64,000 nucleotides of DNA from Nitrospirota bacterium. Lineage in GTDB: Bacteria > Nitrospirota > UBA9217. The position numbers were made by a program, and so were the translations under genes. Below the pieces are notes generated by a model, which made no database searches, was not told where the DNA came from, and worked only from the letters and a program-made list of their open reading frames with translations. Positions 1 through 64,000 of this stretch are shown in pieces (within the stretch, counting starts at the first letter, position 1; the number at the start of each line of letters is the position of its first letter). The stretch lies in NCBI GenBank assembly GCA_035625205.1, contig DASPQB010000253.1, forward strand, positions 4,930 to 68,929, written 5' to 3'.

Positions 1-510
1 GTTTTCTATCGGGAGAGACTGCTTCCAACGGCGCGGTTGACGCTTTCACCGGAGGAACGCACTCGGTTCGAGATCAACCTTTTCAAAGCTGTAATCAAAG
101 CAAAAAAACCGGTTCTGGCCATTTGTTACGGAGCGCAACTGGTGAATGTGGCCCTCGGCGGTAAATTATACCAGGATATTGACCAACAGATTCGTCGCCC
201 GATCGCGCATGGTCCTGCACGCAGGGGTGAAGCGGTTTTTCACGATGTCGACATCCTTGAAGGTACGCTTCTCTCGAGCATCATGGGAGTTTCCCGCATC
301 CGCGTACGAAGCGCGCACCACCAGAGCGTGAAGAACCCAGGCCGCGGGCTCCATCTCTCCGCAGTTGCCCACGACAAAGTGATCGAAGCCCTCGAGCCAA
401 GGTCTAAACAGTTCCTGCTGGCAGTACAGTGGCACCCGGAAAAAACTCCAAATGACCGATATTCCAAGAAATTATTCGCGGCATTTATCAACGCGTCAAA
501 AAAATCATAG
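1..510 (+). CDS. Class I glutamine amidotransferase-like / gamma-glutamyl hydrolase (peptidase C26, PuuD-like), 5'-truncated by window edge
   Basis: Reading frame is open from base 1. Motifs AICYGAQL (nucleophile Cys in G-x-C-x-G-x-Q context), HHQS and WHPE match the class I GATase/C26 catalytic region. Confidence 0.55.
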   Translation, partial: VFYRERLLPTARLTLSPEERTRFEINLFKAVIKAKKPVLAICYGAQLVNVALGGKLYQDIDQQIRRPIAHGPARRGEAVFHDVDILEGTLLSSIMGVSRIRVRSAHHQSVKNPGRGLHLSAVAHDKVIEALEPRSKQFLLAVQWHPEKTPNDRYSKKLFAAFINASKKS

Positions 511-2119
511 CTCGCAAAGGGCAGCCGCATCGCGCAGGCCGTTCGCGCCTCTCCTTGTCACGCTCTCTATCCTTGTATTATTTCTTTTCGCGGGATGCCA
601 TCATTCCGATGACGGCCGTCTCCCCGGCTACCTCTACCTCAGGCTGAATAGCAACCCGACAACGCTGGATCCCGCGCTGGTCACCGATGTTCTGGGAGGG
701 GCAATCACGGCCAAGCTTTTCAATGGGCTGGTCCGCTTCAACGAGAGCCTGGATATCGTTCCTGATATCGCCCGTTCCTGGAAACTCTCGGACGATCAGA
801 TGACCTACACGTTCCGCCTCCGGAGGGATGTCACGTTTGGCAACGGACGTAAGGTCACGGCCCAGGATTTTAAGTACTCTTTCGAGCGCGTACTCCAGCC
901 GCAAACGAAAGCCCCACTCACGTGGGTCCTCGATAAGATTCAAGGTGCCGGCGACGTAATTTCCGGGAAGACCAAAAGCGTGTCCGGCATCAGCGTCGTA
1001 AATGACCATACCCTCATGCTCAAACTGGAGAAGCCCTTCGGTCCGTTCCTGTCACTTCTGGCCATGACGACCGCGTATGTCGTTCCCCGCGAGGAAGTGG
1101 AACGGCTGGGTCAGGACTTTGGCACTCATCCGGCTGGAAGCGGGCCCTACGTGCTCACGGAGTGGAAGCATGGCCAGCACGTTATCCTAGCCGCGCGGGA
1201 AGATTATTTTGAAGGGAAACCGACGTTAAACGGGATATTTTACCGCGTCATCCCCGAGGACATGACCGCAGTGCTCGAATTTGAAACGGGCAGGCTCGAC
1301 GTACTTGAAATTCCGTCATCGGAATATCACCGCTATACTACTGACCCTCAATGGCGAGATCTCGTTTACGGCAGAACGGGGTTGAACACCTACTATCTGG
1401 GGCTCAATTGCACGCGTCCGCCTTTCGAAGATATCCGCGTGCGACGGGCCGTGAATTATGCAATTGATCGCCAGCACATCCTGTACACGATCTTTGAAAA
1501 ACGCGGCATCCTGGCCTCAGGGCCGATCCCTCCCGGTTTGTGGAAAAGCAAGATCTGGCCGCAGACCTCGGAGGGTTACGCGTATGATCCCCAGAAAGCG
1601 AAGGAATTGATCAGGGAGGCCGGGGCCGAAGGGACAACGATCAGGATATACATCCCGTCTGATCCGGAGGTCCTCGACATAGTCGAAGTCATCCAGGATT
1701 ATCTCGCGAAGTCAGGACTCAAGTCTGAAATAACAGAACTCGACTGGAGCGCCTTTAAACAAGCAGTGAACGAGGGAGAACCAGACGCTTTCTGGCTCTC
1801 CTGGTGGGCCGACTACCCGGACCCGGAAAATTTTCTGTTTCCCCTTTTCCATTCAGCAAGCGTAGGGTCCACTGGCAATAGAACGCGCTGCCTCGATCCG
1901 GAGCTTGACCGGCTGATCGAAACAGCTCGGAACACGATGGACGAACAGCGGCGCTACAGGATCTATCGGCAGGCCGAAAACCGCATCATCAAGGACGCTC
2001 CATGGGTATTCATGTGGCACAAGGCGGACCATTTTGTGGTGCAACCATGGGTTAAGGACTTCAGAGTATATCCTATCTATTCCATCGACAAGCGAATGGA
2101 TGTCAGGATCAACCGATGA
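452..2119 (+). CDS. ABC transporter substrate-binding protein, family 5 (peptide/nickel type), lipoprotein or Tat-like N-terminus
   Basis: 555-aa ORF. N-terminal SRRPFAPLL followed by a hydrophobic stretch and LFAGC lipobox. Length and motifs (e.g. WLSWWADYPDPENF) are typical of DppA/OppA/NikA-family solute-binding proteins. Confidence 0.8.
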   Translation: MTDIPRNYSRHLSTRQKNHSSQRAAASRRPFAPLLVTLSILVLFLFAGCHHSDDGRLPGYLYLRLNSNPTTLDPALVTDVLGGAITAKLFNGLVRFNESLDIVPDIARSWKLSDDQMTYTFRLRRDVTFGNGRKVTAQDFKYSFERVLQPQTKAPLTWVLDKIQGAGDVISGKTKSVSGISVVNDHTLMLKLEKPFGPFLSLLAMTTAYVVPREEVERLGQDFGTHPAGSGPYVLTEWKHGQHVILAAREDYFEGKPTLNGIFYRVIPEDMTAVLEFETGRLDVLEIPSSEYHRYTTDPQWRDLVYGRTGLNTYYLGLNCTRPPFEDIRVRRAVNYAIDRQHILYTIFEKRGILASGPIPPGLWKSKIWPQTSEGYAYDPQKAKELIREAGAEGTTIRIYIPSDPEVLDIVEVIQDYLAKSGLKSEITELDWSAFKQAVNEGEPDAFWLSWWADYPDPENFLFPLFHSASVGSTGNRTRCLDPELDRLIETARNTMDEQRRYRIYRQAENRIIKDAPWVFMWHKADHFVVQPWVKDFRVYPIYSIDKRMDVRINR

Positions 2120-2146
2120 TGACAGCCCCGATGAGGGAGCCCATCG

Positions 2147-2665
2147 TTAAAAAAAACGAAGTTCATCCCTGGGAGTCCTTCTCCTCTCCCGGCTGTTATC
2201 CGTCCCGCAAGAAAGAATGATGGGAGTTCGAAAATATTCCTCACCTTGAATCCCGCCGACAATCTCGGATCGCTCGACACCAGCAACGTCATGCTTTATC
2301 ACAAAACGATATGTACCGTGGCTGAATCTTTTAGTGATGCGCGGAAGAAATCTGACAGAATCCGGCGGAACATTCGGATAACTGTTTCCTCTTTTCTGCT
2401 CATCGTCACCACGAAGAATAACGTCACCGCGTGGCTTGCGAACCGTATACCGCGGGAGCTCTTGGAAAAAGGCGAAAAACCATACTGGACTCCAGTTCCA
2501 TGCATTTCCCGACCATACGTAGAATACAAGTACTGCCGCAGACAATTCAACCAAAAAAGACGGACAGAAAAAATCTGCTCGAATGAACGCCTCCTTCCCA
2601 ATGGCATGCAAAACGTGCGCTTCTTTTGTAAAAGAGTAAGTACTTCTCTCCTCCTGCGGTGTCAT
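2147..2665 (-). CDS. Hypothetical protein (weak call)
   Basis: 172-aa ORF downstream of and co-directional with the DUF1059 gene. No recognisable family. Overlapped by an equally long opposite-strand ORF, so coding status is uncertain. Confidence 0.2.
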   Translation of the reverse strand: MTPQEERSTYSFTKEAHVLHAIGKEAFIRADFFCPSFLVELSAAVLVFYVWSGNAWNWSPVWFFAFFQELPRYTVRKPRGDVILRGDDEQKRGNSYPNVPPDSVRFLPRITKRFSHGTYRFVIKHDVAGVERSEIVGGIQGEEYFRTPIILSCGTDNSRERRRTPRDELRFF

Positions 2666-2715
2666 TCATCCCCGACGAGAAGAGATCCCTACCATTCCCG
2701 TTCGGTCGTTCTTGT

Positions 2716-3123
2716 TTATCCTTTCCAGGTACGGAGAGAATTCACAACTTTCAGCTTCAGCTCAGGTGTAAACTCTGAGATGCCATGTGCCTCGCGCGCA
2801 TGAACAGCTACGCCGTCTATGATCAGATCCTCGGTTTGTGCTATGTACCTGAACCCACAATTCATTCCCAGATCTTTGCACTTAAACTCTTTGAGAACGG
2901 GCTCCTTGTCTTCCGACGGAAATTCTACGTTCTGGCCCTTGGCAAAGGTCTGCTTTATTTTGCCCACCATATCCTGGTTCAAATCAGCCACCCCGTGCAC
3001 ATCACGCAGATGTATCGCGACCACATCCGTCAACAGTTCTTCGGTCCGAGCAACATGCTTCCATCCACAATTATATCCCAAGCTCCTGCAGGCAAACTCT
3101 CTCATGACAGACCTCCTCACCAT
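2716..3123 (-). CDS. Tandem DUF1059-like small protein (two ~55-aa repeats)
   Basis: Two internal repeats: MREFACRSLGYNCGWKHVARTEELLTDVVAIHLRDVHGV and KEFKCKDLGMNCGFRYIAQTEDLIIDGVAVHAREAHGI. Pattern C-x-x-G-x-x-C-G ... H-x-x-x-x-HG resembles DUF1059. The true start may be the internal Met at MREF. Confidence 0.5.
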   Translation of the reverse strand: MVRRSVMREFACRSLGYNCGWKHVARTEELLTDVVAIHLRDVHGVADLNQDMVGKIKQTFAKGQNVEFPSEDKEPVLKEFKCKDLGMNCGFRYIAQTEDLIIDGVAVHAREAHGISEFTPELKLKVVNSLRTWKG

Positions 3124-3252
3124 AGTTTAGTATTAAAACCGTTTTTCGTATTCTTTCCTTAAATATAGCACCGGAGCAACGCATCTGCAGAAAAGGCCGT
3201 AGATTGTCGGAGGGAATAAAAAAAGAGGAAGGGATAGGGACATGCGCGCATC

Positions 3253-3285
3253 AAAAAACGCCGGCCCCTATCCAGGAAGCCGGCG
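3253..3285 (-). terminator. Rho-independent terminator downstream of ccsA
   Basis: Minus-strand reading: CGCCGGC-ttcctggatagg-GGCCGGCG stem followed by TTTTTT, ~50 nt past the ccsA stop. Confidence 0.5.
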
Positions 3286-3332
3286 TTGTGATCACACATA
3301 ACCAATTATCGGAAATAATCTCTTTTGCTCTA

Positions 3333-4628
3333 TTAATTCATTCCTCCGTAGGAGTGCAGACCGGACAGAACGAGGTTGACCCCGAGGTATGTGAAAATGA
3401 CCGCCAAAAAACCGACTGAGGAAATAACGGCCATCTGGGTGCCTTTCCAACCCCGAACATATCTGGAGTGAAGATAAATGGCGTAAACGAACCACGTAAT
3501 GAGCGACCAGGTCTCCTTGGGATCCCAACTCCAGTAGGTGCCCCAGGCGCTGTTGGCCCAGACCGCTCCGGTAATGATTCCTGCAGTGAGGAGCGGCCAT
3601 CCGATCGCTATCATGCGGTAGGTAACATCATCAAGCTGGCTCTGCACAGGGAGGTAGGGCTTCAGCAGACCCCTGAGTCCCAAACCCTTGGACCAAATAA
3701 AATAAAAGAGTGCCAGGACCGCCAGCCAGCTGATGAGCATGACGCCCGTGTTCGAATTTAAAAAGGTAGCTTCGAACATGTGCTTTTTAAATGACTCGCC
3801 TGCTGCCAGATTTTTAAAGGATATCAAATAGACAAAATCGATCCCCATGGCCACCAGCAGAACGATCGCCAGGGTCACACAGAACGACCAGAACAGGAAA
3901 ACCTGCGGCTTGTTCCTGGAGCCCGCCACAATCAGGAAGATAAACCAGGCAAGGGTCAAGACTCCCAGTCCCATCCAGAAGGCTGTCTTCATTCGGTCTC
4001 CCTGGCTTGCCATGAGATAGCCGATCGGGGCAAGTACCACGATAGCCGCAAGTGCTAAGTACAGGTTCGACCGAGAGCCCCTTTCCTCAATGTCCATTAA
4101 CAGGTATACCATGCTTATGGCAAATGCAACGCCGAAGGCCGCGTAGCCGAGGAAACTCACAAGGACGTGATAGAACAGCCAGTTGCTCTTAAGCGCCGGT
4201 ACCAAGGGCGTGATATCGGAGCTGATGCCGGCCACATTGATGAATGCAAGGGAGAGGAACGCGACGGGCATCACAAAAGCGCCGAACGCCTTTGTCTTAT
4301 ATTTGAATTCCACTACAAGATAGATTAATACGGTACTCCACGTGAAGAACACCAGCGATTCATAAAGATTGGACAGCGGTATCCTGCCGATGTCCATCTG
4401 GTAGGACTCGCGCCACCGGAGCAGCAAGGCTGCGGTCTGCACTAAAAACCCGAAAACCGTCACGATCGTGGCTGCCTGGCCGATACCGTTTTTTCGGAAG
4501 GCAAGGTAGCCGAAGTACAGCACCATCGCGACGAGATATGCCAGTGTTGCTATACTAAAAAGTAATGAACTGTTCATTGAATCCTCCTGAATAACACTTG
4601 AAGCATTTGGAAAATCTCGATCCACCAC
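3333..4628 (-). CDS. ccsA: Cytochrome c biogenesis protein CcsA/ResC (System II haem handling)
   Basis: Polytopic membrane protein with the WWD-type motif WGTYWSWDPKETWSLITW, diagnostic of CcsA/ResC/CcmF-family haem-handling proteins. Located next to resB. Confidence 0.85.
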   Translation of the reverse strand: MVDRDFPNASSVIQEDSMNSSLLFSIATLAYLVAMVLYFGYLAFRKNGIGQAATIVTVFGFLVQTAALLLRWRESYQMDIGRIPLSNLYESLVFFTWSTVLIYLVVEFKYKTKAFGAFVMPVAFLSLAFINVAGISSDITPLVPALKSNWLFYHVLVSFLGYAAFGVAFAISMVYLLMDIEERGSRSNLYLALAAIVVLAPIGYLMASQGDRMKTAFWMGLGVLTLAWFIFLIVAGSRNKPQVFLFWSFCVTLAIVLLVAMGIDFVYLISFKNLAAGESFKKHMFEATFLNSNTGVMLISWLAVLALFYFIWSKGLGLRGLLKPYLPVQSQLDDVTYRMIAIGWPLLTAGIITGAVWANSAWGTYWSWDPKETWSLITWFVYAIYLHSRYVRGWKGTQMAVISSVGFLAVIFTYLGVNLVLSGLHSYGGMN

Positions 4629-4784
4629 GGGGCATGAAGACAGGGCGAGCGCACCCCTATAAAATCAGGATGAAATAACTCTGCAAGACAGATCTTCCTG
4701 CACCGCTCACGTTCCCCAGAGCAATGTTCCTTTGTTCTCCGCCACTTGACGGGAGACTTCTTTCTTCCGGATATTCGGACCCGG

Positions 4785-6296
4785 CTACTTTAATATGTCT
4801 TCTGATATCCTGTTAAATTCTCGTTCAAACCCAATCCTGTTCCGGTTTGCGGAGCCCGCAACAAGAATGGCCGTTTGGCCATTTCGGTTCCGGATACTTA
4901 TCCATAGCTTCCGGTGAGAACCGAAGAATGCAATCGGCGGTCCGATGCAAAGCATAATGAATCCTATATAGACTACCCAAACTCCCGGATCCTTCGTGAC
5001 CTGGAGACCGGTGTAACGGGCCCCCACGAAGCCACGGTAACTGATCACATAATCCTCGGGCATATAGGGTTCCACAGAATCCGTTTTGAGGATGGTGGTA
5101 CGGTAAAGCTCCTTATTTCCTCGGTATACCTCGAGTTCCACGGCGGGGTTTATGAACTCCTGTCTTTCCGCGTTGAAATACTGTACCTGACCGGTGGAAG
5201 GACTTCTCATAGCGAAGGGCTCAAATGAGAGGACCTTGATCGTCCTGTCGATGGACGGAATATGGAGCGAGGCACCGGGGTCTATCACGACCGTCTCCCC
5301 GCCCGTCCGGTTGTCGTTTTTCTTGCGGATGTTTAACACGACCTTCCCGCGGCTCATCTGAGTCACCCCGTAGCTCGACTGATAGAAGGTTATCCCATGA
5401 AAGGTAAGAGGGTCGTTCACCCTGATCCGCTTGTCCAAGATCTTTTGGCCGTTAAGGTCGAAAATACTGAGCGTGCTATGATATTCCGAGGGCATGCCGG
5501 TCGGCATCCCCGATTGACTCATATAGTAATCGACATCGAAATTGTCGCACCGGACATAGTAACCGAGTGGCATGGCGGGAACACCTACTTGGGGATCATG
5601 GATTACCGGGCTCTCGGCAATGCCAAGCGCGGCTATGATCTGGTCCCACATTGGTTCGTTTCTGAGGTAGACCACCTGGGACGCAGATCCTTCCGGAAGG
5701 TTCAAGAACGCCTTGAACCCAAAGAACGAGCCGATAAGAGCTCCCGTAAAGATGAGAAGGATGCTCACGTGGGTAATATATACACCAAAACGGCTAAACA
5801 CCCCTTTCTGCGAGATGTACTGCGTACCGTTCGACCCTTTGGACTCCACAAAACGAAATCCCCGCGCTTTGAGCACGGCAGCAGCCTTCTCCTCGGCCTT
5901 ACCCATATCGGCCTTCAGTTGAATCTCTTTCTTGAACGGTACAGCTTTCAAGCTGTCTTCATCGATCGGTTTAAGCGGTGCTCTGGCAAGTTTCCATGTG
6001 TGTGGGAACCGCTCGAGCGTACAGATCGTAAGATTTGCCGTAAACAGAAAGAGGAGCAGAATGAACCACCATGTGTGGTACATATCGAAGAATCCCAAGG
6101 CCTCGAAGAGCTGAACCGTGCTCTGACTGTATTCCCGGAGATAGCGTTCCGGGGCCTCGTTCTGCTGGATGACGGTCCCGATGACCGACACGATCGCCAA
6201 AATGATCAGCAACACCACTGCAAGTTTTACGGACGAAAAGAATTTCCAAACCTTTTCGGCGGCGATTTCTACAATCCCTTTTTGATTTTCCAACAC
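4785..6296 (-). CDS. resB: Cytochrome c biogenesis protein ResB/Ccs1
   Basis: 503 aa. N-terminal TM helices (VKLAVVLLIILAIVSVIGTVI), a large soluble domain and a C-terminal TM helix. Classic resB-ccsA gene pair. Confidence 0.75.
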   Translation of the reverse strand: MLENQKGIVEIAAEKVWKFFSSVKLAVVLLIILAIVSVIGTVIQQNEAPERYLREYSQSTVQLFEALGFFDMYHTWWFILLLFLFTANLTICTLERFPHTWKLARAPLKPIDEDSLKAVPFKKEIQLKADMGKAEEKAAAVLKARGFRFVESKGSNGTQYISQKGVFSRFGVYITHVSILLIFTGALIGSFFGFKAFLNLPEGSASQVVYLRNEPMWDQIIAALGIAESPVIHDPQVGVPAMPLGYYVRCDNFDVDYYMSQSGMPTGMPSEYHSTLSIFDLNGQKILDKRIRVNDPLTFHGITFYQSSYGVTQMSRGKVVLNIRKKNDNRTGGETVVIDPGASLHIPSIDRTIKVLSFEPFAMRSPSTGQVQYFNAERQEFINPAVELEVYRGNKELYRTTILKTDSVEPYMPEDYVISYRGFVGARYTGLQVTKDPGVWVVYIGFIMLCIGPPIAFFGSHRKLWISIRNRNGQTAILVAGSANRNRIGFEREFNRISEDILK

Positions 6297-6443
6297 AGCC
6301 TCCTGGTAAAAACAGTCCCGCTAAATTATCACATCAGCTTCGGAGTGTCAAGGAATTTGGCCAGAACGGCAGCCTACCTCGCAGGAGAGGCAGCAAGTAT
6401 GATACTGCAATCACAGCACTGTAGTTTTCAGTCCATTACGTGG

Positions 6444-7346
6444 TCACTGACAGATCTCGTCTTGTTTGCACATTCCTTCATCAGCAGCCGAGGTCGCCGG
6501 TGCAGTCAGCATGTCTGGCTGCCTAAAAATATCGATTGTTGCGCCCGAGTTTGGAACAACCCGTACTTCCTTCTTGGGCGCCTTTTTTTTTACAGCCTTG
6601 GCCTGCACTGCCTTGGGCACCGTACACGCGAGAAGGTAGCGGTTTATGGCGTCCGTCCCGGTCAACAATATCTTCTGGTTCGGGTCGTTTATCATGAGAG
6701 TGGGCACGGTTTCGATCCCGATGTTTTTTAGGAACCCGACATATTCCTTCACCGGTAAATGCGCTACGCTGATCTTTTTGTCATCAAACTCCTTCATGAC
6801 CTCGGCGCAGTGTTTGCAGTCCTTGCTGTAAAACAGGATGAGCCGTTCGTTCGTCGGCAGGTTTAAAGGCACGCCTGCAGGCAGGACAAGATACTGGATT
6901 ATGAAGATCGCGAAAAGGGCAGCAAATCCTGCGATGATATCTTTTTCCCCGGAGAGAAGCCTCATGATTCCGAGAGTGACCATAAAACAGAAGATTGTGA
7001 CGCAGAAGAGGCAGAGCGTGTGTATCCTGAACGCCAAATACCCCATGAAAAACCCTTCGCCTGCCAGTGCAACGACGAGGATGAGATTGATCAGCCGTTC
7101 GATTACCGGCTTCTGGAAGCGCCGATTCAATATCGTGAAGGCCATGATCGAAAAAAAAGTTGCAAACCCTATGAGAAATATTGATATATCACCGAATCTC
7201 GCCGACTGCGCTGTCATCTTGCATCCTTCGGCGGCACAGATGCTCTTTCCGAAGGACTGCAGGACGATTTCGGTGAGCACAAAAAGTGAAGCAAGCATGC
7301 TCGCAACCAAAAAAATTGTATCGAAGGTTTTTTTATGCCTTTGCAT
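6444..7346 (-). CDS. Vitamin K epoxide reductase (VKOR)-family membrane domain fused to a thioredoxin-like domain
   Basis: N-terminal multi-TM region with a CAAEGC pair. C-terminal soluble domain with the thioredoxin CKHC motif. Lies in a thiol-redox / cytochrome c maturation context. Confidence 0.6.
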   Translation of the reverse strand: MQRHKKTFDTIFLVASMLASLFVLTEIVLQSFGKSICAAEGCKMTAQSARFGDISIFLIGFATFFSIMAFTILNRRFQKPVIERLINLILVVALAGEGFFMGYLAFRIHTLCLFCVTIFCFMVTLGIMRLLSGEKDIIAGFAALFAIFIIQYLVLPAGVPLNLPTNERLILFYSKDCKHCAEVMKEFDDKKISVAHLPVKEYVGFLKNIGIETVPTLMINDPNQKILLTGTDAINRYLLACTVPKAVQAKAVKKKAPKKEVRVVPNSGATIDIFRQPDMLTAPATSAADEGMCKQDEICQ

Positions 7347-7574
7347 GTCCTTTTTCCCTTTAACTTATTTCATTTCATCAGCAGTGTGCTGGTTGCCTTC
7401 CGTTTACCACCTGAAAACAATTACGCCAACGGACGTCCCCCACGAGCGGTATGCATTGTCGCTTGTTTTTCTCTTCCAGGAATGGATGCGGGTGGCAAAA
7501 TTGCTGCCTCGCCTTGAGCCAACTTCGCATCGACAATTTTAAATAGACGCGGGGCTTCGCTCTCCAACGAGGCT

Positions 7575-8894
7575 TTACAACAGCGTTGCCGCGAGCTCCG
7601 CAAGATCAGAGCGTTCGCCCTTCACCAAAGTGATGTGGCCGGCGATGGGCTCTTCCTTGAACCGTTCGACGACGAAGGTTAGGCCATTGCTCGACGAGTC
7701 GATATATGGATTGTCGATCTGATAGGGGTCCCCGGTAAGGACGATCTTCGTCCCCTCGCCAGCGCGAGTGATTATCGTCTTGATTTCGTGCGGCGTCAGG
7801 TTCTGCGCCTCGTCCACGATCAGATACTGGTTCGGCATGCTGCGTCCGCGAATATAGGTGAGCGGTTCAACCTCAATCATGCCAAGATCAAAAAGTCCCT
7901 GGAGGTCCTTCTTGCCCTTGGCGCGGCCGGCCATGGTCGATGCACCCATAAGAAAATCGAGGTTGTCACGAATCGGCTGCATCCAAGGCCGGAGTTTCTC
8001 CTCGATGTCGCCGGGCAGGAACCCGATGTCCTTGCCGAGCGGGAACACGGGGCGCGAGACCACGAGCCGCTGGTATGCCCTGTTTTCGATGGTCTTCTCA
8101 AGGCCAGCGGCAAGCGCAAGCAGGGTCTTTCCCGTACCGGCCTTGCCCACGAGTGTCACCAGATTGATGTCGTCGTTGAGGAGCAGGTCGAGGGCAAACT
8201 GTTGCTGTTTGTTCCGCGCATTAATGCCCCACACGCCGTGTTTGGTGTTCACAATGGGAACGAGGACGTTCTTTTGTTGTTGATATCTCGCTAATGCCGT
8301 TTGGGACGAGTTAGCGCTGTTCTTAAGCAATATAAACTCGTTTGGAAAAAGCCTGGGAGTGGGAGGAGGCGTGAATTCTCCCTTCGCATAAAATTCATCG
8401 ATTGCTCCCGGCTCTACCGCCAATTCCATCTCTCCCGAATAAAGCTCGTCAAAGATAATGTTGTCCGACTCGAAATCTTCGGCTTTCAGACCAAGAGCAT
8501 CAGCCTTGATGCGGAGGTTCGTGTCTTTGGTCACGAGGATCACGGGAAGGTTTTCGTGCTTCAGGTTGAGTGCTGTGGCAAGAATGCGATTGTCCGCCTT
8601 GGTTGCCACGAGCTCATCCGGAAGGTGCCCCACCGATTGGTGGTTAAGTTCGACGCACAGGCTCCCGCCTCCATCGAGTTCGACTCCCTGGGAAAGTTTC
8701 CCTTTTTGCCGCAGTTCATCGAGGATTCGCGAGACTTGACGCGCGTTTCTGCCGATTTCATCTATGCCCTTCTTGAACTTGTCCAGTTCCTCGATCACGA
8801 CAATCGGGATGATTACTTCATTGTCCTCGAAGGAGAATATCGCGTGAGGTTCATGCAGCAGAACATTAGTATCAAGTACAAATATTTTTTTCAT
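7575..8894 (-). CDS. PIN domain-PhoH-like ATPase (PhoH2/YlaK type)
   Basis: N-terminal PIN-like segment (FVLDTNVLLHEP ... IPIVVIEELD) and C-terminal P-loop GKAGTGKTLLALAAG with PhoH-like motifs. Confidence 0.8.
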   Translation of the reverse strand: MKKIFVLDTNVLLHEPHAIFSFEDNEVIIPIVVIEELDKFKKGIDEIGRNARQVSRILDELRQKGKLSQGVELDGGGSLCVELNHQSVGHLPDELVATKADNRILATALNLKHENLPVILVTKDTNLRIKADALGLKAEDFESDNIIFDELYSGEMELAVEPGAIDEFYAKGEFTPPPTPRLFPNEFILLKNSANSSQTALARYQQQKNVLVPIVNTKHGVWGINARNKQQQFALDLLLNDDINLVTLVGKAGTGKTLLALAAGLEKTIENRAYQRLVVSRPVFPLGKDIGFLPGDIEEKLRPWMQPIRDNLDFLMGASTMAGRAKGKKDLQGLFDLGMIEVEPLTYIRGRSMPNQYLIVDEAQNLTPHEIKTIITRAGEGTKIVLTGDPYQIDNPYIDSSSNGLTFVVERFKEEPIAGHITLVKGERSDLAELAATLL

Positions 8895-8907
8895 TAAACA
8901 ATCCTTT

Positions 8908-9561
8908 TCACGAGGATGAGAATCTATGTCGGGCTGTGATGCTCCCCGAAGGGATGGCTCCTTCGCGGATCACGTGCGGTATTTCAGTTCTTACATCGAT
9001 GATGGTCGACGGTTTTCCCCCTGCGGTTTCGCCTCCATCGAGGATCAGGTCAACCATGCCGCCTACCGCAGCTGCTTCCTGAGCTGTTGTTGGGCTCGGT
9101 TTTTTCGAGATATTTGCGCTCGTCCCGGTCAGAGCATGACCGAGATATCGTAGCAGGCTGCGCGTCAGTGCGTTACCCGGCACCCGGAGGCCTACGGTTC
9201 CTGTGCCCGCCGTAACTTGCGCCAGAACGTCTACCCGCGCCTTGAACACGAGCGTTAGAGGTCCTGGCCAGTATCTCTGAATAAGCATTTCTGCCTGCTG
9301 TGTAATCTCTGCGGCCCAGTCGCGTAGTTCAGTCGCGTCAGCAATGAGCAGCAGAATCGGCTGGTCCGGTAGCCTGCCCTTGATAGCAAATAACCTATTC
9401 ACGGCAGCGCTATTCCTCGGATCAGCGCCCAGCCCGTAATACGTATCCGTCGGATAGACGATAACGCCGCCCGCGGAGATCACTTCTCTGCACCGGGAAA
9501 ACGCCTGTTCAGGGTACGCAGGGTCGATTGTAACGACTTTTTCCAATAGTGAACCACTCAT
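8908..9561 (-). CDS. tsaC: L-threonylcarbamoyladenylate synthase (YrdC/TsaC/Sua5 domain)
   Basis: 217-aa YrdC-like fold with signature motifs VIVYPTDTYYGLGAD and GTSANISKKP. Confidence 0.75.
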   Translation of the reverse strand: MSGSLLEKVVTIDPAYPEQAFSRCREVISAGGVIVYPTDTYYGLGADPRNSAAVNRLFAIKGRLPDQPILLLIADATELRDWAAEITQQAEMLIQRYWPGPLTLVFKARVDVLAQVTAGTGTVGLRVPGNALTRSLLRYLGHALTGTSANISKKPSPTTAQEAAAVGGMVDLILDGGETAGGKPSTIIDVRTEIPHVIREGAIPSGSITARHRFSSS

Positions 9562-9669
9562 TACAGCTGGTCTTGGCCAGTGACGTGCCCTTGCTCCTCA
9601 CCAACAGGACTACAGTCAAAATAGCTTTCCTCAGGTCAGGGGATTTTTTCACGGTGGCCGGGGTCTGCA

Positions 9670-10572
9670 CTACTCTTGTCCTCTCGTCAGCACGATGTCG
9701 CCGTTCTTGTGTCCAAGAAAGCCTGCAACGACCGGGCATTTCACTTTGAACAGAAAGAAAATGCGGGTATCCTTTTCCCCCACAAGCGTTTCGTAGTTGG
9801 CCTGGCCCTTACTGATGATAAGGTCCGCAGATTGGTAGAACTCCATAAACCGCGCCGAGCACGCTTCCAGAAGGGTACCGATGCCATCGTTCCCATTATC
9901 GATCACGGTCGCATACTCATGCAAGCCAGCGGCGAGCGCATCTTCGAACGTGGCATCATTAATCACCGGGGAACCCTTCACCACGGCAGTCACGTCCTTG
10001 CCCAGGGCCCGCAGAGATTCGAGCAGCAGCCGGTCGAACACGATCTCTCCGGCGTTGTCGCAGAGATAGAGAATGCGGCGTGCCATTCCAACTTCCCGGG
10101 AAAAGGCGCGGTAATCATCGTGTGAGATCTGCAATCTGACCGATTCCTCTATGGCACGGTCAAGATTGATACTTTCGTAGATCCCGAAGTCTATCACATT
10201 CCCGGCAATCGCGACGCGTACAGATCCCTCAAGTCGGTCGTCAAATCGGGAAACTCTTGCCTTGAGCGACGGCATCCTGTCGAGAGCGATGCGGTTATAG
10301 TCAGCCTTGAGGGACCGATAAGGGTCGGTTCCCGTCTCTTCACGAAGCATTCGGTGAAGTATGGTCGATGTCCTGGCTGGAACCTCTGCGAGCGATGCCT
10401 GTTCAATGATTGTGGCTGCCTTTCGCACAATGCCACGGCCTCGGTCGCCGTTCACTCCTGCATGCTTCAGGGTACGTGTCACCTGACCGAAAAAACAGGA
10501 TAGACATTCGAGCTCAGTCTTCAAGCAGCTGGTCCCTGCACTGGCGCTTGACCACCAGATTTTTTCTTCCAT
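9670..10572 (-). CDS. DUF89 / ARMT1-like damage-control phosphatase family protein
   Basis: Motif CDNAGEIVFD (the D-N-x-G-E signature of DUF89) and an N-terminal Cys pair LECLSCFF. About 300 aa. Confidence 0.6.
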   Translation of the reverse strand: MEEKIWWSSASAGTSCLKTELECLSCFFGQVTRTLKHAGVNGDRGRGIVRKAATIIEQASLAEVPARTSTILHRMLREETGTDPYRSLKADYNRIALDRMPSLKARVSRFDDRLEGSVRVAIAGNVIDFGIYESINLDRAIEESVRLQISHDDYRAFSREVGMARRILYLCDNAGEIVFDRLLLESLRALGKDVTAVVKGSPVINDATFEDALAAGLHEYATVIDNGNDGIGTLLEACSARFMEFYQSADLIISKGQANYETLVGEKDTRIFFLFKVKCPVVAGFLGHKNGDIVLTRGQE

Positions 10573-11162
10573 CGTCTGCGGCGGGATTTCTTTTTGGCAG
10601 GCGCCCCCGCATCGGCTACTGCCAGTTCTCTGACTGCTGGTGCTGCGGTGATCGCTAGGAGGCGCTTCGCCTTCTCTTCCACCTCTCGTTCCATTTCAAC
10701 CCTGAAAACTTTGAGACGATTTGCGATCTTCACATCGCTGGTGGCGATGATCTGGGCCGCGAAGACTCCCGCATTCTTTGCGCCGGGCTTGCCGATCGAC
10801 ATGGTAGCAACAGGAACACCACCTGGCATTTGTGCTGTCGCCAAAAGAGCATCGAGTCCCTTGAGGGGAGAGGATTCGATCGGCACACCAATGACCGGAA
10901 TCGTCGTATGCGATGCGATAGCCCCGGCAAGGTGTGCCGCCCATCCGGCACCGGCTATGATCACCTTGATCCCCCGTTTCTCCGCACCCACACTGTATTC
11001 GAGGACCTTTTTCGGCGTCCGATGGGCTGACGCGATAGTCATTTCATATTCGACGCCGAACTCCTGGAGCATCGCGGCCGCCTCCTGCATGACCGGAAGG
11101 TCAGAGTCACTGCCCATTAGTATTCCGACAACTGGTTTGCTCATGAGTACTCCCTTCCTCAA
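10521..11162 (-). CDS. purE: N5-carboxyaminoimidazole ribonucleotide mutase PurE with an unusual basic C-terminal tail
   Basis: Motifs VIIAGAGWAAHLAG and SAHRTP. The ORF is ~45 aa longer than typical PurE. The Ala/Lys/Arg-rich tail overlaps the DUF89 start by 52 nt. Confidence 0.8.
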   Translation of the reverse strand: MRKGVLMSKPVVGILMGSDSDLPVMQEAAAMLQEFGVEYEMTIASAHRTPKKVLEYSVGAEKRGIKVIIAGAGWAAHLAGAIASHTTIPVIGVPIESSPLKGLDALLATAQMPGGVPVATMSIGKPGAKNAGVFAAQIIATSDVKIANRLKVFRVEMEREVEEKAKRLLAITAAPAVRELAVADAGAPAKKKSRRRRWKKKSGGQAPVQGPAA

Positions 11163-11186
11163 GTTGATTATGAGAATCCAGGACTG

Positions 11187-11972
11187 TTACAAATCTTTTA
11201 CGTCGTCGATAAAGACCGTCTCAATGCCGAACACGTCTCCCACGAGACGCCTTAATGCCTTGACGCCGACAGTTTCCGTCGCATAGTGGCCTGCCACGAG
11301 GAGGTTCATACCATATTCTCTCGCAGTATTGTGTGTCGCGAGATCGATCTCTCCAACCACAAAGCAATCAAGCCGCTCCTGAACGGCATCTTTCAGCACG
11401 CTGCCGCCACCGCCGGACACTACTCCCACGCTGCGAATACGCCCTTTGCCGAAGCGGAACACCCTGCAGGTCGTTTTTAACTGTTTTTTGAGAATCGTTG
11501 CCAAGTCATCAAGGCTGATGGTCCCTTTGACGGTACCGGCGTAACCGATCTTGATGCCATGATACTTGCCGAATTCATGCAGATTCTGCAGCCCGAGCAA
11601 ACGGGAAAGCTGTATATTGTTCCCGTATTCCCTGTGGAGATCCAGCGGCAGATGTGCGGCATAGAGCGCCAGGTTCTTCTTTTTCAGGTACGCCTCCCGC
11701 TTTTTCTCGAGGGTACGATCCTGTTGGGGCCTCCATTTAATGCCATGATGCACAACGATAAGGTTAACGCCAAGCTTATGCGCTTTCTCGAACGTAGAAA
11801 TACATGCATCGACGGCGAAACCAACACGTTTCAGTGCGCCATTGGGGCGGGCCCGCACCTGCAAGCCGTTTAGGGAAGCATCCCTGATTTTCCCGATGCG
11901 TAACTCTTCATTCAGGAATCTGACGACATTCCGTATTGTCGGCCATTCTATCTTGCACTGTCCTCTTCGCAC
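11187..11972 (-). CDS. Nif3-family dinuclear metal centre protein (YqfO/YbgI-like)
   Basis: Motifs LIVVHHG and LVAGHYATE. ~260 aa, typical of the NIF3 family. Confidence 0.75.
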   Translation of the reverse strand: MRRGQCKIEWPTIRNVVRFLNEELRIGKIRDASLNGLQVRARPNGALKRVGFAVDACISTFEKAHKLGVNLIVVHHGIKWRPQQDRTLEKKREAYLKKKNLALYAAHLPLDLHREYGNNIQLSRLLGLQNLHEFGKYHGIKIGYAGTVKGTISLDDLATILKKQLKTTCRVFRFGKGRIRSVGVVSGGGGSVLKDAVQERLDCFVVGEIDLATHNTAREYGMNLLVAGHYATETVGVKALRRLVGDVFGIETVFIDDVKDL

Positions 11973-11984
11973 GAGTAGGTTCCG

Positions 11985-13262
11985 CTAATTCCCCGTCTCA
12001 AGAGCCCGCGCCCCGATATCTCTTCGGTAGTGTGCGCCATCGTACGTGATCTCCCGAACGCCCCTGTAAGCATTATCGATGGCGGCGGCAACTACTGGAC
12101 CAAGACCGGTCACGCCGAGCACCCTGCCGCCATTTGTCACGATTTTGCCATCCTTAAACGCGGTGCCGGCGTGAAATACCGATACATTGTTCAATTTTAC
12201 GGCGTTCTCGAGACCGCAGATGATCTTGCCTTTTTCGTAGCTGCCGGGATATCCACCCGAGGCCATGACCACGCAGACTGCGGAATCGGGTTTCCATTTG
12301 ATATCGATCTTCGACAGAGAACCCGAAAGGATGGCTTCGATGATATCGATAAGGTCTGTCTCGAGCCTTACCATGATTGGCTGAGTCTCCGGATCACCGA
12401 AGCGGGCGTTAAACTCCAACACCTTCGCTTCGCCGTGCTGGATCATGAGCCCGGCATACAGCACTCCTCGGAACAAGCGTCCTTCTTTTTTCATGGCGCG
12501 CACCGTGGGAACCATGATCGTTTCCATGACATTCCGTTCCAGCTTTTTGGTCACCACCGGGGCCGGAGAATAAGCTCCCATGCCGCCCGTGTTCGGTCCC
12601 TTGTCTCCATCGAACACGCGTTTATGGTCTTGTGACGATGCCATGGGAACCACCGTCTTGCCGTCTGAGAAGGCCATGAAGGAAGCCTCTTCTCCCCTGA
12701 GGCATTCCTCGATCACAATGCGATCACCGGCCGCGCCGAAAACCTTGTCAATCATCATGAGGTCCAATGCCTTAAGCGCCTCTTCCACCGTTTCAGCAAC
12801 CACAACACCCTTTCCTGCTGCTAACCCGTCGGCCTTTACGACTATGGGCGCGCCCTTCTCGCGAACGTAAGCCTCTGCCGAGGCCTTCTCGGTAAACACA
12901 CGGTACTCTGCCGTAGGGATGTGATACTTCCTCATGAGGTCCTTGGAAAACGTCTTGCTTGCCTCGATTTCAGCTGCCTTGCCGCTCGGGCCAAAGGCGC
13001 GTAGCCCTGCATTCGTAAACTCATCCACGATGCCTAACGAGAGCGGTCCTTCCGGGCCCACGATAGTGAGGTCCATGGCCTTGGCTTTGGCGAATGCCAG
13101 AAGTCCGGGGACATCCTCTGTCGTGACTGGTACGCATTCCGCAAGCTGTGCGATACCGGCGTTTCCAGGCGCCGCGTAAATTTTCGTTACCTTCGGGCTC
13201 TGTGCTATTTTCCAGACCAGCGCATGTTCCCTGCCGCCACCACCGATGACGAGTACCTTCAT
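11985..13262 (-). CDS. purD: Phosphoribosylamine-glycine ligase
   Basis: 425 aa with MKVLVIGGGGREHAL at the N-terminus and ATP-grasp motifs. Full-length PurD architecture. Confidence 0.9.
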   Translation of the reverse strand: MKVLVIGGGGREHALVWKIAQSPKVTKIYAAPGNAGIAQLAECVPVTTEDVPGLLAFAKAKAMDLTIVGPEGPLSLGIVDEFTNAGLRAFGPSGKAAEIEASKTFSKDLMRKYHIPTAEYRVFTEKASAEAYVREKGAPIVVKADGLAAGKGVVVAETVEEALKALDLMMIDKVFGAAGDRIVIEECLRGEEASFMAFSDGKTVVPMASSQDHKRVFDGDKGPNTGGMGAYSPAPVVTKKLERNVMETIMVPTVRAMKKEGRLFRGVLYAGLMIQHGEAKVLEFNARFGDPETQPIMVRLETDLIDIIEAILSGSLSKIDIKWKPDSAVCVVMASGGYPGSYEKGKIICGLENAVKLNNVSVFHAGTAFKDGKIVTNGGRVLGVTGLGPVVAAAIDNAYRGVREITYDGAHYRRDIGARALETGN

Positions 13263-13334
13263 AGATTCACTCCTTGAAATCTCACAATACTATGGTAGCT
13301 GGTAGGTTCCCTACAGGAGACCGGAATAAAACGC

Positions 13335-14180
13335 TTATTGATTTCCTGCCACCTGCTTATTCCGGATCACTTTCTTCTGAAGATTCTCATTCATGCTTCC
13401 TGTCCGGTATCCCTCAAGGTCCAGACAGACATAGGTGTAGCCCAATTCCTTAAATGCTACTGTGATCGATTCCATGACATCGCTGGAAATCAGTTTTGCA
13501 AAATCTTCCCTCGTCACCTCGATCCGCGCGATTTCGCCGTGATGCCGCACGCGGACCTGCCGGAAGCCGTGAGCACGTAGCTGGTCCTCTGCGGCCTGAA
13601 TAGTTTGCAATATCTCGGATGTGATCCTGATTCCATAGGGGATACGGGAAGATAGGCAGGCGAGCGACGGTTTGTCCCATGCCGGCAGGTTCAGGCTGCG
13701 CGCACTTTCGCGGACATCTGCCTTCGAAAAGCCGGCTTCGACAAGCGGGCTTCGGAGACCGAATTCTTTTGCGGCTTTTCTGCCTGGGCGATAATCGTTC
13801 AGATCATCGGTGTTCGATCCTTCGATTACATAGGAGATGCCCTCACTATCGGCAATCGCTCTGAGCTTTGCATAAAGCTCGCTCTTGCAATGGTAGCACC
13901 GTTCCGGCGTATTCATTACGAATTCTTCTGACGCAAGCTCATTCGTTTGAAGGACCTTATGTGTCACTCCCAACATGCGTGCGAATTCCTTTGCGGCACG
14001 CAGTTCATCGGCAGGATAGGTCTCGGAAACGGCAGTCACCGCAATCAGGTGGGGGCCCATGACCTCCGACGCGACTCTGAGAAGGAGCGAACTATCGACG
14101 CCGCCGGAATAGGCGAGCACCGCGTAACCCATCTCCTTGAGCGATGCTTTAAGATGATCTAATTTTTGTCCAATCAGCAT
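13335..14180 (-). CDS. PP-loop ATP pyrophosphatase, LarE / TIGR00268-like sulfur transferase family
   Basis: PP-loop SGGVDSS near the N-terminus, a conserved CYHCK cysteine pair, ~280 aa. Confidence 0.65.
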   Translation of the reverse strand: MLIGQKLDHLKASLKEMGYAVLAYSGGVDSSLLLRVASEVMGPHLIAVTAVSETYPADELRAAKEFARMLGVTHKVLQTNELASEEFVMNTPERCYHCKSELYAKLRAIADSEGISYVIEGSNTDDLNDYRPGRKAAKEFGLRSPLVEAGFSKADVRESARSLNLPAWDKPSLACLSSRIPYGIRITSEILQTIQAAEDQLRAHGFRQVRVRHHGEIARIEVTREDFAKLISSDVMESITVAFKELGYTYVCLDLEGYRTGSMNENLQKKVIRNKQVAGNQ

Positions 14181-14260
14181 CTGGCGGATAATAGCATAGC
14201 ATAAAGAGTAGTGTCAACCATTCTTGAACTTCCTGGCTTGGCCGACTGTCCTGGGAAATA

Positions 14261-15064
14261 CTACGTTCTCGCCGCGACTGCGATGAAGCCCAGTTTCGAC
14301 GAAAGCGCCTGGCCTGAATCCCGTAGCAGGTTAATGATGCCCCCTTTTTCGAGTCGTTCGTCTGTCAGACGGCTTACGGGTGCCGTGATACCGATCGCGG
14401 CTATTACGTTTTTTGAATAATCCTTTACTGCAACAGAGATGCCCCTCACATCGGCTTCACACTCCTCGTTCTCGAGGGAATAACCCTGGTCAGCAACGCT
14501 CTTCAACTCCACCATCAGAGTATCGCGTCTTTTAATGCTACGGTCGGTCAGCGTGGACAGCGTTTGATCGGGGTAGAGCCGCTCGATCTCGGCAGTCGAC
14601 AGCTGGGCCAGCTGCACCTTACCGACGGCGGTGCAATGTGCAGGGAGCAGGGCGCCGATATGGGAAACCGCACGAACGGTCTTGTCCGTTTCCACGCCGT
14701 CCATGTAGATGATCTTATTCCCGCGCAGGACGGCCACGACCGTTGTTTCACCGCATGCTGCCATCAAGTTTTCGAGGATTGGCCGCGCCTGCCGGCGGCA
14801 TTCACGCTGCTCGATGAAGATCGACCCAATCTGGAGAGTCTTCACGCCGAGCCGATAATTTTCCGTGGCAGGGTTCTGTTCAATATACCCTCGATATTCG
14901 AGCGTGGCCAGCAGCCTAAAGACGTTGTTTTTGTGCAGACCCAGCCGCTTGGACAACTCGGTCACCCCAAGTTCGTCCTCCGTCCTGGTGAAGGATTCGA
15001 GAATATCGAGCGCATGCGACACTGACTGGATAGAATAATTAACTTTCTCTCTTTTCATAAACAC
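14261..15064 (-). CDS. IclR-family transcriptional regulator
   Basis: N-terminal winged HTH (SVSHALDILESF ... ELGVTELSKRLGLHKNNVFRLLATL) and a C-terminal IclR effector domain. Confidence 0.8.
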   Translation of the reverse strand: MFMKREKVNYSIQSVSHALDILESFTRTEDELGVTELSKRLGLHKNNVFRLLATLEYRGYIEQNPATENYRLGVKTLQIGSIFIEQRECRRQARPILENLMAACGETTVVAVLRGNKIIYMDGVETDKTVRAVSHIGALLPAHCTAVGKVQLAQLSTAEIERLYPDQTLSTLTDRSIKRRDTLMVELKSVADQGYSLENEECEADVRGISVAVKDYSKNVIAAIGITAPVSRLTDERLEKGGIINLLRDSGQALSSKLGFIAVAART

Positions 15065-15904
15065 TGTTCCCTAATGATCCTGCTAAAATTATTCATTTTC
15101 CCAGAACTTTAACTCCGAATCATTTGATGGCATTTGAGCAACCATACTGCATAGGAGGAGAACCGAAGACCATGTGAAATCATACAACGCTTTGTTTATT
15201 TGTGAGAAGATGGAATCTCATTATTTTAAAACAACCGTTTAATATTAAGCCGTGCGTTTTTTTTTGTCAATGGTAAATATATATCCGGAATTCATTTTCA
15301 CGAATAGAATGAGGAATGAAAAGAGCTGAAGTCGTTTCATCCGGTCATTCTTTACCGGAGCTTATTTCATATCATCAAAAAATCACTGAGGTGTACAATC
15401 CATACACACCAAGGGAGATGAATACTATCGATGCAAGCCACTTGATCAGTTTTTCCGGTATTTTTTGTGTAGGAGAATACTAATGATGATCCCAACACTG
15501 TTTCCAACCAACATTCCGATCGTAGTCCCGGCCCCTTGGGGACGACGGAGTTGAACTCGACAGCAAACGCAACCGTCACTAGCTGGGCTTTGTCCCCCTG
15601 TCGGCAAGAAAGTACGCCGTCGTGCATCCCAAGAGGGACTCACGTTGAATCCGTTGTCCTCCTTCTCAAGCTTATCGCCCTTTTTTTGTCCAGAGACCGA
15701 AGAGGATGAATGACACCGCTGCGGCGATCTTGAGGGAGTGAAATGGAATGATACGTGTGAGGAAATTACCGAGATATACAGCGAAGAGATGGCTCTGAGC
15801 GGTCGCGACGAAAATCCCGAGCAAGACCGGCTACCAGCGAAACCTCCTGGTAAGAGCCATAGCCTGGAGTTGCATCTTGTCTCCCCTCGCGGTACGGAAC
15901 GCCA

Positions 15905-16612
15905 TCATTTGAGCAGGTCTTTCTGCTTCTTCACCAGCGCCTTGATTCCTTTCTCGCCGAGGGCGAGGAGCTTGCCCAGTTCATTTTTAGAGAACGGCTT
16001 GCCTTCTGCCGTGCCCTGTAGTTCCACAACTCCGCCTTTGCCCGTCATGACCAGATTCATGTCAACCTCCGCTGCCGAGTCCTCTTCAAAGCAAAGGTCG
16101 AGCATTGGCTTACCGTCCACGATACCGACGCTGATCGCTGCAAGATAATCCATAACCGGGATAGTTTCTATCAATCCCTGCTGCTCCATATGACGGAGCG
16201 CATCCACTAATGCAACGTATGCTCCCGTGATCGACGCCGTCCGCGTTCCGCCGTCAGCCTGGACCACGTCGCAGTCAATCAACACCGAGCGTTCTCCGAG
16301 GGCGGCCATGTCCACGACGGAACGGAGCGATCTGCCGATGAGCCGCTGAATCTCGTGCGTGCGGCCGCCTACCTTGCCCCGTTCGCGCTGGATACGCTGC
16401 GCAGAGGAGCGTGGCAACATGGCATATTCGGCGGTCACCCAGCCTGAGCCTTTGCCCCTGAGGAAGGGCGGGACGGAATTATCCACCGTTGCCGTACAGA
16501 TGACCTTCGTGTCGCCCATCTCGATGAGCACCGAACCTTCGGCGGATTTAATATAGTTCCGTCTTATCGTCAGTTTGCGGAGTTCGTCCGCCTTCCTTCC
16601 GTCAACGCGCAT
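15905..16612 (-). CDS. rph: Ribonuclease PH
   Basis: 235 aa with the RPH signature (MRVDGR ... [11 protein letters not shown] ... [18 protein letters not shown]). Confidence 0.9.
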
Positions 16613-16767
16613 GTGGATCTCCCCATGAACAAGTCAATTTCCCCGCTAAAACGCAGGGCATACAGGCATAGGTACGTAAACAATGATAGACTTTGATCAT
16701 TACCGGTGCATCCTCAAGAATCGTCATCTGCATCAAAAGGTTTTCTCATTGCCTCTGCGGTAGAACC

Positions 16768-17550
16768 TTAGAATTGAAAATATTTTGTCCTGCTCCTGCC
16801 GAGCGGCTCTGCGGTTTTCAACATCTTATCCACAAACTGTTTTGCTTTTCCCACAGCCTTTTCCACAGGTAATCCCCTTGCTATAAACACGGCGATTGCC
16901 GAGGAAAGAACACACCCCGTTCCGTGAAACGCGCCTTTCTTCCGGGGTGTGGAAAAGCTGAGCACGGATTTGCCACCATAAAGGGTGTCCGTTGCCGAAC
17001 CGCGTCGGTGGCCGCCTTTGATGAGGACATACGATGGCCCTTTATCAAGGATGCGTCCTGCAGCATAATCCATGTCCCTTTCCGAGGCTATCGACATTCC
17101 CGCCAAAACCTCTGCCTCGGGGATATTCGGTGTAACGATCATTGCGATGGGGAAAAGCTTTCCGATGAGTGACGTAATGGCTGCAGGCTGCAGCAGGAGC
17201 TTGCCTGAACTTGATTTCAGCACAGGATCCACCACAAGACCTTTGATCGAGAATTTCTTGATGGTCGAGGCAACGGTTTCAACATTCTGTTTCGTCAAGA
17301 GCATTCCGGTCTTTACTGCATTTGGCTTGATATCGGAGAGGAGGGCGTCAAGCTGTTTTAAAAGGAAACCGGGTGCTACGCTTTTAACGCCGAAGACACC
17401 GCGGCTGTTCTGAATCGTCAGAGCGGCAGGCAAGGCCATCCCGAAGACGTGGAGGGCCTGGAACGTTTTCAGGTCAGACTGGATGCCTGCACCGGATGAG
17501 GGGTCTGAGCCGGCTATGGAGAGGACTTTTTGCATGGGCACCTTTTCCAC
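16768..17550 (-). CDS. thiD: Hydroxymethylpyrimidine/phosphomethylpyrimidine kinase
   Basis: PfkB-family fold with a GSDPSSGAGIQSDL anion hole and a KGGH motif (VLIKGGHRRG). Sits in the thi operon. Confidence 0.8.
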   Translation of the reverse strand: MEKVPMQKVLSIAGSDPSSGAGIQSDLKTFQALHVFGMALPAALTIQNSRGVFGVKSVAPGFLLKQLDALLSDIKPNAVKTGMLLTKQNVETVASTIKKFSIKGLVVDPVLKSSSGKLLLQPAAITSLIGKLFPIAMIVTPNIPEAEVLAGMSIASERDMDYAAGRILDKGPSYVLIKGGHRRGSATDTLYGGKSVLSFSTPRKKGAFHGTGCVLSSAIAVFIARGLPVEKAVGKAKQFVDKMLKTAEPLGRSRTKYFQF

Positions 17551-17604
17551 GACAGAGTCTCGATACTTTTTATGTGTTTTCGCAGCTGAGCTGGAAGCCC
17601 TCTC

Positions 17605-18456
17605 TCATTCCAACTTCAGATGAACCAGTTCTAGCGGGTCGACACGAGCTCCCTGCACGCGCACGCCCCAGTGCAGGTGCGGTCCCGTGGCGCGGCCCGT
17701 GGCACCGACAAGCGCAATAACATCACCTTTTTTGACTTGCTGCCCTCGTTTGACGAGCACCTTGGAGAGATGAAAGAACATGGTATAGATGCCTTGGCCG
17801 TGGTTCAGCACCAGCGCTTTGCCGGCGAAGAACTGGTTGTCGATCAGAGCCACGGTAGCATTGTTCGGCGCGATAACTTTATCTCCTTTATGCCCTCTGA
17901 CATCAACTCCAGTGTGCGGGCTTTTCGGAATTTTGTTGATGATCCGTTGGACGCCGAAGGGCGTTATAATCTCGCCTTCAAGAGGATTGAGAAAGTCTCC
18001 CGTCCATGACCGACTGGTCTCGTTAGGCCAGATAGCCGCCATTTTGCGCTGGTCCCGCTCAGCACGTGCCTCGTCCTTGGCGGATAATTCCACCATATGT
18101 TTGGGAAGAGTTAAGCGCTGGACTTCATATTCTTTCTTGATGACTTCCACCGTCTGCTGAAAAACGTCACCCTCTGAAGAAACTTCCAAATCGTATTTCC
18201 CCGGTTTGGTAAAGTAATCGACTGCAAGAATTGCCTTGAGCGATCCCGTTGAAGGATTAAAATAAATTTTCTTGCCGTTAAATTTCCCTTCCACCGTCCC
18301 TGATGCGTTTTTGACCGTGACGACCACGAGATCACCCGGTCCGGGTGTTGTCGGTTCAACTAAAATCTCGGGCTGGAGCGTTGTTCCCTGCGCATGCACG
18401 AGGTATGGCAGGCACAACACGACGGCGAGAATGAAGATTTTTTTGAATCCATTCAT
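17605..18456 (-). CDS. Secreted M23-family metallopeptidase (LytM/lysostaphin-like)
   Basis: Signal peptide MNGFKKIFILAVVLCLPYLVHAQG. M23 motifs HTGVDVRG and GATGRATGPHLHWGVRVQG (HxxxD ... HxH). Confidence 0.8.
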   Translation of the reverse strand: MNGFKKIFILAVVLCLPYLVHAQGTTLQPEILVEPTTPGPGDLVVVTVKNASGTVEGKFNGKKIYFNPSTGSLKAILAVDYFTKPGKYDLEVSSEGDVFQQTVEVIKKEYEVQRLTLPKHMVELSAKDEARAERDQRKMAAIWPNETSRSWTGDFLNPLEGEIITPFGVQRIINKIPKSPHTGVDVRGHKGDKVIAPNNATVALIDNQFFAGKALVLNHGQGIYTMFFHLSKVLVKRGQQVKKGDVIALVGATGRATGPHLHWGVRVQGARVDPLELVHLKLE

Positions 18457-18484
18457 TTTGTACCTTTCGGGTATGGGGATTGCC

Positions 18485-19804
18485 CTATGATTTTCTGACT
18501 TCCGTTTTGCGGTCGCTGTCTTCCTTCTTCAGGTATTGCGACATACCCTTCATCGAACAAAACTCACCGCACATCGTGCAGACATCCGATTCTTTCGGTG
18601 TGCTCGATTCACGCAATTTTCGCGCCCGTTCGGGATTAACCGACAACTCGATCTGGCCTTTCCAATCAAGCGACTTGCGCCGCCGTGCCATTTCCCTGTC
18701 CCAGTCCATAGCGCCTTTCACACCTTTTGCGATATCCGCGGCATGGGCCGCAATCCGGGAAGCGATCACTCCTTCGCGTACGTCATCAAGCTCCGGCAAC
18801 CGCAGATGTTCGGATGGTGTTACGTAGCAGAGGAAGTCAGCGCCAGCAGCACCCGCAATGGCACCGCCGATGGCGGCAGTTAAATGGTCATAACCGGGAG
18901 CCACGTCGGTTACGAGCGGTCCAAGCACGTAGAACGGTGCGCCCTTACAGAGTTCTTTCTGGATCTTCATGTTCATCTCGACCTGGTTGATCGGCACGTG
19001 GCCGGGCCCCTCAATCATCACCTGTACGCCTGCCTCATAGGCGATGTCACGGAGTTCTCCCAGGTTGATCAGTTCTGCAATCTGTGCTCGGTCCGTAGCA
19101 TCGGCAAGACACCCAGGCCGCATACCGTCGCCGAGCGATAGCGTCACATCGTATCGTTTCGCGATCTCGATCAGCCTATCATACTGGGCGTACAACGGGT
19201 TTTCCCGCTCATTATATATGATCCATTCTATGTGAAAAGCGCCTCCCCGGCTGACAACGTCCATGATCCTGCCCTGTTTTTTAAGCCGCTCAAGGCTCGA
19301 GATGTTGACGCCGCAGTGCACGGTAATAAAATCCACACCTTCTTCCGCCTGCTGCTCGATCACTCGGAACAGGAAGTCGGGGTCCATCTGGACGATCGGC
19401 TTACCCCGTTCAACGGTTTCGACTGCAGCCTGATAGATCGGCACGGTGCCTATGGAGACCGTTGACTGCTTCAAAATCTCCTTGCGTATGCCGACAATGG
19501 GACCTCCGGTCGAGAGGTCCATGACCGCATCAGCGCCTGCGGCAACGGCCGTTTTTAGTTTCTCGATCTCGTCCTCAATAGACATACGGTCCTTCGAGGT
19601 ACCGATGTTGGCGTTGATTTTGGTCCTGAGCCCCTTGCCGACGCCAAGTGGTGTTATGGACGTGTGCCGGTTGTTCCTCGTGATGACGATAGTACCCTTT
19701 GCCACACCATCGGCAACATGATCAAGCGTTACCCCCTCAGCGCGTGCCACGGCCTCCATCTCGGAGGTGATATTCCCTTTTCGTGCTTCAAGTATCTGCG
19801 TCAT
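18485..19804 (-). CDS. thiC: Phosphomethylpyrimidine synthase
   Basis: 439 aa with the C-terminal CTMCGEFCSMK Fe-S motif and conserved ThiC core. Confidence 0.9.
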   Translation of the reverse strand: MTQILEARKGNITSEMEAVARAEGVTLDHVADGVAKGTIVITRNNRHTSITPLGVGKGLRTKINANIGTSKDRMSIEDEIEKLKTAVAAGADAVMDLSTGGPIVGIRKEILKQSTVSIGTVPIYQAAVETVERGKPIVQMDPDFLFRVIEQQAEEGVDFITVHCGVNISSLERLKKQGRIMDVVSRGGAFHIEWIIYNERENPLYAQYDRLIEIAKRYDVTLSLGDGMRPGCLADATDRAQIAELINLGELRDIAYEAGVQVMIEGPGHVPINQVEMNMKIQKELCKGAPFYVLGPLVTDVAPGYDHLTAAIGGAIAGAAGADFLCYVTPSEHLRLPELDDVREGVIASRIAAHAADIAKGVKGAMDWDREMARRRKSLDWKGQIELSVNPERARKLRESSTPKESDVCTMCGEFCSMKGMSQYLKKEDSDRKTEVRKS

Positions 19805-19852
19805 TCTGCACCTCGTTTCGATCCAGATTCCTTATGGGACCCAGAATTTCCA

Positions 19853-20563
19853 TTACCTGCGGCCGCACTGCACACAGATGGACCTATCGACGATTTTGAC
19901 AATTTCAGTAATATTTTTTGCCGCCTTCTGTATATCCTTTGCACCGAAAATAGCAGAAATCATGGAAACCCCGTACGCACCTGCCCATAGGACATTGCCT
20001 ATATTTTTGCCTTTTATCCCACCTAAGGCAAAAATTGGTATATTTATCACTTTTTTTACGCTTTTCAAGGCTTCTAATCCCACCGGAGCATTAATTTTAA
20101 TTTTTGTCGGTGTTTCATAAATTGGACCGAAAGTTATAAAATCAGCGCCTTCAGATTCTGCGGCACGTGCCTCCTCGACATTGTGCGTTGATACACCAAT
20201 CATCATTTTTTTACCGATGATATGCCTGACCGCTGATGCCGGCATACTTTGATGTCCAAGGTGGACACCATCGGCCTCCACGGCCACGGCAACATCTACA
20301 TGGTCATTGATGAAAAGCTTTGCACCAAACTCTTTCGTAAGCGACCTTAATTCCTGCGAGAGGGCAAGCAGTTCCCGTATCGACAAATCCTTCTCCCGAA
20401 GCTGGATGCCGCGAACACCGCCTAGAAGAGCAAGCCGTATAGCTTCGGGGAGAGGCACGGTAGTCTGTTTCCGGTCGGTAATCAGGTAGAGCTTGAAATC
20501 AATGGGCAAGAATACCTCCCGGGTAGAGGCACTGAGACAAGGAAAGTCATAAAAACAGGGCAT
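19853..20563 (-). CDS. thiE: Thiamine-phosphate synthase
   Basis: FKLYLITD start region, GVRGIQLREK, and an ALGGI motif typical of ThiE. The ORF-table start may sit slightly upstream of the true start. Confidence 0.8.
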   Translation of the reverse strand: MPCFYDFPCLSASTREVFLPIDFKLYLITDRKQTTVPLPEAIRLALLGGVRGIQLREKDLSIRELLALSQELRSLTKEFGAKLFINDHVDVAVAVEADGVHLGHQSMPASAVRHIIGKKMMIGVSTHNVEEARAAESEGADFITFGPIYETPTKIKINAPVGLEALKSVKKVINIPIFALGGIKGKNIGNVLWAGAYGVSMISAIFGAKDIQKAAKNITEIVKIVDRSICVQCGRR

Positions 20564-20667
20564 GGAGAACCATTTGGGAACCCCGAAATTTCATAGTTCA
20601 ATCGATATCCATAGTTTTCAAAAATCTTCCCCCTCTGTGCCACAGTATCCCTGTAACGATAACGGAT

Positions 20668-21447
20668 TTAACTCCCTATCATTCCTTCAAGTGGACTGCT
20701 TGCCGTGGCGTAAAGCTTTTTCGGTATCCGCCCTGACTTGTACGCGAGTCTGCCGCCAAGCACGCCGTACTTCATGGCTTCTGCCATACCGATGGGGTCC
20801 TTGGCCCCGGCAATCGCCGTATTGAGGAGAACGGCATCACAGCCGAGTTCCATGGCAAGTGCGACATCCGAGGCAGTTCCCACGCCTGCATCGACGACAA
20901 CAGGTACCTTTATGGTCTCCATGATGATCCGGATGTTAAAGGGGTTCCTGATACCGAGGCCTGATCCGATGGGAGCGGCTAGCGGCATGACTGCAGGACA
21001 GCCGATGTCCACAAGCTTCTTTGCCATAACTGGGTCATCACTTGTATACGGGAACACGATGAGACCCTCTTTCACCAATACCTTTGCTGCCTCGAGCGTG
21101 GCCTCGTTATCAGGAAAAAGGGTTTTTTCATCGCCGATCACTTCGAGCTTCACGAGCTTCGAGATCCCGGCCTCCGCCGCCAGCATAGCGGTCCGAATTG
21201 CGTCCTTGGGCGTAAAGCATCCTGCAGTATTCGGCAGAATCTTGTACTTCTTCGGATCGATATAATCGAGAAGGTTTTCTTTGTTTTTGTCGATTATGTT
21301 TACCCGGCGAACGGACACCGTCACCACATCAGTGCCGGACACCTCAATTGCCTTTTTTGTCTCGGGAAAGTCTTTGTACTTACCGGTCCCGACCCAGAGG
21401 CGCGAATGAAATTCAATACCTGCAATTATAAGCTTATCGTCCTTCAT
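20668..21447 (-). CDS. thiG: Thiazole synthase
   Basis: 259 aa. Motifs [19 protein letters not shown] and [14 protein letters not shown] with the Schiff-base Lys region. Confidence 0.9.
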
Positions 21448-21480
21448 TTTTTAATACCCCTTGTATTTACTTCCAAGCTC

Positions 21481-21705
21481 TCATCTCGGACTCTGGATGG
21501 TGCACAATCCACCCCCCATAAAACTGACCACTTCAAGTGCATCGCCGTCATTGATTGTCGTCGTGGCGTACCTATCTTTTTTCACGGTAGCCTCATTCAA
21601 CTCTACTGCCACGCGCTGATGCTGTATGTCCAGAATCTCGAGAAGCCGAGAAACGGTAATATTGTCCGTGACTTCCTTTTTTTCTCCATTCAGCATGATC
21701 TCCAT
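21481..21705 (-). CDS. thiS: Sulfur carrier protein ThiS with a C-terminal extension beyond Gly-Gly
   Basis: 74 aa ending ...EVVSFMGGG-LCTIQSPR. ThiS/MoaD fold length plus 8 residues after the GG(G) terminus. Lies directly between the TPP riboswitch and thiG. Confidence 0.7.
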   Translation of the reverse strand: MEIMLNGEKKEVTDNITVSRLLEILDIQHQRVAVELNEATVKKDRYATTTINDGDALEVVSFMGGGLCTIQSPR

Positions 21706-21921
21706 AGTTTTTTATACCTGCGAACATCCCGAGAGCCTCTTTTTCACTTCTCGAGGTTCCCGTAACTGGTTCCAAACTCTCAAAAAATAAAAAACCGTAT
21801 CCGGTCAGGATACGGCTCGAAAGGTCTTTGGTAATAAAATGCTCGCCTTCCCTACGCCGGCACTACCCGGATCAGGTTCTAAGGGTCGTCCTTTCGGGAC
21901 TCTCAGCCTCTTGGCTCCCCC
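21706..21921 (-). promoter_or_regulatory. TPP (THI-box) riboswitch with intrinsic-terminator expression platform, leader of thiSGEC
   Basis: Minus-strand aptamer GGGGGAGCC..GGCTGAGAGTCCC..ACCCTTAGAACCTGATCCGGGTAGTGCCGGCGTAGGGAAGG matches the THI-element consensus (CUGAGA, ACCUGAUC, GGCGUAGGGA). Followed by hairpin CCGTATCC-tgac-CGGATACGG plus a U-run (~21786-21815) before the thiS start. Confidence 0.8.
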
Positions 21922-22898
21922 AGCATACTATAGGTTAACAATACGGCAAGATAGGCATAAAGTCAATTATTTTCTCAAATCATACACGTATGCTTTTCAG
22001 TATTGCGGCAGATGAAATTGCAGGTGCCGTTTATGCTTGTTTCCTTAATCATTTAATTTGCGAGGGCACCTTGCAACAGAGCTGTTCCGAATCTACCTCC
22101 TCGTACATTCCATGATCGGCGAGACATCAGATTTCCCTGCCTTCGCCAAACGTACAACCGCCGGCACAGCGCGAGAACCGTGCTTTTTTCTCGTATCCGG
22201 ATAGCTGTTGGGCGCTCATTTCCCATTCCGTCATACCGTAAAATTTGCCTGCGCTGAAGCGTAATTTGAACTATAGGGACACTGAAACAACGCTGCCGCA
22301 TCAGTGGTCCTAGCCATAGATCAGACACGTGTCTTGCCGAGATCGTCGAGCACCATACCGGCCACAACCGAGCTCAGCTCGTACCGATTGTCTTTGGGAT
22401 ATGCACGCTCTGCGATGATCCTGCCGTTTTCTCCTTGAAGGAGAGCGCACGGTGACGAGATACGCTGGAACAAAATCGGTAAACAGACGCGACGATGGTC
22501 GAACATTATCTCCTCGATCACGCCCCTCGAACAACGGGAAGCAAACGGGGTTCTGACCTGCGACCCGGCGAGTTCCTCGCCGAAAAGGTTTTGGAGCGAC
22601 TTCTATGGCGAAGTACAAAATATTTACGTTGCTAGCCCACTATACGGACAAATATATTCAAAGTATTGTTGAAGAAAATATGATAACGGCATGTTCACCA
22701 CCCAAAATGGTTTGTCTCATTTTTGGTCATGCGTGATAGTAAAAAATGTTAGTTGACTTTCATGATGCTTTTGCATTAATATTCGCAAAATATCATTCTT
22801 TGTAATTCCATCCATGATTCCACTTCCGTTCTTTGCCAAACGATTTAGATAAAGGTCATTACGATAAACTCATCACATTCAACCAAGGAGGGTTTAAA

Positions 22899-24149
22899 AT
22901 GCGCCGTAACATCTGGTGGTGTTTGGTCATTGGATTATCTCTAATATGCATAAGTATGCCTTTTCCCGTCACAGCCAAGGAAGACTGTATAAAAGCCGCA
23001 AAACTTTCTGATGAGGCAGGCGATCTTGTTTCATCGGACCCGCAACTTGCTGAAAATAAACTTCACCAAGCGCTTTACTACTGCGATTCAAGCGCAGCAT
23101 TGCATTACAACCTTGCAATGGTCCTCATCAGCAATCAAAAACCCGCTGAAGCAGCGAAGCAGTTGGAATTCGCACTCAAGCACAATCCGAAGTATGCCAA
23201 GGCGTTGAATGCTCTTGCCTATCTCTACGCCACAAAGGCCGGAGGAGACCAGGTAAAAGCAAAGCAACTGGCCCAGAATGCCGTAGCTCTCGAACCGGAT
23301 AACGAACAGTACCGACAAACCCTCGAAATGATAACCAGCAACATCGAGGTGGCCCCCCGAACAGCAGTTCGCAGGCCCGATGCTGTAGCGATCATTATCG
23401 GCAATAAAAACTACCAGGACCGCCACATCCCGACAGTTAAATATGCGTACCAGGACGCCGCGCTGGTAAGAAAGTATCTCGTTAACACCCTTGGTTTTGA
23501 TGAGAAGAACATCGTTATGGTCAGCGATGCAAAAAAGGACGACTTTGAAAAATTTTTTGGCACTGAGAGCAATTATAAGGGGTTCTTGTACAACCATGTC
23601 ATCCAAGACCGTTCCGATATTTTTATTTACTATTCCGGCCATGGTGCACCGGACACCAATACGAAGAAAGCATACCTGGTCCCCACCAGCGCCGATCCGA
23701 GTTACATCAATATCACCGCTTATTCACTCGATCTCCTCTATGGGAACCTGGAAAAATTGGATAACGACAAAAAACCCAAAAGCATTACCGTGGTTCTCGA
23801 CTCCTGCTTTAGCGGCGGATCCAATGGGGGCATGATTATCAGGGATGCCAGCCCTATCTTCATTGAAACGACAACCCCGCTTCTTACAATGGACAACGCC
23901 GTGATATTTACCAGCTCCCAGGGTGACCAGATCAGCTCCTGGTATTCGGAAAAACAACATGGACTCTTCACGTACTTTTTCCTGAAAACGATCAAAACGG
24001 CCGCGGAAAATGGCGCTCATTTGACCGCAGAAGACATGGAAAAAGCGCTCCAGGAGCCTGACAGTATAAATGATTATGCGCGGAAATTGTACAACCGTGA
24101 ACAGGTACCCCAGATTACAGGCAATAAAAAGATAACCCTGATTCCTTAG
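22899..24149 (+). CDS. Secreted TPR-repeat protein with C-terminal caspase-like (peptidase C14) domain
   Basis: RBS AAGGAGG 7 nt upstream of the ATG at 22899. Signal peptide MRRNIWWCLVIGLSLICISMPFPVTA. TPR repeats (~aa 30-170). Caspase p20-like core with AVAIIIGNKNY, catalytic His in IYYSGHGAPD and catalytic Cys in VVLDSCFSGG. The ORF-table start at 22833 is probably too far upstream. Confidence 0.8.
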   Translation: MRRNIWWCLVIGLSLICISMPFPVTAKEDCIKAAKLSDEAGDLVSSDPQLAENKLHQALYYCDSSAALHYNLAMVLISNQKPAEAAKQLEFALKHNPKYAKALNALAYLYATKAGGDQVKAKQLAQNAVALEPDNEQYRQTLEMITSNIEVAPRTAVRRPDAVAIIIGNKNYQDRHIPTVKYAYQDAALVRKYLVNTLGFDEKNIVMVSDAKKDDFEKFFGTESNYKGFLYNHVIQDRSDIFIYYSGHGAPDTNTKKAYLVPTSADPSYINITAYSLDLLYGNLEKLDNDKKPKSITVVLDSCFSGGSNGGMIIRDASPIFIETTTPLLTMDNAVIFTSSQGDQISSWYSEKQHGLFTYFFLKTIKTAAENGAHLTAEDMEKALQEPDSINDYARKLYNREQVPQITGNKKITLIP

Positions 24150-24201
24150 TGGTCTTACAGAAAGCTTATATTGGAATGCAATGGAAAATAGGAGGACCTT
24201 G

Positions 24202-24609
24202 ATGAAAAAATTAATCGCCTTGGCCATCATGCTGTCAATCGCCATCCCCCTTCCGGTTCGCGCCGGGCTGACACCTGACTTCGAGCCCGTTGAACAGAAC
24301 TTGATTGACCAGCAAAAACAACAGGAAGAACAGGAACGCCTGCAAAAGGAGCAACAGCAGCAAGAACAGCAAAGGCTTGAAAATCAAAGAATTCAGCAGG
24401 AAATGAACAAGGGACTGCAGCAGCCTGCGCAGCTAACGCCTCAGCAGGCGCCAGTAGCGAAAAAATCAGGCTCGACCTGGTGGATATGGGTGCTTGGGAT
24501 ACTGGCTGTTGGCGGTATCGCTGCAGCCGCAGGAGGAAGTCATGGCAGCAGTAGCAGCAGTAGCAGCAGTGGCGGAGGCAGTACGGGTGCTGTCTCGGCA
24601 CATTGGTAA
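24202..24609 (+). CDS. Gln/Glu-rich coiled-coil protein with signal peptide, C-terminal TM helix and Ser/Gly tail
   Basis: RBS AGGAGG before the ATG at 24202. Signal peptide MKKLIALAIMLSIAIPLPVRAG. Low-complexity QQKQQEEQERLQKEQQQQEQQRLENQRIQQE block, TM helix WWIWVLGILAVGGIAAAAGG, poly-Ser tail. Confidence 0.5.
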   Translation: MKKLIALAIMLSIAIPLPVRAGLTPDFEPVEQNLIDQQKQQEEQERLQKEQQQQEQQRLENQRIQQEMNKGLQQPAQLTPQQAPVAKKSGSTWWIWVLGILAVGGIAAAAGGSHGSSSSSSSSGGGSTGAVSAHW

Positions 24610-24692
24610 AGCCGCATTTCCCCAGATGTCCTTCACTGACTACGAAAGGGCGCAACAGGACCAAAACAATTAACTAGAGAGGTCTTAATAAT

Positions 24693-27600
24693 ATGAAACG
24701 AATGTTCATTTTATTCCTGGCAATCAGTTTCTCTTCCTTCCTTCTCATCGGGTGCGGCTCTCAAGGATCGCAAAATAGCGCTACCGGTACCGGATCGATT
24801 GCATTTCAAGCCCAATGGCTCGGCTCGGCCCCGGTGACGCAGCAAGCACATGCTACATCCGAATCGCCTGTTATCAGGACCGCCCCTGCAAACGTTACAA
24901 CCGTCCAGTTGATTATTTCTGGTGCGGATATGGCCACGATAGGTCCAATTAGCTTCGCAGCTTCCGCAGGGGTAGGAACCATCAGCGGAGTACCAGTCGG
25001 ATCCGACCGAACACTCCTCATGCTCGGGCTAAACTCTAGCAACACTGTTGTTTACCAGGGCGTGAGCTACAACATCACTGTTACTGCAAACCAAACGTCG
25101 AATGCCGGAACGATTGTCCTGGCACCCGTTGTGGCGGGTGGACTCTCAGTCCCATGGCAAGTCGCGGTGGACTCCACTAATATTTACTGGACCGAACAAG
25201 GCACAGGGACGGCCGACGGCTTTGTGAAAAAGATGTCTATTGCGACGGGAGTGATAACCACCCTGGCAAGCGGTCTCTCCGACCCGGTGGGGATCGCCAT
25301 TGATGCAAGCTTTGTCTATTGGACGGAATACGCGCAAGGGACGACCGGCCTTGGCTCGGTCAAAAAAATCAGCATCTCGGGCGGCACAACGCCTACGGTG
25401 CTTACCTCAGGAATCTCGGGTCCCTGGGGTATAGCTGTAGATGGGACCACTGTCTACTGGACCGAATACTTGAACAGCGGTTCGGTTATGAAAATCAACA
25501 AGAATAGCATTAACAGCGCTGGCACAACCCTTGTATCTGGCCTGGCATGGCCCCTCGGGATTGTAGTGGATGCGACCAATGTGTACTGGGCGGAGAACCC
25601 AGCGAACGGCGGAGCTGTAAAGAAAATTCCTATCGGTGGAGGAGCCGCAACGACTCTTGCGACCAGTTTGAGCAGCCCCACGTATATCGCAGTGGATTCG
25701 ACGAGTGTGTACTACACAGAGTACGGTACCGAAGACACAAGCGGGAACACAATTGCCGCCTCGGGAAGCCTGAAAAAAGTATCGTTATCTGCGTCATCAT
25801 ATCCTACGACACCGACAACGCTTGCCTCCGGCCTCAACTATGCGGCAGGTATTGCAGTGGACTCAACGAACGTCTACTTCACGGAATTTGGCTTCTCAAT
25901 CGGCTCGGTCAAATACGTACCGATAAATGCCAGCAACGCCACACCGACGCCTGTTGTGATTAACCTTCCCAATGGCACGACAACATCGGCTACTGGCCTG
26001 TATGCCCCCTATTACTTGGCTATTGATCCAAGTGACCAGTACGTGTATTGGACCGAAAGCAATTCAGGAACGATCAAGCGGGCAATCACAGGTACGTCGA
26101 GCACAACCGCACCTTCTGCACCTACAGGCGTAACGGCCACTGCCGGGAATGCGCAGGTAGCTGTAAGTTGGACGGCCTCCACCGGCGCAACATCGTATAA
26201 TGTCTACTATTCAACGTCTGCCGCTGTGTCTACCTCAAGTTACATCGGTTTGATCTCAACGACAACTACCACAGCCACTGTTTATGGACTTGCTAATGGT
26301 ACAACGTATTATTTCATCGTCACTGCTGTCAACGGAGCAGGACAGAGTGCAGCATCCAGTCCAGCGGCATCAGCAGTACCTTCGGCGGTCATAACCACTC
26401 CGGCTGCTCCTACAGGTGTAACGGCCACTGCCGGGAATGCGCAGGTAGCTGTAAGTTGGACGGCCTCCACCGGCGCAACGTCGTATGATGTCTACTATTC
26501 AACGTCAGCCGCTGTGTCTACCTCAAGTTACCTCGGTTTGATCACAACAGCCACGAATTCCGCTCTTGTGTCAGGACTCACTAACAGTACAACGTATTAT
26601 TTCATCGTCACTGCTGTTAACGGCGCCGGACAGAGCGCAGCATCCAGTCCAGCGGCATCAGCAGCACCGTCGGCGGTCATAACGATACCGTCTGCTCCTA
26701 CAGGCGTAACCGCCATAGCAGGAAATGCCCAGGCGACCTTAAGTTGGACGGCCTCCACCGGCGCAACGTCGTATGATATCTACTATTCAACGTCGGCCGC
26801 CGTATCCACGTCAAGTTACATCGGTTCGTTCTCAACAACGTCGACCTCAGACATTATCTCAGGACTTACTAACAGTACGACGTATTATTTCATCGTCACT
26901 GCCGTCAACAGCGCAGGTCAAAGCACAGCGTCCACTCCAACAGTCTCTGCTATGCCATCAGCAAGTATCCTATATCAGTTCAGCTCCATAGATGTGCCCA
27001 ATGCGGTCAATACGTATGCCACCGCAATCAACAGCACCGGCCAGGTAGTTGGATACTACTGGGACTCAAGCAATATACAACACGGCTATTTACTTACTTC
27101 AGGAACATTCTCTACCATTGATTATCCGGGAGCCACGGTGGAGTGGGGGACCGAGTTGTGGGGAATTAACGATTCCGGAGCTATTGTCGGAGCACATGGT
27201 CCAGTCTACATTGGTGTTGCTTATGGTTTCGTTTTGTCCGGCGGGGTTTTCACTTCAATTAATTTCTCCACTGCCCCCGGCAGCGCTCTCGGAGCAAATG
27301 CCATGGGAATCAACAATGCCGGCCAGGTCGTGGGAGAGTATGAGGCCGGGTCTGCTCCCACTTCTTTTTGTCCGTCCTGCGTATTTCCATCAAATCCCGC
27401 TATTGGCTATTTGGATACTGCAGGGAGTTACACTGCATTTATCCCCGCAGGGTCTGGGAGTAGCACTGCCAACGGCATCAATACAGCCGGCAAGATTGTA
27501 GGCGGATACTATGACTCAAGCCTCGCGGGACACGGTTATACGTATTCTGGAGGAGTCTTTACTACTATTGATTTCCCCGGAGGGGGTGGCTCCAATTCGA

Positions 27601-27827
27601 GCAATAACAAACTTTTTAAAATCAATGATAACGGACAGATGGTGGGAGAATACGTGGACTCAACGGGCAAATGGCATGGCTATCTGTATAACGGAACTAC
27701 CTTTACAACTATTGATGTGCCCAATGCCACCGGTACGTTTACTCTTGGCATCAACAATTCTGGGCAGATCGTGGGATATTGGACCGATTCCAGCAGCAAA
27801 GCGCATGGTTTTATAGCAACGCCATGA
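24693..27827 (+). CDS. Large surface lipoprotein: YWTD-type beta-propeller + 3 fibronectin type III domains + HAF-like C-terminal repeats
   Basis: Lipoprotein signal MKRMFILFLAISFSSFLLIGCGS. Seven ~43-aa blades, each ending in a YWTE-type motif (STNIYWTEQG, SFVYWTEYA, TTVYWTEYL, TNVYWAENP, TSVYYTEYG, TNVYFTEFG, QYVYWTESN), with P-GIAVD between blades. Three 96-aa Fn3 repeats (SWTASTGATSY..YYS..TYYFIVTAVN). Six C-terminal ~45-aa repeats IN(N/D)xGQ(I/V)VG..(Y/W).DS...HG(Y/F). Confidence 0.8.
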   Translation: MKRMFILFLAISFSSFLLIGCGSQGSQNSATGTGSIAFQAQWLGSAPVTQQAHATSESPVIRTAPANVTTVQLIISGADMATIGPISFAASAGVGTISGVPVGSDRTLLMLGLNSSNTVVYQGVSYNITVTANQTSNAGTIVLAPVVAGGLSVPWQVAVDSTNIYWTEQGTGTADGFVKKMSIATGVITTLASGLSDPVGIAIDASFVYWTEYAQGTTGLGSVKKISISGGTTPTVLTSGISGPWGIAVDGTTVYWTEYLNSGSVMKINKNSINSAGTTLVSGLAWPLGIVVDATNVYWAENPANGGAVKKIPIGGGAATTLATSLSSPTYIAVDSTSVYYTEYGTEDTSGNTIAASGSLKKVSLSASSYPTTPTTLASGLNYAAGIAVDSTNVYFTEFGFSIGSVKYVPINASNATPTPVVINLPNGTTTSATGLYAPYYLAIDPSDQYVYWTESNSGTIKRAITGTSSTTAPSAPTGVTATAGNAQVAVSWTASTGATSYNVYYSTSAAVSTSSYIGLISTTTTTATVYGLANGTTYYFIVTAVNGAGQSAASSPAASAVPSAVITTPAAPTGVTATAGNAQVAVSWTASTGATSYDVYYSTSAAVSTSSYLGLITTATNSALVSGLTNSTTYYFIVTAVNGAGQSAASSPAASAAPSAVITIPSAPTGVTAIAGNAQATLSWTASTGATSYDIYYSTSAAVSTSSYIGSFSTTSTSDIISGLTNSTTYYFIVTAVNSAGQSTASTPTVSAMPSASILYQFSSIDVPNAVNTYATAINSTGQVVGYYWDSSNIQHGYLLTSGTFSTIDYPGATVEWGTELWGINDSGAIVGAHGPVYIGVAYGFVLSGGVFTSINFSTAPGSALGANAMGINNAGQVVGEYEAGSAPTSFCPSCVFPSNPAIGYLDTAGSYTAFIPAGSGSSTANGINTAGKIVGGYYDSSLAGHGYTYSGGVFTTIDFPGGGGSNSSNNKLFKINDNGQMVGEYVDSTGKWHGYLYNGTTFTTIDVPNATGTFTLGINNSGQIVGYWTDSSSKAHGFIATP
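26100..26963 (+). repeat. Three tandem 288-bp near-identical repeats (the Fn3-encoding units) inside the lipoprotein gene
   Basis: Repeat landmark ACAGG(C/T)GTAAC(G/C)GCCA at 26124, 26412 and 26700 (period exactly 288 bp). Copies 1 and 2 are nearly identical at nucleotide level over >250 bp; copy 3 is more diverged. Confidence 0.85.
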
Positions 27828-27883
27828 CGGAACCGTCCAGGCAGTCGGTGGGTTGAACAGCAGTCGTACACTGCGTTCAGCAA

Positions 27884-27919
27884 CAAAAAAAGGCAGGCCA
27901 TGTTGGCCTGCCTTTTTTT
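27884..27919. terminator. Bidirectional rho-independent terminator between convergent genes
   Basis: AAAAAAA-AGGCAGGCC-atgtt-GGCCTGCCT-TTTTTT: perfect 9-bp GC-rich stem with an A-run and a T-run on either side, 57 nt after the 24693..27827 stop. Confidence 0.75.
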
Positions 27920-28244
27920 ATCGAGAGCCCTAACCCATCTTCCGCAGTTAAAAATTCAAAGTTCCAATAAATCAGTTTCTTAGCTCGCACAATTGGCAAA
28001 AGTCGGCACTACACGCGGTTTTTAAAAATCACCAGTAAAAAAATCAATATGTTGGTTGCTCAAATCGGCTCAAAATAGTTTAAAAGATGATCAATCTGCG
28101 GAAGATGGGCTAGCGTTACATTTGGGGCTTCCTTACATCCGTTTTTCTTGATATGCATCCGTCTGATTCGGGTCTTGCAGAGGGATTGGAAATCTGCAAC
28201 ATCCCCTCCACAAATTAGACGAATCATCTGCCAGCACGACGTTG

Positions 28245-29090
28245 TTACTCTCTCACCTCATACCCCACCGTACTTTCCGCCCACAGCGAGGGATCGAGGT
28301 CTGACAGCTCTTTCATCAGATCAGTAATTGTGGGGTTTTCCAGGGATTTGTCGGCAAGGAGCGATGTTTTTTCTTTCGTGGCGATCACGAGTACAGATTC
28401 GATAGATTGTTTTACTCCCTTGGGTGTCTTCACCTTAAGCCGGAGCCCCCGGTCCCTGGTAGTGTTATCGGGGAATATGAACTCTGTTTCCCCGGCCAGA
28501 GCAGCCTTCTGCTGCTTAACGTAAGAATTCGGATAGAGTTTGCTTACGTTCCCGTACTGGTCCACGCTGAAAAGCTGGAGGAATGCGTCTTCATTGGTAG
28601 TGATCCGAATCTGAATCTCGTCATTATTCTGGAAGACTGGGCTCTTTGCCGCAAGATCCATGTCCGGCCTCTGTACCGAAGCCGATGTGATCGAGAAATT
28701 CCCTTTTCTTTCGATATTGAGCGGCTTTATGGATGCCTTAATCTTGGCAACGCACAGAAAACGCCCATCCGCAATTTTACAGGAGTTATCCAGAAGTTGT
28801 TCCTGGACGATAATCCCCTTGGTCGCCGTCCTTACCAGATCGTTGATAAGGATATTATTGTACACGACCGATGAACCACGCACCTCTATCCCCGTCGCTT
28901 TTTCAAGTGCATCCCTGCGAGCGTTGTTCAAGGCCGTGACCTTGCCTTGGGACATGGTAGCGTCCTCTCCCAGATTCGCCTGTCCTTCGCCTTCTACCAC
29001 TTTTAACTCGTCAGCGGCAAAGAGCGGTGATAAGATCATGAAAAATACTACTATGAGGAACAGCAGTCTGAGAATTATAGTCTTCGTCAT
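28245..29090 (-). CDS. Secreted LPP20-like N-terminal domain + DUF4384-like C-terminal domain protein
   Basis: RBS AAGGGAG before the ATG. Signal peptide MTKTIILRLLFLIVVFFMILSPLFAADE. N-terminal GEGQANLGEDATMSQGKVTALNNARRDALEKATGIEV resembles LPP20/FlgP. C-terminal DEIQIRITTNEDAFLQLFSVDQYGNVSKLYPN ... FIFPD ... VLVIATKE resembles the DUF4384 pattern. Confidence 0.55.
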   Translation of the reverse strand: MTKTIILRLLFLIVVFFMILSPLFAADELKVVEGEGQANLGEDATMSQGKVTALNNARRDALEKATGIEVRGSSVVYNNILINDLVRTATKGIIVQEQLLDNSCKIADGRFLCVAKIKASIKPLNIERKGNFSITSASVQRPDMDLAAKSPVFQNNDEIQIRITTNEDAFLQLFSVDQYGNVSKLYPNSYVKQQKAALAGETEFIFPDNTTRDRGLRLKVKTPKGVKQSIESVLVIATKEKTSLLADKSLENPTITDLMKELSDLDPSLWAESTVGYEVRE

Positions 29091-29164
29091 ATTATGCTCC
29101 CTTGGTCATGAATGATACACAAGATTTCCAATCTAAACAAACCGTTAATGATTGTATATCACGT

Positions 29165-29761
29165 TCAGCCGTTCAAAAGCCTGACCACGGCCATCTCGTC
29201 GTCAAAGTAGTCGATAACGTTCATCGCACCAAATGCCTGGTCTATCCGGAACAGGTTTCTCATGTCCAAGCCAAGTGCATCCGCCAGGATCACGCGGTTC
29301 ACGCCGCCGTGGAGCAGCATGGCGATTTCCTGGCCAGGATGTGATGAGAGCAAGTTCCTGAAAACAGGCAAGATCCGGTTCTTGACATCCAGCAGACACT
29401 CTCCACCCGGCGGCCGGTAGTTCAAGAGATCAGCACGCCAGAGAAGGTATTCATCGGGAAAACGGGCCTTGATCTCTTCACCAGTCAATCCTTCCCATGC
29501 GCCTACGCTCCGCTCCCGCAGTTCACGCAGCGGTAGGTACGGTTTTCCGATTCGCCGGGAAATAATATCTGCGCCTTTTTGCGAGCGTAGGAGATCGCTG
29601 GAATAGACCGCCGAAATATTCTTACTCTCAAGCAATCCCGCAAGCCGGTGCATTTGCTGGACGCCATTTTCTGTTATATCAACATCGATGTGGCCGTTGT
29701 ATCGTTTCTCGCCATCGTTTGCCACTTCTCCGTGGCGCATTAGGTAGACCTTCGTCTGCAT
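29165..29761 (-). CDS. cobC: Histidine phosphatase family protein (alpha-ribazole phosphatase CobC-like)
   Basis: LMRHGE catalytic motif at the N-terminus, ~198 aa. Sits immediately after cobS in the cobU-cobT-cobS cluster. Confidence 0.7.
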   Translation of the reverse strand: MQTKVYLMRHGEVANDGEKRYNGHIDVDITENGVQQMHRLAGLLESKNISAVYSSDLLRSQKGADIISRRIGKPYLPLRELRERSVGAWEGLTGEEIKARFPDEYLLWRADLLNYRPPGGECLLDVKNRILPVFRNLLSSHPGQEIAMLLHGGVNRVILADALGLDMRNLFRIDQAFGAMNVIDYFDDEMAVVRLLNG

Positions 29762-29765
29762 GGTG

Positions 29766-30536
29766 TTAGCTTCCGTTCGAAAAAATCACGAAGATAAAAA
29801 ATACCAATACTTCGTTCAGTTCGCTTATGGCGCCGATTGCATCACCTGTAATTCCGCCGAGCTTTCGAACCAGATACCATCTTCCAAGGTAGCTTGTCAG
29901 CACGACACTGATAATCAGGCTAAAGAAAAGCACTACGGACCTGACATCCTCACGTACGACAACGAATGCTGTCAGGCTGGTGGCTATCGCGGAAACCACG
30001 GCAAAACTGTTGGCTCTCAGGTGTCCGACAAATGCCTTACCCATCCCGTGGTCGCGTCCGTATTTCGTGCCAAACACCATGAATGTCTGCGCCCAGCGGG
30101 CGAGCGCTGGTGCTGTAAGCAGCGCCGCTATCTTTTCGCTGGCATAGAGGTTGTTGAGACATAGATATTTCAGGGAGAGGACACAGAGTATGCCGAGGAC
30201 GCCGGCTGTCCCAAGCCTGCTATCCTTCATGATCGAAAGCCGGGTCGTGTGGTCATGGCCTCCCATGAGACCGTCGAGCGTGTCCGCCAGACCGTCGATA
30301 TGAAGGGCGCGCGTTACCAGGACAGAGATCACGAGGAGCAACAAGTTCGCGATGTTTTGAGGCAGGACGATGATGGCGAACGCTTTATCCGCGTAAACCA
30401 GAATAACACCGATAAGGAAACCAACCAGCGGGAAATAGACCATGGATTTCGCCAAGTTCCCTTCCTCGATACGGTGGTCCTTCTTTACGGTAACTGCAGT
30501 GAGAAACTGCAATGCGGTAATAAAATTTTTGATCAT
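29766..30536 (-). CDS. cobS: Adenosylcobinamide-GDP ribazoletransferase (cobalamin synthase)
   Basis: 256-aa polytopic membrane protein with the YFPLVG motif. Conserved position between cobT and cobC. Confidence 0.8.
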   Translation of the reverse strand: MIKNFITALQFLTAVTVKKDHRIEEGNLAKSMVYFPLVGFLIGVILVYADKAFAIIVLPQNIANLLLLVISVLVTRALHIDGLADTLDGLMGGHDHTTRLSIMKDSRLGTAGVLGILCVLSLKYLCLNNLYASEKIAALLTAPALARWAQTFMVFGTKYGRDHGMGKAFVGHLRANSFAVVSAIATSLTAFVVVREDVRSVVLFFSLIISVVLTSYLGRWYLVRKLGGITGDAIGAISELNEVLVFFIFVIFSNGS

Positions 30537-30704
30537 CGCTCGGTCAACCTGGGGAAATCAATCCTAATAGAAGAACGACTAACAAAGCTTCGTATGCCGA
30601 AGCCCGTGACTTTGTTGTGCACACAGCTGATCAGTCCCGACCTGGCAGAAACCTGCAGTAATGCAGGTTAGGCCCTGGCGTGTCCGGCGCTGTATGGATG
30701 TTCT

Positions 30705-31775
30705 CTATTTTCTTACCGCCCCTTCGCTCTTCTCAGCCACGCCGGCACCGGCAAAGGTCGCCATCTCGCCGAGAATTTTCACACCGGCTTCCACAATCGA
30801 CATCCCCAGCGCGGCGCCCGTGCCTTCACCGAGTCTGAGGTTCAGATCGAGGAGCGGCACCTGCTCCAGGTGATCAAGCATTTTGCGGTGGCCGATCTCG
30901 ACGGACCGGTGTGCAGCGATGATATAGCCTTTCACCAGCGGGTTCAGCTCCGCAGCAATGAGAGCGCCAGCCGTGGAGATAAACCCATCGACGACAACCG
31001 GGACCTTGTACAACGCGGCGCCAAGCACAAGACCCGCGATGCCTCCAATTTCGTAACCGCCGACTTTGGCCAGCACGTCGAGTGCGTCATTGGGATCGGG
31101 GTTGTTCACGGTTATCGCCTTTTTGATAACTGCGACCTTGTTTCGCAGCGATTGATCGCTGATGCCGGTGCCGCGGCCGGTCACCTTATCCGGCTCAGTT
31201 CCGGTGAGGACGGACACGATTGCCGACGACGGCGTCGTGTTACCGATGCCCATGTCCCCGGTACCGAGCAGGTCAAGACCGTCCTTATATTTTTCGACCA
31301 GCTCGATTCCGGCGAGCACAGCACGCTCTGCCTCTTCACGCGTCATGGCCGGTCCCTTGGCCATGTTCCTCGTCCCGCGGCCGATCTTCCTGATCTCGAG
31401 CCCTTCTCTGGGCTCGAAGTCGAAGTCGACGCCCATGTCGACAACAATCACCCGCGCTCCTACGTGCTTTGCAAGCACGTTCACGCCTGCGCCGCCACGG
31501 AGGAAATTCAAAACCATCTGGGGTGTCACTTCCTTCGGATAAGCACTCACATTCTCTTCGGTCACCCCGTGGTCGCCGGCAAACGTAAAAATGATTTTAT
31601 TCTTGATATGCGGTTTGTCCCTGCCGGTTATTAAACAGTATTTCTTAGCAAGCTCTTCGAGCCTGCCAAGGCTTCCCTGCGGTTTCGTCAAGTCGTCAAG
31701 CTGCGCTTGGATGGCAGTGGATCGTGAAGTATCAACGGGTTGGATTTTTTTTAATATGTCCTGCAGTTTTCCCAC
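30705..31775 (-). CDS. cobT: Nicotinate-nucleotide--dimethylbenzimidazole phosphoribosyltransferase
   Basis: 356 aa with the [11 protein letters not shown] signature and conserved CobT core. Confidence 0.85.
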
Positions 31776-31927
31776 GTTTGTTGCCTCCTTATTTTTTTCT
31801 CCGTATTGACCTTATTGTTGAGCGTGCCGCTTAATCCGAAGATTCGACTGGCCAGCCGACGATCACACCAACGCAATCTGAGACCTGCGACTGCCGTAAC
31901 GGTTCCTACTCGTATTCCACAAACGCA

Positions 31928-32449
31928 TCACTTTATCTTCAACGGAATCCCCGACGCAATAAAATAAACTTCATCCGACGCTTGCGCTACCTTCTGGTTC
32001 AGGATACCTGCAAAATCGCGATATTTCCGCGCAAGCGGATTATCAGGAACGATCCCGAGACCGACTTCGTTCGATACGACAATGCACACGCCACTGAAGC
32101 CCTTTGCCGCTTCAACCAACTCGTCCGATCGTGTAACAACAGCTCCGTCCCCCTCGGAGTGGGCCATGACATTGCTCAGCCAGAGCGTGAGACAATCGAG
32201 GAGCACTATCTGGTACCGATTCGCAAACTTTCGCAGAAGTTCAGCCACAGCCAGCGGTTCCTCGAATGTGTCCCAGGCATTGCCACGTTTTATCCTGTGG
32301 TTCTCAATCCTGGCTAACATCTCCGCGTCAAGGGCTTGTGCTGTGGCGATGTAGGCCCGTTTGCCGGTCATATCGAGAGCCACCTTCTCTGCAAAGGAGG
32401 ACTTTCCCGATCGGGCCCCCCCGGTTATGAAATATAGTTTATGTGCCAT
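31928..32449 (-). CDS. cobU: Bifunctional adenosylcobinamide kinase / adenosylcobinamide-phosphate guanylyltransferase
   Basis: 173 aa. P-loop GGARSGKSSFAE. Size and motifs match CobU/CobP. Confidence 0.85.
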   Translation of the reverse strand: MAHKLYFITGGARSGKSSFAEKVALDMTGKRAYIATAQALDAEMLARIENHRIKRGNAWDTFEEPLAVAELLRKFANRYQIVLLDCLTLWLSNVMAHSEGDGAVVTRSDELVEAAKGFSGVCIVVSNEVGLGIVPDNPLARKYRDFAGILNQKVAQASDEVYFIASGIPLKIK

Positions 32450-32534
32450 AATAACGTATCAGTCATAGACAAAAAAACCCTACCTTTTATATCAGGCAGG
32501 GGTCATTCGTGCGTGAAAAATAGTAATGCAAAAA

Positions 32535-32610
32535 TGGAGCGGGCGACGGGTCTCGAACCCGCGACCCCAAGCTTGGGAAGCTTGTACTCTACCAGCTGAG
32601 CTACGCCCGC
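32535..32610 (-). tRNA. tRNA-Gly (anticodon CCC)
   Basis: Minus-strand sequence GCGGGCGTAGCTCAGCTGGTAGAGTACAAGCTTCCCAAGCTTGGGGTCGCGGGTTCGAGACCCGTCGCCCGCTCCA. Perfect 7-bp acceptor stem, D arm, anticodon stem CAAGC/GCTTG with loop TTCCCAA, T arm GTTCGAGAC, encoded CCA. Confidence 0.85.
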
Positions 32611-32673
32611 TTTCGGAAATTATTATAGCGGCAGGCCCTCGTGTTGTCAATCAAAAAACCCAGCATTATGACG

Positions 32674-33243
32674 CTACAGGATGGCTTTAATGTCTCTCTC
32701 CACGTCTTGATCGCTTCCGAACCCGAGATAGCGTTTTACGACTTTCCCTTCTTTATCAATCACCACAAGCATCGGGATCGAACGCACCTGATATTTTTCC
32801 GCAACATCATCGTTACCTTTGAGTACCGTGTACTTAATACCGTTTTCCTTGACAAAAGACTGAACTGCATCCCATCCGCTGTCATCCATTGATACGGTAA
32901 GCACAACAACGCCCTTATCTTTATACTTTTCATAGAGTCTTTCAATACCCGGGATCGATGCACGACATGGCGGACACCACGTGGCCCAAAACTCAAGCAG
33001 GACGACTCTTCCTTTCATATCCGAGAGCGCCACGTTTTTCCCTCCGTTCAGATCCTGAAGGGTAAAGTCGGTGGCCATGGTTCCCCTCGATTTCGGCACC
33101 TTATCCGTGCAGCTGAACAGCAGCACAAGGAAGGCTGATACTGCTAATATTTTTCCGGCCATCGTCAGGATCTCCTTCACCTTTCCACGTAAAAAATAAA
33201 AACAAAAAAAGCCCGCCGGAAACGGGCAACCGAAGGTCATCAC
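32674..33243 (-). CDS. TlpA/ResA-like thiol:disulfide oxidoreductase lipoprotein
   Basis: Signal peptide + lipobox (LLFSCTD) and thioredoxin-fold motif WATWCPPC. Confidence 0.75.
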   Translation of the reverse strand: MMTFGCPFPAGFFCFYFLRGKVKEILTMAGKILAVSAFLVLLFSCTDKVPKSRGTMATDFTLQDLNGGKNVALSDMKGRVVLLEFWATWCPPCRASIPGIERLYEKYKDKGVVVLTVSMDDSGWDAVQSFVKENGIKYTVLKGNDDVAEKYQVRSIPMLVVIDKEGKVVKRYLGFGSDQDVERDIKAIL

Positions 33244-33275
33244 GCACCCTGCTCATAGTGCGGTGAAAACGAGTG

Positions 33276-33599
33276 TCACTTTGCCAGCAGTGTGTCTACT
33301 TTGGTTTTAAGCTGCGCTTTCGGTACCGCGCCCACTACTTGGTCAACGGTCTGGCCGTTTTTAAAGAACATGAGGGTCGGAATGCCCATGATGCGGTACT
33401 TACCGGCCACATCGGGGTTCTCATCAGTGTTCAACTTCAACACTTTGAGCTGGCCTTCGTACTCTTTGGAGATTTCGTCCACGATTGGCGCTACCATCCT
33501 GCAGGGACCGCACCAGACCGCCCAAAAATCCACCAGCACAAGGCCGGGCGCTTGCAATACCTCCTGTTCCCATGTCGTACTCGTTACCGCTTCAGCCAT
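33276..33599 (-). CDS. trxA: Thioredoxin
   Basis: 107 aa with WAVWCGPC active site and full thioredoxin fold length. Confidence 0.9.
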
Positions 33600-33620
33600 T
33601 CCTACCTCCTTCTAACTGTT

Positions 33621-33818
33621 TCAGAAAGAATTTTGGACAGTTGTGGTGAGCACCTGCGTTATCGCGCCTTCGGAGCAGACCCGCGGACAGGCGCCGCAAC
33701 CAATGCATTCTATCGTTATCACTGCATGCCCGTCTTGCATCTTGATTGCCGCACTAGGACACACATCACGACAGCTCCCGCATCCCGAACATCTATTTTC
33801 TGCAATACGATACGGCAT
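33621..33818 (-). CDS. 2x[4Fe-4S] ferredoxin
   Basis: 65 aa with two CxxCxxCxxxCP motifs (CSGCGSCRDVCP, CIGCGACPRVC). Confidence 0.7.
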   Translation of the reverse strand: MPYRIAENRCSGCGSCRDVCPSAAIKMQDGHAVITIECIGCGACPRVCSEGAITQVLTTTVQNSF

Positions 33819-33855
33819 ATAACAAACGGTTGTAATATAAACTAAGCACTTATCA

Positions 33856-33884
33856 TTGTCAATAATTTTTACTTATGGCATAAT
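33856..33884 (+). promoter_or_regulatory. Putative sigma70-type promoter of addBA (possibly leaderless transcript)
   Basis: TTGTCA - 17 nt - CATAAT, ending ~8 nt before the addB ATG at 33893. No recognisable Shine-Dalgarno in between. Confidence 0.3.
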
Positions 33885-33892
33885 CACCCTAT

Positions 33893-36800
33893 ATGAAATT
33901 GCTCGTCGTACCGCAGCAAAATGCCGGATGGAAAGAAAAGCGACGCTTATTGGAGGAGATCATCTCTTCTCACCCAAAGCCGCCGTATATCTATAACGAT
34001 GTTCTGATCATCGTCCCCACATCACGCATGAAGCGTGCTTACGGGAGGATGCTTTTGGACATTGTGCAGAGGAAATTTGGCGTTGCTGCACTTGTCCTAC
34101 CCGAGATCCAGACGCTCCACCAGCTCTTCGAACACCTGTATGCTTCTTTGCAGGGTCCCCGCCTCATCGACGAAAACAGCAGAATCATCCTGCTCGAAGG
34201 CATTGTCAAGGGGCACCTCACCAGGGGCCATATCTTCGGCCAGAAACCCGACCTGCTTGCACCTGCGCTCTCCACCGAACTCGCAAAAATGATTGAACAA
34301 TTGTCCGCGGCCGGTGTAAGCGCCGATGATCTTGCCCGCAGGATCACGGCTGAGGATTTTTCAGATAAACAGCAGGTAACGCTGCTCATTGCCGCTTACC
34401 GTGACTATGAAAGAGAGCTTCAGCGCAGGAACATAACAGACCCCGCCGGCATGCGTGCGCACATACGAGACCATGTCGAATCGGGAGCCCTCGCCGGCTA
34501 TACGCGTATCATTCTCGACGGCATTCACGATGCCGGGAGAATCGAAACCGAAATCCTCAGAAAGACGGTTGTTGGGGAGAACTGCACGTGTATCGTGCAG
34601 GCTACCTCCGCGGAGCTTATAACAAAAGCATCGGCATGTCATCCGCTCAGTTTGACGAGAGATTTCCTCTCGCTGCTGGGGACATCTCCTGAGGCGGGCG
34701 GTGATGCACCCGGAACGAGCGAGCTGTTCCTCTCCTCGGTATTGTTCTCGGACAAAGCGTTCAAAACATCAGCCGCGGAGGCGCCCGACCCTCTATCATT
34801 TTCGAAAGACATCAGGTTGCTCTCCGCCGTCAACGCCCGAGAAGAAGTATCGCTCATTGCCTCCAGCGTGAAGCAGTCGCTTAAACAAGGCACACCTCCC
34901 GACTCGATCCTTGTTGCCTTTCCCGGACTCGAAGCGTACGGACCCCTCGTTGAAGAGATTTTTACCGATTACGGTATCCCCTACAACCGCGCCCTCGGCA
35001 GGCAGCTCAGCTCTTCTCCCGTGGCAGCCGCGGTCGTCTCTCTGCTTCAAGCGTGCCAGGAAGACTTCTCCGGCCCGTCATTAGTACGCATATTCAGCTC
35101 AGCATTCCTGAAATTCGGCGAGACCCCGGAGCTTGCCCCTGCGCTTGACAGGCTCATCCGACACTGTCGTATAACGGGCGGCAAGCACAAACTGCTGTCT
35201 GCGCTGAACTATCAGATGCCGGAGGAACAGGGGAATGACATAATCAGCGGGCCGATCAAGGACCTCTTCGACTGCCTCGAACCATTCTCCCGGAATGATA
35301 CGGCCCCGCTTTCGTTATGGATGGAGCGCTTTTCGGATCTCATGACGTGGTCCGGACTCGGCGCACGGGTGGCGCTCATCAAAGGCCCCCTGAGCATCAA
35401 TCTTCAAGCATATAAAAAAATGAAGGACACGCTCTCTTCGCTTGCTCAGGCTGGAAAGTTGTTTCCGGATTATCGATACACGTTCAATGAATGGTATTTC
35501 CTCCTCAAGAAGACGTTTATGCATACCCGCTATCAGGTTCCGCCCGAGGACGAGGGCGGTGTGCAAATCCTAGGGCTCGAAGAAAGCATGGGCTATGCAT
35601 GGAGTGAAATCTATTTCGGCGGTCTGGCCGATGGTGCGTTTCCCCAGCGCCTCCCCCAAAATATATTTTTGCCCGAGCTCATATTGGAAGCCATGGGCGT
35701 GCGGACACTGGAAAAAGCGCGCCTGAACGCGGCCGGTCATTTCTATCGGCTCTTGCTCTCGGCGGACAAGATTACGTTGACTTATCCCGAGAATGAAGGG
35801 GACCGGCCTGTGGTGCCGTCGCCGTTCCTCGAGGAGCTAACGCCTCTCAAGCAGAGCGGTTTAATAAACCGTGGAATCGAGAAGACCTCCGGCATCCAGA
35901 GCAGCTTGATGATCGAGAAGAGTCACAGTATTCCCGAGCTTGCCAAGGCCATCGGTCTTGTAAAAAACGATCAGGGGCTGACGGACCTCCTGAATTCTAG
36001 CATCAGGGGTATGGCCGGTATCGCAGCGGCAATAGCCCATGAGCCACTGGCATCCGCACCTGATGTCCTGCCGAAGCAAAAGCGTTCTTTCTCGGTCACC
36101 GAACTTGATCTCTATCTCCGCTGTCCTTATGATTACCTGGTCACACAGGTCTTAGGCCTTGAACCTCTGGAAGAAGCGACTGAAGATATTTCTCCACTTG
36201 ACCGAGGCAGTAAGGTACACACAATCCTCAAGAATTTTTATCTTACCTGGAGCAAGCCGGTAACGCAAGCGGGCAGAGTTGAGGCACGGATGCTCTTAAA
36301 AAAATTGGCAGACGATGCCTTTGCTGAGGAGGCTGACACCTTTCGCAATCGTCGCGAGAAGGAATTGTTCCTGACCGTCATGGCCGAACGGTTCCTCGAT
36401 GGAGAGGAAGAATTCTGGAAACAGGGGATGAACCCTGCGTATCTGGAACAAAAGATCGATCGCTTCCCCCTCGTCCTTTCGAACGGTGAAGAAGTCGAAC
36501 TCTCTGCCAAAATTGACCGCATTGATGTGGACAATAACGGCAACTTCATTATCGTAGACTACAAAACCGGCAAATACCCTCTGCCGAAAATGACCACCGA
36601 CCAGGACATCTTCCAGCTGCCGGTCTATGCAGTCATGGCTCAGTCAGCGTTAAAAGGCTCCGGTCCGGAGCTTACTAAACCCATTGGACTTGCGTACTAT
36701 GATCTCGCGGGCAAAACCGATGCAGGCGCACGCGATGTAGTTCTCTATAATAAAGAGGAACGCGACGATCATCCGTCGTCAAAGCCGAAAGCAAGCTCCA

Positions 36801-36964
36801 AGCGCGCTGAAGAGTTCGATGCAATTTTGAAGCAGAGCATGGTTAAAACGCGGAAGGCAATAGAGGGAATCCTCGCAGGAGAGTTTAGTTCAAACCCACA
36901 AGACGAAAATAGGTGTCGATACTGCCCTCTTGGAATGATGTGTGAGAAAGGTGAAACGCCCTGA
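33893..36964 (+). CDS. addB: AddB/RexB-like helicase-nuclease subunit B (PD-(D/E)XK iron-staple nuclease, degenerate Walker A)
   Basis: 1023 aa. C-terminal nuclease motifs IDRIDVDNNGNFIIVDYKTGK and cysteines RCPYDY ... CRYCPLGMMC (iron-staple). Sits immediately upstream of addA. Confidence 0.7.
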   Translation: MKLLVVPQQNAGWKEKRRLLEEIISSHPKPPYIYNDVLIIVPTSRMKRAYGRMLLDIVQRKFGVAALVLPEIQTLHQLFEHLYASLQGPRLIDENSRIILLEGIVKGHLTRGHIFGQKPDLLAPALSTELAKMIEQLSAAGVSADDLARRITAEDFSDKQQVTLLIAAYRDYERELQRRNITDPAGMRAHIRDHVESGALAGYTRIILDGIHDAGRIETEILRKTVVGENCTCIVQATSAELITKASACHPLSLTRDFLSLLGTSPEAGGDAPGTSELFLSSVLFSDKAFKTSAAEAPDPLSFSKDIRLLSAVNAREEVSLIASSVKQSLKQGTPPDSILVAFPGLEAYGPLVEEIFTDYGIPYNRALGRQLSSSPVAAAVVSLLQACQEDFSGPSLVRIFSSAFLKFGETPELAPALDRLIRHCRITGGKHKLLSALNYQMPEEQGNDIISGPIKDLFDCLEPFSRNDTAPLSLWMERFSDLMTWSGLGARVALIKGPLSINLQAYKKMKDTLSSLAQAGKLFPDYRYTFNEWYFLLKKTFMHTRYQVPPEDEGGVQILGLEESMGYAWSEIYFGGLADGAFPQRLPQNIFLPELILEAMGVRTLEKARLNAAGHFYRLLLSADKITLTYPENEGDRPVVPSPFLEELTPLKQSGLINRGIEKTSGIQSSLMIEKSHSIPELAKAIGLVKNDQGLTDLLNSSIRGMAGIAAAIAHEPLASAPDVLPKQKRSFSVTELDLYLRCPYDYLVTQVLGLEPLEEATEDISPLDRGSKVHTILKNFYLTWSKPVTQAGRVEARMLLKKLADDAFAEEADTFRNRREKELFLTVMAERFLDGEEEFWKQGMNPAYLEQKIDRFPLVLSNGEEVELSAKIDRIDVDNNGNFIIVDYKTGKYPLPKMTTDQDIFQLPVYAVMAQSALKGSGPELTKPIGLAYYDLAGKTDAGARDVVLYNKEERDDHPSSKPKASSKRAEEFDAILKQSMVKTRKAIEGILAGEFSSNPQDENRCRYCPLGMMCEKGETP

Positions 36965-36996
36965 GGGGTTGTGCAACGACTATCCGTGACAAGAAC

Positions 36997-39900
36997 ATGA
37001 CAACCAACTCCAAATATCAGGCCACGTCTAAAACATCCGACACATCCAAATCCGTTCACCTTTCGGCCTCCGCCGGTTCGGGCAAGACACGCGCGCTCAA
37101 GGACCGGTACCTCTCACTCCTGGACGAGTTGGATCACCGCGGTCTCAACATCGATCAGGCCGTGGCAATCACGTTCACAGACAAAGCAGCAGCAGAGATT
37201 AAAGAACGCGTGATGCAAGACCTGCCCGAGGCCATGCTCAAAAAAATCATCCGTGGCAGACAAGACCTCCGCATATCCACAATCCACTCTTTCTGCATGA
37301 ATCTGCTCAAACGTTATCCGCTTGAAGCGAGGCTTCCGCCCGACTTCGGCGTGCTTGATGCCCGGGACCAGACCCACAAAATTCAAAATGCCATCGAAGA
37401 AGCGCTTGAAGAATCGGGCCGCGATCCCTCGACCAGGGACCCGCTCGGTCAATTCACCGCCGACGAGCTAGTTACGGCACTCGTGTTTTTGATCTCCATC
37501 AGAAGCAAGCTGAAACGGATGGAAATCGATGCCGGCGGGCCCGCGGGATTAATCCGCTCCGTCCGTGCCGGCATGAGCATAGACCAGGCAGAATCAGAGC
37601 TGCAGGAGTTCATTGAAAGCGCGGAATGGCGGAAGGTACTTCAGCACATGGAGCAAGTCCTTCAATCACAGCCTGACTTTTATAATGAATGTCTGGGGGA
37701 AAAGCATCTCCTGCTGGCCAAAGCGGAAACCATTGAGGACGCCGAAAGGATTTCCAAATCTCTTGTCGCAATCTATTTCAAGAAGGATGGTACGCCAAGC
37801 AAAAAAGCCTATATCGCGAAAATCAACTATCTGGGCAACAAGCGGGAAGAATATGAAAACGCTTTCTTCTCCGTTCAGGAGATACTCGCAAGGCTGCGGA
37901 CGCTTTCTACAAGAAGGCAGGCAGGCTACGAGTCCTTAAGCCTGTTACGCTTGTACCAGCATGCAGAGAGCAACTACCAGGAATCGAAGCTCAGGGAAGG
38001 TCTACTAGACTTCGATGACCTCGAGATCTATGCCTACCGCCTTCTCCAGGGGCAGGACTCTCCCGATATCCTTTACTGGCTTGACCGAAAGATACTCCAC
38101 ATCCTCGTGGACGAGTTCCAGGACACGAGCGATATCCAATGGGCCATCGTAAACAAACTGACGGAGGAGATCTTCGCGGGTCAGGGAGCGGATAAGCCCA
38201 TGCGGCCAACGCTCTTCGTGGTAGGCGATGAAAAACAGTCCATCTACCGTTTCCGTGAGGCTAACTACCGCTTACTAGAAGACGTCAGAAATAAAATGGA
38301 AAGGAATATTCCTGCAGAATGGCGCGAGATCCTTACTCTGGACAAAAATTTTCGGTCGACTCCGGAAATCATCGAGATCGTAAACGAGGTTTTTAGCACA
38401 CTCTGGGGTGAGTCGTACAAACCTTCTGAAGTGGAACGTAAAAACCAAAGAGGGAGCGTAAGGCTCATAGAACTTTCCCCGAAGGGGACAGGGGAAACGA
38501 CCGATGTCCTGAGTGAAGCGGAAATACTTGCACGAGAAATAAAGGCGGTAATCGAGGCGAAGACGGCGATTTTCGTGCAAACGGCCGGTTCCCTTTTGCA
38601 CGGAAGAACGGTCATCGAAGACAGCAGCTTGTATGCACGCCCTGCCGGCTACGGCGATTGCGCAGTACTGATCCAATCGCGCACAAAGCTCAAGGAATAT
38701 GAAGCTGCTCTGGAGTCCGCCGGTATCCCCTTCCGCGTTGTCGGCGGCATCGGGTTCTACGATGAGGACGAAATTCAGGCATTGATCAACGTTCTTTTTT
38801 TCTTGTGGAACCGCGCCGACATGCTCGCGCTCGCAGCTGCGCTCAAATCCCCCCTCTTCGGCTTCACGGAAAAGGACCTCTTCGATCTCTTCCAGGAAAA
38901 AGGCACCGTGGCCGACGCACTGAAGAAGCACAGGCCGTCTACCGCTGAACTTCTGCAGAATTGGATGAACATCGCCGGCCTCGCCTCTCTTTCTGGGCTC
39001 GTCCACAAGATAGTCGAGGATACTGGTGCATATGTCCGTTTCGGCAGACGCAACCCCCAGGCGATTTTCAATATCGATAAACTCCTCGACACTGCTCGGG
39101 AATTCGACCGCAGAGGCTATACTACGCTCCAGGACTTCGTCGAATGGGTCAAGAACATCCGCGAGGCTGAACAGCGTGAAGCCACTGCAGATATGAACCT
39201 GCCTGGTTTCCAGGGTGCGGTTAGCATCATGACCGTCCATAAGGCAAAGGGGCTCGAATATCCCATCGTGTTCCTTCCTGGCATGAATCAGGCGCCGCGG
39301 TCCGTTACCCGCGGGCCGGACGTGATCATCAGTGAAAGAGGCCACGAAACACGCATGGCTGTCAAGGACGCGGCGAACCCGCTCTACAAAGAACTATGGG
39401 CTCAGGAAATGGAGGAGCTTAAGCGGGAGCATCAAAGGCTTCTCTACGTAGCCATGACACGTGCCCGTGACCATCTGATCATGATTGGCGTGAGAAAAGA
39501 CGACAAAAAACAGTTCAAGCAATCTACCTGGTTGGACTATCTTCATATGGCAGTTCCGAAGCCGCTCTTCGATTCGGAAAACAAATCAAGACCGGGAATT
39601 ACTACCTATGCATATTCAACAGGAACTGTATTGCAGGCTAAGGGCATGACCATGGACACCCCCCTGACCAGCAGTCCCGATCAATCCCCGCCGACTCACA
39701 TAGATACTCAAACCATCATCGACAACATCGCCCCGATTCCACCTTCGCGATCGCTGGAATGGAAAAGAGCAACTGATTTCATCGAACATCCGACAGCGCT
39801 TGATTCGGTGTCAGTCGAGACCACAGCCGGCGCCGTTTCTCCCCTTACCCGCGGGAGCGTGCTTCACCGCTGTCTTGAGGATTATGCGAAGTTCGGCTTC

Positions 39901-40326
39901 TACCAGCTCGAGCAAATCATCACCGGGTATTTTGACATCGTATCCCTCGACACAACAAATCTTCGGCGGTTCATCGCTGATACCAAGTCCCTGCTAGGTG
40001 CTATTCTGTCAAACAAAGAGCTCGCATGGATATTTGAGCGCGAGGCTTCCGTTTACTCCGAACTCCCCTTCCTGTACAAAAAAGGGGATTCGCTCGTAAG
40101 CGGGATCATTGATCGCGCGATAATCAAGGGCAGCAAAGGATATATCATCGATTACAAGGGAATTTTCGCCGAAAATGAAGAGGCGCTCAAGACGTGGACC
40201 GACCATTACCGGCCGCAGATTCAGATCTACTGCGAAGCTATAAAAGAAATTTTCAACCTGGCATCAGTGGATGGGTACCTTCTCTTTCTTGGTAGTGCCA
40301 GGCTCGAACTAGCGAATGAAATATAA
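36997..40326 (+). CDS. addA: AddA/RecB-like UvrD-family helicase-nuclease subunit A
   Basis: 1109 aa. Walker A SAGSGKTRAL and UvrD helicase motifs (VDEFQDTS, FVVGDEKQSIYRFREA). C-terminal RecB-type nuclease GIIDRAII ... IIDYKG. Confidence 0.8.
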   Translation: MTTNSKYQATSKTSDTSKSVHLSASAGSGKTRALKDRYLSLLDELDHRGLNIDQAVAITFTDKAAAEIKERVMQDLPEAMLKKIIRGRQDLRISTIHSFCMNLLKRYPLEARLPPDFGVLDARDQTHKIQNAIEEALEESGRDPSTRDPLGQFTADELVTALVFLISIRSKLKRMEIDAGGPAGLIRSVRAGMSIDQAESELQEFIESAEWRKVLQHMEQVLQSQPDFYNECLGEKHLLLAKAETIEDAERISKSLVAIYFKKDGTPSKKAYIAKINYLGNKREEYENAFFSVQEILARLRTLSTRRQAGYESLSLLRLYQHAESNYQESKLREGLLDFDDLEIYAYRLLQGQDSPDILYWLDRKILHILVDEFQDTSDIQWAIVNKLTEEIFAGQGADKPMRPTLFVVGDEKQSIYRFREANYRLLEDVRNKMERNIPAEWREILTLDKNFRSTPEIIEIVNEVFSTLWGESYKPSEVERKNQRGSVRLIELSPKGTGETTDVLSEAEILAREIKAVIEAKTAIFVQTAGSLLHGRTVIEDSSLYARPAGYGDCAVLIQSRTKLKEYEAALESAGIPFRVVGGIGFYDEDEIQALINVLFFLWNRADMLALAAALKSPLFGFTEKDLFDLFQEKGTVADALKKHRPSTAELLQNWMNIAGLASLSGLVHKIVEDTGAYVRFGRRNPQAIFNIDKLLDTAREFDRRGYTTLQDFVEWVKNIREAEQREATADMNLPGFQGAVSIMTVHKAKGLEYPIVFLPGMNQAPRSVTRGPDVIISERGHETRMAVKDAANPLYKELWAQEMEELKREHQRLLYVAMTRARDHLIMIGVRKDDKKQFKQSTWLDYLHMAVPKPLFDSENKSRPGITTYAYSTGTVLQAKGMTMDTPLTSSPDQSPPTHIDTQTIIDNIAPIPPSRSLEWKRATDFIEHPTALDSVSVETTAGAVSPLTRGSVLHRCLEDYAKFGFYQLEQIITGYFDIVSLDTTNLRRFIADTKSLLGAILSNKELAWIFEREASVYSELPFLYKKGDSLVSGIIDRAIIKGSKGYIIDYKGIFAENEEALKTWTDHYRPQIQIYCEAIKEIFNLASVDGYLLFLGSARLELANEI

Positions 40327-40527
40327 TCATTTCCTTCGTCCTCGCCAATAATCTAAAAAATATTGTATATTAATTGTCAAAGACGTCGTTCATCTTCACG
40401 ATATCTAGCAATTAAGCTTTTCTCGGTCTGTGGTGTCAAATCCTGTGATTCTTCCCGAATTTAAAAAAACCGACAGGTTGTGGAGTGTTCATCTTTTATT
40501 GTGAGCTAAAACAAGGAGGCCATACTA

Positions 40528-41991
40528 ATGACGCGATCGTTCATAAAGCAAGAGGTAGGATACAAAAGGTTATGTGTAATGATTCTCGCAGCGGTACTGG
40601 TAAGTGGATTGCCATCTTCAGGCATCGCCAGCGCGAAGGACGGTACGGTTTCCCGGGAATCCTCACAACTTCTCGGCAGCCTGAGCGACGCGCTAGCCGA
40701 AGTCGCCGAAGCCGCCAGGCCTGCGGTCGTAAATATTTCTACAACATCTACTGTTACCATGGAAGAAAGTCCCTTTGGCGACATGTTTAACGATCCTTTC
40801 TTCCGGCGCTTCTTCGGCGACCAGTTTGACCATCCTGGGCAGAAACGCAAATACAAATCATCGGCCCTCGGTTCGGGTGTTATCGTTGCAGAAAACGGCT
40901 ATATCCTCACCAATAACCATGTAATCAAAGGTGCAGATGAAATTAAGATAATACTGTATGACAAGCGTGAATTCATGGGAAAGGTCGTGGGCACCGATCC
41001 ACGAACGGACCTCGCGGTCGTCAAGATCAATGCAAAGGATCTTCCATTGCTCAAGTTCGGTGACTCCAACAAACTTAAAACAGGTGATATAGTCCTAGCA
41101 ATCGGCAATCCATTCGGCCTGAACCAAACCATTACGATGGGAATCGTCAGTGCCGTAGGGAGGTCAAATATAGGGCTCTCTGATTTCGAAGACTTTATCC
41201 AGACCGATGCGGCAATCAATCCCGGCAACTCTGGAGGGGCACTGGTGAATTCAAACGCAGAACTCATCGGCATCAACACGGCCATCTTTTCTACCAGTGG
41301 CGGATACATGGGCATCGGGTTCGCCATTCCGTCTGAGATGGTGAAAACCGTGATGAACAGCATCATCAAGCACGGCAAGGTGATCCGTGGCTGGATGGGC
41401 GTGAGCATACAAAACCTCACGCCGGAACTCGCAAAATCGCTTGGCATTAAAGAAACTGAAGGCGCACTCATTTCAGGAGTGGAAAAGGACAGCCCTGCTG
41501 ATAAAGCAGGCCTTAAGCGGGGAGATCTCGTCGTTGCATTAAACGGGAAAAAGGTCGTCGATGCAACGGGCCTTCGGAACATGGTTGCCGCAATGGCCCC
41601 GGGGACGAAGATCGACGTCAAGATCGTCAGAGAAGGCAAGGATCAAACTGTGCCGATGACGCTGGGTGAATATAAAGAAAGAAAGGTCGTCAAGAAAACG
41701 GAATACAGCAATGTCTTAAGGGGGATTACTGTCCAGGAACTTACACCCACGTTGCGTGATAAGCTGAACCTGCCGGACAATTTAAACGGCGTTGTGATCA
41801 CCGACATCAGCCCGGACAGTCCTTCCCAGGGGTTGTTGCAGGTGAATGACTTGATCCAAGAGGTTAACCGTGAAGCAATCCAGAGTGCGGAGGAGTATGA
41901 CCAGGCGGTATCGAAGCTCGGGGAAAAGGACATTGTCCTCTTGCTCATCTACCGAGACGGAGGCTCGGTGTATCTCACGATCAAACCGTGA
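40528..41991 (+). CDS. DegP/HtrA-family periplasmic serine endoprotease with two PDZ domains
   Basis: RBS AAGGAGG and a signal peptide. Catalytic triad region (TNNHVI, D in KREFMGKVVGTDPRTDLAV, GNSGGAL). Two PDZ-like C-terminal segments. Confidence 0.85.
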   Translation: MTRSFIKQEVGYKRLCVMILAAVLVSGLPSSGIASAKDGTVSRESSQLLGSLSDALAEVAEAARPAVVNISTTSTVTMEESPFGDMFNDPFFRRFFGDQFDHPGQKRKYKSSALGSGVIVAENGYILTNNHVIKGADEIKIILYDKREFMGKVVGTDPRTDLAVVKINAKDLPLLKFGDSNKLKTGDIVLAIGNPFGLNQTITMGIVSAVGRSNIGLSDFEDFIQTDAAINPGNSGGALVNSNAELIGINTAIFSTSGGYMGIGFAIPSEMVKTVMNSIIKHGKVIRGWMGVSIQNLTPELAKSLGIKETEGALISGVEKDSPADKAGLKRGDLVVALNGKKVVDATGLRNMVAAMAPGTKIDVKIVREGKDQTVPMTLGEYKERKVVKKTEYSNVLRGITVQELTPTLRDKLNLPDNLNGVVITDISPDSPSQGLLQVNDLIQEVNREAIQSAEEYDQAVSKLGEKDIVLLLIYRDGGSVYLTIKP

Positions 41992-42551
41992 ACCGAATCG
42001 TGGCTCCCGCTTGATCCCCCTGATTTGAGAAAGCCACATACCATGTCATTAAGGGCAAGAAATACGCGTAGTAACACTTCAGGGGAATCAGGCTAGAGGG
42101 GAGGCAAGTCATCCGGTTGCGGAAATCAGCGGAAAAGGACTTTTTCCTAGAAATGGAACTCCACGGAGCCACGGAGCGTACCAAGGACTACAATTTCTGC
42201 ACAACGAAAAGATCATATGCGAAGAGTTCGTCGAGAGCAAATATGGCGTTCTCGGAGGGAGGTTTCAAGACCTACAGGTATGAGTTTAATTGAGCACGAA
42301 CATCAATGCCTGAGGCAGCTTGAAAAAATACAATGCAGAGTTCTTAAACAATTAACAGGGGAACCTCACTGCATTCGGGATGAGCGTATGTCAATCCCGA
42401 GTCAGCACGAGGAAAGGAATTGAGTACACGGAATGTCGAGCTCTGATCGTTACCTGTTATTTTTTGAAAAAGCACTGAGGAGACTTCCTGGGTACCGGTC
42501 TCTCCGGTACTTCATGTTTCGGGGGGACAGCCCCTCAGTCTGACAAACTGG

Positions 42552-44213
42552 TTACGCTACCTCTACCCGGTTCCGCCCTTTTGCCTTGGCCCTGTAGAGA
42601 GCATTGTCCACCCTTCGCGTAAAGCGGTCGTCATTATCATCTGCTTCCATCTGGGCCACCCCGAAACTGCAGGTAACATGCCCGACACCCGGAAATTTCC
42701 GGCTGTCGATCATGTGCCGCAGTTTCTCCGCAAATACTCGTGCCTTATCCACGGATGTGTTAAGGATGAGGATCATGAACTCCTCTCCACCCCACCTCGC
42801 GAAAAGGTCAGACGCCCTGATGCTGTGGGCGACTAGGCTGGTCAAGGTACGCAGGACTTTGTCTCCTGCTTGGTGACCATAGGTGTCATTGATATCCTTG
42901 AAATGGTCGACATCAAACATGATGAGTGTAAGCTCCGAACCGAATCGTCCTGCTCGGCGGATCTCCATATTAAGGGCGTCGGTAAATTTCACCCGATTGG
43001 AAATTCCCGTAAGAGGATCTGTGGTTGCCTGGCGTACCAGGAACTCATTGAGCATTTCCAGCTCCGCTTCCATCCGCTTGCGGTCGGTTATGTCTTGAAA
43101 AACAACCACGGTCCCTCCAATCTGTCCATGTTTCCTGAGGGGAGTCGCGACGATGGAAACAGGAAACAATGCCCCGTCCCTACGCATGAAGAGGTTGTCC
43201 TCACTGCGATACGTCCCCCCGGTGCCGATGGTCTTCAATATGGAGCACTGTGATGTCGTCACACTTGTTCCATCGGCCTTCTCACAGTGAATCACCTCAT
43301 AAAACTCCTTTCCCAAGAGTTCCGATTCACTCCAGCCCAAGAGTTTTTCCGCCTCAGGGTTTATAAATTGTATGCGGCCCTCTTCGTCCAGAACATAGAG
43401 TCCCTCGCCGATCATGTCCGTAATATTGCTCAATCTGGCTTCACTTTCCCTCAGGGCCTCTTCCATCCGTTTGCGTTCTGTGATGTCTCGAAGGGCACCC
43501 TCTATTCCGGAGGGCTGTCCCGACGCGTCATACAAAAAATGGGCGTTAAGAGAAGCATAGAGGGCCGGATTGTCTTTCGTTTTAAGAACAAGCTCGTAAT
43601 CGACGACCTTGCCCGTTTTCTGCAACGCAGTAAGGAGCTTCATCCTGTCGTCGGGATCGGCATAGAAATTCGACACGGGTTTGCCGATGAGTTCTTCCCG
43701 GGAAAATCCAGAATAGTGAAAGACTGAGGGACTGACATCGATAAAGTTGCCGTTCACATCGGTCTGGAAGAATACGTCTTGAACATTTTCAAAAATCAAC
43801 CGATATTTTTTTTCACTTATCCGTAAAGCGTCTTCTGCCTTGTTGCGTTCCCCAACTAATCTCTTGAGCTCTCGGTTCAACCGGAGCAGGGATAAATATC
43901 TCCATCCGGCCATCATGCCGATGCTGATCAACAGGACAATGGCACCGACGGCTAAGATCCAGCTCGATGCCATATGATCGGCAGAAGGTTGGGCATCCGG
44001 CAGATCACTGAAACCAACGATCAATACTGCCGCCGGGAAAATAAAAGCTTGTGTACGTAGAGAGCGCAAAATGGTTTTCATATCGCGTCGCACCATGCGC
44101 AAATATTTCCGGATCTCGTTCCTCTTGAGACGTTCATATTGGATCGCACCTGAGCAGTATCTCCTTTTTAAGTGTAACAAGTATACCACAATAACTGAAG
44201 AATATTTAAGCAA
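42552..44213 (-). CDS. Membrane-anchored PAS/PAC - GGDEF diguanylate cyclase
   Basis: N-terminal TM helices, two PAS-like segments and a C-terminal GGDEF domain with RWGGEEF active site and RxxD I-site-like context. Confidence 0.8.
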   Translation of the reverse strand: MLKYSSVIVVYLLHLKRRYCSGAIQYERLKRNEIRKYLRMVRRDMKTILRSLRTQAFIFPAAVLIVGFSDLPDAQPSADHMASSWILAVGAIVLLISIGMMAGWRYLSLLRLNRELKRLVGERNKAEDALRISEKKYRLIFENVQDVFFQTDVNGNFIDVSPSVFHYSGFSREELIGKPVSNFYADPDDRMKLLTALQKTGKVVDYELVLKTKDNPALYASLNAHFLYDASGQPSGIEGALRDITERKRMEEALRESEARLSNITDMIGEGLYVLDEEGRIQFINPEAEKLLGWSESELLGKEFYEVIHCEKADGTSVTTSQCSILKTIGTGGTYRSEDNLFMRRDGALFPVSIVATPLRKHGQIGGTVVVFQDITDRKRMEAELEMLNEFLVRQATTDPLTGISNRVKFTDALNMEIRRAGRFGSELTLIMFDVDHFKDINDTYGHQAGDKVLRTLTSLVAHSIRASDLFARWGGEEFMILILNTSVDKARVFAEKLRHMIDSRKFPGVGHVTCSFGVAQMEADDNDDRFTRRVDNALYRAKAKGRNRVEVA

Positions 44214-44329
44214 AATTGTCGATTCCCGGTGAAGCCCACTCTTTTTGCATAATGTAATTCCTTGTCTTCGTCAAGGAACCCCAAATTGACTCCTCCCGAA
44301 AAACTGCTACAATTCTAAAGAGGTGTCCT

Positions 44330-45709
44330 ATGAAGGAATACGATGTCATCATAATCGGGTCAGGCAGCGGAGCCAACCTTATTGAAGACGCACTGTCGCA
44401 CAACAAAACCGTGGCCCTGGCTGACAAAGGTCCCGTGGGCGGGACTTGTCTCAATGTCGGCTGCATCCCAACGAAGATGATTGTTTACCCCGCCGACCGC
44501 ATCATGGAAATTCGCGAAGCCGGAAAACTCGGCATCACTGCAGATATAAAAGGGGTTGACTTCACCGCCATTATGGAACGAATGCGCAAAACCGTTCAGA
44601 AGAGCCATGATCACATTCGGGAAGCATTGGAAAAATCCGATGACATCGATTTTTATTTCGGCGAAGCGCACTTCACCAGCGACTACACCCTCGAGGTGAA
44701 CGACAAGATCATAAAAGGCAAAACGATCTTTATCGTTTCCGGAGCTCGGCCGCTCATACCGCCTATTAAGGGCATCGAGAGCATCGAGTACCTGACCAAT
44801 GAAACAGCACTGCGGCTCACGGAAAAACCCGAAAGTATGGTCATCATTGGCGGGGGATACATTGCTGCGGAGTTCGCCCACTTTTTCGAAGCCGTAGGAA
44901 CAAAAATCACGATCATCCAGCGGAATAACCGACTCGTGCCCGATGAAGAACCGGAGGTATCGGAAACGCTCAAGAAGGCCCTTTCCCGCCGCATGGCGAT
45001 ACATACCGATACTGAGGCAATCGAGGTCCGCCAGACAGGAAAGGTCACGACGGTCGTGGTAAAAGAACGGGGAAGTGGCAAACAAACTGAGATCATTGCA
45101 CAGCACGTCCTGATTGCGGCGGGCAGAAAGTCGAACGCCGATGTCCTCATGGTCGCAAACACGGCTGTTAAAACGAACGAGCAGGGATATATCGTCGTTG
45201 ACGATTTTTTGGAAACCACGAAAAGGAACATCTGGTCCTTTGGAGACGCTATCGGGAAAAAAATGTTTCGTCATACCGCCAACCATGAGGCTGAGCTCGC
45301 ATGGCAAAACGCGGTTCATGGCAAAAAAACTCGGATGAATTACCTGACGATCCCCCATGCTGTTTTCTCCTGGCCCGAGATTGCATCGGTTGGCTTGACA
45401 GAAGAAGAGGCCATCAAGCTCATCGGCAAAGAGGAGCTGCTCGTGGGGAAGGGGATGTACAGCGAAGTTGCGCGCGGCGAGGCTATGATGGAGACCGAGG
45501 GTTTTGCCAAAGCCATTGTGCACAGAAAATCAGGCAAGATCCTAGGCTACCATATCATCGGTTCCCAAGCTTCCGTCCTGATTCAGGAGGTAGTGAACTC
45601 CATGGCGGCAGACGGCAACCTCTGGACAGTGGCAAAAGGTATACACATTCACCCTGCTCTCTCCGAAATTGTCCTGAAGAGTTTCGGAAAGCTGCACGAG
45701 GTCGATTAA
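44330..45709 (+). CDS. Pyridine nucleotide-disulfide oxidoreductase, dihydrolipoyl dehydrogenase-like (second paralogue)
   Basis: FAD-binding GSGSGAN and redox-active GGTCLNVGCIPTK near the N-terminus. Dimerisation-domain HIHPALSE (His-Pro...Glu) motif. 459 aa. Confidence 0.7.
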   Translation: MKEYDVIIIGSGSGANLIEDALSHNKTVALADKGPVGGTCLNVGCIPTKMIVYPADRIMEIREAGKLGITADIKGVDFTAIMERMRKTVQKSHDHIREALEKSDDIDFYFGEAHFTSDYTLEVNDKIIKGKTIFIVSGARPLIPPIKGIESIEYLTNETALRLTEKPESMVIIGGGYIAAEFAHFFEAVGTKITIIQRNNRLVPDEEPEVSETLKKALSRRMAIHTDTEAIEVRQTGKVTTVVVKERGSGKQTEIIAQHVLIAAGRKSNADVLMVANTAVKTNEQGYIVVDDFLETTKRNIWSFGDAIGKKMFRHTANHEAELAWQNAVHGKKTRMNYLTIPHAVFSWPEIASVGLTEEEAIKLIGKEELLVGKGMYSEVARGEAMMETEGFAKAIVHRKSGKILGYHIIGSQASVLIQEVVNSMAADGNLWTVAKGIHIHPALSEIVLKSFGKLHEVD

Positions 45710-46467
45710 AAAGAGGCCCCGAGTTTCACACCTAGCATATCGGCAGAAGAACTCGGCTGGTATACTAAACCTATCGATGTGTTAACGTTATGGGATTGCG
45801 CGAACCGCAGGCTGTCATAGAACACTGGCGCCTTGAAATGATACATCTTCATACCTGCCTCGGCGAACCATGATGATTGAAGGCCCGGATACAAGGTAAA
45901 GTCCGGGCTGTTGTTCCCGCTGTTCAAATATACGCTGTTCTCATTGTAAATGGCAGTTTAACTCCCCCCTCAGCGTATAGCCGTACCCTTCGGATATGGA
46001 TATTTCGCCTCGTACTCCGAGCCGGCTGAACGCGGTCAACCATTCTTCTGTGTATCCTGATGCAACGGAACCGGATAAGGTAGTGCTATCATGGAGGTCT
46101 CTGGACCAAGAACTGATACCTAATCCTCCAAATGGCTCGAGGAAGGATTTTTCGCCAACGCGGAACGCTCTACCAGCATCGCACTGGATATTCGCTCCGA
46201 CATACCTCACCGTGGTCTTAACCGGACTCCCCCCTGAGTAGTTCCATCATATCCCACCGTGCCCGCGAAGAGCTCGGCGAGGGGCTTTACCGTCATATGG
46301 TTCGAAAATTCATTCCAATACGAGAGCCCTGGGCCGGCAAGGATTCCTGACTCACGGAGCGGACGAACGCCATTTTGGTATTCGCTGCAGGTATAGTCAT
46401 CGACCTTAAGATAGACATCCATCTCACCTGCAAATGCGCCGGCGGTGACTTGTTGATCGAATACCAC
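45706..46467 (-). pseudogene. Disrupted outer-membrane beta-barrel protein gene (MipA/OmpV-like), split over three frames
   Basis: Three consecutive minus-strand ORFs (46207..46467, 45941..46210, 45706..45927) totalling ~248 aa and ending in the C-terminal ...LGVKLGASF typical of OM beta-barrels. No signal peptide is recoverable upstream. The fragments are joined only by frame changes. Confidence 0.4.
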
Positions 46468-46697
46468 AGGAGCATGAAAATCGCAAAGGATCGCCGATAA
46501 AGTTTAAGAACATACAGCTTCGTCACGCAAACGCTCCCTCAAAAAAACGAAGAGATACTGCCTCACGTTTCAACTTACGATCTCGTATCGGGAACGCTCT
46601 ACCTCCCTTGGCTGAAGACGAGTTAGGGAGTATGCAGAGATCCCCATCTCGTTTCTGCGCCGGTTGAATGGTGGTCAGCGGAAGCTTAGTAGGATTC

Positions 46698-48098
46698 TTA
46701 CTTTTCCAATTTTGGTGCATGTATCGCCATGCCGTGCACGTCCTCCGCCGCTTCCATGATCCCCTCTGCTAGCGTGGGGTGCGCATGGATCATCTGCCCC
46801 AGTTGAGCCGCCGTCGCGCCCATCTGGATGGCAAGCGCACCTTCGTGGATGATGTCCGTCGCATGAGCACCGCAGATGTGGACGCCCAGCACTCTGTCAG
46901 TGGACTCCTCGGCGAGAATCTTGATCATACCAGTGATTTCTCCCATCGCGTGCGCTTTGCCAAGCGTACGGTAGTGGAACCGCCCTACACGGTATTTCAT
47001 GCCCTTCTCTACGGCAGTTTTCTCTCGGATGCCGACACTCCCGATCTCAGGCATGGTAAAAATGCACGAAGGAACTACAGAGTAATCCATCTTCACCTTA
47101 CCGCCGAGGGCGTTTTCTACGGCTACAAGCCCCTGATGAGACGCAACGTGGGCGAGCATGATCTTGCCTGTTACGTCGCCGATGGCGTAAACGCCCTGGA
47201 CGCTGGTCTCCATTCTTTCGTCGACGACGATCTCGCCGCGATTCCCTCTGATCACACCGATGTCTTCGAGGAGGAGGCCGTCTGAGTTCATGCTGCGGCC
47301 AATGGACACAAGTATCATATCAACACCGAGTTCCTGCCCGTTCGAAAGCTTTACCCCGAGAATGCCATTAATGTTTTTTTCGATATTCTCTACTTTTGTG
47401 TTGGGAATAAGCTTGATCTTCGCTTTTTTCAATTCCCGTTCCAGGAGCTCGGACAATTCCTCGTCCTCGGTAGAAATCGCGTAAGGCATCATTTCAACCA
47501 TCGTTACTTCCGCGCCGAACGCGCGGTAGATGAAAGCGAATTCCGACCCGATCACGCCTGCGCCGACGATGAGCAACCTCGCCGGAATACTCTTGAGCAG
47601 GACCGCATCATCACTGGTGACGACGCTCTCGCCATCGAACGGGAAGCCGGGCAGTTTTGCAGGACGCGAACCTGTAGCGATGATGATTTTATCAGATTTA
47701 ATGTCCATCGTCGTGCCGTCTTCCTGCACCACGCGAACAACGTCGGGTGAGAGCAGCGAGCCGCGGCCCTGGATGAGGCTGACGCCCCAGCTCTTGAGCA
47801 GACCCCGGATGCCCTTCACCTGCGTTGATACCACCTTGTCTTTGCGTTCGCGGACCTTCGCGAGGTTGTAGCCGATAGCGCCGGGAACTTCTATGCCGAA
47901 ATCGTCGGCGTGTCGCACCCGTTCAAGCGTTTCAGCCGAGGCAATGAGGGTCTTTGTGGGAATGCAGCCCCAGTTCAGACAAGTGCCGCCCACTTCCGCA
48001 AATTCGATCAACGTCACCTGGGCGCCTTTCTGCGCCGCGTGAATCGCGGCTACATAGCCTCCCGGGCCCGCACCGATTATTGTAACTTTTATAGGCAT
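46698..48098 (-). CDS. lpd: Dihydrolipoyl dehydrogenase (E3 / glycine-cleavage L protein)
   Basis: RBS AAGGAG 6 nt before the internal start MPIKVTIIGAGPGGY (ORF-table start at 48227 rejected). GGTCLNWGCIPTK redox disulfide. C-terminal HAHPTLAE motif. Confidence 0.85.
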   Translation of the reverse strand: MPIKVTIIGAGPGGYVAAIHAAQKGAQVTLIEFAEVGGTCLNWGCIPTKTLIASAETLERVRHADDFGIEVPGAIGYNLAKVRERKDKVVSTQVKGIRGLLKSWGVSLIQGRGSLLSPDVVRVVQEDGTTMDIKSDKIIIATGSRPAKLPGFPFDGESVVTSDDAVLLKSIPARLLIVGAGVIGSEFAFIYRAFGAEVTMVEMMPYAISTEDEELSELLERELKKAKIKLIPNTKVENIEKNINGILGVKLSNGQELGVDMILVSIGRSMNSDGLLLEDIGVIRGNRGEIVVDERMETSVQGVYAIGDVTGKIMLAHVASHQGLVAVENALGGKVKMDYSVVPSCIFTMPEIGSVGIREKTAVEKGMKYRVGRFHYRTLGKAHAMGEITGMIKILAEESTDRVLGVHICGAHATDIIHEGALAIQMGATAAQLGQMIHAHPTLAEGIMEAAEDVHGMAIHAPKLEK

Positions 48099-48341
48099 TA
48101 CACACTCCTTGGGCAAGGTGGTTAAAAAATATGTTTCACACAGCAGTGACCAGAAAAACCGACCAGGCGTTCTAGGCGCAGATGAGCTGGAATAGGCCGA
48201 TAGCATAATCACAAAATCGATTTGCATTAGTAGAAGCTCTTTCGATTCGTCATCTGTGAAAATCTGTGTTCCAACGAATCTAGAAGTAATTTCCTCTATA
48301 TCCTCCGTAGTACCGCGCTCATGTGGTCAAGATCTTAAAGC

Positions 48342-48368
48342 GAAAAAAAGGGAGAGTATGTACTCTCC
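48342..48368 (-). terminator. Intrinsic terminator/attenuator between gcvH and lpd
   Basis: Minus strand: GGGAGAGTAC-ata-CTCTCCC followed by TTTTTTT, 45 nt after the gcvH stop. Confidence 0.5.
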
Positions 48369-48413
48369 CTTTCGGTTGATGACAAGAACTATGGTGGCCG
48401 GTTCCTCCGAAGT

Positions 48414-48803
48414 CTACTTCCCCTCTTCTTCTTTCAGGAACTTTTCGTACTCCGACTTGCTCATCAAGTCGTTCAATTCGGAAGTATCGCTCATTTCAAG
48501 CACAACGAGCCAGCCATTTCCGTAGGGGTCTTCGTTTATGATCTCTGGCGAGTCGGCGAGGTCCTCGTTCACCTCCACCACTGTGCCCGACACCGGACTA
48601 ACGACAGGCGAAGTCGCTTTCGTAGACTCGACTTCGGAAAGCTCAGAGTCTGCATCGATTTCCGTGTCTGTTTCTGGAAGATCGATATAAACAATATCAC
48701 CCATCTGCTGTTGGGCATAGTCGGTAATGCCGATTGTTGCCCGCTTTCCTTCCGCCCGAACCCAAGCATGCTCTCTGTGATATTTTATATCATCGGGATT
48801 CAT
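48414..48803 (-). CDS. gcvH: Glycine cleavage system H protein (lipoyl carrier)
   Basis: 129 aa with lipoyl-lysine motif SELSEVESTKATSPVVSPVSG and HAWV motif. Confidence 0.9.
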   Translation of the reverse strand: MNPDDIKYHREHAWVRAEGKRATIGITDYAQQQMGDIVYIDLPETDTEIDADSELSEVESTKATSPVVSPVSGTVVEVNEDLADSPEIINEDPYGNGWLVVLEMSDTSELNDLMSKSEYEKFLKEEEGK

Positions 48804-48845
48804 GGATACCTACCTCCAAATTGGAACGTGAAGAGAATGAGTCTG

Positions 48846-48874
48846 TTTTTAGCCCATGCGCGCTATTTTGTCAA
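48846..48874 (-). promoter_or_regulatory. Putative sigma70 promoter for gcvH
   Basis: Minus strand TTGACA - 17 nt - TAAAAA ~45 nt upstream of the gcvH ATG. A perfect extended -10 TGTTATAAT also occurs further upstream (48940-48948, minus strand). Confidence 0.3.
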
Positions 48875-49668
48875 GCAAAAAAATGTCGTCATTCATCGGC
48901 TTGCTGCAGAGAAGAACTTTCACGAGGGAAGATTAAAATATTATAACACAGCAACAGGCAAGAGAGAACGCTCAGGGATGTCATAGCTCATGTTGACGTA
49001 CTCCCAACGCTAAAGAACGTAGGGCTACCCACGCCATTTCCCTAAACGTAAATCGGGATAGGGGGGAGCCTCTCGGCTCCTCCCCTCCCACACCGTGCGT
49101 ACGGCTGCGTACACGGCAGTTCGGCTGGTTAAGCGAACGCTTCTCGCCTCGCTTTGGGTAGGCAGTGTTTCGCAAGCGTTTCGGTCCTTGTCGGTGTCCC
49201 TCGGGGCTTCACCCCTACCTTCACCGTGAACAGCTATACTGGATTTTCTGCCGCATTACGTTGGCAGTTTCATCCTACATGCAACTCCAACCGTTTGGGC
49301 CTTCGCCCCGCCACGGGACTATGATGCCCTCTGCGGACTTCTGCGCCACGGTCAGGAAACCTCACGGCTCCCTCAGTCTCGATTCCGGGACATGACGCAG
49401 ATCTCCCGAGGTAAATTCGACCGCCTTCCGCGCACAACCGCTGGATTTACGCCCTGCGCCTTTGATGGATGTCGACATCGCGATCATTTGCCCGCTCGTG
49501 GGGCACTCACGCCTCATAGCCGGTTTTTGTTCATCGGCTCGCGCGTTTGCTCCACGCTTCTTTCAGACCCCGCGTCTCGATGAAGCCCTTGCGCTTCGCT
49601 AACCCTTCGCCTCCATCAGGCTGGGTAGCGGACTCGCACCTCCAAACTGTCGAACATGCTCGGCACAC

Positions 49669-49697
49669 AAAAAAAGGGATGCGTTTCTTCGCATCCC
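49669..49697 (-). terminator. Rho-independent terminator of the rnf operon
   Basis: Minus strand: GGGATGCG-aagaaa-CGCATCCC followed by TTTTTTT, 30 nt after the rnfB stop. Confidence 0.7.
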
Positions 49698-49727
49698 CTT
49701 CACTTCACAAATGTCATTACGATAGTG

Positions 49728-50885
49728 CTATACTGCAACCGATTCCTCTGTTTTTGATTTTTTCTGCACGGTTGCGGAAGCAGCTTCCACCATGGTTATC
49801 GCTTTTTTCGGGCAGCGGGACTCGCACATCCTGCAGCCAATGCACTTCTCCTGGTTGACGACATGCAACGAACGGATTTCGCCGGAGATAGCGTTAACGG
49901 GGCAGACCTTCTCACACACATCGATGCCTACGCACTTCGCAGGATCGATATATGCTTTCGGCCGGGGGATATAATCGAAGATCGCATGCGTGGGACATTT
50001 CTTGACGCAAAGACCGCAGCTGATGCACTTGCTCTGGTCGATGCGCGCAAGATTGTTGTCGATCTTAATGGCATCCACCGGGCAGGTCCTGACGCAGATT
50101 CCGCAGGCGATGCAGCCGACCTGGCACTTTTTCTTGACGTCAACACCCTTGTCCCTGCTGTGGCAGCTGATGATCACAGCCTTAGAGGTCTGGGCAAGTT
50201 CGATGACCTGCTTAGGGCAGGCGGCTACGCACTTTCCGCAGGCCGTACACTTATCGGGATTTATAATCGGCAGGTTGTCGGCACTCATCGTGATCGCATC
50301 AAAAGGACAAGCCCGCATGCAGGTCCCGAATCCCAGGCATCCGTACTCACAGGATTTATCTCCACCAGCAGCCAGTACCGCCGCAGTGCAGTCCTGCACG
50401 CCGGTATAGATAAACCTCCTCTGGCTGAGCGACGCTCCACCCTGGCAGAAGACACGGGCAATCTTAGGCTCGAATTTTTCCGCTTTTTTACCCGTGATTT
50501 CGGCGATCTTTTCGGCGACTGCTGATTTACCAGGAGCGCACATGCTCACTGCTACGTCGGGATTGCCCACGACTGCCTCGGCGTATCCCATGCAGCCCGC
50601 GAACCCACAGGCCCCGCAGTTTGCGCCGGGCAGGACCTCGCGGACCTGCTCTACTTTTGGATCTACTTTCACCACGAAGCGGGCAGCGACCAGGGCAAGA
50701 GCCACGCCAAACACGATGCCGAGCCCCGCTAGTACGATTAGTGTCACATACACAGTGGACGTAGGGACGGCTCCTGTTGCCTCCGATGAAGCGCCAGCGT
50801 CGATGAGTGGCACAAGCTTGTTCGTAATCGTAAATAGTGAGTGGGAGAAGACCTGCATCAGAATATGCATAAATTGTTCATACAT
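49728..50885 (-). CDS. rnfB: Rnf complex subunit B with extended poly-ferredoxin domain
   Basis: N-terminal TM helix plus the PGANCGACGFAGC motif typical of RnfB, then at least five additional CxxCxxCxxxCP ferredoxin motifs (385 aa ORF). The true start may be an internal Met. Confidence 0.7.
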   Translation of the reverse strand: MYEQFMHILMQVFSHSLFTITNKLVPLIDAGASSEATGAVPTSTVYVTLIVLAGLGIVFGVALALVAARFVVKVDPKVEQVREVLPGANCGACGFAGCMGYAEAVVGNPDVAVSMCAPGKSAVAEKIAEITGKKAEKFEPKIARVFCQGGASLSQRRFIYTGVQDCTAAVLAAGGDKSCEYGCLGFGTCMRACPFDAITMSADNLPIINPDKCTACGKCVAACPKQVIELAQTSKAVIISCHSRDKGVDVKKKCQVGCIACGICVRTCPVDAIKIDNNLARIDQSKCISCGLCVKKCPTHAIFDYIPRPKAYIDPAKCVGIDVCEKVCPVNAISGEIRSLHVVNQEKCIGCRMCESRCPKKAITMVEAASATVQKKSKTEESVAV

Positions 50886-50986
50886 GGTATTATACCTTTA
50901 GTATAGTAGTTTTGAAGCCAAGGATTATTGGAAGACTCGATTTGATCGGTTTCATTCGCATCCCGCAACCCTTCTTGCACAGTGCA

Positions 50987-51571
50987 TTACAGCGTGATCA
51001 TGCCTGAAAATCCCAGGAAAGCCAGGGCGATCAACCCGGTCAGCACGAACGAGATGGGAAGTCCCTGAAAAGACCTGGGGACATCGGCAAGTTCCAATTT
51101 TTCCCGAATGCTCGCCATGATGACGAGAGCCATGCTGAAACCAAGACCAGATCCCAACGCGAGCGCCATACTCTCGAATAGGCTGTAATTTTCATCGGCA
51201 TTAAGGAGGGGAACGGCCAGGATGATGCAGTTCGTCACGATCAGGGCGAGGTATATGCCCAGTTTATAATACAATGCGGGGGCGACTTTTTTCATCATCG
51301 TGTCCGCTGCCTGCACAAAAGCAGCAACTGTTCCAATGAAGATCACGATCTTCAGAAAACCCAGATTATAGGGTATCATCACATAGTTATAGATGAGCCA
51401 GTTCAGTACCGCCTCGACCAGCATAACGGCCGTAAAGGTGAAACTCATTCCTATGGCCGTCTCCATCCTTTTCGTAACGCCAAAGAAAATGCAGAGACCG
51501 AGATAGCGTGAAAACACGAAATTGTTAATGAGTGCAGATGCAATGAATATGGTTAGAACATGCTGCCACAT
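50987..51571 (-). CDS. rnfA: Rnf complex subunit A
   Basis: 194-aa polytopic membrane protein of the RnfA/NqrE family, in operon position after rnfE. Confidence 0.85.
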   Translation of the reverse strand: MWQHVLTIFIASALINNFVFSRYLGLCIFFGVTKRMETAIGMSFTFTAVMLVEAVLNWLIYNYVMIPYNLGFLKIVIFIGTVAAFVQAADTMMKKVAPALYYKLGIYLALIVTNCIILAVPLLNADENYSLFESMALALGSGLGFSMALVIMASIREKLELADVPRSFQGLPISFVLTGLIALAFLGFSGMITL

Positions 51572-51652
51572 GATACCCTCCGCATGATGTCATTTCGGAT
51601 TGCGAATTGCAAGTTTGTGATTTTTCATGACGCGTCTAACATTCAGTTTTGG

Positions 51653-52282
51653 CTAGTGCCCGCCGCTGCTTGCTCCCGCGCCGCCGAAGAACTTCCGGTC
51701 TATCCAGTTGAGCCACCCCATCATGAGACCCATTGCGAAAAAACCTCCCGTCGGCATGATCATGATGAGAAGCGGTTTTGCGGGCAGTATCTGGGTTCCC
51801 CAGAACGATCCTTTGCCCAAAAACTCCCTGAACACACCAAGCAGCATCAGGGATAGTAAAAATCCGAGTCCCATCCCTACTCCGTCAACAAATGACGGCA
51901 AAAGTGTGTTCCTGCTCGCGAACATCTCAGCCCGGGAAAGGATGATGGCAAAGGCGACGATGAGCATGATATAGAGACCCATTTCCTTGTAGACTGCCCT
52001 TTGGTAGGCAGACATCACCTGATCGATCACCGTAACCCATGTGGCGGTAATGAATACGTAGGAGGGAATACGCACCTTCGGGTTGATGAAGTTCCGCAAG
52101 ATGGAAACGGTTACATTCGTCATGGTCATGACAAACAAAACGGCAACACCCATCAGAAACCCATTTTTTACGCCGCTCGTAACAGCAACCGCCGGACAGA
52201 GAGAGAGCGCAAGCCTGAAGACCGGATTCTCACCGAAGATGCCGTTTTTGAGCAGCGCCCCTAAACTTACATTATTACTCAT
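51653..52282 (-). CDS. rnfE: Rnf complex subunit E
   Basis: 209-aa membrane protein of the RnfE/NqrD family, in operon position. Confidence 0.85.
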   Translation of the reverse strand: MSNNVSLGALLKNGIFGENPVFRLALSLCPAVAVTSGVKNGFLMGVAVLFVMTMTNVTVSILRNFINPKVRIPSYVFITATWVTVIDQVMSAYQRAVYKEMGLYIMLIVAFAIILSRAEMFASRNTLLPSFVDGVGMGLGFLLSLMLLGVFREFLGKGSFWGTQILPAKPLLIMIMPTGGFFAMGLMMGWLNWIDRKFFGGAGASSGGH

Positions 52283-52866
52283 TTTTCCACCCCCTGCACC
52301 GCAGTCTTTATGCCTGCACCATACTTATCGACAAGCAACTGCACTGCGTCTTTCACGCCGTTAGTCACGCCGCGGCTCGAATACGTGGCTCCGGATACGG
52401 CCTGGATGTTTTCCTTGGTCTCGGTTTTTGTCAGGATGATCTGCGAAAGTGACTTGCCTTTGAACTGGTCGAGGAAGCTCTTTTCCAGAACCTGGTCCCC
52501 GAGACCGGGAGTTTCATTCATATCGAGGATCTTGACATCCCTAATTTTCATGTCAGGACTGAGTGAAACGAGCATCTTTATGAAACTGGAATATCCTTTA
52601 CCAGCAGTTTCGGCGATATAGGCTACCGATATCCCGCTGGCTGTCGCCTGATAATACTCGTAGGACTTATTATCAGCGCTCCAGGTGCCTGCCGGCTTAA
52701 TGGGGTCGGTCGCATCGGGAGCCATCTCTTTCAAGGCTTCTTCCTTCTCCTTCTTCTCAGCCTGAAACCGGACAGGATGAGTATGTTGATAGGTTACACT
52801 CATGATGATGCCCGCGACGATGAATATCGCGACGAGAGGGAGGGTTATCTTCAATATGTCCTTCAT
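52279..52866 (-). CDS. rnfG: Rnf complex subunit G (FMN-binding)
   Basis: N-terminal anchor plus FMN-attachment motif SGATYSSRG. 195 aa. Confidence 0.8.
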   Translation of the reverse strand: MKDILKITLPLVAIFIVAGIIMSVTYQHTHPVRFQAEKKEKEEALKEMAPDATDPIKPAGTWSADNKSYEYYQATASGISVAYIAETAGKGYSSFIKMLVSLSPDMKIRDVKILDMNETPGLGDQVLEKSFLDQFKGKSLSQIILTKTETKENIQAVSGATYSSRGVTNGVKDAVQLLVDKYGAGIKTAVQGVEK

Positions 52867-53894
52867 TTCTTCACCACCTTGGCCTCTGTTTTGCCGAAGA
52901 CCGGACTCCTCATGCCCCGGTCAAGGAGAGGTGCGAAGCAGTTCATGAGGAGGATGGCGAACATCACGCCCTCGGGATAACCGCCTTTCAGTCGTATGAG
53001 CGTCGTAAGAATGCCAGCGCAGATGCCGAATACCACCTGGGCACTCCGGACCGAAGGTCCCGTCACGTAGTCCGTAGCCATGAAGAACGCCCCGAGGATG
53101 AGACCACCGGACATCATGTGAAGAATCGGATCGCCAGTCATAAGGCCATCTTTGCCGCCGAAGACCCAGGTGAGAATGCCGACCGTGGCAATAAAAGGAA
53201 TGGGTATGTGCCACGTAATGTACCGCTTCATCATAAGAAACGCGGCTCCGAGCAAAAGGGCAACGGCTGATGTCTCGCCGAGCGAACCGGCCCGGTTCCC
53301 GACGAACAGGTCCTGATACAGAGCTGCCTTGGTATGATAAATTTCAAGGAGCTTCGCCATGCCTTCCTCTTTGAGGATGACAAGGGGCGTAGCCGTCGTT
53401 TTGGCATCGAAGGCCATAAACGTCGTAGCCGGGGCGACAAAAGTGGTCATGATTTTTGCGAAGCTGATGAGGACAAAGGCGCGTCCGACCAGCGCCGGAT
53501 TGAATATGTTGTAGCCGAGACCGCCGAAGAGCTGCTTGGCGATCATGATCGCCACGATGGAACCGACAACGGGAATATAGAGCGGCACGTTGGCCGGCAG
53601 GTTCATTGCAAGGAGCAGGCCCGTCAGGAACGCGCTCCCGTCTGAAAGCGTAACCGGCTTCTTGAGCAGCAATTGCATACCGGCCTCTGCCAGGAGAGAC
53701 GTCGCGAGACAGACAAGAATCACCATGATAGCCGGCAGGCCGAAGTAGTAGACCGACATGAGCGTAGCCGGTAGCAGCGCACCGCTCACAGTCCACATGA
53801 TCTTCGCCGTGCTCTCCATGTCGTGAATGTGGGGACCAATCGACACGATCAGCTTAGGCAGTTCTTTCGGTAGTTCCTTGGCAGGTGCTTCCAT
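52863..53894 (-). CDS. rnfD: Rnf complex subunit D
   Basis: 343-aa polytopic membrane protein of the RnfD/NqrB family with a conserved flavin-attachment Thr context. Confidence 0.85.
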   Translation of the reverse strand: MEAPAKELPKELPKLIVSIGPHIHDMESTAKIMWTVSGALLPATLMSVYYFGLPAIMVILVCLATSLLAEAGMQLLLKKPVTLSDGSAFLTGLLLAMNLPANVPLYIPVVGSIVAIMIAKQLFGGLGYNIFNPALVGRAFVLISFAKIMTTFVAPATTFMAFDAKTTATPLVILKEEGMAKLLEIYHTKAALYQDLFVGNRAGSLGETSAVALLLGAAFLMMKRYITWHIPIPFIATVGILTWVFGGKDGLMTGDPILHMMSGGLILGAFFMATDYVTGPSVRSAQVVFGICAGILTTLIRLKGGYPEGVMFAILLMNCFAPLLDRGMRSPVFGKTEAKVVKK

Positions 53895-53993
53895 CAGATG
53901 ACCCTCTCTTCTCTAACATGGTGCGCAGGGCACGGAGCAAAGAATGGAAGACCGATCTCTGTTCAATGCGTCCTGTTATCCGCCCTCTGCGCA

Positions 53994-55349
53994 TTAATTT
54001 TTCTTTTTTGCCAGCTCCTTTTTGGCTTTTTTCACCCACTGGACCATCGGCCGGTTAGCGGGGCAGACGAAAGTACAGGAACCACACTCAAAGCAGTCCA
54101 TCAGGTTATAGTTCTTCGCGTCTTCGTAGTGTCCCTTCTCGACGTAAAGTCCAATGTAGGAGGGTTGGAGTTTCATTGGACAAGCGTCGATGCATCTGCC
54201 ACAGCGGATACACGGGCCGTAGGGTTTCGTGTATACTTCGTCCCGCGGAAGTACCGTGATTCCGGACGTTCCTTTTATCACTGGCACATCGAGCGTATAC
54301 TGGCTCATGCCCATCATGGGGCCGCCAGAGATAACTTTGGCTGCATTGTCGGTAAGGCCGCCTGCCTCTTCAATGAGTTGAGAGAACGGGGTGCCGATCC
54401 GTACGAGGAAATTTTTCGGCTCTTTCACCCCTCGGCCTGTCACCGTAACGTAACGCTCAATCAGCGGTTTACCGTAGCGCACGGCGTTGTAGATGGCCTC
54501 CGCGGTGCCGACGTTCTGGACGACGACGTGGACATCCATGGGCAATCCGCCCGCCGGCACTGTCCTGCCTGCGATGGCCTTAATGAGCATTTTTTCGGCT
54601 CCCTGCGGGTACTTGACCTTGACTGGCCAGACGTTGACCTCGGGAGAACCTGCCGCGGCTTTGGTCATGGACTCGATGGCGTCGGGCTTGTTAGATTCGA
54701 TGCCAATATATCCCTTGCTCACGTTCAGAATTCGCATGAGGATCTTGAGGCCATCTACGATTTCCGAGGACTTTTCGAGCATGAGTCTGTGGTCCGACGT
54801 GAGATAGGGTTCGCACTCTGCGCCATTTAGGATTATAACGTCGATCGGCTTCTCTTTGGGAGGGGAAAGCTTGACATGGGTGGGAAACGTTGCCCCGCCC
54901 ATACCCACAATGCCGGCATCTTGAACAATCTTCTTCAGCTCATCGGGGCTCAGTAGCTGATAATCGGGGTTTTCCTTCAGTCCGCCGACCCACTCATCTT
55001 TACCGTCGTTCTCGATGACAACTCCAGGCATGTCCGTACCAAGTACATGTGGAAAGTTGCCGAGAGCAACGACCTTCCCCGAGATCGTAGCATGAACGGG
55101 GGCAGAGACAAAACCAGTGGTTTCACCGATCTTTTCTCCTTTTTTTACTTCTTGCCCGATGACGACGAGTGGTTTCGTTGGTGCGCCGATATGCTGACTG
55201 AGGGGGATAACTGCTCTCTTGGGGATTGCTGCGGTAACGGTCGGCTTGTGTGCTGTGAGCTGCTTGTTATCAGCGGGATGCACACCTCCGCTGAATGTAT
55301 CATGAGCTTTTACGGTTGTGGCTTCCATCAGTCTCACCTGCCATAGCAT
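53994..55349 (-). CDS. rnfC: Rnf complex subunit C (NADH-binding, 2x[4Fe-4S])
   Basis: 451 aa. Motifs CIRCGRCIDACP and CFECGSCTFVCP plus an NADH/FMN-binding region. First gene of rnfCDGEAB. Confidence 0.9.
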   Translation of the reverse strand: MLWQVRLMEATTVKAHDTFSGGVHPADNKQLTAHKPTVTAAIPKRAVIPLSQHIGAPTKPLVVIGQEVKKGEKIGETTGFVSAPVHATISGKVVALGNFPHVLGTDMPGVVIENDGKDEWVGGLKENPDYQLLSPDELKKIVQDAGIVGMGGATFPTHVKLSPPKEKPIDVIILNGAECEPYLTSDHRLMLEKSSEIVDGLKILMRILNVSKGYIGIESNKPDAIESMTKAAAGSPEVNVWPVKVKYPQGAEKMLIKAIAGRTVPAGGLPMDVHVVVQNVGTAEAIYNAVRYGKPLIERYVTVTGRGVKEPKNFLVRIGTPFSQLIEEAGGLTDNAAKVISGGPMMGMSQYTLDVPVIKGTSGITVLPRDEVYTKPYGPCIRCGRCIDACPMKLQPSYIGLYVEKGHYEDAKNYNLMDCFECGSCTFVCPANRPMVQWVKKAKKELAKKKN

Positions 55350-55811
55350 ATATAAATGAACGTTGGAGTTTTCGCCTTCATAATTTAAAAAGCCGCACCG
55401 TTTATAACAGAATGGCGCCGATGTGTCAAGCGAATTTTTCCTGAGACCTATTGAAAATCCTTCTAATTTTGCTCCCTACAGATCCGTTGGTGCGGTAAAT
55501 GTGCTAGAAAGTCTTTCCTCGGTGGCGAGCGTCGGAGGGGGATACTCTGAGAGGGGAAGAGGCAGTACAATCCAGGTAACACATTAGAAAACATGAGACC
55601 GCAGGTTCCCGTTCGCTCTTGACGATGATAATACTATTTTCCCACGATAACGAGCAGCGCTGCTGCCAATTCCGATCTCTGAACTGTACGGCTGACGCCG
55701 TTTGCATCCGTCTTTCTCAACTCAATTGCGTGAAACCAGCATGCCAGGACGACAGAAAAGAATGCGGTCCTCTTTACCTGAAATCCTGTCATGAAAAAAC
55801 AAACAATAAAG

Positions 55812-56036
55812 TTACGCTACCTGGACTACTTCCTTCACATCAGGGATCTGCTCTTTCAGAAATTTCTCAACACCCATCTTGAGCGTCATGGTTGACATAG
55901 GACAGGAACCGCAGGCGCCTTTAAGCCGCACCTTCACAACTCCGCTGGCATCCACGCTGATGAGCTCGATGTCTCCGCCATCCCGCTGGAGCGAGGGCCG
56001 TACCTTTTTGAGCGCTTCTTCGACTTTTTCTTTCAT
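55812..56036 (-). CDS. NifU-like (Nfu-type) Fe-S cluster assembly domain protein
   Basis: 74 aa with the GACGSCPMS CxxC motif of the NifU C-terminal domain. RBS GAAGGAG upstream. Confidence 0.75.
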
Positions 56037-56507
56037 GATCGGTCTCCTTCGTTGGCAATGATGTTACGCTACTTGCATATGGTATAATTATACCCTTTTT
56101 TACTCTCGATTAATAGATTTTTCTATGATCAGGATCATATTGCCGCCAACTGTCTCTTAACCACGGGCAGCAAGGGAGTGTCGAAGCAGAGGATGGACAG
56201 AGCGTGCATAATGATATCCTGCCGGCGAACGTTCAATCGTCAGTTCCCGTGCGCACCGAGCGATCATACCGATGGTAAGCATTTTTTCTGTCCCGATTTT
56301 CAAAACCTCGCAAATTCAATCGCACATGTCAGATCCTCTGATCCTGTCACTAGCTGTCGCCTTTGCATGTATAGAGGGGTGGCCACTACCCTGTTGATGT
56401 TCTTAGTGGTGGAGTCACGGGCGATGCATGGGTGGTCATTCTGGTAAGCTTGCGGTGGACAACTGAATATGAAACTATGGTGAATGAATTACGAGGGATG
56501 TAAGAAG

Positions 56508-57152
56508 CTATTCCTTCCATGCGTGGTTGCCGATAAGCGGGACAAATATGCAGGGGATGCTCCGGTCCGTCACGAACCCTTCGGCAGTCTTGATGACTTT
56601 TGTGAGCGTCTGTTCATATCGCTCTCCCACAGGGATCACCATCCTGCCGCCTTCTTTCAACTGCTCGACGAGCGGCGCGGGGATGTCTGGCGAGCCCGCC
56701 GTAACGATGATGGCGTCAAAGGGCGCCATGTCCTTCCAACCGTAGGTCCCGTCATAGACCTTGATCGCAACACTTCTGTACCCAAGACGGTCAAGGGTAG
56801 CCCGCGCACGATCTGCAAGTATTTTAATTCGTTCCACCGTATAGACCTTTTCGCATAATTCCGCGAGTACAGCTGCCTGGTATCCCGAGCCCGTACCGAT
56901 TTCGAGCACGCGCTCCGTGCCCGATAGTCCGAGGAGCTCTGACATCACTGCAACCATGTAGGGTTGAGACATAGTCTGTCCTTCGCCGAGCGGCAGCGCG
57001 CTGTCCTGGTACGCCATACCCCGGATGGCCTCAGGCAGGAATTCGTGCCTCGGCACCTTTCGCATGGCTAAGAGAACGCGCTCGTCCTTGATGCCCCGGC
57101 TGACGATCTGTTCATCCACCATACGGAGGCGTTCTTTCTCAAAGTTGATCAC
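56508..57152 (-). CDS. pcm: Protein-L-isoaspartate O-methyltransferase
   Basis: SAM-binding motif VLEIGTGSGYQAAVLA and conserved PIMT regions. 4-nt overlap with surE. Confidence 0.85.
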   Translation of the reverse strand: MINFEKERLRMVDEQIVSRGIKDERVLLAMRKVPRHEFLPEAIRGMAYQDSALPLGEGQTMSQPYMVAVMSELLGLSGTERVLEIGTGSGYQAAVLAELCEKVYTVERIKILADRARATLDRLGYRSVAIKVYDGTYGWKDMAPFDAIIVTAGSPDIPAPLVEQLKEGGRMVIPVGERYEQTLTKVIKTAEGFVTDRSIPCIFVPLIGNHAWKE

Positions 57153-57934
57153 TCGGCGCTCCTGTGCGTCGCGATCTCTCGGTAGGACATCGTCTCCATG
57201 GACCTCAGCAGGTTAAAAGATGCGTAATCCGTCATGTCGAGATGGAGCGGTGTGATCGAGACGAACTTCTTGTCCACGGCATCGAGGTCCGTCCCCGTCT
57301 CCCGTTCCCAGTCAGGTTCTCCCCCGCCGATCCAGTAGTACTTCTTCCCGCGCGGGTCAACGCGCTCCACCGTCATTTGATGGTAAATTCGCTTGCCGAG
57401 CCTGGTGATGAGCGTACCCTGCATTTTGTCGATAGGAAGGTTTGGAACATTGATGTTGAGAAGCGTTCCGGCGGGTAGTCCGTCCCGCATGATGCGCTTT
57501 ACAGCGTGGAATGCCACCTCCGCTGCCACAGCAAAACGAAAGTCCTCCCGTGCGGCAAGAGATATAGCAAAGGCAGGGATCCCAAGCAGGATACCCTCGA
57601 TAGCCCCTGCGACGGTCCCTGAATAGGTCACGTCGTCGCCGAGATTCGGCCCCTTGTTGATGCCCGATACGACCAGTTTCGGCACCTCTTTCAAAAGTCC
57701 CTTGACAGCGATATTCACGCAGTCTGTAGGCGTCCCATTGACGCTGTACATACCTTCCCTGACTTCCTCAATCAGAAGGGGGCGATGGAGCGTCATGGAA
57801 TGGCCTGCCGCACTCCGCTCCCGGTCCGGGGCCACGATTACGACCACATCGATCTCACGCAAGCGCTTTGCGAGGACCTGTATGCCCGGTGAATAAACAC
57901 CATCATCATTCGTAACGAGGATCATGTATGACAC
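57149..57934 (-). CDS. surE: 5'/3'-nucleotidase SurE
   Basis: N-terminal MILVTNDDG motif and conserved SurE core, 261 aa. Confidence 0.9.
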   Translation of the reverse strand: MSYMILVTNDDGVYSPGIQVLAKRLREIDVVVIVAPDRERSAAGHSMTLHRPLLIEEVREGMYSVNGTPTDCVNIAVKGLLKEVPKLVVSGINKGPNLGDDVTYSGTVAGAIEGILLGIPAFAISLAAREDFRFAVAAEVAFHAVKRIMRDGLPAGTLLNINVPNLPIDKMQGTLITRLGKRIYHQMTVERVDPRGKKYYWIGGGEPDWERETGTDLDAVDKKFVSITPLHLDMTDYASFNLLRSMETMSYREIATHRSAE

Positions 57935-58080
57935 CTCAGAATAACGCAGCTGTTGAATACAGGAGGTTTATACAATAAAAAGGAGTGAAAAGTAAAGGGG
58001 AAAGAGGAGCCACGGTCATCCGCCACATTATTCTCCACGGAGGAGACAAACCATGACGGTTTGAGCCTTACTGGTATTCA

Positions 58081-60579
58081 TCAGATACAACGTCGTGCCC
58101 AAAATTCAGAGACATCCTTTACGATGCTTTCGGAGACCAGCTCATTCGCCGCAGATTCAAACCAATCCGCCGGCATCGACCGGGAATAGCCCGGTTGCAC
58201 GAAACGACTGTCCATCAGTACAATGAGCCCCCGATCCGTCTCAGAGCGTATCACTCTCCCGGCGGCCTGGATCGCCTTGGCCATGGCCGGGATCGCATAA
58301 GCATAGGCGAAACCTGCGCCGTATTTCCGTTCGTAATACTCCCTCATCTGCTCACGCTCGAGATCGTAATTTGGCAGCGGCGGTCCCACGATGAACGCAC
58401 CGATCACCGATTCACCCGGATAGTCCACTCCCTCGGACAACACGCCTCCCTGCACAGCGAACACGATTGTCGGGTCAATCCCTTCTTTGAGCTGTTGCTG
58501 AATGTCCTCAACACGGAACGCATTCATATCCCGCTCCTGACGGAGAACAGTGAAGCCGCCAGGAGGCTCGAACAGGTCGAAAACTCTCCCCAGAAACTCG
58601 AAGCTCGGGAAAAAGGCGAAATAATTCCCTTCGCGTAGTGCCGCAATCCTCCGGATCGCGTCGCTGATCCGAAGATAGTTATGCTCGCGGGCCGAGTACC
58701 TGGTCGAGACCTGGGGAATGATCAGGAGTTTGCGGTTTTCCTTCGGAAAGGGGCTAGGAAATTCAGCCTTATGCACCGTCTCCGGATCGAGCCCGGAAAG
58801 TTTTGCGTAATAGGCAAAGGGCTTTAAGGTAGCTGAGAACCCGACAACCCGCTCAAATTCATTGTAGCAATCCGTAAGCATCGGCGAAGCATCGCAGCAG
58901 GTAATCTTTACGATACCGCCGGTCGCATGGGGATGAAAGGTCGTGAAAAACTCCTGATGATCTGGATCGCCGACGTACTCGAGGGCTTCTGTGAACTCTG
59001 ACCAGTAAAAGGAAAGCCTCATAACCACGTCCCTCGGCTGGATGGCGACGTCGGAATCGAGATACCGTGAGAGGAAGGAACGGAGCCTGATGTCCTGCTC
59101 GACAAATTGTTCAATCGCTGGACTGATCTTCACCGGTTTTGCAATTTTGCCAGGGCTGCATGAGACAATCACTCGTATGCAGCTGTCGAGAAGCTCTTCT
59201 GCTTCAGCGCGGAAGAGCGGCAGCAACGCCCGCATCCCGCTGCGCATCTGTTCGAGTGTGCTGCTGGAGAGCGCGGGAGAGTAATAGTCCATGGCACGAG
59301 CGGGAAGATTATGGGCCTCGTCTATCACAAGGTTCGGTTTCCCCTTCTGGTCAATGCCGACTTCCGTCATTCGGCCGAAGCAAGAGCGCGGAGCGAAAAC
59401 ATAGTTATAATCGCAGATCACGATATCGGCTTCCTGTGCCCCTTCGAACTGCAGTTCGAAGGGGCAGACCGTGTATGTTTCGCCGAGTGTGCGGAATACC
59501 TGGGCCTTTAACTTCCTCTTCTTTGCGAGCAAATCGAGGATCCCGTGTTGATATACTTTGGCGTAATAATCGCGGGCGTATTCACAGTAATCGGGATTGC
59601 AGAGCGGCTCGTTCTTGAAGCAAATTTTCCCCTTTGCTGTTATCGTAAGGGATTTCAGTTTTGCGCCGGCATCCTGAAACCGCGTAATAGTGTTTTCAGC
59701 AACGGCATGCTGACTGTTCTTCGGAGTGAGGTAGACTACCTTTTGGCCCCTGCTCAGAGCTTCCTTCAGAAGAGGATAGAGTACTCCAACCGTCTTTCCG
59801 AGGCCAGTAGGGGCCTGAATAAGCATTGGATTCCCCTCCTGCATTCCCGCCTCAATGGTGTGCATGAGCTCGATCTGGCCGGGACGCGGCCCTTGGAAGG
59901 GGAATGGAAAAGCGGCGGCAACCTTCCTGCGGTGCCTGGAATGCTTCTCCGCCTTTCTGGCATAAAGAACAAGCTCGTCGAGCCTGATGTCGAGCCAACT
60001 CTCGTACGCAGGCTTGTCGAATGCGATTTCGAGATCACAAGACTCCCTGGTGCGGTTAGAGACGAGATGAAAGCTCAACACAGGAAGAACCCGGTGCTCG
60101 AGCCAGTAGAAGTAACCGTAAGTCAGGAGCTGCAGACCGTACGGGTGGGCCATTTGATTGCCCGCGAGCCGATTCGCAAGTTCACGGATGTTGAAGCTGG
60201 TTTTGATCTCTTCGATTTTCGGTGGATCATGCCTGAAAATCCCGTCCATGCGGCCGGCGATGCTGAATCGATACCGATCCCGATCGAATGCGCGGCTTAG
60301 CATGACCTCGGCCTCATATGCAGAATCGGACTTTGCTCTTTTCTTCTGCGCGCGGATGTGGATTTCCCTCCCCTCGGCAGCTGCTCGTCCATATCCCGAA
60401 TGCACCTCGATGCTCCCTGTCCGGGGGACCGGTATGGCGAAATCGCGGATTGCAATCGGGATGAGTTTCAGGTCGGCAATCATAGTACAGCCTCCGGCCG
60501 CAATCAAACGAACGGTATCTCGACACACGCCATGCTGACGCACGCGGTAACAATTGACGACATTGGTTCCCAGAATCAT
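58081..60579 (-). CDS. DinG/Rad3-like superfamily-2 DNA helicase with ~230-aa N-terminal extension
   Basis: Helicase motif I LIQAPTGLGKT (about aa 270), DEAH box VIDEAHNLP, C-terminal helicase motifs (AAGRVIRSETDRGLIVLMDSR). The first ~230 aa have no recognisable motif. Confidence 0.7.
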   Translation of the reverse strand: MILGTNVVNCYRVRQHGVCRDTVRLIAAGGCTMIADLKLIPIAIRDFAIPVPRTGSIEVHSGYGRAAAEGREIHIRAQKKRAKSDSAYEAEVMLSRAFDRDRYRFSIAGRMDGIFRHDPPKIEEIKTSFNIRELANRLAGNQMAHPYGLQLLTYGYFYWLEHRVLPVLSFHLVSNRTRESCDLEIAFDKPAYESWLDIRLDELVLYARKAEKHSRHRRKVAAAFPFPFQGPRPGQIELMHTIEAGMQEGNPMLIQAPTGLGKTVGVLYPLLKEALSRGQKVVYLTPKNSQHAVAENTITRFQDAGAKLKSLTITAKGKICFKNEPLCNPDYCEYARDYYAKVYQHGILDLLAKKRKLKAQVFRTLGETYTVCPFELQFEGAQEADIVICDYNYVFAPRSCFGRMTEVGIDQKGKPNLVIDEAHNLPARAMDYYSPALSSSTLEQMRSGMRALLPLFRAEAEELLDSCIRVIVSCSPGKIAKPVKISPAIEQFVEQDIRLRSFLSRYLDSDVAIQPRDVVMRLSFYWSEFTEALEYVGDPDHQEFFTTFHPHATGGIVKITCCDASPMLTDCYNEFERVVGFSATLKPFAYYAKLSGLDPETVHKAEFPSPFPKENRKLLIIPQVSTRYSAREHNYLRISDAIRRIAALREGNYFAFFPSFEFLGRVFDLFEPPGGFTVLRQERDMNAFRVEDIQQQLKEGIDPTIVFAVQGGVLSEGVDYPGESVIGAFIVGPPLPNYDLEREQMREYYERKYGAGFAYAYAIPAMAKAIQAAGRVIRSETDRGLIVLMDSRFVQPGYSRSMPADWFESAANELVSESIVKDVSEFWARRCI

Positions 60580-60750
60580 TCTTTCAAATCAATGATCGAT
60601 AATCATACTCCACTTTACCAGCGGAATCTATCGGGAACGTGCATTGAAAAAAAATAAGCCATAACTTTTTTCAAGTTATAGCTTAGAGGAAAGGGGCTGG
60701 GGTAAACCAATTTGAACGGCTGGTAACGCGCGCCGTCGCGAGCTTTCCCG

Positions 60751-62733
60751 TTAAATTGTTGCCGTGATTTCGTTAGAATAACTACTTTCCTCGCCTGCCG
60801 CATCCACATCCGAGACGACAAAATAATAGGTCCCATGCGGTAGGGTCAATGTGTCAGTAATGGTCGAGGTTGCAGGATTTGGAACGCTTACGACCATAGT
60901 GTAAACGCCCGATGCGGTTCCGTAATATACATGATACGTTGATATATCTGTGGCGGGATTCAATGGAGTCCCATCTGAATACGACGTTGGGGCGTCCCAG
61001 ATAAGGGTAACCGTTGGTGGAGCCGTAACTGTCAGGGAAGCAGTTCCTGAAACTCCGCTCCAGGTAGATGAGATCACGGTTGATCCGACGCCGACAGCCG
61101 TGGCTAGTCCATTTGATCCAGCTGCATTGCTGACCGTTGCGACACCCGCGGTAGAGGAACTCCAGGTAGCGAGTGAGGTTAAAACCTGCGTCGTGCTGTC
61201 TGAGAACGTACCGGTTGCTGTAAACTGCTGCGTCGACCCCGTCGTGAGCGAAAAAACAGGCGGTTCTACGGCGATTGAAATCAATATCGCCGGGGTTACC
61301 GTCAAGGTGGTCGATCCTGATTTGCTGCCTAGTGTCGCCGTGATTGTCGTCGACCCGACTACCACCGGTGTTACCAATCCATTTGAACCAGCAGCATTGC
61401 TGATGGCTGCAACGGATGCTGACGATGAACCCCAGGTCACCGCCGTTGTGAGATTTTGCGTCGAACCGTCCGAGTATGTCCCGGTGGCTATGAATTGCTG
61501 GGTGGTCCCTAGCGCTATGCTTGGACTGGACGGCGTTACTGCCAAGGAGACGAGCGTTGCCGGCGTAACGGATAACATCGTGCTGCCGGAAATGCTTCCC
61601 ACTGTCGCGGTGATCGTCGTTGACCCGACTGCCACCGGTGTCGCCAATCCATTTGAACCGGCAGCATTGCTGATGGCTGCGACGGATGCTGCCGACGAAC
61701 CCCAAGTCACCGCCGTTGTAAGATTTTGCGTGGAACCGTCAGAGTAAGTACCGGTAGCGGTGAATTGCTGGGCAATCCCTAGCGCTATGCTCGGACTGGA
61801 CGACGCTATTGCCACGGAGACAAGCGTTGCCGGCGTAACGGATAACATCGTGCTGCCGGACATGCTTCCCACTGTCGCGGTGATCGTCGTTGCCCCCGGT
61901 GACACCAGTGTTGCCAGTCCGTTTGATCCAGCAACATTGCTGATTGTTGCTGCCGAAAGAGACGAAGAATTCCAGGTAACAGATGCAGTGATATTTTGGG
62001 TAGAGTTGTCGGAATAAATTCCGGTTGCGATAAACTGTTGAGACGTCCCCAGGGCGGTGCTCGGGTTTGTAGGAGTGACCGAAATAGCTACGAGCGTAGC
62101 TGCCGTGACGGTCAACGTAGTAGAACCGGTTATATTTGTTGCCGGATCCGAGGCGGTAATCGTCGTCGTACCGACGGATTGAGAAGTGGCTTTGCCGATA
62201 AAACCTTGAGCCGTACCGATGATCGCTACCGCGGCCGTTGAGGAACTCCAGATTACGCTGGTCGTTAGGTGTTGAGTGCTGTTGTCAGAGTAGATGCCAG
62301 TAGCGATAAATTGTTGTGTCGTCCCTTTGGCGATGGTTGGATTCGTTGGGGTTACCGCTATCGATTGAAGCTGTGCTGAGGTTACCGTCAACGTAGTGGA
62401 TGCGGTTATGGTCCCATTCGTGGCTATAATCGTGGTAGTACCAACTGCTGTTGTTTTAGCCACGCCTGGACTCGTAATCGTTGCGACAGCGGTGTTCGAG
62501 GAGTCCCAGCTGATCATCGTTGTTATGTCTTGTGTGGAATGGTCAGAATAGATGCCGGTAGCATTATAATGCTGTATTGTCCCTATCGGATTGGTTGGAT
62601 TCGTAGGAGTGATCTCTATTGATTGCAATGAGGCATTCGAGGCATTGGTATTCGCACCTCCGCCTGCGCCGCAAGCAGAGAGAAGAATGGATGCGCAGAA
62701 AAACATTGCCACTCTGTTTTGATGAAATTTCAT
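60751..62733 (-). CDS. Surface lipoprotein with ~7 tandem Big_2 (bacterial Ig-like) domains and a C-terminal Fn3-like domain
   Basis: Start adjusted to MKFHQNRVAMFFCASILLSACG (lipobox) with upstream RBS. ~90-aa repeats ...TLTVT(S/P)A(T/Q)L.SI.VTPTNP.. match Big_2. C-terminal ...STYHVYYGTASGVYT...GTYYFVVSDVDAAGEES is Fn3-like. Confidence 0.7.
   Translation of the reverse strand: MKFHQNRVAMFFCASILLSACGAGGGANTNASNASLQSIEITPTNPTNPIGTIQHYNATGIYSDHSTQDITTMISWDSSNTAVATITSPGVAKTTAVGTTTIIATNGTITASTTLTVTSAQLQSIAVTPTNPTIAKGTTQQFIATGIYSDNSTQHLTTSVIWSSSTAAVAIIGTAQGFIGKATSQSVGTTTITASDPATNITGSTTLTVTAATLVAISVTPTNPSTALGTSQQFIATGIYSDNSTQNITASVTWNSSSLSAATISNVAGSNGLATLVSPGATTITATVGSMSGSTMLSVTPATLVSVAIASSSPSIALGIAQQFTATGTYSDGSTQNLTTAVTWGSSAASVAAISNAAGSNGLATPVAVGSTTITATVGSISGSTMLSVTPATLVSLAVTPSSPSIALGTTQQFIATGTYSDGSTQNLTTAVTWGSSSASVAAISNAAGSNGLVTPVVVGSTTITATLGSKSGSTTLTVTPAILISIAVEPPVFSLTTGSTQQFTATGTFSDSTTQVLTSLATWSSSTAGVATVSNAAGSNGLATAVGVGSTVISSTWSGVSGTASLTVTAPPTVTLIWDAPTSYSDGTPLNPATDISTYHVYYGTASGVYTMVVSVPNPATSTITDTLTLPHGTYYFVVSDVDAAGEESSYSNEITATI
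61300..61900 (-). repeat. Near-identical tandem 270-bp repeats (Big_2 units) inside the lipoprotein gene
   Basis: Landmark (A/C)CTGTCGC(C/G)G at 61331, 61601 and 61871 (period 270 bp = 90 aa). The two central copies are >90% identical at nucleotide level. Confidence 0.75.
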
Positions 62734-64000
62734 GCGACCTACCTCACCTGATGTGCCCTGAAGGAATAGTTCGAAACGTTGCTTCCCGTCACCTGGTTTC
62801 ATGACCTGGAAGTTCCCGTATACTGCTGACCCGGCGGTATCCCGTCAATGTCCTGCTAAAAGTCTTATTGTGAGTTTGTTGCATTTCTGCAATCAGGATT
62901 ATCGCGGAAGTCGGTTCAGCCACAGCCAATCGCACCGAACACATTGCCATACCGATAAAATATTTTTCCCCTTCTCCACAGTTCATGAGAAGGCCTTTGC
63001 CTTGCGGGATTCTCCCCCACCAGTTATAGTCCGGAGGAGATCTGGATTTTTGGGTTATGAGGCCCCCGTAATGGTCCAGTCAAAAGAGGGATTTTATCGG
63101 ATACCAGAAGAGTTCCTTGCTTACATCCAAACGCGTGCTATGGGGTTCATCGTAAACCACTGGTAACAGACTGATCACTTTTCGAAGCAAACTTCCGCAA
63201 GATACCATTCATCGAGCAATCCGGGATTGGCAACATTGCATGCAGCGGAGAAAATTCCAATTTAGTAAAGAAAGATGCAAAAAAATCAGCTCGCGTGAAG
63301 TTTTCTTATCATTCGTGTCCGATACCTATTCCAAAGGTACTTCAGATCCCTTCGTCTTGTCCGATAATAGAGTTCTCCCGAACACTATTACCATACGAGG
63401 GAGCAAACCATGCGCGGATTGAAAACGATTTCAGAGTTTCTAAGACACCTACTGAGATATCAGATTGACGAACGACTCAATGTGCCATCTGGGATTGTCG
63501 ATTGTAGTAATAATTGTAGTAATAGCTGGAAACAAACAAGATGCAGCATTGACGCAAGCAAATTCCGGCGGCAATTAATGTTATCCGTTGTTTACCTTAA
63601 TTGCATACCTGATGAAGTATGAGCATTCCCTGCTCCTTTAAACCGTATCTTCAGGGCGATGTTCAATGAACGTCAGAACTTGATCGATATTCCTTCACTG
63701 ATACGTGAAAGGCTTGCGGCAATTCAGAATGAGTCCTACAAAGGGCTCTATTTAACCGGGACAGAAGTCTAGCATTTCCTCAAAGAGAGTGCAAGCCAAA
63801 TTTAGGGTTAAGACGGAGAAGATTTTGTGTATTACTAAAGTTGGAGATGAGTTGTAAGGAGGGAACCCGCGATAAAGTAGAGGCGGGTCCGTGAGAGCGT
63901 TTTACAGTTGGCTTTTGCAGAGAGAATCCATGTTTTACTGAGCAACGAGTGCTGATTGCAGGTCACGACTGTATGAGCTTAAAGAAAATGCGCTCCTTTT

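Follow-up and report, generated by a model that had tools for sequence, protein, structure and literature searches.

Introduction

To our knowledge, bacterial caspase homologues are abundant, but substrates have been identified for almost none of them. They have been discussed mainly in terms of cytoplasmic roles in cell death. A 64,000-nucleotide stretch of contig DASPQB010000253.1 from a Nitrospirota bacterium (UBA9217), hereafter the window, raises the question of what such a protease might do outside the cytoplasm. In this stretch four adjacent genes, one of them encoding a TPR-caspase, had been predicted from the DNA sequence to specify exported proteins that form an undescribed envelope module. 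We asked whether these genes belong together and which function their products would most plausibly serve.

Results

Organization of the locus

The four open reading frames and the terminator that separates the last of them are as follows.

22899..24149, + strand: g1, TPR-caspase with predicted export, 416 aa (Pfam, NCBIfam, alignment, AlphaFold, Foldseek, RBS)
24202..24609, + strand: g2, small membrane protein with predicted export, 135 aa (19 family members aligned; RBS and start codon)
24693..27827, + strand: g3, polymorphic lipoprotein, 1044 aa (Pfam, NCBIfam, repeat counts)
27885..27919, no strand assigned: bidirectional intrinsic terminator, a perfect 16-nt inverted repeat with stem GGCAGGCCA and A7/T7 flanks
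28245..29090, - strand: g4, DUF4384 protein with predicted export, 281 aa (Pfam, AlphaFold, adjacency statistics)

In each of the four N-termini two basic residues precede a strongly hydrophobic stretch, and a rule-based check of these N-termini predicts export of each protein, in agreement with the original prediction. A signal-like N-terminus is likewise present on 69 of the 79 caspase ORFs of related loci. The g1, g2 and g3 genes are each preceded by a ribosome binding site (for g1, AGGAGG 7 nt upstream of ATG 22899) and are separated by gaps of 52 bp (g1/g2) and 83 bp (g2/g3), in neither of which a scan of the + strand found a terminator-like site. The strong bidirectional terminator that had been proposed to precede the convergent g4 gene is present; its hairpin begins 58 nt past the g3 stop codon, and an equivalent hairpin was found in the related locus L001. 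The g4 gene shares its strand with the cob operon and follows cobC by 74 bp, which makes transcription independent of g1-g3 probable. The locus as a whole sits between thiamine and cobalamin operons.

The g1 product is a TPR protein with a C14 protease domain

The g1 product has the domain arrangement that had been expected of it, a TPR region followed by a C14 domain with an intact His/Cys dyad.

aa 1-26, + strand: predicted signal peptide (rule-based N-terminus check)
aa ~30-147, + strand: TPR region (several Pfam TPR models match aa 66-141)
aa 163-407, nt 23385-24119, + strand: Peptidase_C14 domain (Pfam)
nt 23640-23642, + strand: catalytic His248 (motif YSGHGAPD)
nt 23805-23807, + strand: catalytic Cys303 (motif LDSCFSG)

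The match to Pfam Peptidase_C14 (PF00656) has an E-value of 1.7e-14 and scores 54.5 bits (cutoff 21.4). His248 and Cys303 are invariant across 10 g1 homologues with identities down to 39%, as are Asp186 and Asp301, the latter within a D-x-C motif. The AlphaFold model of g1 (pLDDT 84.7) has the caspase-haemoglobinase fold of clan CD. In the structural search that the original prediction had proposed, Foldseek matched this model to MALT1 (8v4x) at 1.8e-9, and further to Yca1, the Candida and Arabidopsis metacaspases and caspases 1, 3, 7 and 9, indicating a fold of the metacaspase/paracaspase type. Peptidase_C13 (legumain/GPI8) gave a weak match to g1 (E=2.7e-4, 21 bits) that falls under the cutoff of 22.8. 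Assignment of g1 to the EACC1-associated caspases (NCBIfam NF047832) was rejected at 64.7 bits against a cutoff of 140, and neither EACC1 nor NTPase genes are found in the window locus.

Judged from its sequence and model, g1 is probably an active and exported protease. The acidic S1 residues Asp186 and Asp301, taken together with knowledge of the family, suggest cleavage after Arg or Lys; orthocaspases are reported to cut after basic residues (PMC6426788). The TPR part of g1 additionally holds two invariant cysteines, C30 and C62, a pair that would fit a periplasmic disulfide.

A small membrane protein and a polymorphic lipoprotein

Translation of g2 is assigned to ATG 24202, which has AGGAGG ahead of it and agrees with the starts of homologues; a start at 24181 was rejected on both grounds. 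The signal-like N-terminus of g2 contains a predicted signal peptide ending in …PVRA/G, and is followed by a DFEPVEQNLI motif, a variable charged or Gln-rich linker, a WWxW and Gly-zipper helix, a Gly/Ser tail and a terminal Trp. Among the 19 aligned members the family retains the DFxPVE motif, the WWKW-Gly-zipper helix and an invariant C-terminal Trp. This protein had been described as a Gln-rich coiled coil with a C-terminal transmembrane helix; the hydrophobic helix is present (aa 95-113), whereas the Gln-rich stretch is a lineage-specific feature limited to the closest relatives. No family in the copies of Pfam and NCBIfam searched matches g2. At the loci examined, a g2-family gene always adjoins a gene for a lipoprotein with the N-terminal domain of g3, whose features are given below.

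nt 24753-24755, + strand: lipobox Cys21 (L-I-G-C21, fitting [LVI][ASTVI][GAS]C; lipidation predicted)
aa ~31-146, nt 24783-25130, + strand: conserved N-terminal domain, or handle (family alignment)
nt 25131-26087, + strand: 7-blade YWTD propeller (Ldl_recept_b; [VI]Y[WYF][TA]E blades)
nt 26088-26972, + strand: three fn3 modules (Pfam fn3)
nt 26973-27824, + strand: six HAF repeats (TIGR02913)

The predicted architecture of g3, a lipoprotein carrying a propeller, three fn3 modules and HAF repeats, is borne out by the lipobox and by above-cutoff matches to fn3 (three modules; E=3.3e-27, 95 bits, cutoff 25), Ldl_recept_b (32.9 bits, cutoff 21; seven blades counted) and HAF_rpt (62.4 bits, cutoff 22.65; six repeats counted). 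The N-terminal domain of about 115 aa had no match in Pfam, NCBIfam or PDB sequences, and defines a family of 639 cluster representatives in which it is always found at the protein N-terminus; the lipobox Cys is invariant in 72 family members. The payloads behind this domain include fn3, Lcl_C, Laminin_G_3, RCC1, PKD, NHL and FGE-sulfatase domains. The g3 proteins of the window and of locus L001 are 79% identical up to aa 744 and unrelated thereafter (HAF versus Kelch), and the corresponding g1 proteins are 89% identical despite this exchange of the g3 C-terminus. Lipoproteins of this family consist of a constant handle and a variable payload, with binding domains freely exchanged between lineages. 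Comparison of the family revealed no conservation of the C-termini and no definable cleavage motif; a basic residue ahead of the handle's 'APxGV' strand is shared by some members only.

The g1-g2-g3 cassette recurs in other genomes

The order g1-g2-g3 is repeated in about 20 loci, both syntenic and non-syntenic with the window, in the comparison of gene neighbourhoods that the original prediction had proposed. A caspase gene followed by genes for the small protein and an N-domain lipoprotein is found with different flanks in L008, L009, L011-L013, L015, L018, L096 and L100, and four cassettes occur in a single MAG, Modern_marine.mb.199 (L012-L015). Cassettes duplicate as entire units. In a neighbour-joining tree the TPR-caspases of cassette loci group together, along with that of L019, a TPR-caspase locus in which no partner was detected. 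Locus L102 has a small-protein/lipoprotein pair with no caspase or g4 gene within 7 kb, and the protease is therefore not obligatorily linked to this pair.

A constant signal joined to variable cargo, encoded beside a constant enzyme, could also describe a sortase-like transamidase, in which the clan CD enzyme would ligate the lipoprotein or g2 to an envelope component in the manner of PorU, GPI8 or the legumain-type ligases, with the invariant C-terminal Trp of g2 or the g3 handle as the sorting signal. The weak C13 match of g1, the invariance of the last residue of g2 and the arrangement at L102, which suggests that a single enzyme may serve unlinked small-protein/lipoprotein pairs, are consistent with such an enzyme. 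However, the C13 match remains below cutoff, what is conserved in the cargo lies at the N-terminus and is predicted to be lipid-anchored already, the lipoprotein C-termini are not conserved, and it is the whole cassette that is duplicated rather than one enzyme being provided for many cargos. We regard a transamidase as very unlikely.

The same polymorphism bears on a role in envelope surveillance or defence. The lipoprotein would sense phage, predators or toxins, and the caspase would then damage the cell's own envelope or the invader, making the module a periplasmic counterpart of sensor-protease conflict systems. The swap of binding domains at the g3 C-terminus between close relatives suggests diversifying selection, and FGE-sulfatase (C-type-lectin-like) domains turn up repeatedly, whether as payloads, in fusions or in neighbouring genes; such domains have been proposed to sense antigens in partnership with effectors of the caspase or trypsin type (PMC10907252). 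Additionally, toxin-antitoxin genes are inserted in or beside the cassette in L005, L007, L008 and L092, and the presence of four cassettes in one MAG would also suit this role. Against it, PADLOC-DB 2.0 returned only a generic 'caspase' for g1 (E=4.3e-10) and no match for g2, g3 or g4, the EACC1-type model scores far under its cutoff, and the cassette has no NTPase, adaptor or toxin domains. Furthermore, the window locus, lying between two biosynthetic operons, is not part of a defence island, and no diversity-generating retroelement was found nearby. A defence function appears to us distinctly improbable.

g4 is a DUF4384 protein that recurs beside exported caspases

The predicted signal peptide of g4 ends in …SPLFA/AD, and two domains follow.

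aa 30-123, - strand: alpha/beta N-domain (AlphaFold model)
aa 153-240, nt 28371-28634, - strand: DUF4384 beta-sandwich (Pfam PF14326)

DUF4384 matches g4 at E=1.8e-13 and 50.8 bits (cutoff 27) and is present in all 32 aligned homologues. In the AlphaFold model (pLDDT 82) the chain ends in a helix and a strand that fold back against the rest of the protein, and fold searches returned only generic Ig-like or macroglobulin-domain beta-sandwiches, with no LPP20 structure among the matches. The g4 product had been called an LPP20-DUF4384 protein; the DUF4384 assignment stands, and that of an LPP20 lipoprotein is not borne out, there being no match to PF02169 in g4 even at E<=1 and no Cys, hence no lipobox. 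A profile comparison (hhalign) of the g4 N-domain with neighbouring LPP20-like lipoproteins gave a probability of 1.7%, and above-cutoff LPP20 matches are confined to a domain added at the N-terminus of the longer g4 relatives P0193 and P0212. The domain searches otherwise recovered every predicted family, namely C14, TPR, DUF4384, Ldl_recept_b, fn3 and HAF.

The suggestion that DUF4384 proteins recur beside bacterial caspases is well founded. Of about 89 loci, drawn from many phyla, 33 have a g4-like gene next to an exported caspase gene and in the same orientation, immediately following it in 20 and preceding it in 11 to 12, and the g4 family is the only widely recurring neighbour family of the caspase clade (38/86 loci). 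Outside the syntenic lineage, the nearest homologues of g4 (L016, L020 and L040; E-values of 1e-90 to 1e-110) abut caspase genes, and loci reached from a g4 search (L090) and from a g3 search (L100) again contain a caspase. L100, on an unrelated contig, has the contiguous and co-directional order g4-g1-g2-g3 in a different genomic context, with proteins 51-52% identical to those of the window.

It is nevertheless conceivable, if rather unlikely, that only g1-g3 form a unit and that g4 is an unrelated neighbour kept in place by synteny with the cob operon. The g4 gene lies on the opposite strand past a terminator, its position after cobC is the same in L001, L002, L007 and L101, and it is missing from L005 and from most of the non-syntenic g1-g2-g3 loci. 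The tie of g4 to the cassette is looser than that among g1-g3. However, no family directly adjoins exported caspases elsewhere more often than that of g4, the L100 arrangement is found in a different genomic context, and chance is an improbable explanation for two rare families lying within 4 kb of each other. The L100 gene order and the adjacency of g4 genes to caspases thus support the original interpretation as a four-gene module.

The neighbourhoods also bear on an extracytoplasmic signalling protease, whose cleavage of g4, g2 or g3 would make or remove the ligand of a receptor, such as the CHASE2 cyclases encoded near the caspases of several relatives, and so alter second-messenger levels. 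CHASE2 adenylate/guanylate cyclase genes lie near caspases at about 8 loci, including L100, and caspase-CHASE2 fusions have been reported (PMC3501461). The association is a minority one (7/86 loci), however, and in loci of the window lineage the flanking 8-10 kb contain no gene called as CHASE2. We assign this possibility a very slight probability.

Discussion

Recurrence of the gene set in unrelated uncultured bacteria indicates that it is a real envelope module, two of whose partner families are in neither the Pfam nor the NCBIfam copies searched. From the domain content, catalytic dyad, fold, export-type N-termini, conserved gene order and recurrent caspase-DUF4384 adjacency documented here, we infer a compartment, a P1 specificity, pairs of binding partners, a cleaved protein and a physiological outcome. 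We tentatively favour, as the likeliest explanation, that these genes encode a dedicated envelope protease cassette, in which the caspase processes or releases its own polymorphic surface lipoprotein. In this model g1 would be a Sec-exported, periplasmic cysteine endopeptidase of the caspase/orthocaspase family with Arg/Lys-type specificity, and partners or substrates would probably dock on its short TPR module. The g2 and g3 proteins would form a tight pair, with g2 embedded in the membrane and the g3 handle meeting the constant machinery. The caspase, held near g2 at the membrane, would recognize the constant handle and process the lipoprotein, leading to its maturation, its turnover or the freeing of binding domains from the lipid anchor, and thereby to control over surface display versus shedding. 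The DUF4384 protein, as the ancestral and most widespread partner of the caspase clade, may be a stoichiometric docking or regulatory subunit, or a second substrate. Counting against this explanation are the caspase-free pair at L102, the lack of a definable cleavage motif in the lipoprotein family, the looser tie of g4 and its purely generic fold matches.

A more specific and rather doubtful version is a display-and-release system, in which the TPR-caspase is tethered through the Trp tail or the DFxPVE motif of g2, gated by the DUF4384 protein and directed at hundreds of handle lipoproteins, which it would cleave so that the cell alternates between presenting and shedding their exchangeable binding modules. 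Either version meets a difficulty if g2 makes a single pass through the inner membrane, as its C-terminal Trp would then be cytoplasmic and beyond the reach of a periplasmic TPR domain.

The cassette supplies a defined, extracytoplasmic set of a protease and its partners that lends itself to testing, comprising an apparently active caspase, a handle lipoprotein family, a Trp-ended small protein and a DUF4384 protein. Working it out could give DUF4384 a first function, define two new protein families, and reveal the means by which uncultured bacteria, Nitrospirota-like and others, remodel or shed their surface binding proteins.

Several known systems offer points of comparison. With its above-cutoff C14 domain, intact His/Cys dyad and MALT1/metacaspase fold, g1 resembles the prokaryotic C14 caspase homologues (orthocaspases and metacaspases), and its D-x-C motif resembles that of the Arg/Lys-specific members. 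The characterised orthocaspases are cytoplasmic and cyanobacterial, and we know of no characterised C14 member that acts in the periplasm with dedicated partners; unlike them, g1 is encoded in a conserved cassette with three partner proteins that are also predicted to be exported. Surveys had already noted exported prokaryotic caspase homologues, and catalogued their TPR fusions and N-terminal signal or transmembrane segments (PMC3501461).

PorU of the type IX secretion system (T9SS) and the clan CD transamidases share with our proposal an envelope enzyme and cargo composed of a constant sorting module and variable domains. In the T9SS the signal is carried by a domain at the C-terminus, whereas the module that stays constant here is N-terminal and predicted to be lipidated; no T9SS genes are found in the locus. 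The logic of LapG, LapD and LapA is also similar, in that a periplasmic cysteine protease with a membrane partner cleaves the conserved N-terminal module of a surface protein and frees its variable adhesive repeats. LapG is a C93 transglutaminase-like protease, LapD a c-di-GMP receptor and LapA an RTX adhesin secreted by a type I system; unlike g3, LapA is not a lipoprotein, and Pfam and NCBIfam searches found none of these three families among the window proteins.

Finally, in the type III-E Craspase literature the TPR-CHAT protease Csx29 cuts Csx30 inside its C-terminal domain, one class of which is DUF4384. Exported caspases and a link of DUF4384 to proteases having thus been recorded before, what is new in the system, originally proposed to be undescribed, is the cassette itself, together with the two partner families that no searched model covers. 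Like the present cassette, Craspase joins TPR repeats to a clan CD caspase-like protease and has a partner able to carry DUF4384. Csx29, however, is a CHAT rather than a C14 protease, and is cytoplasmic, bound to Cas7-11 and activated by RNA, whereas the four proteins of this locus all carry export-type signals. No cas genes were found in the gene tables of the relatives' loci or, within the window, among the ORFs of 80 aa or longer that lie from 18 to 34 kb, and an Rfam scan returned no CRISPR family. The resemblance is one of analogy, not of membership. Should the display-and-release system prove correct, clan CD proteases would have in DUF4384 a partner domain of general use, periplasmic in the present case and cytoplasmic with Csx29-Csx30.

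Gene content of the caspase locus

The original prediction, made from sequence alone, described four adjacent genes for exported proteins, and all four open reading frames were found as described. The analysis recovered the TPR and caspase (C14) domains proposed for the first protein with the His/Cys dyad intact, the lipobox, propeller, fn3 and HAF elements of the third, and the DUF4384 domain of the fourth; the strong bidirectional terminator was likewise located.

22899-24149, plus strand: g1, TPR-caspase, with TPR models at aa 66-141 and Peptidase_C14 at aa 163-407 (E=1.7e-14, above the Pfam cutoff)
24693-27827: g3, lipoprotein with the lipobox LIGC at its beginning, seven YWTD-type blades, three fn3 modules and six HAF repeats
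27885-27919: bidirectional terminator, a perfect hairpin with A7/T7 on its flanks
28245-29090, minus strand: g4, DUF4384 protein (E=1.8e-13) with a type-I signal-like N-terminus and without a lipobox

An AGGAGG ribosome-binding site lies 7 nt before the start of g1, whose product begins with MRRN followed by a hydrophobic stretch to VTA/KE. The true start of g2, the gene for a small membrane protein, is the ATG at 24202, a position common to all homologues and with AGGAGG ahead of it. The Gln-rich segment predicted for g2 exists in the window but is limited to its closest relatives.

Three further elements were detected in the window, one of them ahead of the operon bordering the cassette and another a mobile intron elsewhere.

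21831-21931, minus strand: TPP riboswitch (69.4 bits), upstream of the thiS-thiG-thiE-thiC operon next to the cassette
32538-32610, minus strand: tRNA gene (Rfam, 64.8 bits)
49298-49584, minus strand: group II intron domains D1-D4 (RF02001, 94 bits; RF01998, 43 bits)

Upstream of g1, approximately 870 bp (21960-22830) contain no convincing ORF, two minus-strand ORFs of approximately 100 aa having no Pfam match; the corresponding gap in relatives is approximately 400 bp. This gap could represent a decayed gene, or else a long leader or promoter region. The interval separating the terminator from the 3' end of g4 holds an inverted repeat of 18 nt (CTAACCCATCTTCCGCAG / CTGCGGAAGATGGGCTAG) with 148 nt between its arms (27930-28113). 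This stretch of approximately 200 bp, which has no counterpart in the intergenic region of the syntenic locus L001 and no second copy in the window, may be a small MITE-like insertion or a regulatory element.

g1 resembles caspases, metacaspases and paracaspases

In an alignment of ten g1 homologues, down to 39% identity, His248 (YSGHGAPD) and Cys303 (LDSCFSG) are invariant, as are Asp186, Asp301 and two cysteines of the TPR region. The AlphaFold model of g1 (pLDDT 84.7) is matched by the paracaspase MALT1, by metacaspases of fungi and plants and by caspases of animals, and its TPR part resembles three-repeat TPR domains such as SGT; a PDB sequence search with the caspase domain returned no close solved relative. 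A role for g1 as a sortase-like transamidase is, in our view, improbable. The D-x-C motif is typical of Arg/Lys-specific metacaspases and paracaspases, and Q-x-C of Asp-specific caspases; we infer a P1 preference of g1 for Arg/Lys from its motif. The NCBIfam model of EACC1-type conflict-system caspases scored far under its cutoff on g1, and PADLOC reported nothing beyond a generic caspase match. That the cassette is a periplasmic sensor-effector defence module is, in our estimate, unlikely.

The caspase, small protein and lipoprotein genes recur together

Context look-ups revealed one arrangement shared by g1 homologues of 89-52% identity (L001, L002, L005, L007): the thiamine operon is followed by the caspase, the small protein, the large lipoprotein and then usually the DUF4384 gene and the cobalamin operon. 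The order caspase, small protein, lipoprotein(s) is kept at 42-43% identity in L008 and L009, where the flanks are unrelated. We ran HMMs built for three components, the small protein, the N-terminus of the lipoprotein and g4, on six-frame ORFs of 80 loci retrieved from GTDB genomes with a caspase alignment, and found the small protein and the lipoprotein N-terminal domain downstream of the caspase in L011-L013, L015 and L018, with weaker matches after the caspase in L031, L039 and L067. A single MAG (Modern_marine.mb.199, JAHJAA01) carries at least four paralogous cassettes of this kind on different contigs (L012, L013, L014, L015). A metagenome scan seeded with g2 yielded just 7 loci because its confirmation step relied on the low-complexity window g2 sequence; each confirmed locus long enough to include neighbours had a caspase upstream, a lipoprotein downstream, or both. 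A neighbour-joining tree groups the TPR-caspases from cassette loci together with that of one locus, L019, at which no partner was found. In L102, a small protein and a lipoprotein are paired and no caspase or g4 gene lies within 7 kb. g2 and g3 are the tightest pair, and the caspase is usually present alongside.

Small mobile modules are repeatedly inserted within or beside the cassette (L005 10341-10700 and 18038-19242; L007 13430-14809; L008 10334-10833; L092 2907-4209), among them MNT/HepT, PIN/PhdYeFM, ParE, VapBC, HicAB and a 23S_rRNA_IVP gene, and the locus has the appearance of a hotspot for insertions. Envelope-stress and signalling genes, including Peptidase_M48, LemA, TPM_phosphatase and CHASE2 adenylate/guanylate cyclases, also recur around it (L100 8788-12254; L008 13485-16011; L102 2471-3993; and L011, L013, L022, L062, L067, L075 and L082). 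With such cyclases nearby, g1 might be imagined as a signalling protease feeding them, a reading that we regard as highly unlikely.

g4 is a widespread neighbour of the caspases

Of all neighbour families, only that of g4 is widely recurrent near these caspases (38 of 86 loci). A g4-like gene lies on the same strand directly downstream of the caspase in 20 loci and upstream of it in 11 to 12, the latter frequently separated from it by an FGE-sulfatase or beta-sandwich gene; the opposite-strand arrangement is limited to the window lineage. These loci come from Nitrospinota, Nitrospirota, Bacteroidota, Cloacimonadota, Calditrichia, Elusimicrobiota, Marinimicrobia and other taxa. The closest g4 homologues beyond the syntenic lineage (L016, L020, L040) each adjoin a caspase gene, and a look-up from another homologue (L090) showed a gene for a 1090-aa CARDB-C14 protein immediately downstream of it. 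Further upstream in L090 (413-5588), a series of genes encodes LPP20-like lipoproteins, small unknown proteins and a trypsin-like protease; together they may constitute a more extensive envelope protease locus in that organism. On contig L100, reached by look-up from a lipoprotein of the exhaustive search described below, a DUF4384 gene (51% to g4), a TPR-C14 gene (52% to g1), a small protein ending in VSW and a lipoprotein with the shared N-terminal domain follow one another co-directionally, among flanking genes unrelated to those of the window.

Gene order at L100 and the recurrent caspase/g4 adjacency argue that the four genes form a recurring set in which the link is non-obligatory. g4 is absent from L005 and from most non-syntenic g1-g2-g3 loci, and, as a partner of the caspase clade, is the broader one and probably ancestral. 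That it is a mere syntenic neighbour in the window, which would be compatible with other readings of the cassette, seems rather unlikely.

The AlphaFold model of g4 (pLDDT 82) comprises a signal helix, an alpha/beta N-domain (aa 30-123) and the DUF4384 beta-sandwich, with a C-terminal helix and strand folding back against the protein; a PDB sequence search found no close solved relative. The predicted LPP20-like nature of the N-domain is rejected or unproven: LPP20 is undetectable in g4, and true LPP20 occurs solely as an additional N-terminal domain of longer relatives. The only low-confidence part of the model is the segment GIEVRGSSVVYNNILI (aa 67-80, window ~28851-28892, minus strand; pLDDT <50 at aa 72-79), in which Tyr77 and Asn78 are invariant. 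Conserved yet apparently flexible in the model, this loop could serve in interactions or be a site of cleavage.

Two partner families

g2 has no family match in Pfam or NCBIfam. Across an alignment of 19 family members, a common signal peptide is followed directly past the predicted cleavage site by DF(E/D)PVE(Q/K)xLI, a variable charged linker, a hydrophobic/Gly-zipper segment (WWKW-ALGxxxVGGxAAAAGGGGG) and a Gly/Ser tail, and the C-terminal Trp is invariant. A likeness of g2 to part of g4 was rejected (hhalign probability <=0.2%).

Lipoproteins of the g3 type share the lipobox and a beta-rich N-terminal domain of approximately 115 aa, here called the handle, and diverge completely beyond it. 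A word-indexed homologue search with the N-terminal 160 aa of g3 gave zero matches; exhaustive phmmer with the same residues gave 639 cluster representatives at E<=1e-3, in proteins of 127-1753 aa, and in every case the match was N-terminal. The lipobox Cys is invariant in 72 members, and the swapped C-terminal payloads include fn3, Lcl_C, CarboxypepD_reg, Laminin_G_3, RCC1, PKD, NHL, YWTD and FGE-sulfatase. The handle had no match in Pfam and, among PDB sequences, no close solved relative, giving a marginal fn3-like match only. By these searches, neither it nor the g2 family is represented in Pfam or NCBIfam.

Three proposals for these lipoproteins failed: the handle as a divergent DUF4384 (hhalign probability <=0.2%), a conserved basic cleavage site ahead of its APxGV strand (R/K within four residues in just 14 of 48 members), and a conserved C-terminal VP, which does not hold across the 72 members.

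Between the window and L001, g3 is 79% identical as far as residue 744, and the final ~300 residues are unrelated, with HAF repeats in the window (26920-27827) and Kelch repeats in L001 (g3 at 10792-13944); g1 and ThiG are 89% and 94% identical in the same comparison. This is a recent swap of the C-terminal cassette.

Discussion

Taken on its own terms, the original prediction of a candidate module is supported. The best-supported reading, which we hold tentatively and at somewhat less than even odds, is a dedicated envelope protease cassette for lipoprotein processing or release. A constant machinery, consisting of an exported caspase with a TPR docking module, a small membrane protein and a DUF4384 protein, would act on or with lipoproteins that combine the constant handle with interchangeable binding modules. 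Proteolysis that processes or frees the binding part of the lipoprotein would be the most economical mechanism, and g4 would be either a subunit for docking or regulation or a second substrate. We infer the compartment of the cassette, its specificity, its interactions and the identity of its substrate.

Exported bacterial caspase homologues and an association of DUF4384 with proteases are already known. Many prokaryotic C14 proteins carry a TM or signal segment at the N-terminus, TPRs, FGE-sulfatase or extracellular domains (PMC3501461). DUF4384 is one class of Csx30 C-terminal domain, and the TPR-CHAT protease Csx29 cuts its substrate Csx30 inside that domain (bioRxiv 10.1101/2022.08.17.504292). 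Our literature search found no description of the cassette, the small protein or the handle domain. On present evidence this is not a categorically new system; what is new is that known elements now come together as a conserved cassette of several genes, two of whose partner families are without models in Pfam and NCBIfam. The cassette represents a well-defined, testable way into the function of extracytoplasmic bacterial caspases.

Follow-up and report, generated by a model that had tools for sequence, protein, structure and literature searches.

The gene at positions 22899-24149 (+; 416 codons in the ORF listing) encodes a TPR module joined to a C-terminal caspase-fold domain, and its product is very probably an exported and catalytically competent peptidase of family C14. 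The gene lies in the window, i.e., the whole 64,000-nucleotide stretch of DNA from a Nitrospirota bacterium that was analysed. The fuller proposal, in which this endopeptidase processes envelope partners recruited by its TPR repeats, is regarded as reasonably likely. The exported character is unexceptional among bacterial caspase homologues, and the protein is real and well formed and does not represent a new type; the new part is its genomic context, which comprises a three-gene cassette and a linkage to exported DUF4384 proteins.

The reading of the N-terminus depends on the start codon. A ribosome-binding site, AAGGAGGG (22885..22892, +; read from the sequence), precedes ATG 22899 at a spacing of 6 bases, and the ORF has no upstream in-frame ATG, the ORF listing extending only to TTG 22833. 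The deposited gene call on the source contig (L086), whose genes are ordered as in the window, starts at Met20 (ATG 22956) and yields 397 residues; an exact look-up of the 416-aa product returns no record because the public call begins there. Since a start at Met20 strips the signal peptide, the deposited protein would look cytoplasmic. Apart from the deposited call and the missing record, the data speak against this shorter form: no site like AAGGAGGG is present in the sequence before ATG 22956, residues 1-19 are conserved at the protein level in homologues of 78-92% identity, the n/h/c pattern of a signal peptide is retained in distant homologues too, and a conserved cysteine pair (Cys30/Cys62, see below) suggests an oxidising compartment. 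As the ribosome-binding site precedes ATG 22899 and the signal region is conserved, we regard the 397-aa call as wrong and favour the 416-aa start predicted from the sequence; a cytoplasmic protein beginning at Met20 is scarcely credible. The true start is thus placed at 22899 and not at an upstream Met, the case that the earlier note had named as fatal to its proposal. A mis-called start codon in the public record can conceal an export signal.

The predicted Sec-type signal peptide (residues 1-26, 22899..22976, +) consists of MRRN, IWWCLVIGLSLICISM, and PFPVTA and would be cut after Ala26, just before Lys27: two arginines are followed by a 16-residue uncharged hydrophobic core and then by VTA ahead of the lysine. 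Signal peptides were assessed with a heuristic of our own, which combines n/h/c regions with an AxA motif and demands a positive n-region, an uncharged h-region of at least 10 residues, and small residues at -3 and -1. The heuristic is passed by 47 of the 54 caspase homologues, several of the seven failures being visibly truncated or mis-started sequences, and the predicted cleavage site always falls a few residues ahead of a conserved D-C motif. The cleavable signal peptide claimed in the earlier note is therefore upheld as a predicted feature. A Tat signal (Arg-Arg at residues 2-3) was considered and rejected: the twin arginine is not conserved in the homologues, so that Sec is the likelier route. 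A lipobox was looked for in the caspase and none was found. Export signals are also carried by three neighbouring proteins, namely the small protein and the 1044-aa lipoprotein of the cassette and the DUF4384 protein described below.

Two cysteines of the mature N-terminus are consistent with export. Cys30 (22986-22988) is at least 90% conserved and Cys62 (23082-23084) is invariant in the 54-homologue alignment. In the AlphaFold2 model, Cys30 is located at the start of helix 30-43 and Cys62 just past helix 48-61, i.e., at adjacent ends of the first antiparallel TPR hairpin. A Cys30-Cys62 disulfide is probable from this geometry and points to an oxidising compartment. A free catalytic thiol would need protection there, which counts against the proposal.

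The TPR module occupies residues 27-147 (22977..23339, +), with hairpins at 30-61, 66-95, and 100-131 and a capping helix at 136-146. Several Pfam TPR models match residues 66-140, and the AlphaFold2 model, built on the 54-sequence alignment of full-length homologues (pLDDT 90.5, pTM 0.77), shows residues 30-146 as seven helices forming three TPR-like hairpins and the cap. Profile match and TPR superhelix fold together identify the region as a TPR domain, and the N-terminal repeats proposed earlier are thereby recovered. Residues 163-415 constitute an alpha/beta domain with main strands 163-168, 205-209, 240-246, 295-301, 334-338, and 405-408. The sole poorly modelled stretch (305-333) is the loop after the catalytic cysteine, which nevertheless contains a conserved motif, ASPI.IE. 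In Foldseek the best match is MALT1 (E 5e-10), with metacaspases, caspases, and legumain-type enzymes next in rank, in agreement with the caspase-haemoglobinase alpha/beta fold of family C14.

The Peptidase_C14 domain (residues ~148-416, 23340..24146, +; Pfam and AlphaFold2 model) matches PF00656 with 54.5 bits (cut-off 21.4, E 1.7e-14) over residues 163-407, covering profile positions 3-224 of 233. The motifs quoted in the earlier note are all present: GNKNY corresponds to residues 168-172, YSGHGAPD contains His248 (codon 23640-23642, +), and DSCFSGG contains Cys303 (codon 23805-23807, +). Strands 240-246 and 295-301 of the model precede His248 and Cys303, respectively. Among the 54 full-length homologues (37-92% identity), His248, Cys303, and Asp186 are invariant, while Asp301 and Ser246 are at least 90% conserved, and the active-site residues stay conserved after relatives lacking TPR are added. 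The family profile aligns with the catalytic domain of Yca1 (the sequence used was checked and matches PDB 4f6o_A residues 49-350 at 100% identity) at E 7.3e-5 across 136 columns in hhalign, pairing His248 with Yca1 His220 and Cys303 with Yca1 Cys276. The assignment of both residues to the catalytic positions is thus confirmed at the level of alignment and conservation. Searches of PDB sequences were less informative: the whole protein retrieved TPR proteins only, a 128-aa His-to-Cys fragment matched nothing, and the family profile gave only marginal metacaspase matches (E 0.03), with the His motif correctly aligned (YYSGHG paired with the HYSGHG motif of the metacaspase chains).

The S1 pocket resembles that of metacaspases and paracaspases. 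In Trypanosoma TbMCA2 it is formed by Cys92, Asp95 (alpha1), Ser156 (L3), and Asp211 (L4), and in MALT1 by Asp365 (alpha1), Asp462 (L4), and Glu500 (L5) (McLuskey and Mottram, PMC4357240). Counterparts of Asp95, Ser156, and Asp211 are Asp186 (23454-23456, +; at the start of helix alpha1, invariant), Ser246, and Asp301 (23799-23801, +; the Cys-2 position); Asp186 and Asp301 also occupy the positions of MALT1 Asp365 and Asp462, as in the acidic S1 pocket of subfamily C14B, and hhalign pairs Asp186 with the aspartate of the metacaspase C-x-N-D motif (C-I-N-D). Because Asp186, Ser246, and Asp301 match S1 residues of TbMCA2 and MALT1, a metacaspase/paracaspase-like preference for Arg/Lys at P1 is the best prediction, as the earlier note had anticipated for an aspartate at this site. 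The third S1 position (L5), Glu500 in MALT1, appears to be Tyr349 (SSWY against SWR207 of caspase-3, whose sequence was verified against PDB) in a weak hhalign alignment of probability 0.3 that is limited to the C-terminal part; Arg/Lys specificity therefore stays a prediction. No invariant Arg/Lys cleavage site is found in the caspase's own 305-333 loop in the 54-homologue alignment.

Relatives of the caspase domain are very numerous. Searched alone, the domain retrieves 12,301 cluster representatives (50% identity) at E<=1e-3; their number falls to 6,660 at E<=1e-10 and to 2,188 at E<=1e-30. In the best 150 matches it is C-terminal in nearly all, with a variable region N-terminal to it. A scan of species-representative genomes confirmed 524 relatives, of which 80 loci were kept (Nitrospirota, Desulfobacterota, Bacteroidota, Ignavibacteriota, Calditrichota, Cloacimonadota, and others). 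Among relatives without TPR, a signal peptide or lipobox is present in 22 of 31, eight of these 22 having a lipobox motif, and other domains found in the relatives include CARDB, PEGA, and FGE-sulfatase. NCBI names such proteins 'caspase family protein'. A survey from 2012 by Asplund-Samuelsson et al. (PMC3501461) reported an N-terminal transmembrane helix or likely signal peptide in ~15% of 671 prokaryotic metacaspases, listed TPR among their most frequent partner domains, and put forward an extracellular location. Literature searches by phrase for a periplasmic, secreted, or exported caspase, metacaspase, or orthocaspase retrieved no papers, a broader search gave this survey as the sole relevant item, and no biochemically characterised exported bacterial C14 enzyme was found in them. 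The idea of an active exported orthocaspase is hence supported in silico, with activity and export as probable properties, whereas the rarity implied by the earlier note was overstated.

The caspase gene is the first of a three-gene cassette. The second ORF (24181..24609, +) starts 31 nt past the caspase stop codon and encodes a small protein of 142 aa with a signal peptide, a DFEPVE motif, and a variable Gln/Glu-rich linker, followed in the C-terminal part by a Gly/Ala-rich hydrophobic segment (WWIWVLGILAVGGIAAAAGG), a Gly/Ser tail, and an invariant C-terminal Trp. It has no Pfam family; phmmer matches occur at 11 loci, and the alignment comprises 10 homologues, each encoded one or two genes downstream of a TPR-caspase. 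The caspase TPR module is similar to the Hop/STI1 type of TPR domain, which binds peptides at protein C-termini. Binding of the Gly/Ser-Trp tail in the TPR groove is conceivable, although with the simplest topology this tail would lie on the cytoplasmic side.

The third gene (24693..27827, +) follows after 83 nt and encodes a lipoprotein of 1044 aa (lipobox LIGC; Pfam and NCBIfam), composed of an N-terminal Ig-like domain (~125 aa), a YWTD-type propeller, three fn3 domains, and HAF repeats. Lipobox and N-domain are conserved in the cassette lipoproteins of seven related loci (L001, L002, L004, L008, L009, L010, and L011), while the remainder is variable and contains fn3, Kelch, Big_5, Lcl_C, or HAF domains; a search of the N-domain for an invariant Arg/Lys cleavage site was negative. 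Three tandem, nearly alike fn3 repeats (APxGVTATAGNAQVAVSWTASTGATSY...) lie at 26100-26960 (+) of the gene and show up as repeats within the DNA when the window is compared with L001. The gene order of the cassette is conserved in close relatives with the same thi and cob flanks, and also in L008, L009, and L010, in which none of the thi or cob gene families flanking the window cassette was found. The linkage is therefore not mere inherited synteny. L008 and L009 are paralogous cassettes on different contigs of the same MAG, JAHJAA01 (Modern_marine.mb.199). The caspase, the small bitopic protein, and the lipoprotein are probably co-transcribed.

Several further features were recorded in the window. 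Upstream of the divergent thiS-thiG-thiE-thiC genes is a TPP riboswitch (21831-21931, -; Rfam RF00059, 69.4 bits), and a terminator-like hairpin with a T-run just 3' of it (21818-21792, -) could be its expression platform. Compared with the closest relative, L001 (collinear, 82-85% nucleotide identity), region 21975-22680 carries ~500 nt of extra intergenic DNA, which makes the gap 5' of the caspase gene nearly 1 kb; no repeat copy of it occurs elsewhere in the window or the loci, and the three short minus-strand ORFs scanned within the gap have no Pfam match. Matches to group II intron domains at 49298-49584 (-; Rfam D1D4-3, 94 bits, and D1D4-1, 43 bits) sit in a 1.5-kb stretch (48228-49727) without an ORF of at least 150 aa, which could be an ORF-less group II intron or an intron remnant. 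A tRNA-Gly (anticodon CCC) is located at 32535-32610 (-).

Exported DUF4384 proteins are by far the commonest neighbours of the caspase relatives, across phyla. A full-length homologue (~290 aa) of the DUF4384 protein of the window is encoded within a few genes of the caspase at 28-31 of 85 loci, in addition to the window itself, and often lies directly 3' of the caspase gene on the same strand. A Pfam scan of 144 same-strand neighbours gave DUF4384 22 times, against three for the next family. In the window, the gene (28245..29090, -) is convergent to the cassette, ~4 kb away on the opposite strand and 3' of the cob genes; conservation of the DUF4384 gene among close relatives may come partly from shared synteny.

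The encoded protein of 281 aa matches PF14326 with 50.8 bits against a cut-off of 27, and all its homologues carry a precomputed PF14326 assignment. It possesses a signal peptide, an alpha/beta N-domain, an Ig-like DUF4384 domain, and a conserved Cys103/Cys112 pair, and its AlphaFold2 model (pLDDT 86.8) shows the alpha/beta domain followed by the Ig-like sandwich. No solved structure matches the model below E 1e-3, with only generic Ig-like sandwiches retrieved; the fold therefore gave no functional lead. Arg140 at the start of the DUF4384 domain is invariant and several Lys/Arg residues are conserved; no cleavage site could be identified among these positions. The N-terminal alpha/beta domain carries a G.G...A...A...A pattern, which we take to be associated with LPP20-type lipoproteins, and Pfam LPP20 is matched by two neighbours of related caspases. 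DUF4384 is described in the literature as fused to orthocaspases and other protease domains, and it is one type of C-terminal domain of Csx30, the substrate of the TPR-CHAT protease Csx29.

The known relatives differ from the present protein in several respects. Metacaspases of subfamily C14B (e.g., Yca1, Arabidopsis MC4 and MC9, and Trypanosoma MCA2) are eukaryotic and intracellular and carry a prodomain where the present protein has a signal peptide followed by TPR repeats; the calcium-binding acidic loop of Yca1 (DGDEEDG) is without counterpart in the aligned region, and the metacaspase sheet is eight-stranded, compared with six main strands in the model, as judged from secondary structure and not from superposed coordinates. 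MALT1, a eukaryotic protease of cytoplasmic signalling, contains death and Ig domains, and its third S1 residue is glutamate instead of the apparent, weakly aligned tyrosine. To our knowledge, the characterised orthocaspases are all cyanobacterial and cytoplasmic. The caspase resembles them (e.g., Microcystis MaOC1) in its prokaryotic p20-type domain, His-Cys dyad, and predicted preference for a basic P1 residue (PMC6426788), but it carries a Sec signal peptide and falls into a distinct clade whose members, mostly from outside the cyanobacteria, have the caspase domain at the C-terminus. Exported and TPR-containing architectures already appear in the 2012 metacaspase catalogue, which is purely bioinformatic, and the cassette and the DUF4384 linkage are absent from the passages of it that were consulted (PMC3501461). 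GSU0716 from Geobacter sulfurreducens (PDB ID: 3BIJ) was deposited by structural genomics with no function described, and its crystallised chain lacks TPR. With Csx29 of type III-E CRISPR the protein shares the fusion of a TPR module to a caspase-fold protease, and one class of Csx30 C-terminal domain is DUF4384, the family found most often beside the relatives of the present caspase. Csx29 differs in being cytoplasmic, RNA-activated, much larger, and a member of the CHAT family, and the window ORFs examined yielded no CRISPR genes; the two are alike in their analogous parts and are not homologous as systems.

Other roles can be proposed for an exported enzyme of this fold. As a predicted exported clan CD cysteine protease, it might simply degrade nutrients or attack other cells without dedicated partners, as gingipains and clostripain do, and for some bacterial metacaspases a role in breaking down extracellular protein has been put forward (PMC4933709). 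The conservation of the TPR docking module and of the small-protein/lipoprotein cassette with the caspase argues against this, as does the cross-phylum DUF4384 linkage, which points to specific partners; moreover, the C-terminus being the caspase domain itself, no secretion-system signal beyond Sec is visible, and a general degradative function seems unlikely. Attachment or release of the neighbouring surface lipoprotein by a sortase-like transpeptidase, for which the caspase-fold GPI transamidase and asparaginyl ligases provide the precedent, is quite improbable: metacaspases, MALT1, and caspases give higher scores, the S1 residues are of the metacaspase/paracaspase type, and the cassette lipoproteins conserve their N-terminal domain and show no C-terminal sorting signal, the window protein ending in a HAF repeat. 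PorU, the sortase of type IX secretion, is another caspase-fold transpeptidase for comparison.

Cytoplasmic cell-death execution is not the likely role either. A caspase of anti-phage conflict, EACC1-associated or gasdermin-activating and with cytoplasmic targets, is suggested by the best NCBIfam match (caspase_w_EACC1, 64.7 bits) and by a generic match to the PADLOC 'caspase' (37 bits); the first of these is far under the 140-bit cut-off of NF047832, however, and the signal peptide and the cysteine pair place the protein outside the cytoplasm. Its surroundings are genes of thiamine and cobalamin biosynthesis, with no EACC1-type partner genes and no adjacent NTPase, effector, or gasdermin-like gene, which leaves such a function very improbable. 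A defence-island reading was likewise rejected, the PADLOC library giving the generic caspase match only and nothing for the neighbours. A non-catalytic TPR scaffold of the envelope has still less to recommend it and is highly improbable: pseudo-orthocaspases are common in bacteria and the post-Cys loop is modelled with low confidence, yet known pseudo-variants replace His and/or Cys (PMC6426788), whereas here 54 sequences of 37-92% identity keep His248, Cys303, Asp186, and Ser246 without exception or almost so.

Selective proteolytic processing in the envelope is thus the preferred reading. The protein would be exported by Sec, and its most likely site of action is the periplasm or the outer membrane of the Nitrospirota bacterium. 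Removal of the signal peptide between Ala26 and Lys27 would leave a mature protein of two parts: a three-TPR docking module, probably stapled by the Cys30-Cys62 disulfide, and a C-terminal caspase fold, in which His248 and Cys303, together with the acidic S1 residues Asp186 and Asp301, would cut after Arg/Lys. Envelope partners recruited by the TPR module would then be processed, so that the cassette lipoprotein and/or the DUF4384 protein is matured, released, or turned over. As partners of the TPR module, the two other cassette proteins and the DUF4384 protein are the evident candidates, and any naming of substrates is speculative; that the caspase acts on cassette or DUF4384 partners is possible but doubtful. 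Broader still, and somewhat unlikely, is the reading in which the exported caspase clade and the exported DUF4384 proteins constitute a widespread, unrecognised module of envelope processing or signalling, to which the TPR subclade adds the small bitopic protein and the modular lipoprotein.

Bacterial relatives of caspases are discussed mostly in terms of cytoplasmic cell death and defence; the exported clade alone counts more than 2,000 representatives at 50% identity. A 416-aa protein with a confident model, adjacent candidate partners, and clear predictions, among them an Arg/Lys-specific active site, a single disulfide, and peptide binding by the TPR module, offers a practical entry to envelope caspase-fold proteases. 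Cleavage by the caspase of a DUF4384 or lipoprotein partner docked on its accessory domain, if true, would amount to a periplasmic version of the Csx29-Csx30 scheme in type III-E CRISPR, and the same system may reveal what the DUF4384 domain is for.

Follow-up and report, generated by a model that had tools for sequence, protein, structure and literature searches.

A predicted modular lipoprotein with exchangeable distal modules, encoded beside an exported caspase-like protease in Nitrospirota and Nitrospinota

This work indicated that the window, i.e. the whole 64,000-nucleotide stretch that was analysed, encodes a predicted multi-domain lipoprotein with two main points of interest: its far end is swapped between related strains, and its gene shares a conserved operon with that of an exported caspase-like protease. 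The reading that we favour, with a probability of about one half, is that of a lipid-anchored, extracytoplasmic, modular ligand-binding lipoprotein which would work with this protease.

Results

Lipoprotein gene and domain architecture

The features of the locus are listed below (positions in the window; strand; description; basis).

22899..24149, + strand: exported TPR-orthocaspase, 416 aa (Peptidase_C14, TPR, signal peptide)
24202..24609, + strand: small glycine-zipper protein, 135 aa, HYA88417.1, 'hypothetical protein' (signal peptide; conserved)
24693..27827, + strand: lipoprotein ORF, single open frame, 1044 aa
24693..24755, + strand: lipoprotein signal peptide with lipobox L-I-G-C, Cys21 (lipobox kept in orthologues)
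24756..25127, + strand: conserved N-terminal domain, residues 22-145, ~124 aa (profile family; no match in the Pfam copy searched)
25128..26108, + strand: predicted seven-bladed YWTE beta-propeller of the YWTD/LDL-receptor class B type, residues 146-472 (Pfam, motifs, AlphaFold2)
26109..26948, + strand: three near-identical Fn3 domains, residues 473-752 (Pfam fn3)
26949..27824, + strand: six-bladed HAF-repeat beta-propeller, residues 753-1044 (TIGR02913, motifs, model)
27892..27919, no strand: bidirectional intrinsic terminator, GGCAGGCC-ATGTT-GGCCTGCC, then T7, with A7 before
28245..29090, - strand: exported DUF4384 protein, 281 aa, HYA88419.1, signal peptide, convergent with the lipoprotein gene

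The lipoprotein ATG has a GAGAGG ribosome-binding site 10 nt 5' of it and an in-frame stop just ahead of it. The N-terminus (MKRMFILFLAISFSSFLLIGC) leads into the lipobox and combines the positive n-region, hydrophobic core and lipobox pattern [LVI][ASTVI][GAS]C of bacterial lipoproteins (MKRMF..FLLIGC). On these signals, the product of the open reading frame is a predicted lipoprotein, lipid-anchored, in which the lipid signal is followed by a ~120-aa N-terminal domain, a seven-bladed YWTD-type propeller, three Fn3 domains and a six-bladed HAF propeller. The sequence-only reading had announced a giant lipoprotein: the lipobox bears out its class, while at 1044 aa it is large rather than giant. 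The joint presence of YWTE, Fn3 and HAF repeats in one frame was upheld, as Ldl_recept_b and fn3 (Pfam) and HAF_rpt (NCBIfam) all exceeded their cut-offs. The composition is typical of extracellular proteins rich in S/T/G/A, and an exact-sequence database look-up returned no match with either start codon.

Between lipobox and propeller, a part of the protein that the first description had passed over, lies the N-terminal domain. It is the hallmark common to all the large lipoproteins of these operons. Its profile retrieved 1085 cluster representatives at E<=1e-10, nearly always at residues ~20-150, and comparison with PDB sequences gave nothing significant. Behind it, family members carry Fn3, Laminin_G, Kelch or PKD domains, C-type-lectin-like modules (Lcl_C, FGE-sulfatase, Lectin_C) or propellers of the NHL, SBBP and YWTD types.

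Seven propeller motifs were located at residues 165, 209, 255, 298, 340, 395 and 452, 42-57 aa apart (YWTE four times, YWAE, YYTE and YFTE, each with P.GIAVD ahead of it), in line with the seven regularly spaced blades first described. An AlphaFold2 model (pLDDT 91.6, pTM 0.90) comprised seven blades of four strands, an N-terminal strand closing blade 7, and the L023 orthologue also has seven motifs. Modelling hence predicts seven blades for the YWTE propeller, versus the canonical six of the YWTD type. Assignment to the YWTD/LDL-receptor class B type was confirmed: Ldl_recept_b (PF00058), whose gathering score is 21, reached 32.9 bits over two stretches, and 26.6-59.9 bits on orthologues, and the register fits the YWTD of LRP2. 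Among solved structures, LRP2, LRP4, LRP6 and LDLR were the best matches of a YWTE-propeller profile and also headed a Foldseek search of the model against the PDB, where TM was only ~0.5 to six-bladed YWTD structures because seven blades are predicted. The NHL, PD40 and SMP-30 families did not score better, with no NHL, PD40 or SGL Pfam match to the lipoprotein at E<=10 and only Arylesterase at E 0.66.

With the YWTD propellers of LDLR, LRP2, LRP4, LRP6 and nidogen, the lipoprotein shares ~43-aa blades in a common register, P.G(I/L)AVD standing on strand 1 and (V/I)YW(T)(D/E) on strand 2. Its motif, however, ends in Glu and not in Asp, and, unlike LDLR-type propellers, it sits in a bacterial lipoprotein without flanking EGF/LDL-A modules or disulfides. 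In LDLR-family proteins and nidogen, the propeller packs on a C-terminal EGF-like module; here the Pfam search gave no EGF match, the propeller leads straight into Fn3, and residues 22-752 contain no cysteine. On both counts, seven predicted blades and no EGF partner, the eukaryote-like reading of the propeller was not supported. The PknD sensor domain and other NHL-type six-bladed propellers are bacterial and extracytoplasmic and have a similar blade motif, although the lipoprotein has no kinase or transmembrane signalling part. On the YWTE profile, PknD scored 87.9 bits and a single LDLR propeller 76; the designed, PknD-like Pizza6 proteins reached 111-113, and the seven-bladed Pizza7H, along whose full length the profile aligns, 123.5.

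This propeller type had been thought rare in bacteria, which proved incorrect: two narrow peptide patterns alone found 408 confirmed relatives in species-representative genomes, often several per genome, in Nitrospinota, Nitrospirota, Myxococcales/Polyangia and Elusimicrobia. Pfam PF16472 (DUF5050; LRP1-like_beta_prop in precomputed annotations) also matches several bacterial relatives, orthologues included, though not the lipoprotein itself at E<=10. A literature search found no characterised bacterial YWTD propeller.

The three Fn3 domains were recovered as announced (fn3, PF00041: 95 bits, three stretches). Their coding DNA forms a 288-bp tandem repeat (26105..26939, 2.9 copies, 85% matches), Lys, Arg and Glu are entirely absent from them, and their number among orthologues is one, two or three. 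The C-terminal part holds six IN..G.(I/V)VG HAF repeats (residues 779, 825, 873, 929, 977 and 1020), with a TIGR02913 score of 62.4 bits against a cut-off of 22.65, over five stretches, and a structure model of 24 strands (pLDDT 89.4). The HAF-like character proposed for it was thus retained through TIGR02913; TIGR03803, the model then named, was not among the NCBIfam matches listed. The 3367 homologues of the module are mostly stand-alone HAF proteins of ~300 aa, many carrying the source name "probable HAF family extracellular repeat protein". As in that family, the unit has six repeats with the signature INxxGQ(I/V)VG...HG(F/Y), and its 289 aa align end to end with stand-alone members at up to 54% identity. 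Typical members are stand-alone secreted proteins of ~300-500 aa, some with PEP-CTERM (PF07589), whereas this unit stands last in a 1044-aa lipoprotein, behind three other module types, and its end (...HGFIATP), without a PEP-CTERM signal, falls exactly where one would begin. PknD/NHL-type propellers are the nearest folds to the HAF module, and the nearest natural structures to its model include the PknD sensor domain, a sialidase and fucose lectins, the likeness to lectins being at fold level only (TM ~0.5-0.6, 10-14% identity). An identity as SinM (NF037948) was rejected for the lipoprotein, as 56 bits against a 250-bit cut-off reflect shared repeats only, and no paper on it was found. No characterised HAF-repeat protein was found in the literature search.

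Exchange of the C-terminal modules

The distal end was variable. Among L001-L005, the C-terminal modules are HAF, Kelch, a 300-aa unassigned module, or a second YWTE propeller with Kelch, and the L023 lipoprotein consists of the N-terminal domain and propeller only. Comparison of the unassigned module (that of P0002) with PDB sequences gave nothing significant. Only one orthologue, 81% identical, has the same architecture; the combination, first regarded as unusual, is a local mosaic, as the other orthologues at the same thi/cob site carry other C-terminal modules. DNA homology to L002/L003 stops inside the Fn3 repeat array (~26,660-26,960) and restarts in the 3' intergenic region behind the lipoprotein gene, returning at ~28,116-28,245. 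By these alignments, the Fn3 and HAF end is a replaceable cassette, and its distal part (Fn3 number and terminal module) is shown, at the level of DNA comparison, to have been exchanged among closely related strains by recombination. The YWTD-type propeller is itself one of several interchangeable modules in the lipoprotein family, and not a eukaryote-like oddity.

A conserved gene trio

The orthocaspase gene was taken to start at ATG 22899, the program-called ORF beginning at TTG 22833. Its product has a Sec signal peptide (MRRNIWWCLVIGLSLICISMPFPVTA, followed by KE), a Peptidase_C14 match of 54.3 bits against 21.4, a weak second match to Peptidase_C13, and an intact His/Cys dyad (YYSGHG, DSCFSGG), the columns of which are invariant in alignment A3. 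The small protein, which had no match in Pfam, combines a signal peptide with a Q/E-rich segment, a hydrophobic glycine-zipper segment (WWIWVLGILAVGGIAAAAGG) and a Ser/Gly tail ending in ...T-x-T-W with an invariant C-terminal Trp; its gene sits directly between the caspase and lipoprotein genes in every related locus that reaches far enough. The intergenic gaps are 31-52 nt, depending on the start codon of the small gene, and 83 nt. The first clear terminator of the trio lies 3' of the lipoprotein gene, between the convergent lipoprotein and DUF4384 genes; it was read directly from the sequence, the consensus scan not having listed it. The DUF4384 gene is kept at the same position in seven loci (L001-L003, L005, L091, L093, L096), and 31 of 80 loci have a DUF4384-like gene close to the caspase gene, in many of the distant ones directly downstream on the same strand. 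Orthocaspases are known to have DUF4384 as an accessory domain (PMC7475262, PMC6426788). Export signals were present on all four island proteins (orthocaspase, small protein, lipoprotein and DUF4384 protein).

From gene order and profile matches, the caspase, the small protein and a lipoprotein with this N-terminal domain form a conserved trio in Nitrospirota and Nitrospinota. Its genomic surroundings are of at least three unrelated kinds, in two phyla, with caspase identity down to 24-27%: a four-gene island between thiS/G/E and cobC/S/T/U in L001-L005; next to an IF-2B-family gene (Pfam IF-2B) in the Nitrospinota loci L006 and L086; and, in L094, next to a gene that inspection of its N-terminal sequence by eye suggested to be MutS-like. 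Wherever a metagenomic locus had a caspase of at least 43% identity and reached far enough downstream, next came the small gene and behind it a lipoprotein bearing this N-terminal domain, the later modules being DUF5122 and lactonase-type propellers, PD40 and Kelch, or PKD and Lcl_C. The link to the caspase locus proposed earlier was therefore borne out by gene order conserved in two phyla, but it is carried by the N-terminal domain: that domain, and not the YWTD or HAF parts, is what the family comparison identifies as conserved together with the caspase. The lipoprotein family, to judge from neighbouring genes, also reaches wider than the caspase association. L084/L085 have a YWTE lipoprotein at the thi/cob site without caspase or small gene, both are absent from L087 too, and of the 78 distant loci with a YWTE propeller, 75 lack a caspase in the neighbourhood.

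Cyanobacterial orthocaspases with accessory domains (DUF4384, FGE-sulfatase/C-type-lectin-like, WD40, TPR) resemble the island in their p20-type His/Cys domain with TPR and in having DUF4384 alongside, and the lectin-like and propeller modules of the lipoprotein family are of kinds that also occur fused to orthocaspases. By contrast, the island protease bears a signal peptide and is predicted to be exported, the binding modules are on a separate lipoprotein of the same operon, and the island has a further conserved component, the small glycine-zipper protein. An operon combining an exported orthocaspase, a small protein and a lipoprotein is undescribed in the literature searched, although its components are known, and that search found no characterised exported orthocaspase.

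Discussion

From a mechanistic point of view, a ligand-binding lipoprotein working with the protease could be pictured as follows. The lipid anchor and N-terminal domain may act as a base to which the small protein and/or the protease would dock, and the Fn3 stalk may keep the terminal propeller off the membrane. The swappable terminal propeller, with its lectin-like fold, would set the ligand, with a glycan or a surface protein as the likeliest candidates, and the protease would then act either on the captured material or on the lipoprotein itself. A more ambitious version, which we consider distinctly unlikely, is that the trio, often with DUF4384, constitutes an undescribed extracytoplasmic caspase-based system, in which the lipoprotein, with a fixed docking N-terminal domain and an exchangeable sensor/lectin array, would be an interchangeable ligand sensor or substrate receptor steering the protease at the envelope; the terminal strand of the small protein might then complete or tether the N-terminal domain.

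Other explanations have to be weighed. The lipoprotein could be an independent surface adhesin or envelope structural protein, adjacent to the caspase simply because the thi/cob gap acts as a hotspot where genes for variable secreted proteins collect, the two being functionally uncoupled. The YWTE lipoprotein that stands alone at the same site in a related genome, the YWTE-propeller genes that elsewhere mostly have no caspase neighbour, and a composition usual for extracellular proteins would all suit such a protein, but recurrence of the trio in unrelated contexts of two phyla, despite strong caspase divergence, as well as the short gaps and the position of the first clear terminator, argue against it, and we regard it as unlikely. 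A eukaryotic origin, with an LDL-receptor module acquired horizontally and a receptor-like role mimicking host biology, is extremely improbable: the Ldl_recept_b match and the top PDB matches to LRP2, LRP4, LRP6 and LDLR are what would be expected of it, yet bacterial relatives run to hundreds, come from free-living environmental lineages and often form several paralogous copies, the blades are predicted to number seven versus six, the propeller has no EGF or LDL-A modules and no cysteines, the bacterial PknD propeller equals single eukaryotic propellers in score, and the host is an environmental Nitrospirota MAG.

Clan-CD cysteine peptidases include sorting and processing enzymes such as PorU (type IX secretion), legumain and GPI transamidase. 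By analogy, the lipoprotein might be a dedicated substrate of the exported orthocaspase, cleavage of which would free or activate the propeller array. The conserved operon, the same N-terminal domain at the start of every substrate-like gene, the intact dyad and the secondary Peptidase_C13 match are in line with this possibility, as is the cleavage after basic residues described for orthocaspases (PMC6426788). Against it, Lys and Arg are very few and missing from the Fn3 linkers, the basic residues of the propeller are confined to a repeated VKK strand, and the basic site proposed ahead of the TAP motif in the N-terminal domain varies across the family; we hold a dedicated substrate to be doubtful. 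A conserved basic residue at that site was rejected as the cleavage site, as it is not conserved in L091, L092 or L084. Depletion of Lys and Arg as a co-adaptation to an Arg/Lys-specific protease was likewise rejected: K+R make up 2.1% of the lipoprotein, and the depletion does not discriminate because similarly low contents occur in unlinked YWTE-propeller proteins (2.5-6.6%) and in stand-alone HAF proteins (median 5.1%). An anti-phage defence role was also set aside, since PADLOC matched only the protease (generic 'caspase', E 4e-10, and a weak PrimPol, or adaptation polymerase, match over its TPR region, E 8.7e-05), with nothing on the three other island proteins, and all four are exported.

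Bacterial caspase homologues have mostly been discussed as cytoplasmic cell-death or immunity proteases. The locus instead presents an exported caspase homologue stably linked to a strain-swapped binding lipoprotein and a small uncharacterised membrane protein. The view of LDL-receptor-type propellers as a eukaryotic rarity in bacteria is corrected, and modelling adds a predicted seven-bladed bacterial form. If the link to the protease is functional, it would point to envelope proteolysis directed by exchangeable recognition modules, and it would offer a context for HAF repeats, for DUF4384 and for the N-terminal domain, all of them poorly understood families, the last being present in more than 1000 protein clusters.

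The lipoprotein gene and its surroundings

The lipoprotein gene belongs to a four-gene island with thiamine genes on one side (flanking genes thiD, M23, thiC, thiE and thiG) and cobalamin genes (cobC/S/T/U) on the other. Its three co-oriented genes are separated by 31-52 nt, depending on the start codon of the small gene, and by 83 nt.

21831..21931 (-), TPP riboswitch (Rfam RF00059, 69.4 bits), upstream of the thiS-thiG-thiE-thiC string
22899..24149, exported TPR-orthocaspase, His/Cys dyad intact
24202..24609 (+), small protein with signal peptide, glycine-zipper hydrophobic segment and C-terminal Trp
24693..27827 (+), lipoprotein
27892..27919, strong bidirectional terminator, 3' of the lipoprotein gene
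28245..29090, exported DUF4384 protein, convergent with the lipoprotein gene
32538..32610 (-), tRNA gene (Rfam RF00005, 64.8 bits), between cobU and a redoxin gene

The lipoprotein is encoded by one uninterrupted frame of 1044 codons, with an in-frame stop directly 5' of the ATG and a GAGAGG ribosome-binding site 10 nt 5' of it, and begins with a lipoprotein signal (MKRMFILFLAISFSSFLLIGC; lipobox L-I-G-C, Cys21). Its exact sequence, with either possible start codon, had no match among about 15 billion collected proteins, a look-up in which the contig neighbours HYA88417 and HYA88419 were matched. Exact matches of this kind placed the contig in a Nitrospirota metagenome-assembled genome, with deposited proteins HYA88408-HYA88422.

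Between the riboswitch and the caspase promoter region, about 700 bp (21975..22674) are without DNA homology to the otherwise collinear related loci L001 and L002, L001 having only ~200 bp there; they hold two overlapping TTG-start minus-strand ORFs (22053..22367 and 22310..22618) without a Pfam match. Group II intron domain matches at 49298..49584 (-) (RF02001, 94 bits; RF01998, 43 bits), near ORFs for a pyridine-nucleotide disulfide oxidoreductase (46698..48227) and a multi-4Fe-4S protein (49728..50885), have no adjoining reverse-transcriptase ORF and may represent an ORF-less or degraded intron.

Module architecture

The sequence-only reading had described seven YWTD-like blades separated by P.GIAVD, three Fn3 domains and six C-terminal HAF-like repeats. 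All three were borne out, but a domain of ~124 aa between the lipobox and the propeller (residues 22-145) had been missed.

Seven YW(T/A)E-type motifs (residues 165, 209, 255, 298, 340, 395 and 452), all with P.GIAVD before them, were found by motif scan, and Pfam Ldl_recept_b scored 32.9 bits (gathering score 21). The competing assignment to NHL, PD40 or SMP-30 families fell away, as the NHL, PD40 and SGL models gave zero matches at E<=10. The AlphaFold2 model of residues 144-475, built from a 16-sequence alignment, was confident (pLDDT 91.6, pTM 0.90), and its strand pattern gave seven blades rather than six, of four strands each, with an N-terminal strand closing the seventh. Foldseek best matched it in the PDB to the YWTD propellers of LRP2, LRP6, nidogen, ApoER2 and LRP4 (E ~1e-12), with a TM of only ~0.5, as expected when seven blades are compared with six. 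In a profile search of PDB sequences, the scores were 310 bits for LRP2 (8-9 propellers), 218 for LRP4 and 76 for a single LDLR propeller; the sensor propeller of the bacterial protein PknD (87.9 bits) and Pizza7H, a designed seven-bladed protein aligned end to end (123.5 bits), did as well. Motif and model therefore make the propeller one of YWTD type, yet of a seven-bladed bacterial form; unlike the six-bladed propellers of the LDLR family, it has neither EGF partners nor cysteines, and a receptor module of eukaryotic derivation, to which the LRP matches might be taken to point, is highly improbable.

Such propellers had been thought rare in bacteria, which does not hold: two narrow peptide patterns alone, run against one-genome-per-species bacterial and archaeal contigs, retrieved 439 stretches, 408 of them confirmed relatives, in Nitrospinota, Nitrospirota, Myxococcales/Polyangia, other Deltaproteobacteria and Elusimicrobia, where a single genome often has many paralogues. 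Pfam PF16472 (DUF5050), named 'LRP1-like_beta_prop' in precomputed annotations, is matched by orthologues too.

The Fn3 domains (Pfam fn3, 95 bits, three stretches) are almost identical, lack Lys, Arg and Glu, and are coded by a 288-bp tandem DNA repeat (26105..26939; 2.9 copies, 85% matches). Six IN..G.(I/V)VG repeats follow at residues 779-1020, matching NCBIfam HAF_rpt TIGR02913 in five stretches (62.4 bits, cut-off 22.65); TIGR03803, the accession proposed earlier, was absent among the NCBIfam matches listed. Residues 753-1044 are predicted to form a six-bladed propeller (pLDDT 89.4, 24 strands), to which the PknD sensor, a sialidase and fucose lectins came closest among natural structures, a likeness of fold only. 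Stand-alone HAF proteins align with this 289-aa unit over its whole length (3367 matches, top 54% identity); some of them run on into a PEP-CTERM signal at exactly the point where the lipoprotein stops.

A mosaic with an exchangeable distal part

The full architecture was common only to the related protein P0001 (81% identity over full length). Related metagenomic contigs have, at this thi/cob site, a caspase, small gene, N-terminal domain and YWTE propeller of ~70-89% identity, whereas the orthologues differ distally. The architecture is a local mosaic, the second of the two possibilities left by the sequence-only reading.

Table. Modules of the lipoprotein and its relatives
After the YWTE propeller
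Window lipoprotein, P0001: three Fn3, HAF propeller
P0003: three Fn3, Kelch propeller
P0002, P0004: two Fn3, ~300-aa module without assignment
P0006: one Fn3, second YWTE propeller, Kelch
L023 (more distant Nitrospirota): nothing
After the N-terminal domain, other caspase loci
L096: DUF5122 and lactonase-type propellers
L094: PD40, Kelch
L091/L093: 1279-aa protein, mostly without assignment
L097: Big_9, PKD, Lcl_C

DNA homology to loci L002/L003 ends within the Fn3 array (~26,660-26,960) and restarts at ~28,116-28,245; the terminal module has therefore been swapped together with the 3' intergenic region, as one cassette, and recombination probably used the Fn3 tandem repeat as its substrate. 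The thi/cob site behaves as a variable island. At this site in L084 (6001..9198) and L085, a related genome, P0046 consists of the N-terminal domain, Fn3 and a C-terminal YWTE propeller, and is followed by a 292-aa gene without assignment; caspase, small protein and DUF4384 are all absent there.

The conserved trio and its N-terminal domain

Orthocaspase, small protein and lipoprotein recur together in L023 (caspase 57% identical, tblastn) and in the Nitrospinota loci L006, L007 and L086 (24-27%), where they adjoin an IF-2B-family gene (Pfam IF-2B), a context other than thi/cob. Scanning metagenomes with the caspase alignment gave 80 loci; in all of those with a caspase of at least 43% identity on a contig that continued, the small gene came next, followed by a large lipoprotein beginning with the same N-terminal domain. 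A DUF4384-like gene was present in 31 of the 80, lying directly 3' on the same strand beside many caspases 40-49% identical to that of the window (L099-L167); the caspase-DUF4384 pair seems to be older and more widespread than the caspase-lipoprotein link, and the adjacency agrees with published orthocaspases that have DUF4384 fused to them (PMC7475262, PMC6426788).

The N-terminal domain profile retrieved 1735 cluster representatives at E<=1e-3 (1085 at E<=1e-10), almost always at residues ~20-150. Among the 143 top representatives, 114 carry a lipobox-like motif and 130 lack the YWTE motif. Pfam modules following the domain in 77 members were Fn3 (31), Lcl_C (13), Big_5 (10), FGE-sulfatase (7), Laminin_G_3 (6), Kelch and PKD (5 each), SBBP, NHL and Ldl_recept_b (4 each) and Lectin_C (3). 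C-type-lectin-like modules (Lcl_C, FGE-sulfatase), present in many members, are typical targets of diversity-generating retroelements; a gene matching bAvd/23S_rRNA_IVP, the accessory protein of such elements, was seen in L087 (1..249), ~5.7 kb 5' of the gene for P0028, a YWTE-propeller protein.

Common to the small proteins are KK-WW(K/I)W-LG..VGGIAAAAGG, a tail of Gly, Ser, Thr and Pro and, as last residue, an invariant Trp (...T-x-T-W). A gene of the same design, its product ending ...GTITW, lies directly 5' of the distant family member P0284. The family (window 24202..24609 (+), L001-L006, L023, L086, L088-L096, L169) has a signal peptide, then a charged or Q-rich segment, and no Pfam match; its gene is always directly 5' of a lipoprotein gene with the conserved N-terminal domain. 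The hydrophobic segment has the basic residues on its N-terminal side, an odd placement if it were a simple N-out membrane anchor.

Proposed role

The sequence-only reading had linked the lipoprotein to the caspase locus as partner or substrate. The link is a meaningful one, the trio recurring in other contexts, but the linked element is the N-terminal domain. A caspase was absent beside the YWTE lipoprotein at the thi/cob site in L084/L085 and near 75 of 78 distant YWTE loci, as would suit an independent adhesin located in a variable-gene hotspot, a reading we hold to be rather unlikely given the recurring trio. That the lipoprotein is the dedicated substrate of the protease also seems doubtful, although sequence alone does not separate partner from substrate.

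Taking the export signal, five-part architecture, two confident propeller models, distal cassette exchange and conserved operon as established, we favour, with a probability of about one half, a lipid-anchored, extracytoplasmic, modular binding protein working with the orthocaspase. The N-terminal domain would be a constant base onto which the small protein, the protease or both dock; the terminal propeller would be held out by the Fn3 stalk, and which ligand is bound would depend on the terminal module. The lectin-like modules used across the N-terminal-domain family make glycans or surface proteins plausible as ligands, and the orthocaspase may act on what has been captured or on the lipoprotein itself.

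Every module of the lipoprotein is from a known family; literature searches found no description of the trio or of strain-level swapping of the distal propeller. A specialist would find the YWTD, Fn3 and HAF domains in themselves unsurprising, and an exported caspase operon whose recognition subunit is exchangeable moderately surprising.

Follow-up and report, generated by a model that had tools for sequence, protein, structure and literature searches.

Free-standing DUF4384 proteins with a FlgT/FlgP-like domain, predicted to be exported, are recurrently encoded beside caspase-like (C14) proteases

Bacterial caspase homologues (orthocaspases) are abundant, almost none of them with a known substrate, regulator or physiological role, and DUF4384, which is among their commonest accessory domains, is without an assigned function. 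It has been reported as an accessory domain of 23 cyanobacterial orthocaspases, together with 'different protease domains', and as the C-terminus of proteins that combine a trypsin with a pseudo-p20 domain; it is also said to 'often co-occur' with kinase domains, Ser/Thr kinases being reported, and it forms the C-terminal domain in one group of the Craspase substrate Csx30. An initial annotation of the locus treated here had called DUF4384 an appendage of caspase-domain proteins, a description that stands for its link to C14 peptidases but is too narrow given its presence with trypsin-like proteases, Ser/Thr kinases and Csx30. The DUF4384 literature that was searched contains no description of a stand-alone family with a FlgT_N-like domain and DUF4384, or of an operon with an exported C14 protease, other accounts being possible.

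The protein considered here is encoded in a 64-kb stretch of Nitrospirota DNA (hereafter the window) that holds one C14 gene and one gene of this family in total. It has in common with the DUF4384 of orthocaspases both the domain and the C14 association, but it is a separate, apparently exported protein and not a C-terminal appendage, and it carries a FlgT_N/FlgP-like SHS2 domain ahead of DUF4384; the association of DUF4384 with caspases was thus already known, and what differs here is that the module is a separate exported protein with an added SHS2 domain. Csx30, of type III-E CRISPR systems, offers a second comparison, since in one group of these proteins a flexible linker connects a DUF4384 C-terminal domain with a further one, and the protein is paired with a TPR-bearing caspase-like protease; this protease, Csx29, is reported to be a TPR-CHAT protein that frees the N-terminal domain of Csx30 from its C-terminal domain. 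Csx30, however, is cytoplasmic and encoded with Cas7-11, Csx31 and RpoE, whereas the window protein appears to be exported, has a different N-terminal domain, is encoded between cob and thi genes, and has no cas genes among its neighbours. The strand-helix-strand-strand topology, with an insert after the helix, that is predicted for the N-terminal domain of the window protein resembles that of FlgP, the N-terminal domain of FlgT, and Lpp20 (LPP20-like SHS2 fold, IPR024952), and all three are periplasmic, as the window protein is predicted to be; the latter nevertheless falls below the Pfam thresholds for LPP20 and FlgT_N and is without a lipobox, and flagellar genes are absent nearby in most family loci. 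NlpI-Prc and LbcA-CtpA are envelope protease-adaptor pairs in which the proteases belong to S41 and the TPR lies in the adaptor. They provide an analogy for the principle that we propose below, in which a non-catalytic periplasmic partner would position or gate an envelope protease, but there is no sequence or fold relationship; here the protease is a C14 and not an S41 enzyme, and it is the protease that contains the TPR.

The list of open reading frames in the window contains the family gene as a genuine ORF with a 281-aa product, preceded by a Shine-Dalgarno sequence 7 nt ahead of its ATG (Table 1). As judged by reading of the sequence, the N-terminus (MTKTIILRLLFLIVVFFMILSPLFA followed by ADE) is signal-peptide-like, which upholds the export proposed initially. 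There is no lipobox cysteine, nor any cysteine in residues 1-30, so the signal peptide is presumably of the SPase I type, and the description of the protein as lipoprotein-type has to be dropped; a periplasmic, exported and non-lipidated product is predicted. Among 97 stand-alone representatives of the family, just one shows a lipobox-like motif. An AlphaFold2 model built on the family alignment (mean pLDDT 87, pTM 0.73) has, over residues 30-123, one strand followed by a helix, an insert and a pair of long strands, and a beta-sandwich in residues 134-281 whose final strand is the invariant C-terminus. The three blocks conserved in the alignment itself correspond to the N-terminal domain, to DUF4384 and to a C-terminal end that hardly varies, W-x6-GYEVR[EK]. 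The proposed DUF4384-like domain is indeed present, with a match to Pfam DUF4384 (PF14326) at residues 153-240 (E=1.8e-13; 50.8 bits, the cut-off being 27), and matches were likewise found in all 41 family members and in 140 of 150 representatives. Structurally the domain continues for ~40 residues past the Pfam model, up to the near-invariant GYEVR[EK], and since the sandwich spans residues 134-281, the structural DUF4384 domain comprises ~150 residues, almost double the stretch that the Pfam model describes. No NCBIfam model matched the window protein, and no catalytic motif was recognised in either of its two domains. In the PDB, Foldseek matched the whole model only to Ig-like sandwiches of a generic kind (RhoGDI, the Wzt carbohydrate-binding domain, adhesin repeats, PEBP), with E-values near 1e-3 and TM 0.2-0.3, and we rejected these as an indication of function; the fold matches of the two domains, being either generic or of weak significance, do not allow a ligand to be named.

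Table 1. Coordinates in the window of the family gene, the domains of its product, and neighbouring features
Feature	Position	Strand	Basis or remark
Gene for 281-aa protein, FlgT_N-like domain plus DUF4384, predicted exported	28245..29090	-	ORF; 180 full-length homologues; AlphaFold2 mean pLDDT 87
Predicted signal peptide, residues 1-25	29016..29090	-	Sequence reading; model helix at residues 3-20
Predicted N-terminal SHS2-type domain (strand, helix, insert, strand, strand), residues 26-123	28722..29015	-	Profile, fold and hhalign matches
Interdomain linker, residues 124-133	28692..28721	-	Without secondary structure in model
DUF4384 beta-sandwich, residues 134-281	28248..28691	-	Pfam match, alignment, model
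Spacer from cobC stop to family gene start, 74 nt	29091..29164	-	Holds Shine-Dalgarno AAGGGAG at 29097-29103
TPR + Peptidase_C14 (orthocaspase-like) protease, predicted exported	22833..24149	+	C14 E=2e-14; signal-peptide-like N-terminus
142-aa small protein: signal peptide, Q/E-rich segment, TM helix, Ser/Gly tail	24181..24609	+	ORF reading
1044-aa lipoprotein (lipobox LIGC): beta-propeller, three Fn3, HAF repeats	24693..27827	+	Last gene of caspase operon
Bidirectional intrinsic-terminator-like hairpin, A7-GGCAGGCCA...TGGCCTGCC-T7	27885..27919	both	Inverted-repeat search, fold
~184-bp insertion, 18-nt inverted repeat at ends, MITE-like	27930..28113		Absent from L001

The N-terminal domain had been labelled LPP20-like. 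Pfam LPP20 (PF02169, gathering threshold 25.9 bits) does not match the window protein even at E<=1, and it matches one of 41 family members at E=0.02. The 28.8-bit threshold of Pfam FlgT_N (PF16548) is not reached by the window protein either, with sub-threshold matches in 8 of 41 members (best E=0.025) and in 13 of 150 representatives (best E=1e-4). Searched against the PDB, the family profile matched chain 9hmf_C at E=0.004, and the N-terminal domain alone did so at E=0.001. This entry is reported as a Campylobacter jejuni flagellar motor model, into which the accompanying paper fits a FlgP trimer, and the same paper describes FlgP's SHS2-like fold as shared with Lpp20 (5OK8), FlgT (3W1E) and dodecin; a 171-aa chain present in three copies and named 'Lipoprotein, putative' fits the trimer, and we take 9hmf_C to be FlgP on that account. 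Modelled separately (pLDDT 76), the N-terminal domain forms a sheet of three strands, one face of which is crossed by a helix, as in the whole model, and with it Foldseek gave as nearest neighbours in the PDB, among others, FlgT 3w1e (probability 0.97, TM 0.53, E=0.038) and a run of dodecins, all with E-values above 0.02 and none significant. A FlgT_N-like protein encoded next to the family gene in locus L010, itself scoring 25.9 bits against Pfam FlgT_N and hence just under the 28.8-bit cut-off, aligned with the N-terminal domain over 91 columns (hhalign 89.9%, E=1.7e-6). These lines agree, none being decisive alone, and they point to a remote FlgT_N/FlgP-type SHS2 domain that is not Pfam LPP20; the label 'LPP20-like' holds at the level of superfamily and fold only.

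Several other leads on this domain were set aside. Kinship to the LPP20-like lipoproteins that share an operon with the family gene in some loci (ORF clusters cl11 and c31) was rejected at an hhalign probability of 0.2%, and the profile of these lipoproteins found nothing in the PDB. Transitive evidence for LPP20 was rejected for P0171 and P0242, the two that were mapped among six members with LPP20 matches, the match lying in both on an extra domain ahead of the module; in P0171, which has the single above-threshold LPP20 match among the distant members, it is this extra front domain that is matched and not the N-terminal domain. Matches of the N-terminal profile to a TAL effector and to ribosomal protein S20 in the PDB were disregarded as originating from an Ala/Asn-rich helix.

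It had been suggested that a DUF4384 domain split from its caspase was special to this locus. A search of 5.8 billion proteins yielded 180 full-length homologues, which among the matches listed are for the most part 262-295 aa long and of Nitrospirota origin, with conservation over their whole length. The broad family is far larger, with 3200 matches at E<=1e-3 and 552 at E<=1e-10 (HMMER, 1.84 billion representatives). Within the best 150 representative clusters, 136 have the N-terminal domain plus DUF4384, 97 stand alone with lengths of 255-320 aa, and 3 include C14. A free-standing protein of these two domains is the prevailing architecture in a large family that is so far uncharacterised (552 clusters), and the window copy is an ordinary member of it and not an unusual split; its value accordingly lies in the family-level pattern and not in the locus. 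Two of the C14 fusions have all three parts in the same order, P0218 with C14 (49-283), the N-terminal domain (376-466) and DUF4384 (498-584), and P0245 likewise, while the third, P0227, has C14 and DUF4384 only. Other members carry further domains ahead of the module: an LPP20-like domain of the c31 type in P0122 and P0144, a bona fide LPP20 domain in P0171, and an FHA domain with multihaem cytochromes in P0155.

In the window the family gene faces, as had been noted, a caspase operon on the plus strand with which it is convergent, comprising the genes for a TPR-Peptidase_C14 protein (likely start M23, at 22899), a small membrane protein and a large lipoprotein with a propeller. The catalytic dyad of the C14 protein is intact (His in YYSGHG, Cys in DSCFSG), and its sequence predicts a catalytically competent and exported protease. 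The small protein is of a type conserved after C14 (ORF cluster 14; c137 in L023), and the propeller lipoprotein has counterparts in L001, L007, L023 and L036. The remaining neighbours are cob, thi and thioredoxin genes: cobU, cobT, cobS and cobC lie upstream of the family gene in the same direction, and past the caspase gene there is a TPP riboswitch followed by thiS, thiG and thiE. This setting invites the explanation that adjacency to the caspase is inherited synteny, the gene being the last of the cobUTSC operon or encoding an unrelated envelope protein. It is co-directional with cobC, begins 74 nt downstream with its own Shine-Dalgarno sequence, and no terminator was detected in the spacer between them, so that read-through from cobUTSC is possible, and in this organism the family gene may be transcribed with the cobalamin genes instead of the caspase operon. 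Close relatives (57-83% identity) moreover conserve the whole block of cobUTSC, the family gene, the facing large, small and C14 genes, and then thi, with C14 nearby in all three close metagenomic relatives; taken alone, such conservation of the cob, partner, caspase and thi block could be inherited synteny.

A scan of species-representative genomes gave 27 loci, which were analysed by tblastn, purpose-built HMMs and ORF clustering, and among which we counted as informative those whose family gene is intact and whose flanks are long enough. A C14 gene lies within about 6 kb in 18 of 20 informative loci. Beyond the window's clade the cob and thi genes are gone from the neighbourhood while C14 is kept, nearly always upstream and on the same strand, and in four loci (L008, L014, L017, L022) the C14 stop overlaps or abuts the start of the family gene. 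Seven more distant representatives, at about 25-30% identity, were examined on their contigs, and C14 adjoins the family gene in all five with enough flank: it is immediately upstream in L032 (gap 11 nt), in L034/L035 (gap 49 nt), in L036 (overlap 4 nt, with a Kelch propeller gene upstream) and in L038/L039 (gap 61 nt, a single array holding two C14-partner pairs), and a partial C14 is downstream in L040. The convergent layout is a variant confined to part of the Nitrospirota; more usually, C14 comes first and its partner follows on the same strand. Every neighbouring C14 protein whose contig covers the relevant region has kept both the His and the Cys motif, and most of those with a complete N-terminus open with a stretch resembling a signal peptide or a lipobox.

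A second recurrent operon consists of C14, an LPP20-like lipoprotein, a secreted trypsin-like protease and the family gene (L010, L011, L013, L015), with a variant in L016. In L023 a single strand carries the LPP20-like, trypsin-like and family genes followed by those for C14, for a small protein of the TM/Gly-Ser type and for a PD40 propeller lipoprotein, so that the window's two convergent units are united in a single co-directional array. On the short contig L021 the other genes of the second operon are present, and the sequence ends before any C14 is reached.

There are exceptions to this linkage. L006 retains an intact family gene without the caspase cluster, there being no C14 within 10 kb, as the synteny explanation would allow, and L025 represents a subfamily at 33% identity without C14. 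As controls, the window was seen to hold a single C14 gene and a single family gene in its 64 kb, and none of the four loci lacking an intact family gene (L027-L030) has C14; between cob and thi, L027 and L029 lack the caspase island, and only fragments of the family gene are left. Against inherited synteny, C14 remains adjacent in lineages where cob and thi are absent nearby, the C14 fusion proteins exist, and in L007 two other genes stand between cobC and the family gene. Pure synteny, or membership of a cob operon, is contradicted by the distant-lineage neighbourhoods and by the fusions, and we consider it very improbable. Homologues are overwhelmingly found next to C14, and the functional tie between the DUF4384 module and the neighbouring exported caspase that had been suggested from the window finds good support in the counts in representative, close and distant loci (18/20, 3/3 and 5/5) together with the fusions P0218 and P0245. 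An exported, free-standing DUF4384 protein with a FlgT/FlgP-like domain thus forms a large family that is tightly coupled to catalytically intact exported C14 proteases and is sometimes fused to them.

In view of its gene neighbourhoods and fusions the window protein is very probably a functional partner of C14, and on the same evidence the DUF4384 module may work in trans with the caspase. With somewhat less assurance, the sequence evidence makes it probable that the protein is a periplasmic, non-catalytic partner of the TPR-C14 protease, representing the free-standing form of an accessory module that some bacteria have fused to the C-terminus of the C14 domain. We hypothesize that it acts as an adaptor or scaffold, positioning or gating the C14 protease in the cell envelope. 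The DUF4384 beta-sandwich would bind the protease, or alternatively an envelope ligand or target, and the FlgT_N/FlgP-like SHS2 domain might, by analogy with FlgP, FlgT and Lpp20, let the protein associate with itself or dock to structures close to the outer membrane; the adaptor may act together with two further products of the caspase operon, the small membrane protein and the propeller lipoprotein. Two considerations favour such a role, namely that DUF4384 is attached to several unrelated catalytic domains, its occurrence on trypsin-like proteases and kinases making a general binding or targeting function likelier than C14-specific inhibition, and that the relatives of the N-terminal domain are structural, near-outer-membrane proteins that are often oligomeric. 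Even granting the partnership, we hold the adaptor or scaffold role tentatively; an inhibitor or regulator would then be possible though on the unlikely side, a substrate unlikely, and other roles make up the rest. Gene linkage and fusion, it should be noted, fit an inhibitor or a substrate equally well.

Staphostatins are small beta-barrel proteins whose genes lie downstream of that of their protease. By analogy with the staphopain-staphostatin pairs, the family protein could be a dedicated inhibitor or latency factor, co-expressed with the exported C14 and holding it inactive until a signal arrives. The partner gene is tightly coupled, immediately 3' of the protease gene, in many loci, and fused forms could serve as autoinhibitory domains. 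A dedicated inhibitor is nevertheless harder to reconcile with the occurrence of DUF4384 on kinases, trypsin-like proteases, an FHA/cytochrome protein and Csx30; the family profile and Foldseek searches against the PDB revealed no similarity to known protease inhibitors, and in the window the genes are on opposite strands, so that their expression need not be stoichiometrically coupled. On balance we find this explanation doubtful.

The interdomain linker bears on another possibility, that the protein is itself a substrate of C14, whose cleavage in the exposed linker would separate the SHS2 domain from DUF4384 much as Csx29 releases the N-terminal domain of Csx30. Besides this precedent, the model has a disordered 10-residue linker between the two domains, in which members of the Nitrospirota clade share a conserved motif, E-[KR]-[RK]-G (K/R in 35/41 and 32/41 members at the two positions), and DSCFSG around the catalytic Cys resembles metacaspases and orthocaspases specific for Arg/Lys. 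The basic pair is, however, confined to that clade and not family-wide, D-P being common at the same two positions in the broad family (39/97 and 34/97), and fusions of C14 with the module fit an accessory domain better, though autoprocessing would be possible. A substrate role therefore strikes us as improbable.

It is tempting to speculate further that C14, the FlgT_N-like + DUF4384 protein and their recurrent neighbours make up a widespread and so far unrecognised periplasmic caspase system of Gram-negative bacteria, in which the FlgP/FlgT-like domain would supply an outer-membrane-proximal scaffold and DUF4384 would be a general docking domain of the caspase family, although as a whole we think this rather unlikely. 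The neighbours concerned are LPP20-like lipoproteins, the secreted trypsin-like protease, the small membrane protein and the beta-propeller lipoprotein. If true, a docking role would also explain the presence of DUF4384 on Csx30, orthocaspases and trypsin-C14 proteins. C14 and its partner offer a defined pair of proteins for testing what DUF4384 and periplasmic orthocaspases do, and the pattern points to periplasmic caspase-like proteolysis instead of cytoplasmic cell-death or defence pathways. We rejected a defence-system reading of the locus, since PADLOC returned only a generic caspase model for the window C14 and no match for the DUF4384, small and large proteins, and all components look exported.

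The two convergent units had also been described as meeting at a shared terminator. Between them is a perfect hairpin with 16-nt arms, 100% complementary and flanked by A7 and T7, which by its sequence can terminate transcription in both directions. It lies 58 nt from the stop of the large gene and 326 nt from that of the family gene, a distance that arises because a ~184-bp element was inserted at 27930-28113. In L001, the 83%-identical relative, the same GGCAGGCC/GGCCTGCC hairpin is found ~140 nt past the family-gene stop. A shared terminator is hence a reasonable description, with the intervening insertion as a qualification. A structured RNA in the intergenic region was rejected, the Rfam matches being sub-threshold and only at the terminator hairpin; the intergenic fold z-score of -5.3 is accounted for by the terminator and the inverted-repeat insertion. 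In a simple scan, promoter and terminator sites were no more numerous than after shuffling of the sequence, and the perfect hairpin, in which the T-run belongs to the stem, escaped detection. The insertion itself occupies the 3' region of the family gene, between the gene and the terminator, and stands outside the system.

Two relatives, L027 (9921-10492) and L029 (9887-11091), retain cob-thi synteny while the entire caspase island is absent, and the family gene is reduced to fragments corresponding to residues 1-74 in the former and residues 241-281 in the latter. Unlike these, a third relative (L006) has an intact family gene and no caspase cluster. At the locus of a distant family member (L038, 1-8834), a single array contains two pairs, each a C14 gene with a DUF4384-family gene. 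Between the pairs lie three genes without a Pfam match, and the arrangement resembles a tandem duplication of the module. In a further representative from the protein-cluster search (P0155, 903 aa), the complete two-domain module is preceded, in one polypeptide, by an FHA domain at the N-terminus together with multihaem cytochrome c domains, a combination one would not expect of a presumed protease partner.

In different lineages, genes of toxin-antitoxin systems or PIN-like ORFs (Phd/PIN, MazE/PIN, DUF2442/DUF4160) are recurrently inserted immediately adjoining the family gene; from their sequences, we read the ORFs in L004 and L009 as probably PIN-like. At another locus (L010), the family gene is directly followed by a gene for a FlgT_N-like protein. 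Among detectable relatives, the N-domain of this protein stands nearest to that of the family (hhalign 90%). Across the terminator, the small protein encoded immediately 3' of the C14 gene combines a signal peptide with a Q/E-rich segment and a single TM helix, and ends in a Gly/Ser tail. It falls in no assigned family, and is kept in this position both in window-type loci and in the co-directional array of L023.

Features in the window and at related loci (L, loci of relatives)
Feature	Location	Strand	Detail
TPP riboswitch	window 21831-21931	-	RF00059, 69.4 bits
Stretch lacking a credible ORF	window 21932-22832		~900 nt, riboswitch to C14 gene start
Small protein gene	window 24181-24609	+	
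Small protein counterpart	L023:12162-12458		
Inverted-repeat element	window 27930-28113		18-nt repeats CTAACCCATCTTCCGCAG / CTGCGGAAGATGGGCTAG
tRNA gene	window 32538-32610	-	RF00005, 64.8 bits
Group II intron domains	window 49298-49584	-	RF02001, 94 bits; RF01998, 43 bits
Toxin-antitoxin/PIN-like insertions	L003:10909-12288; L032:4843-5531; L004:2995-3423; L009:595-990		
FlgT_N-like protein gene	L010:7032-8306		424 aa

An inverted-repeat element, with 148 nt of AT-rich sequence between its repeats, is inserted between the terminator and the conserved 3' region of the family gene. It has the appearance of a MITE; no second copy was found within the window, and the 83%-identical relative L001 is without it.

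On the thi side, the TPP riboswitch precedes thiS-thiG-thiE, an ordinary arrangement. The stretch from there to the C14 gene, in which neither a credible ORF nor an Rfam match was found, is either an extended regulatory region of divergent type or holds some unannotated feature. Elsewhere in the window, the two group II intron domain matches suggest a mobile intron, and the tRNA gene is flanked by cobU and thioredoxin-family genes.
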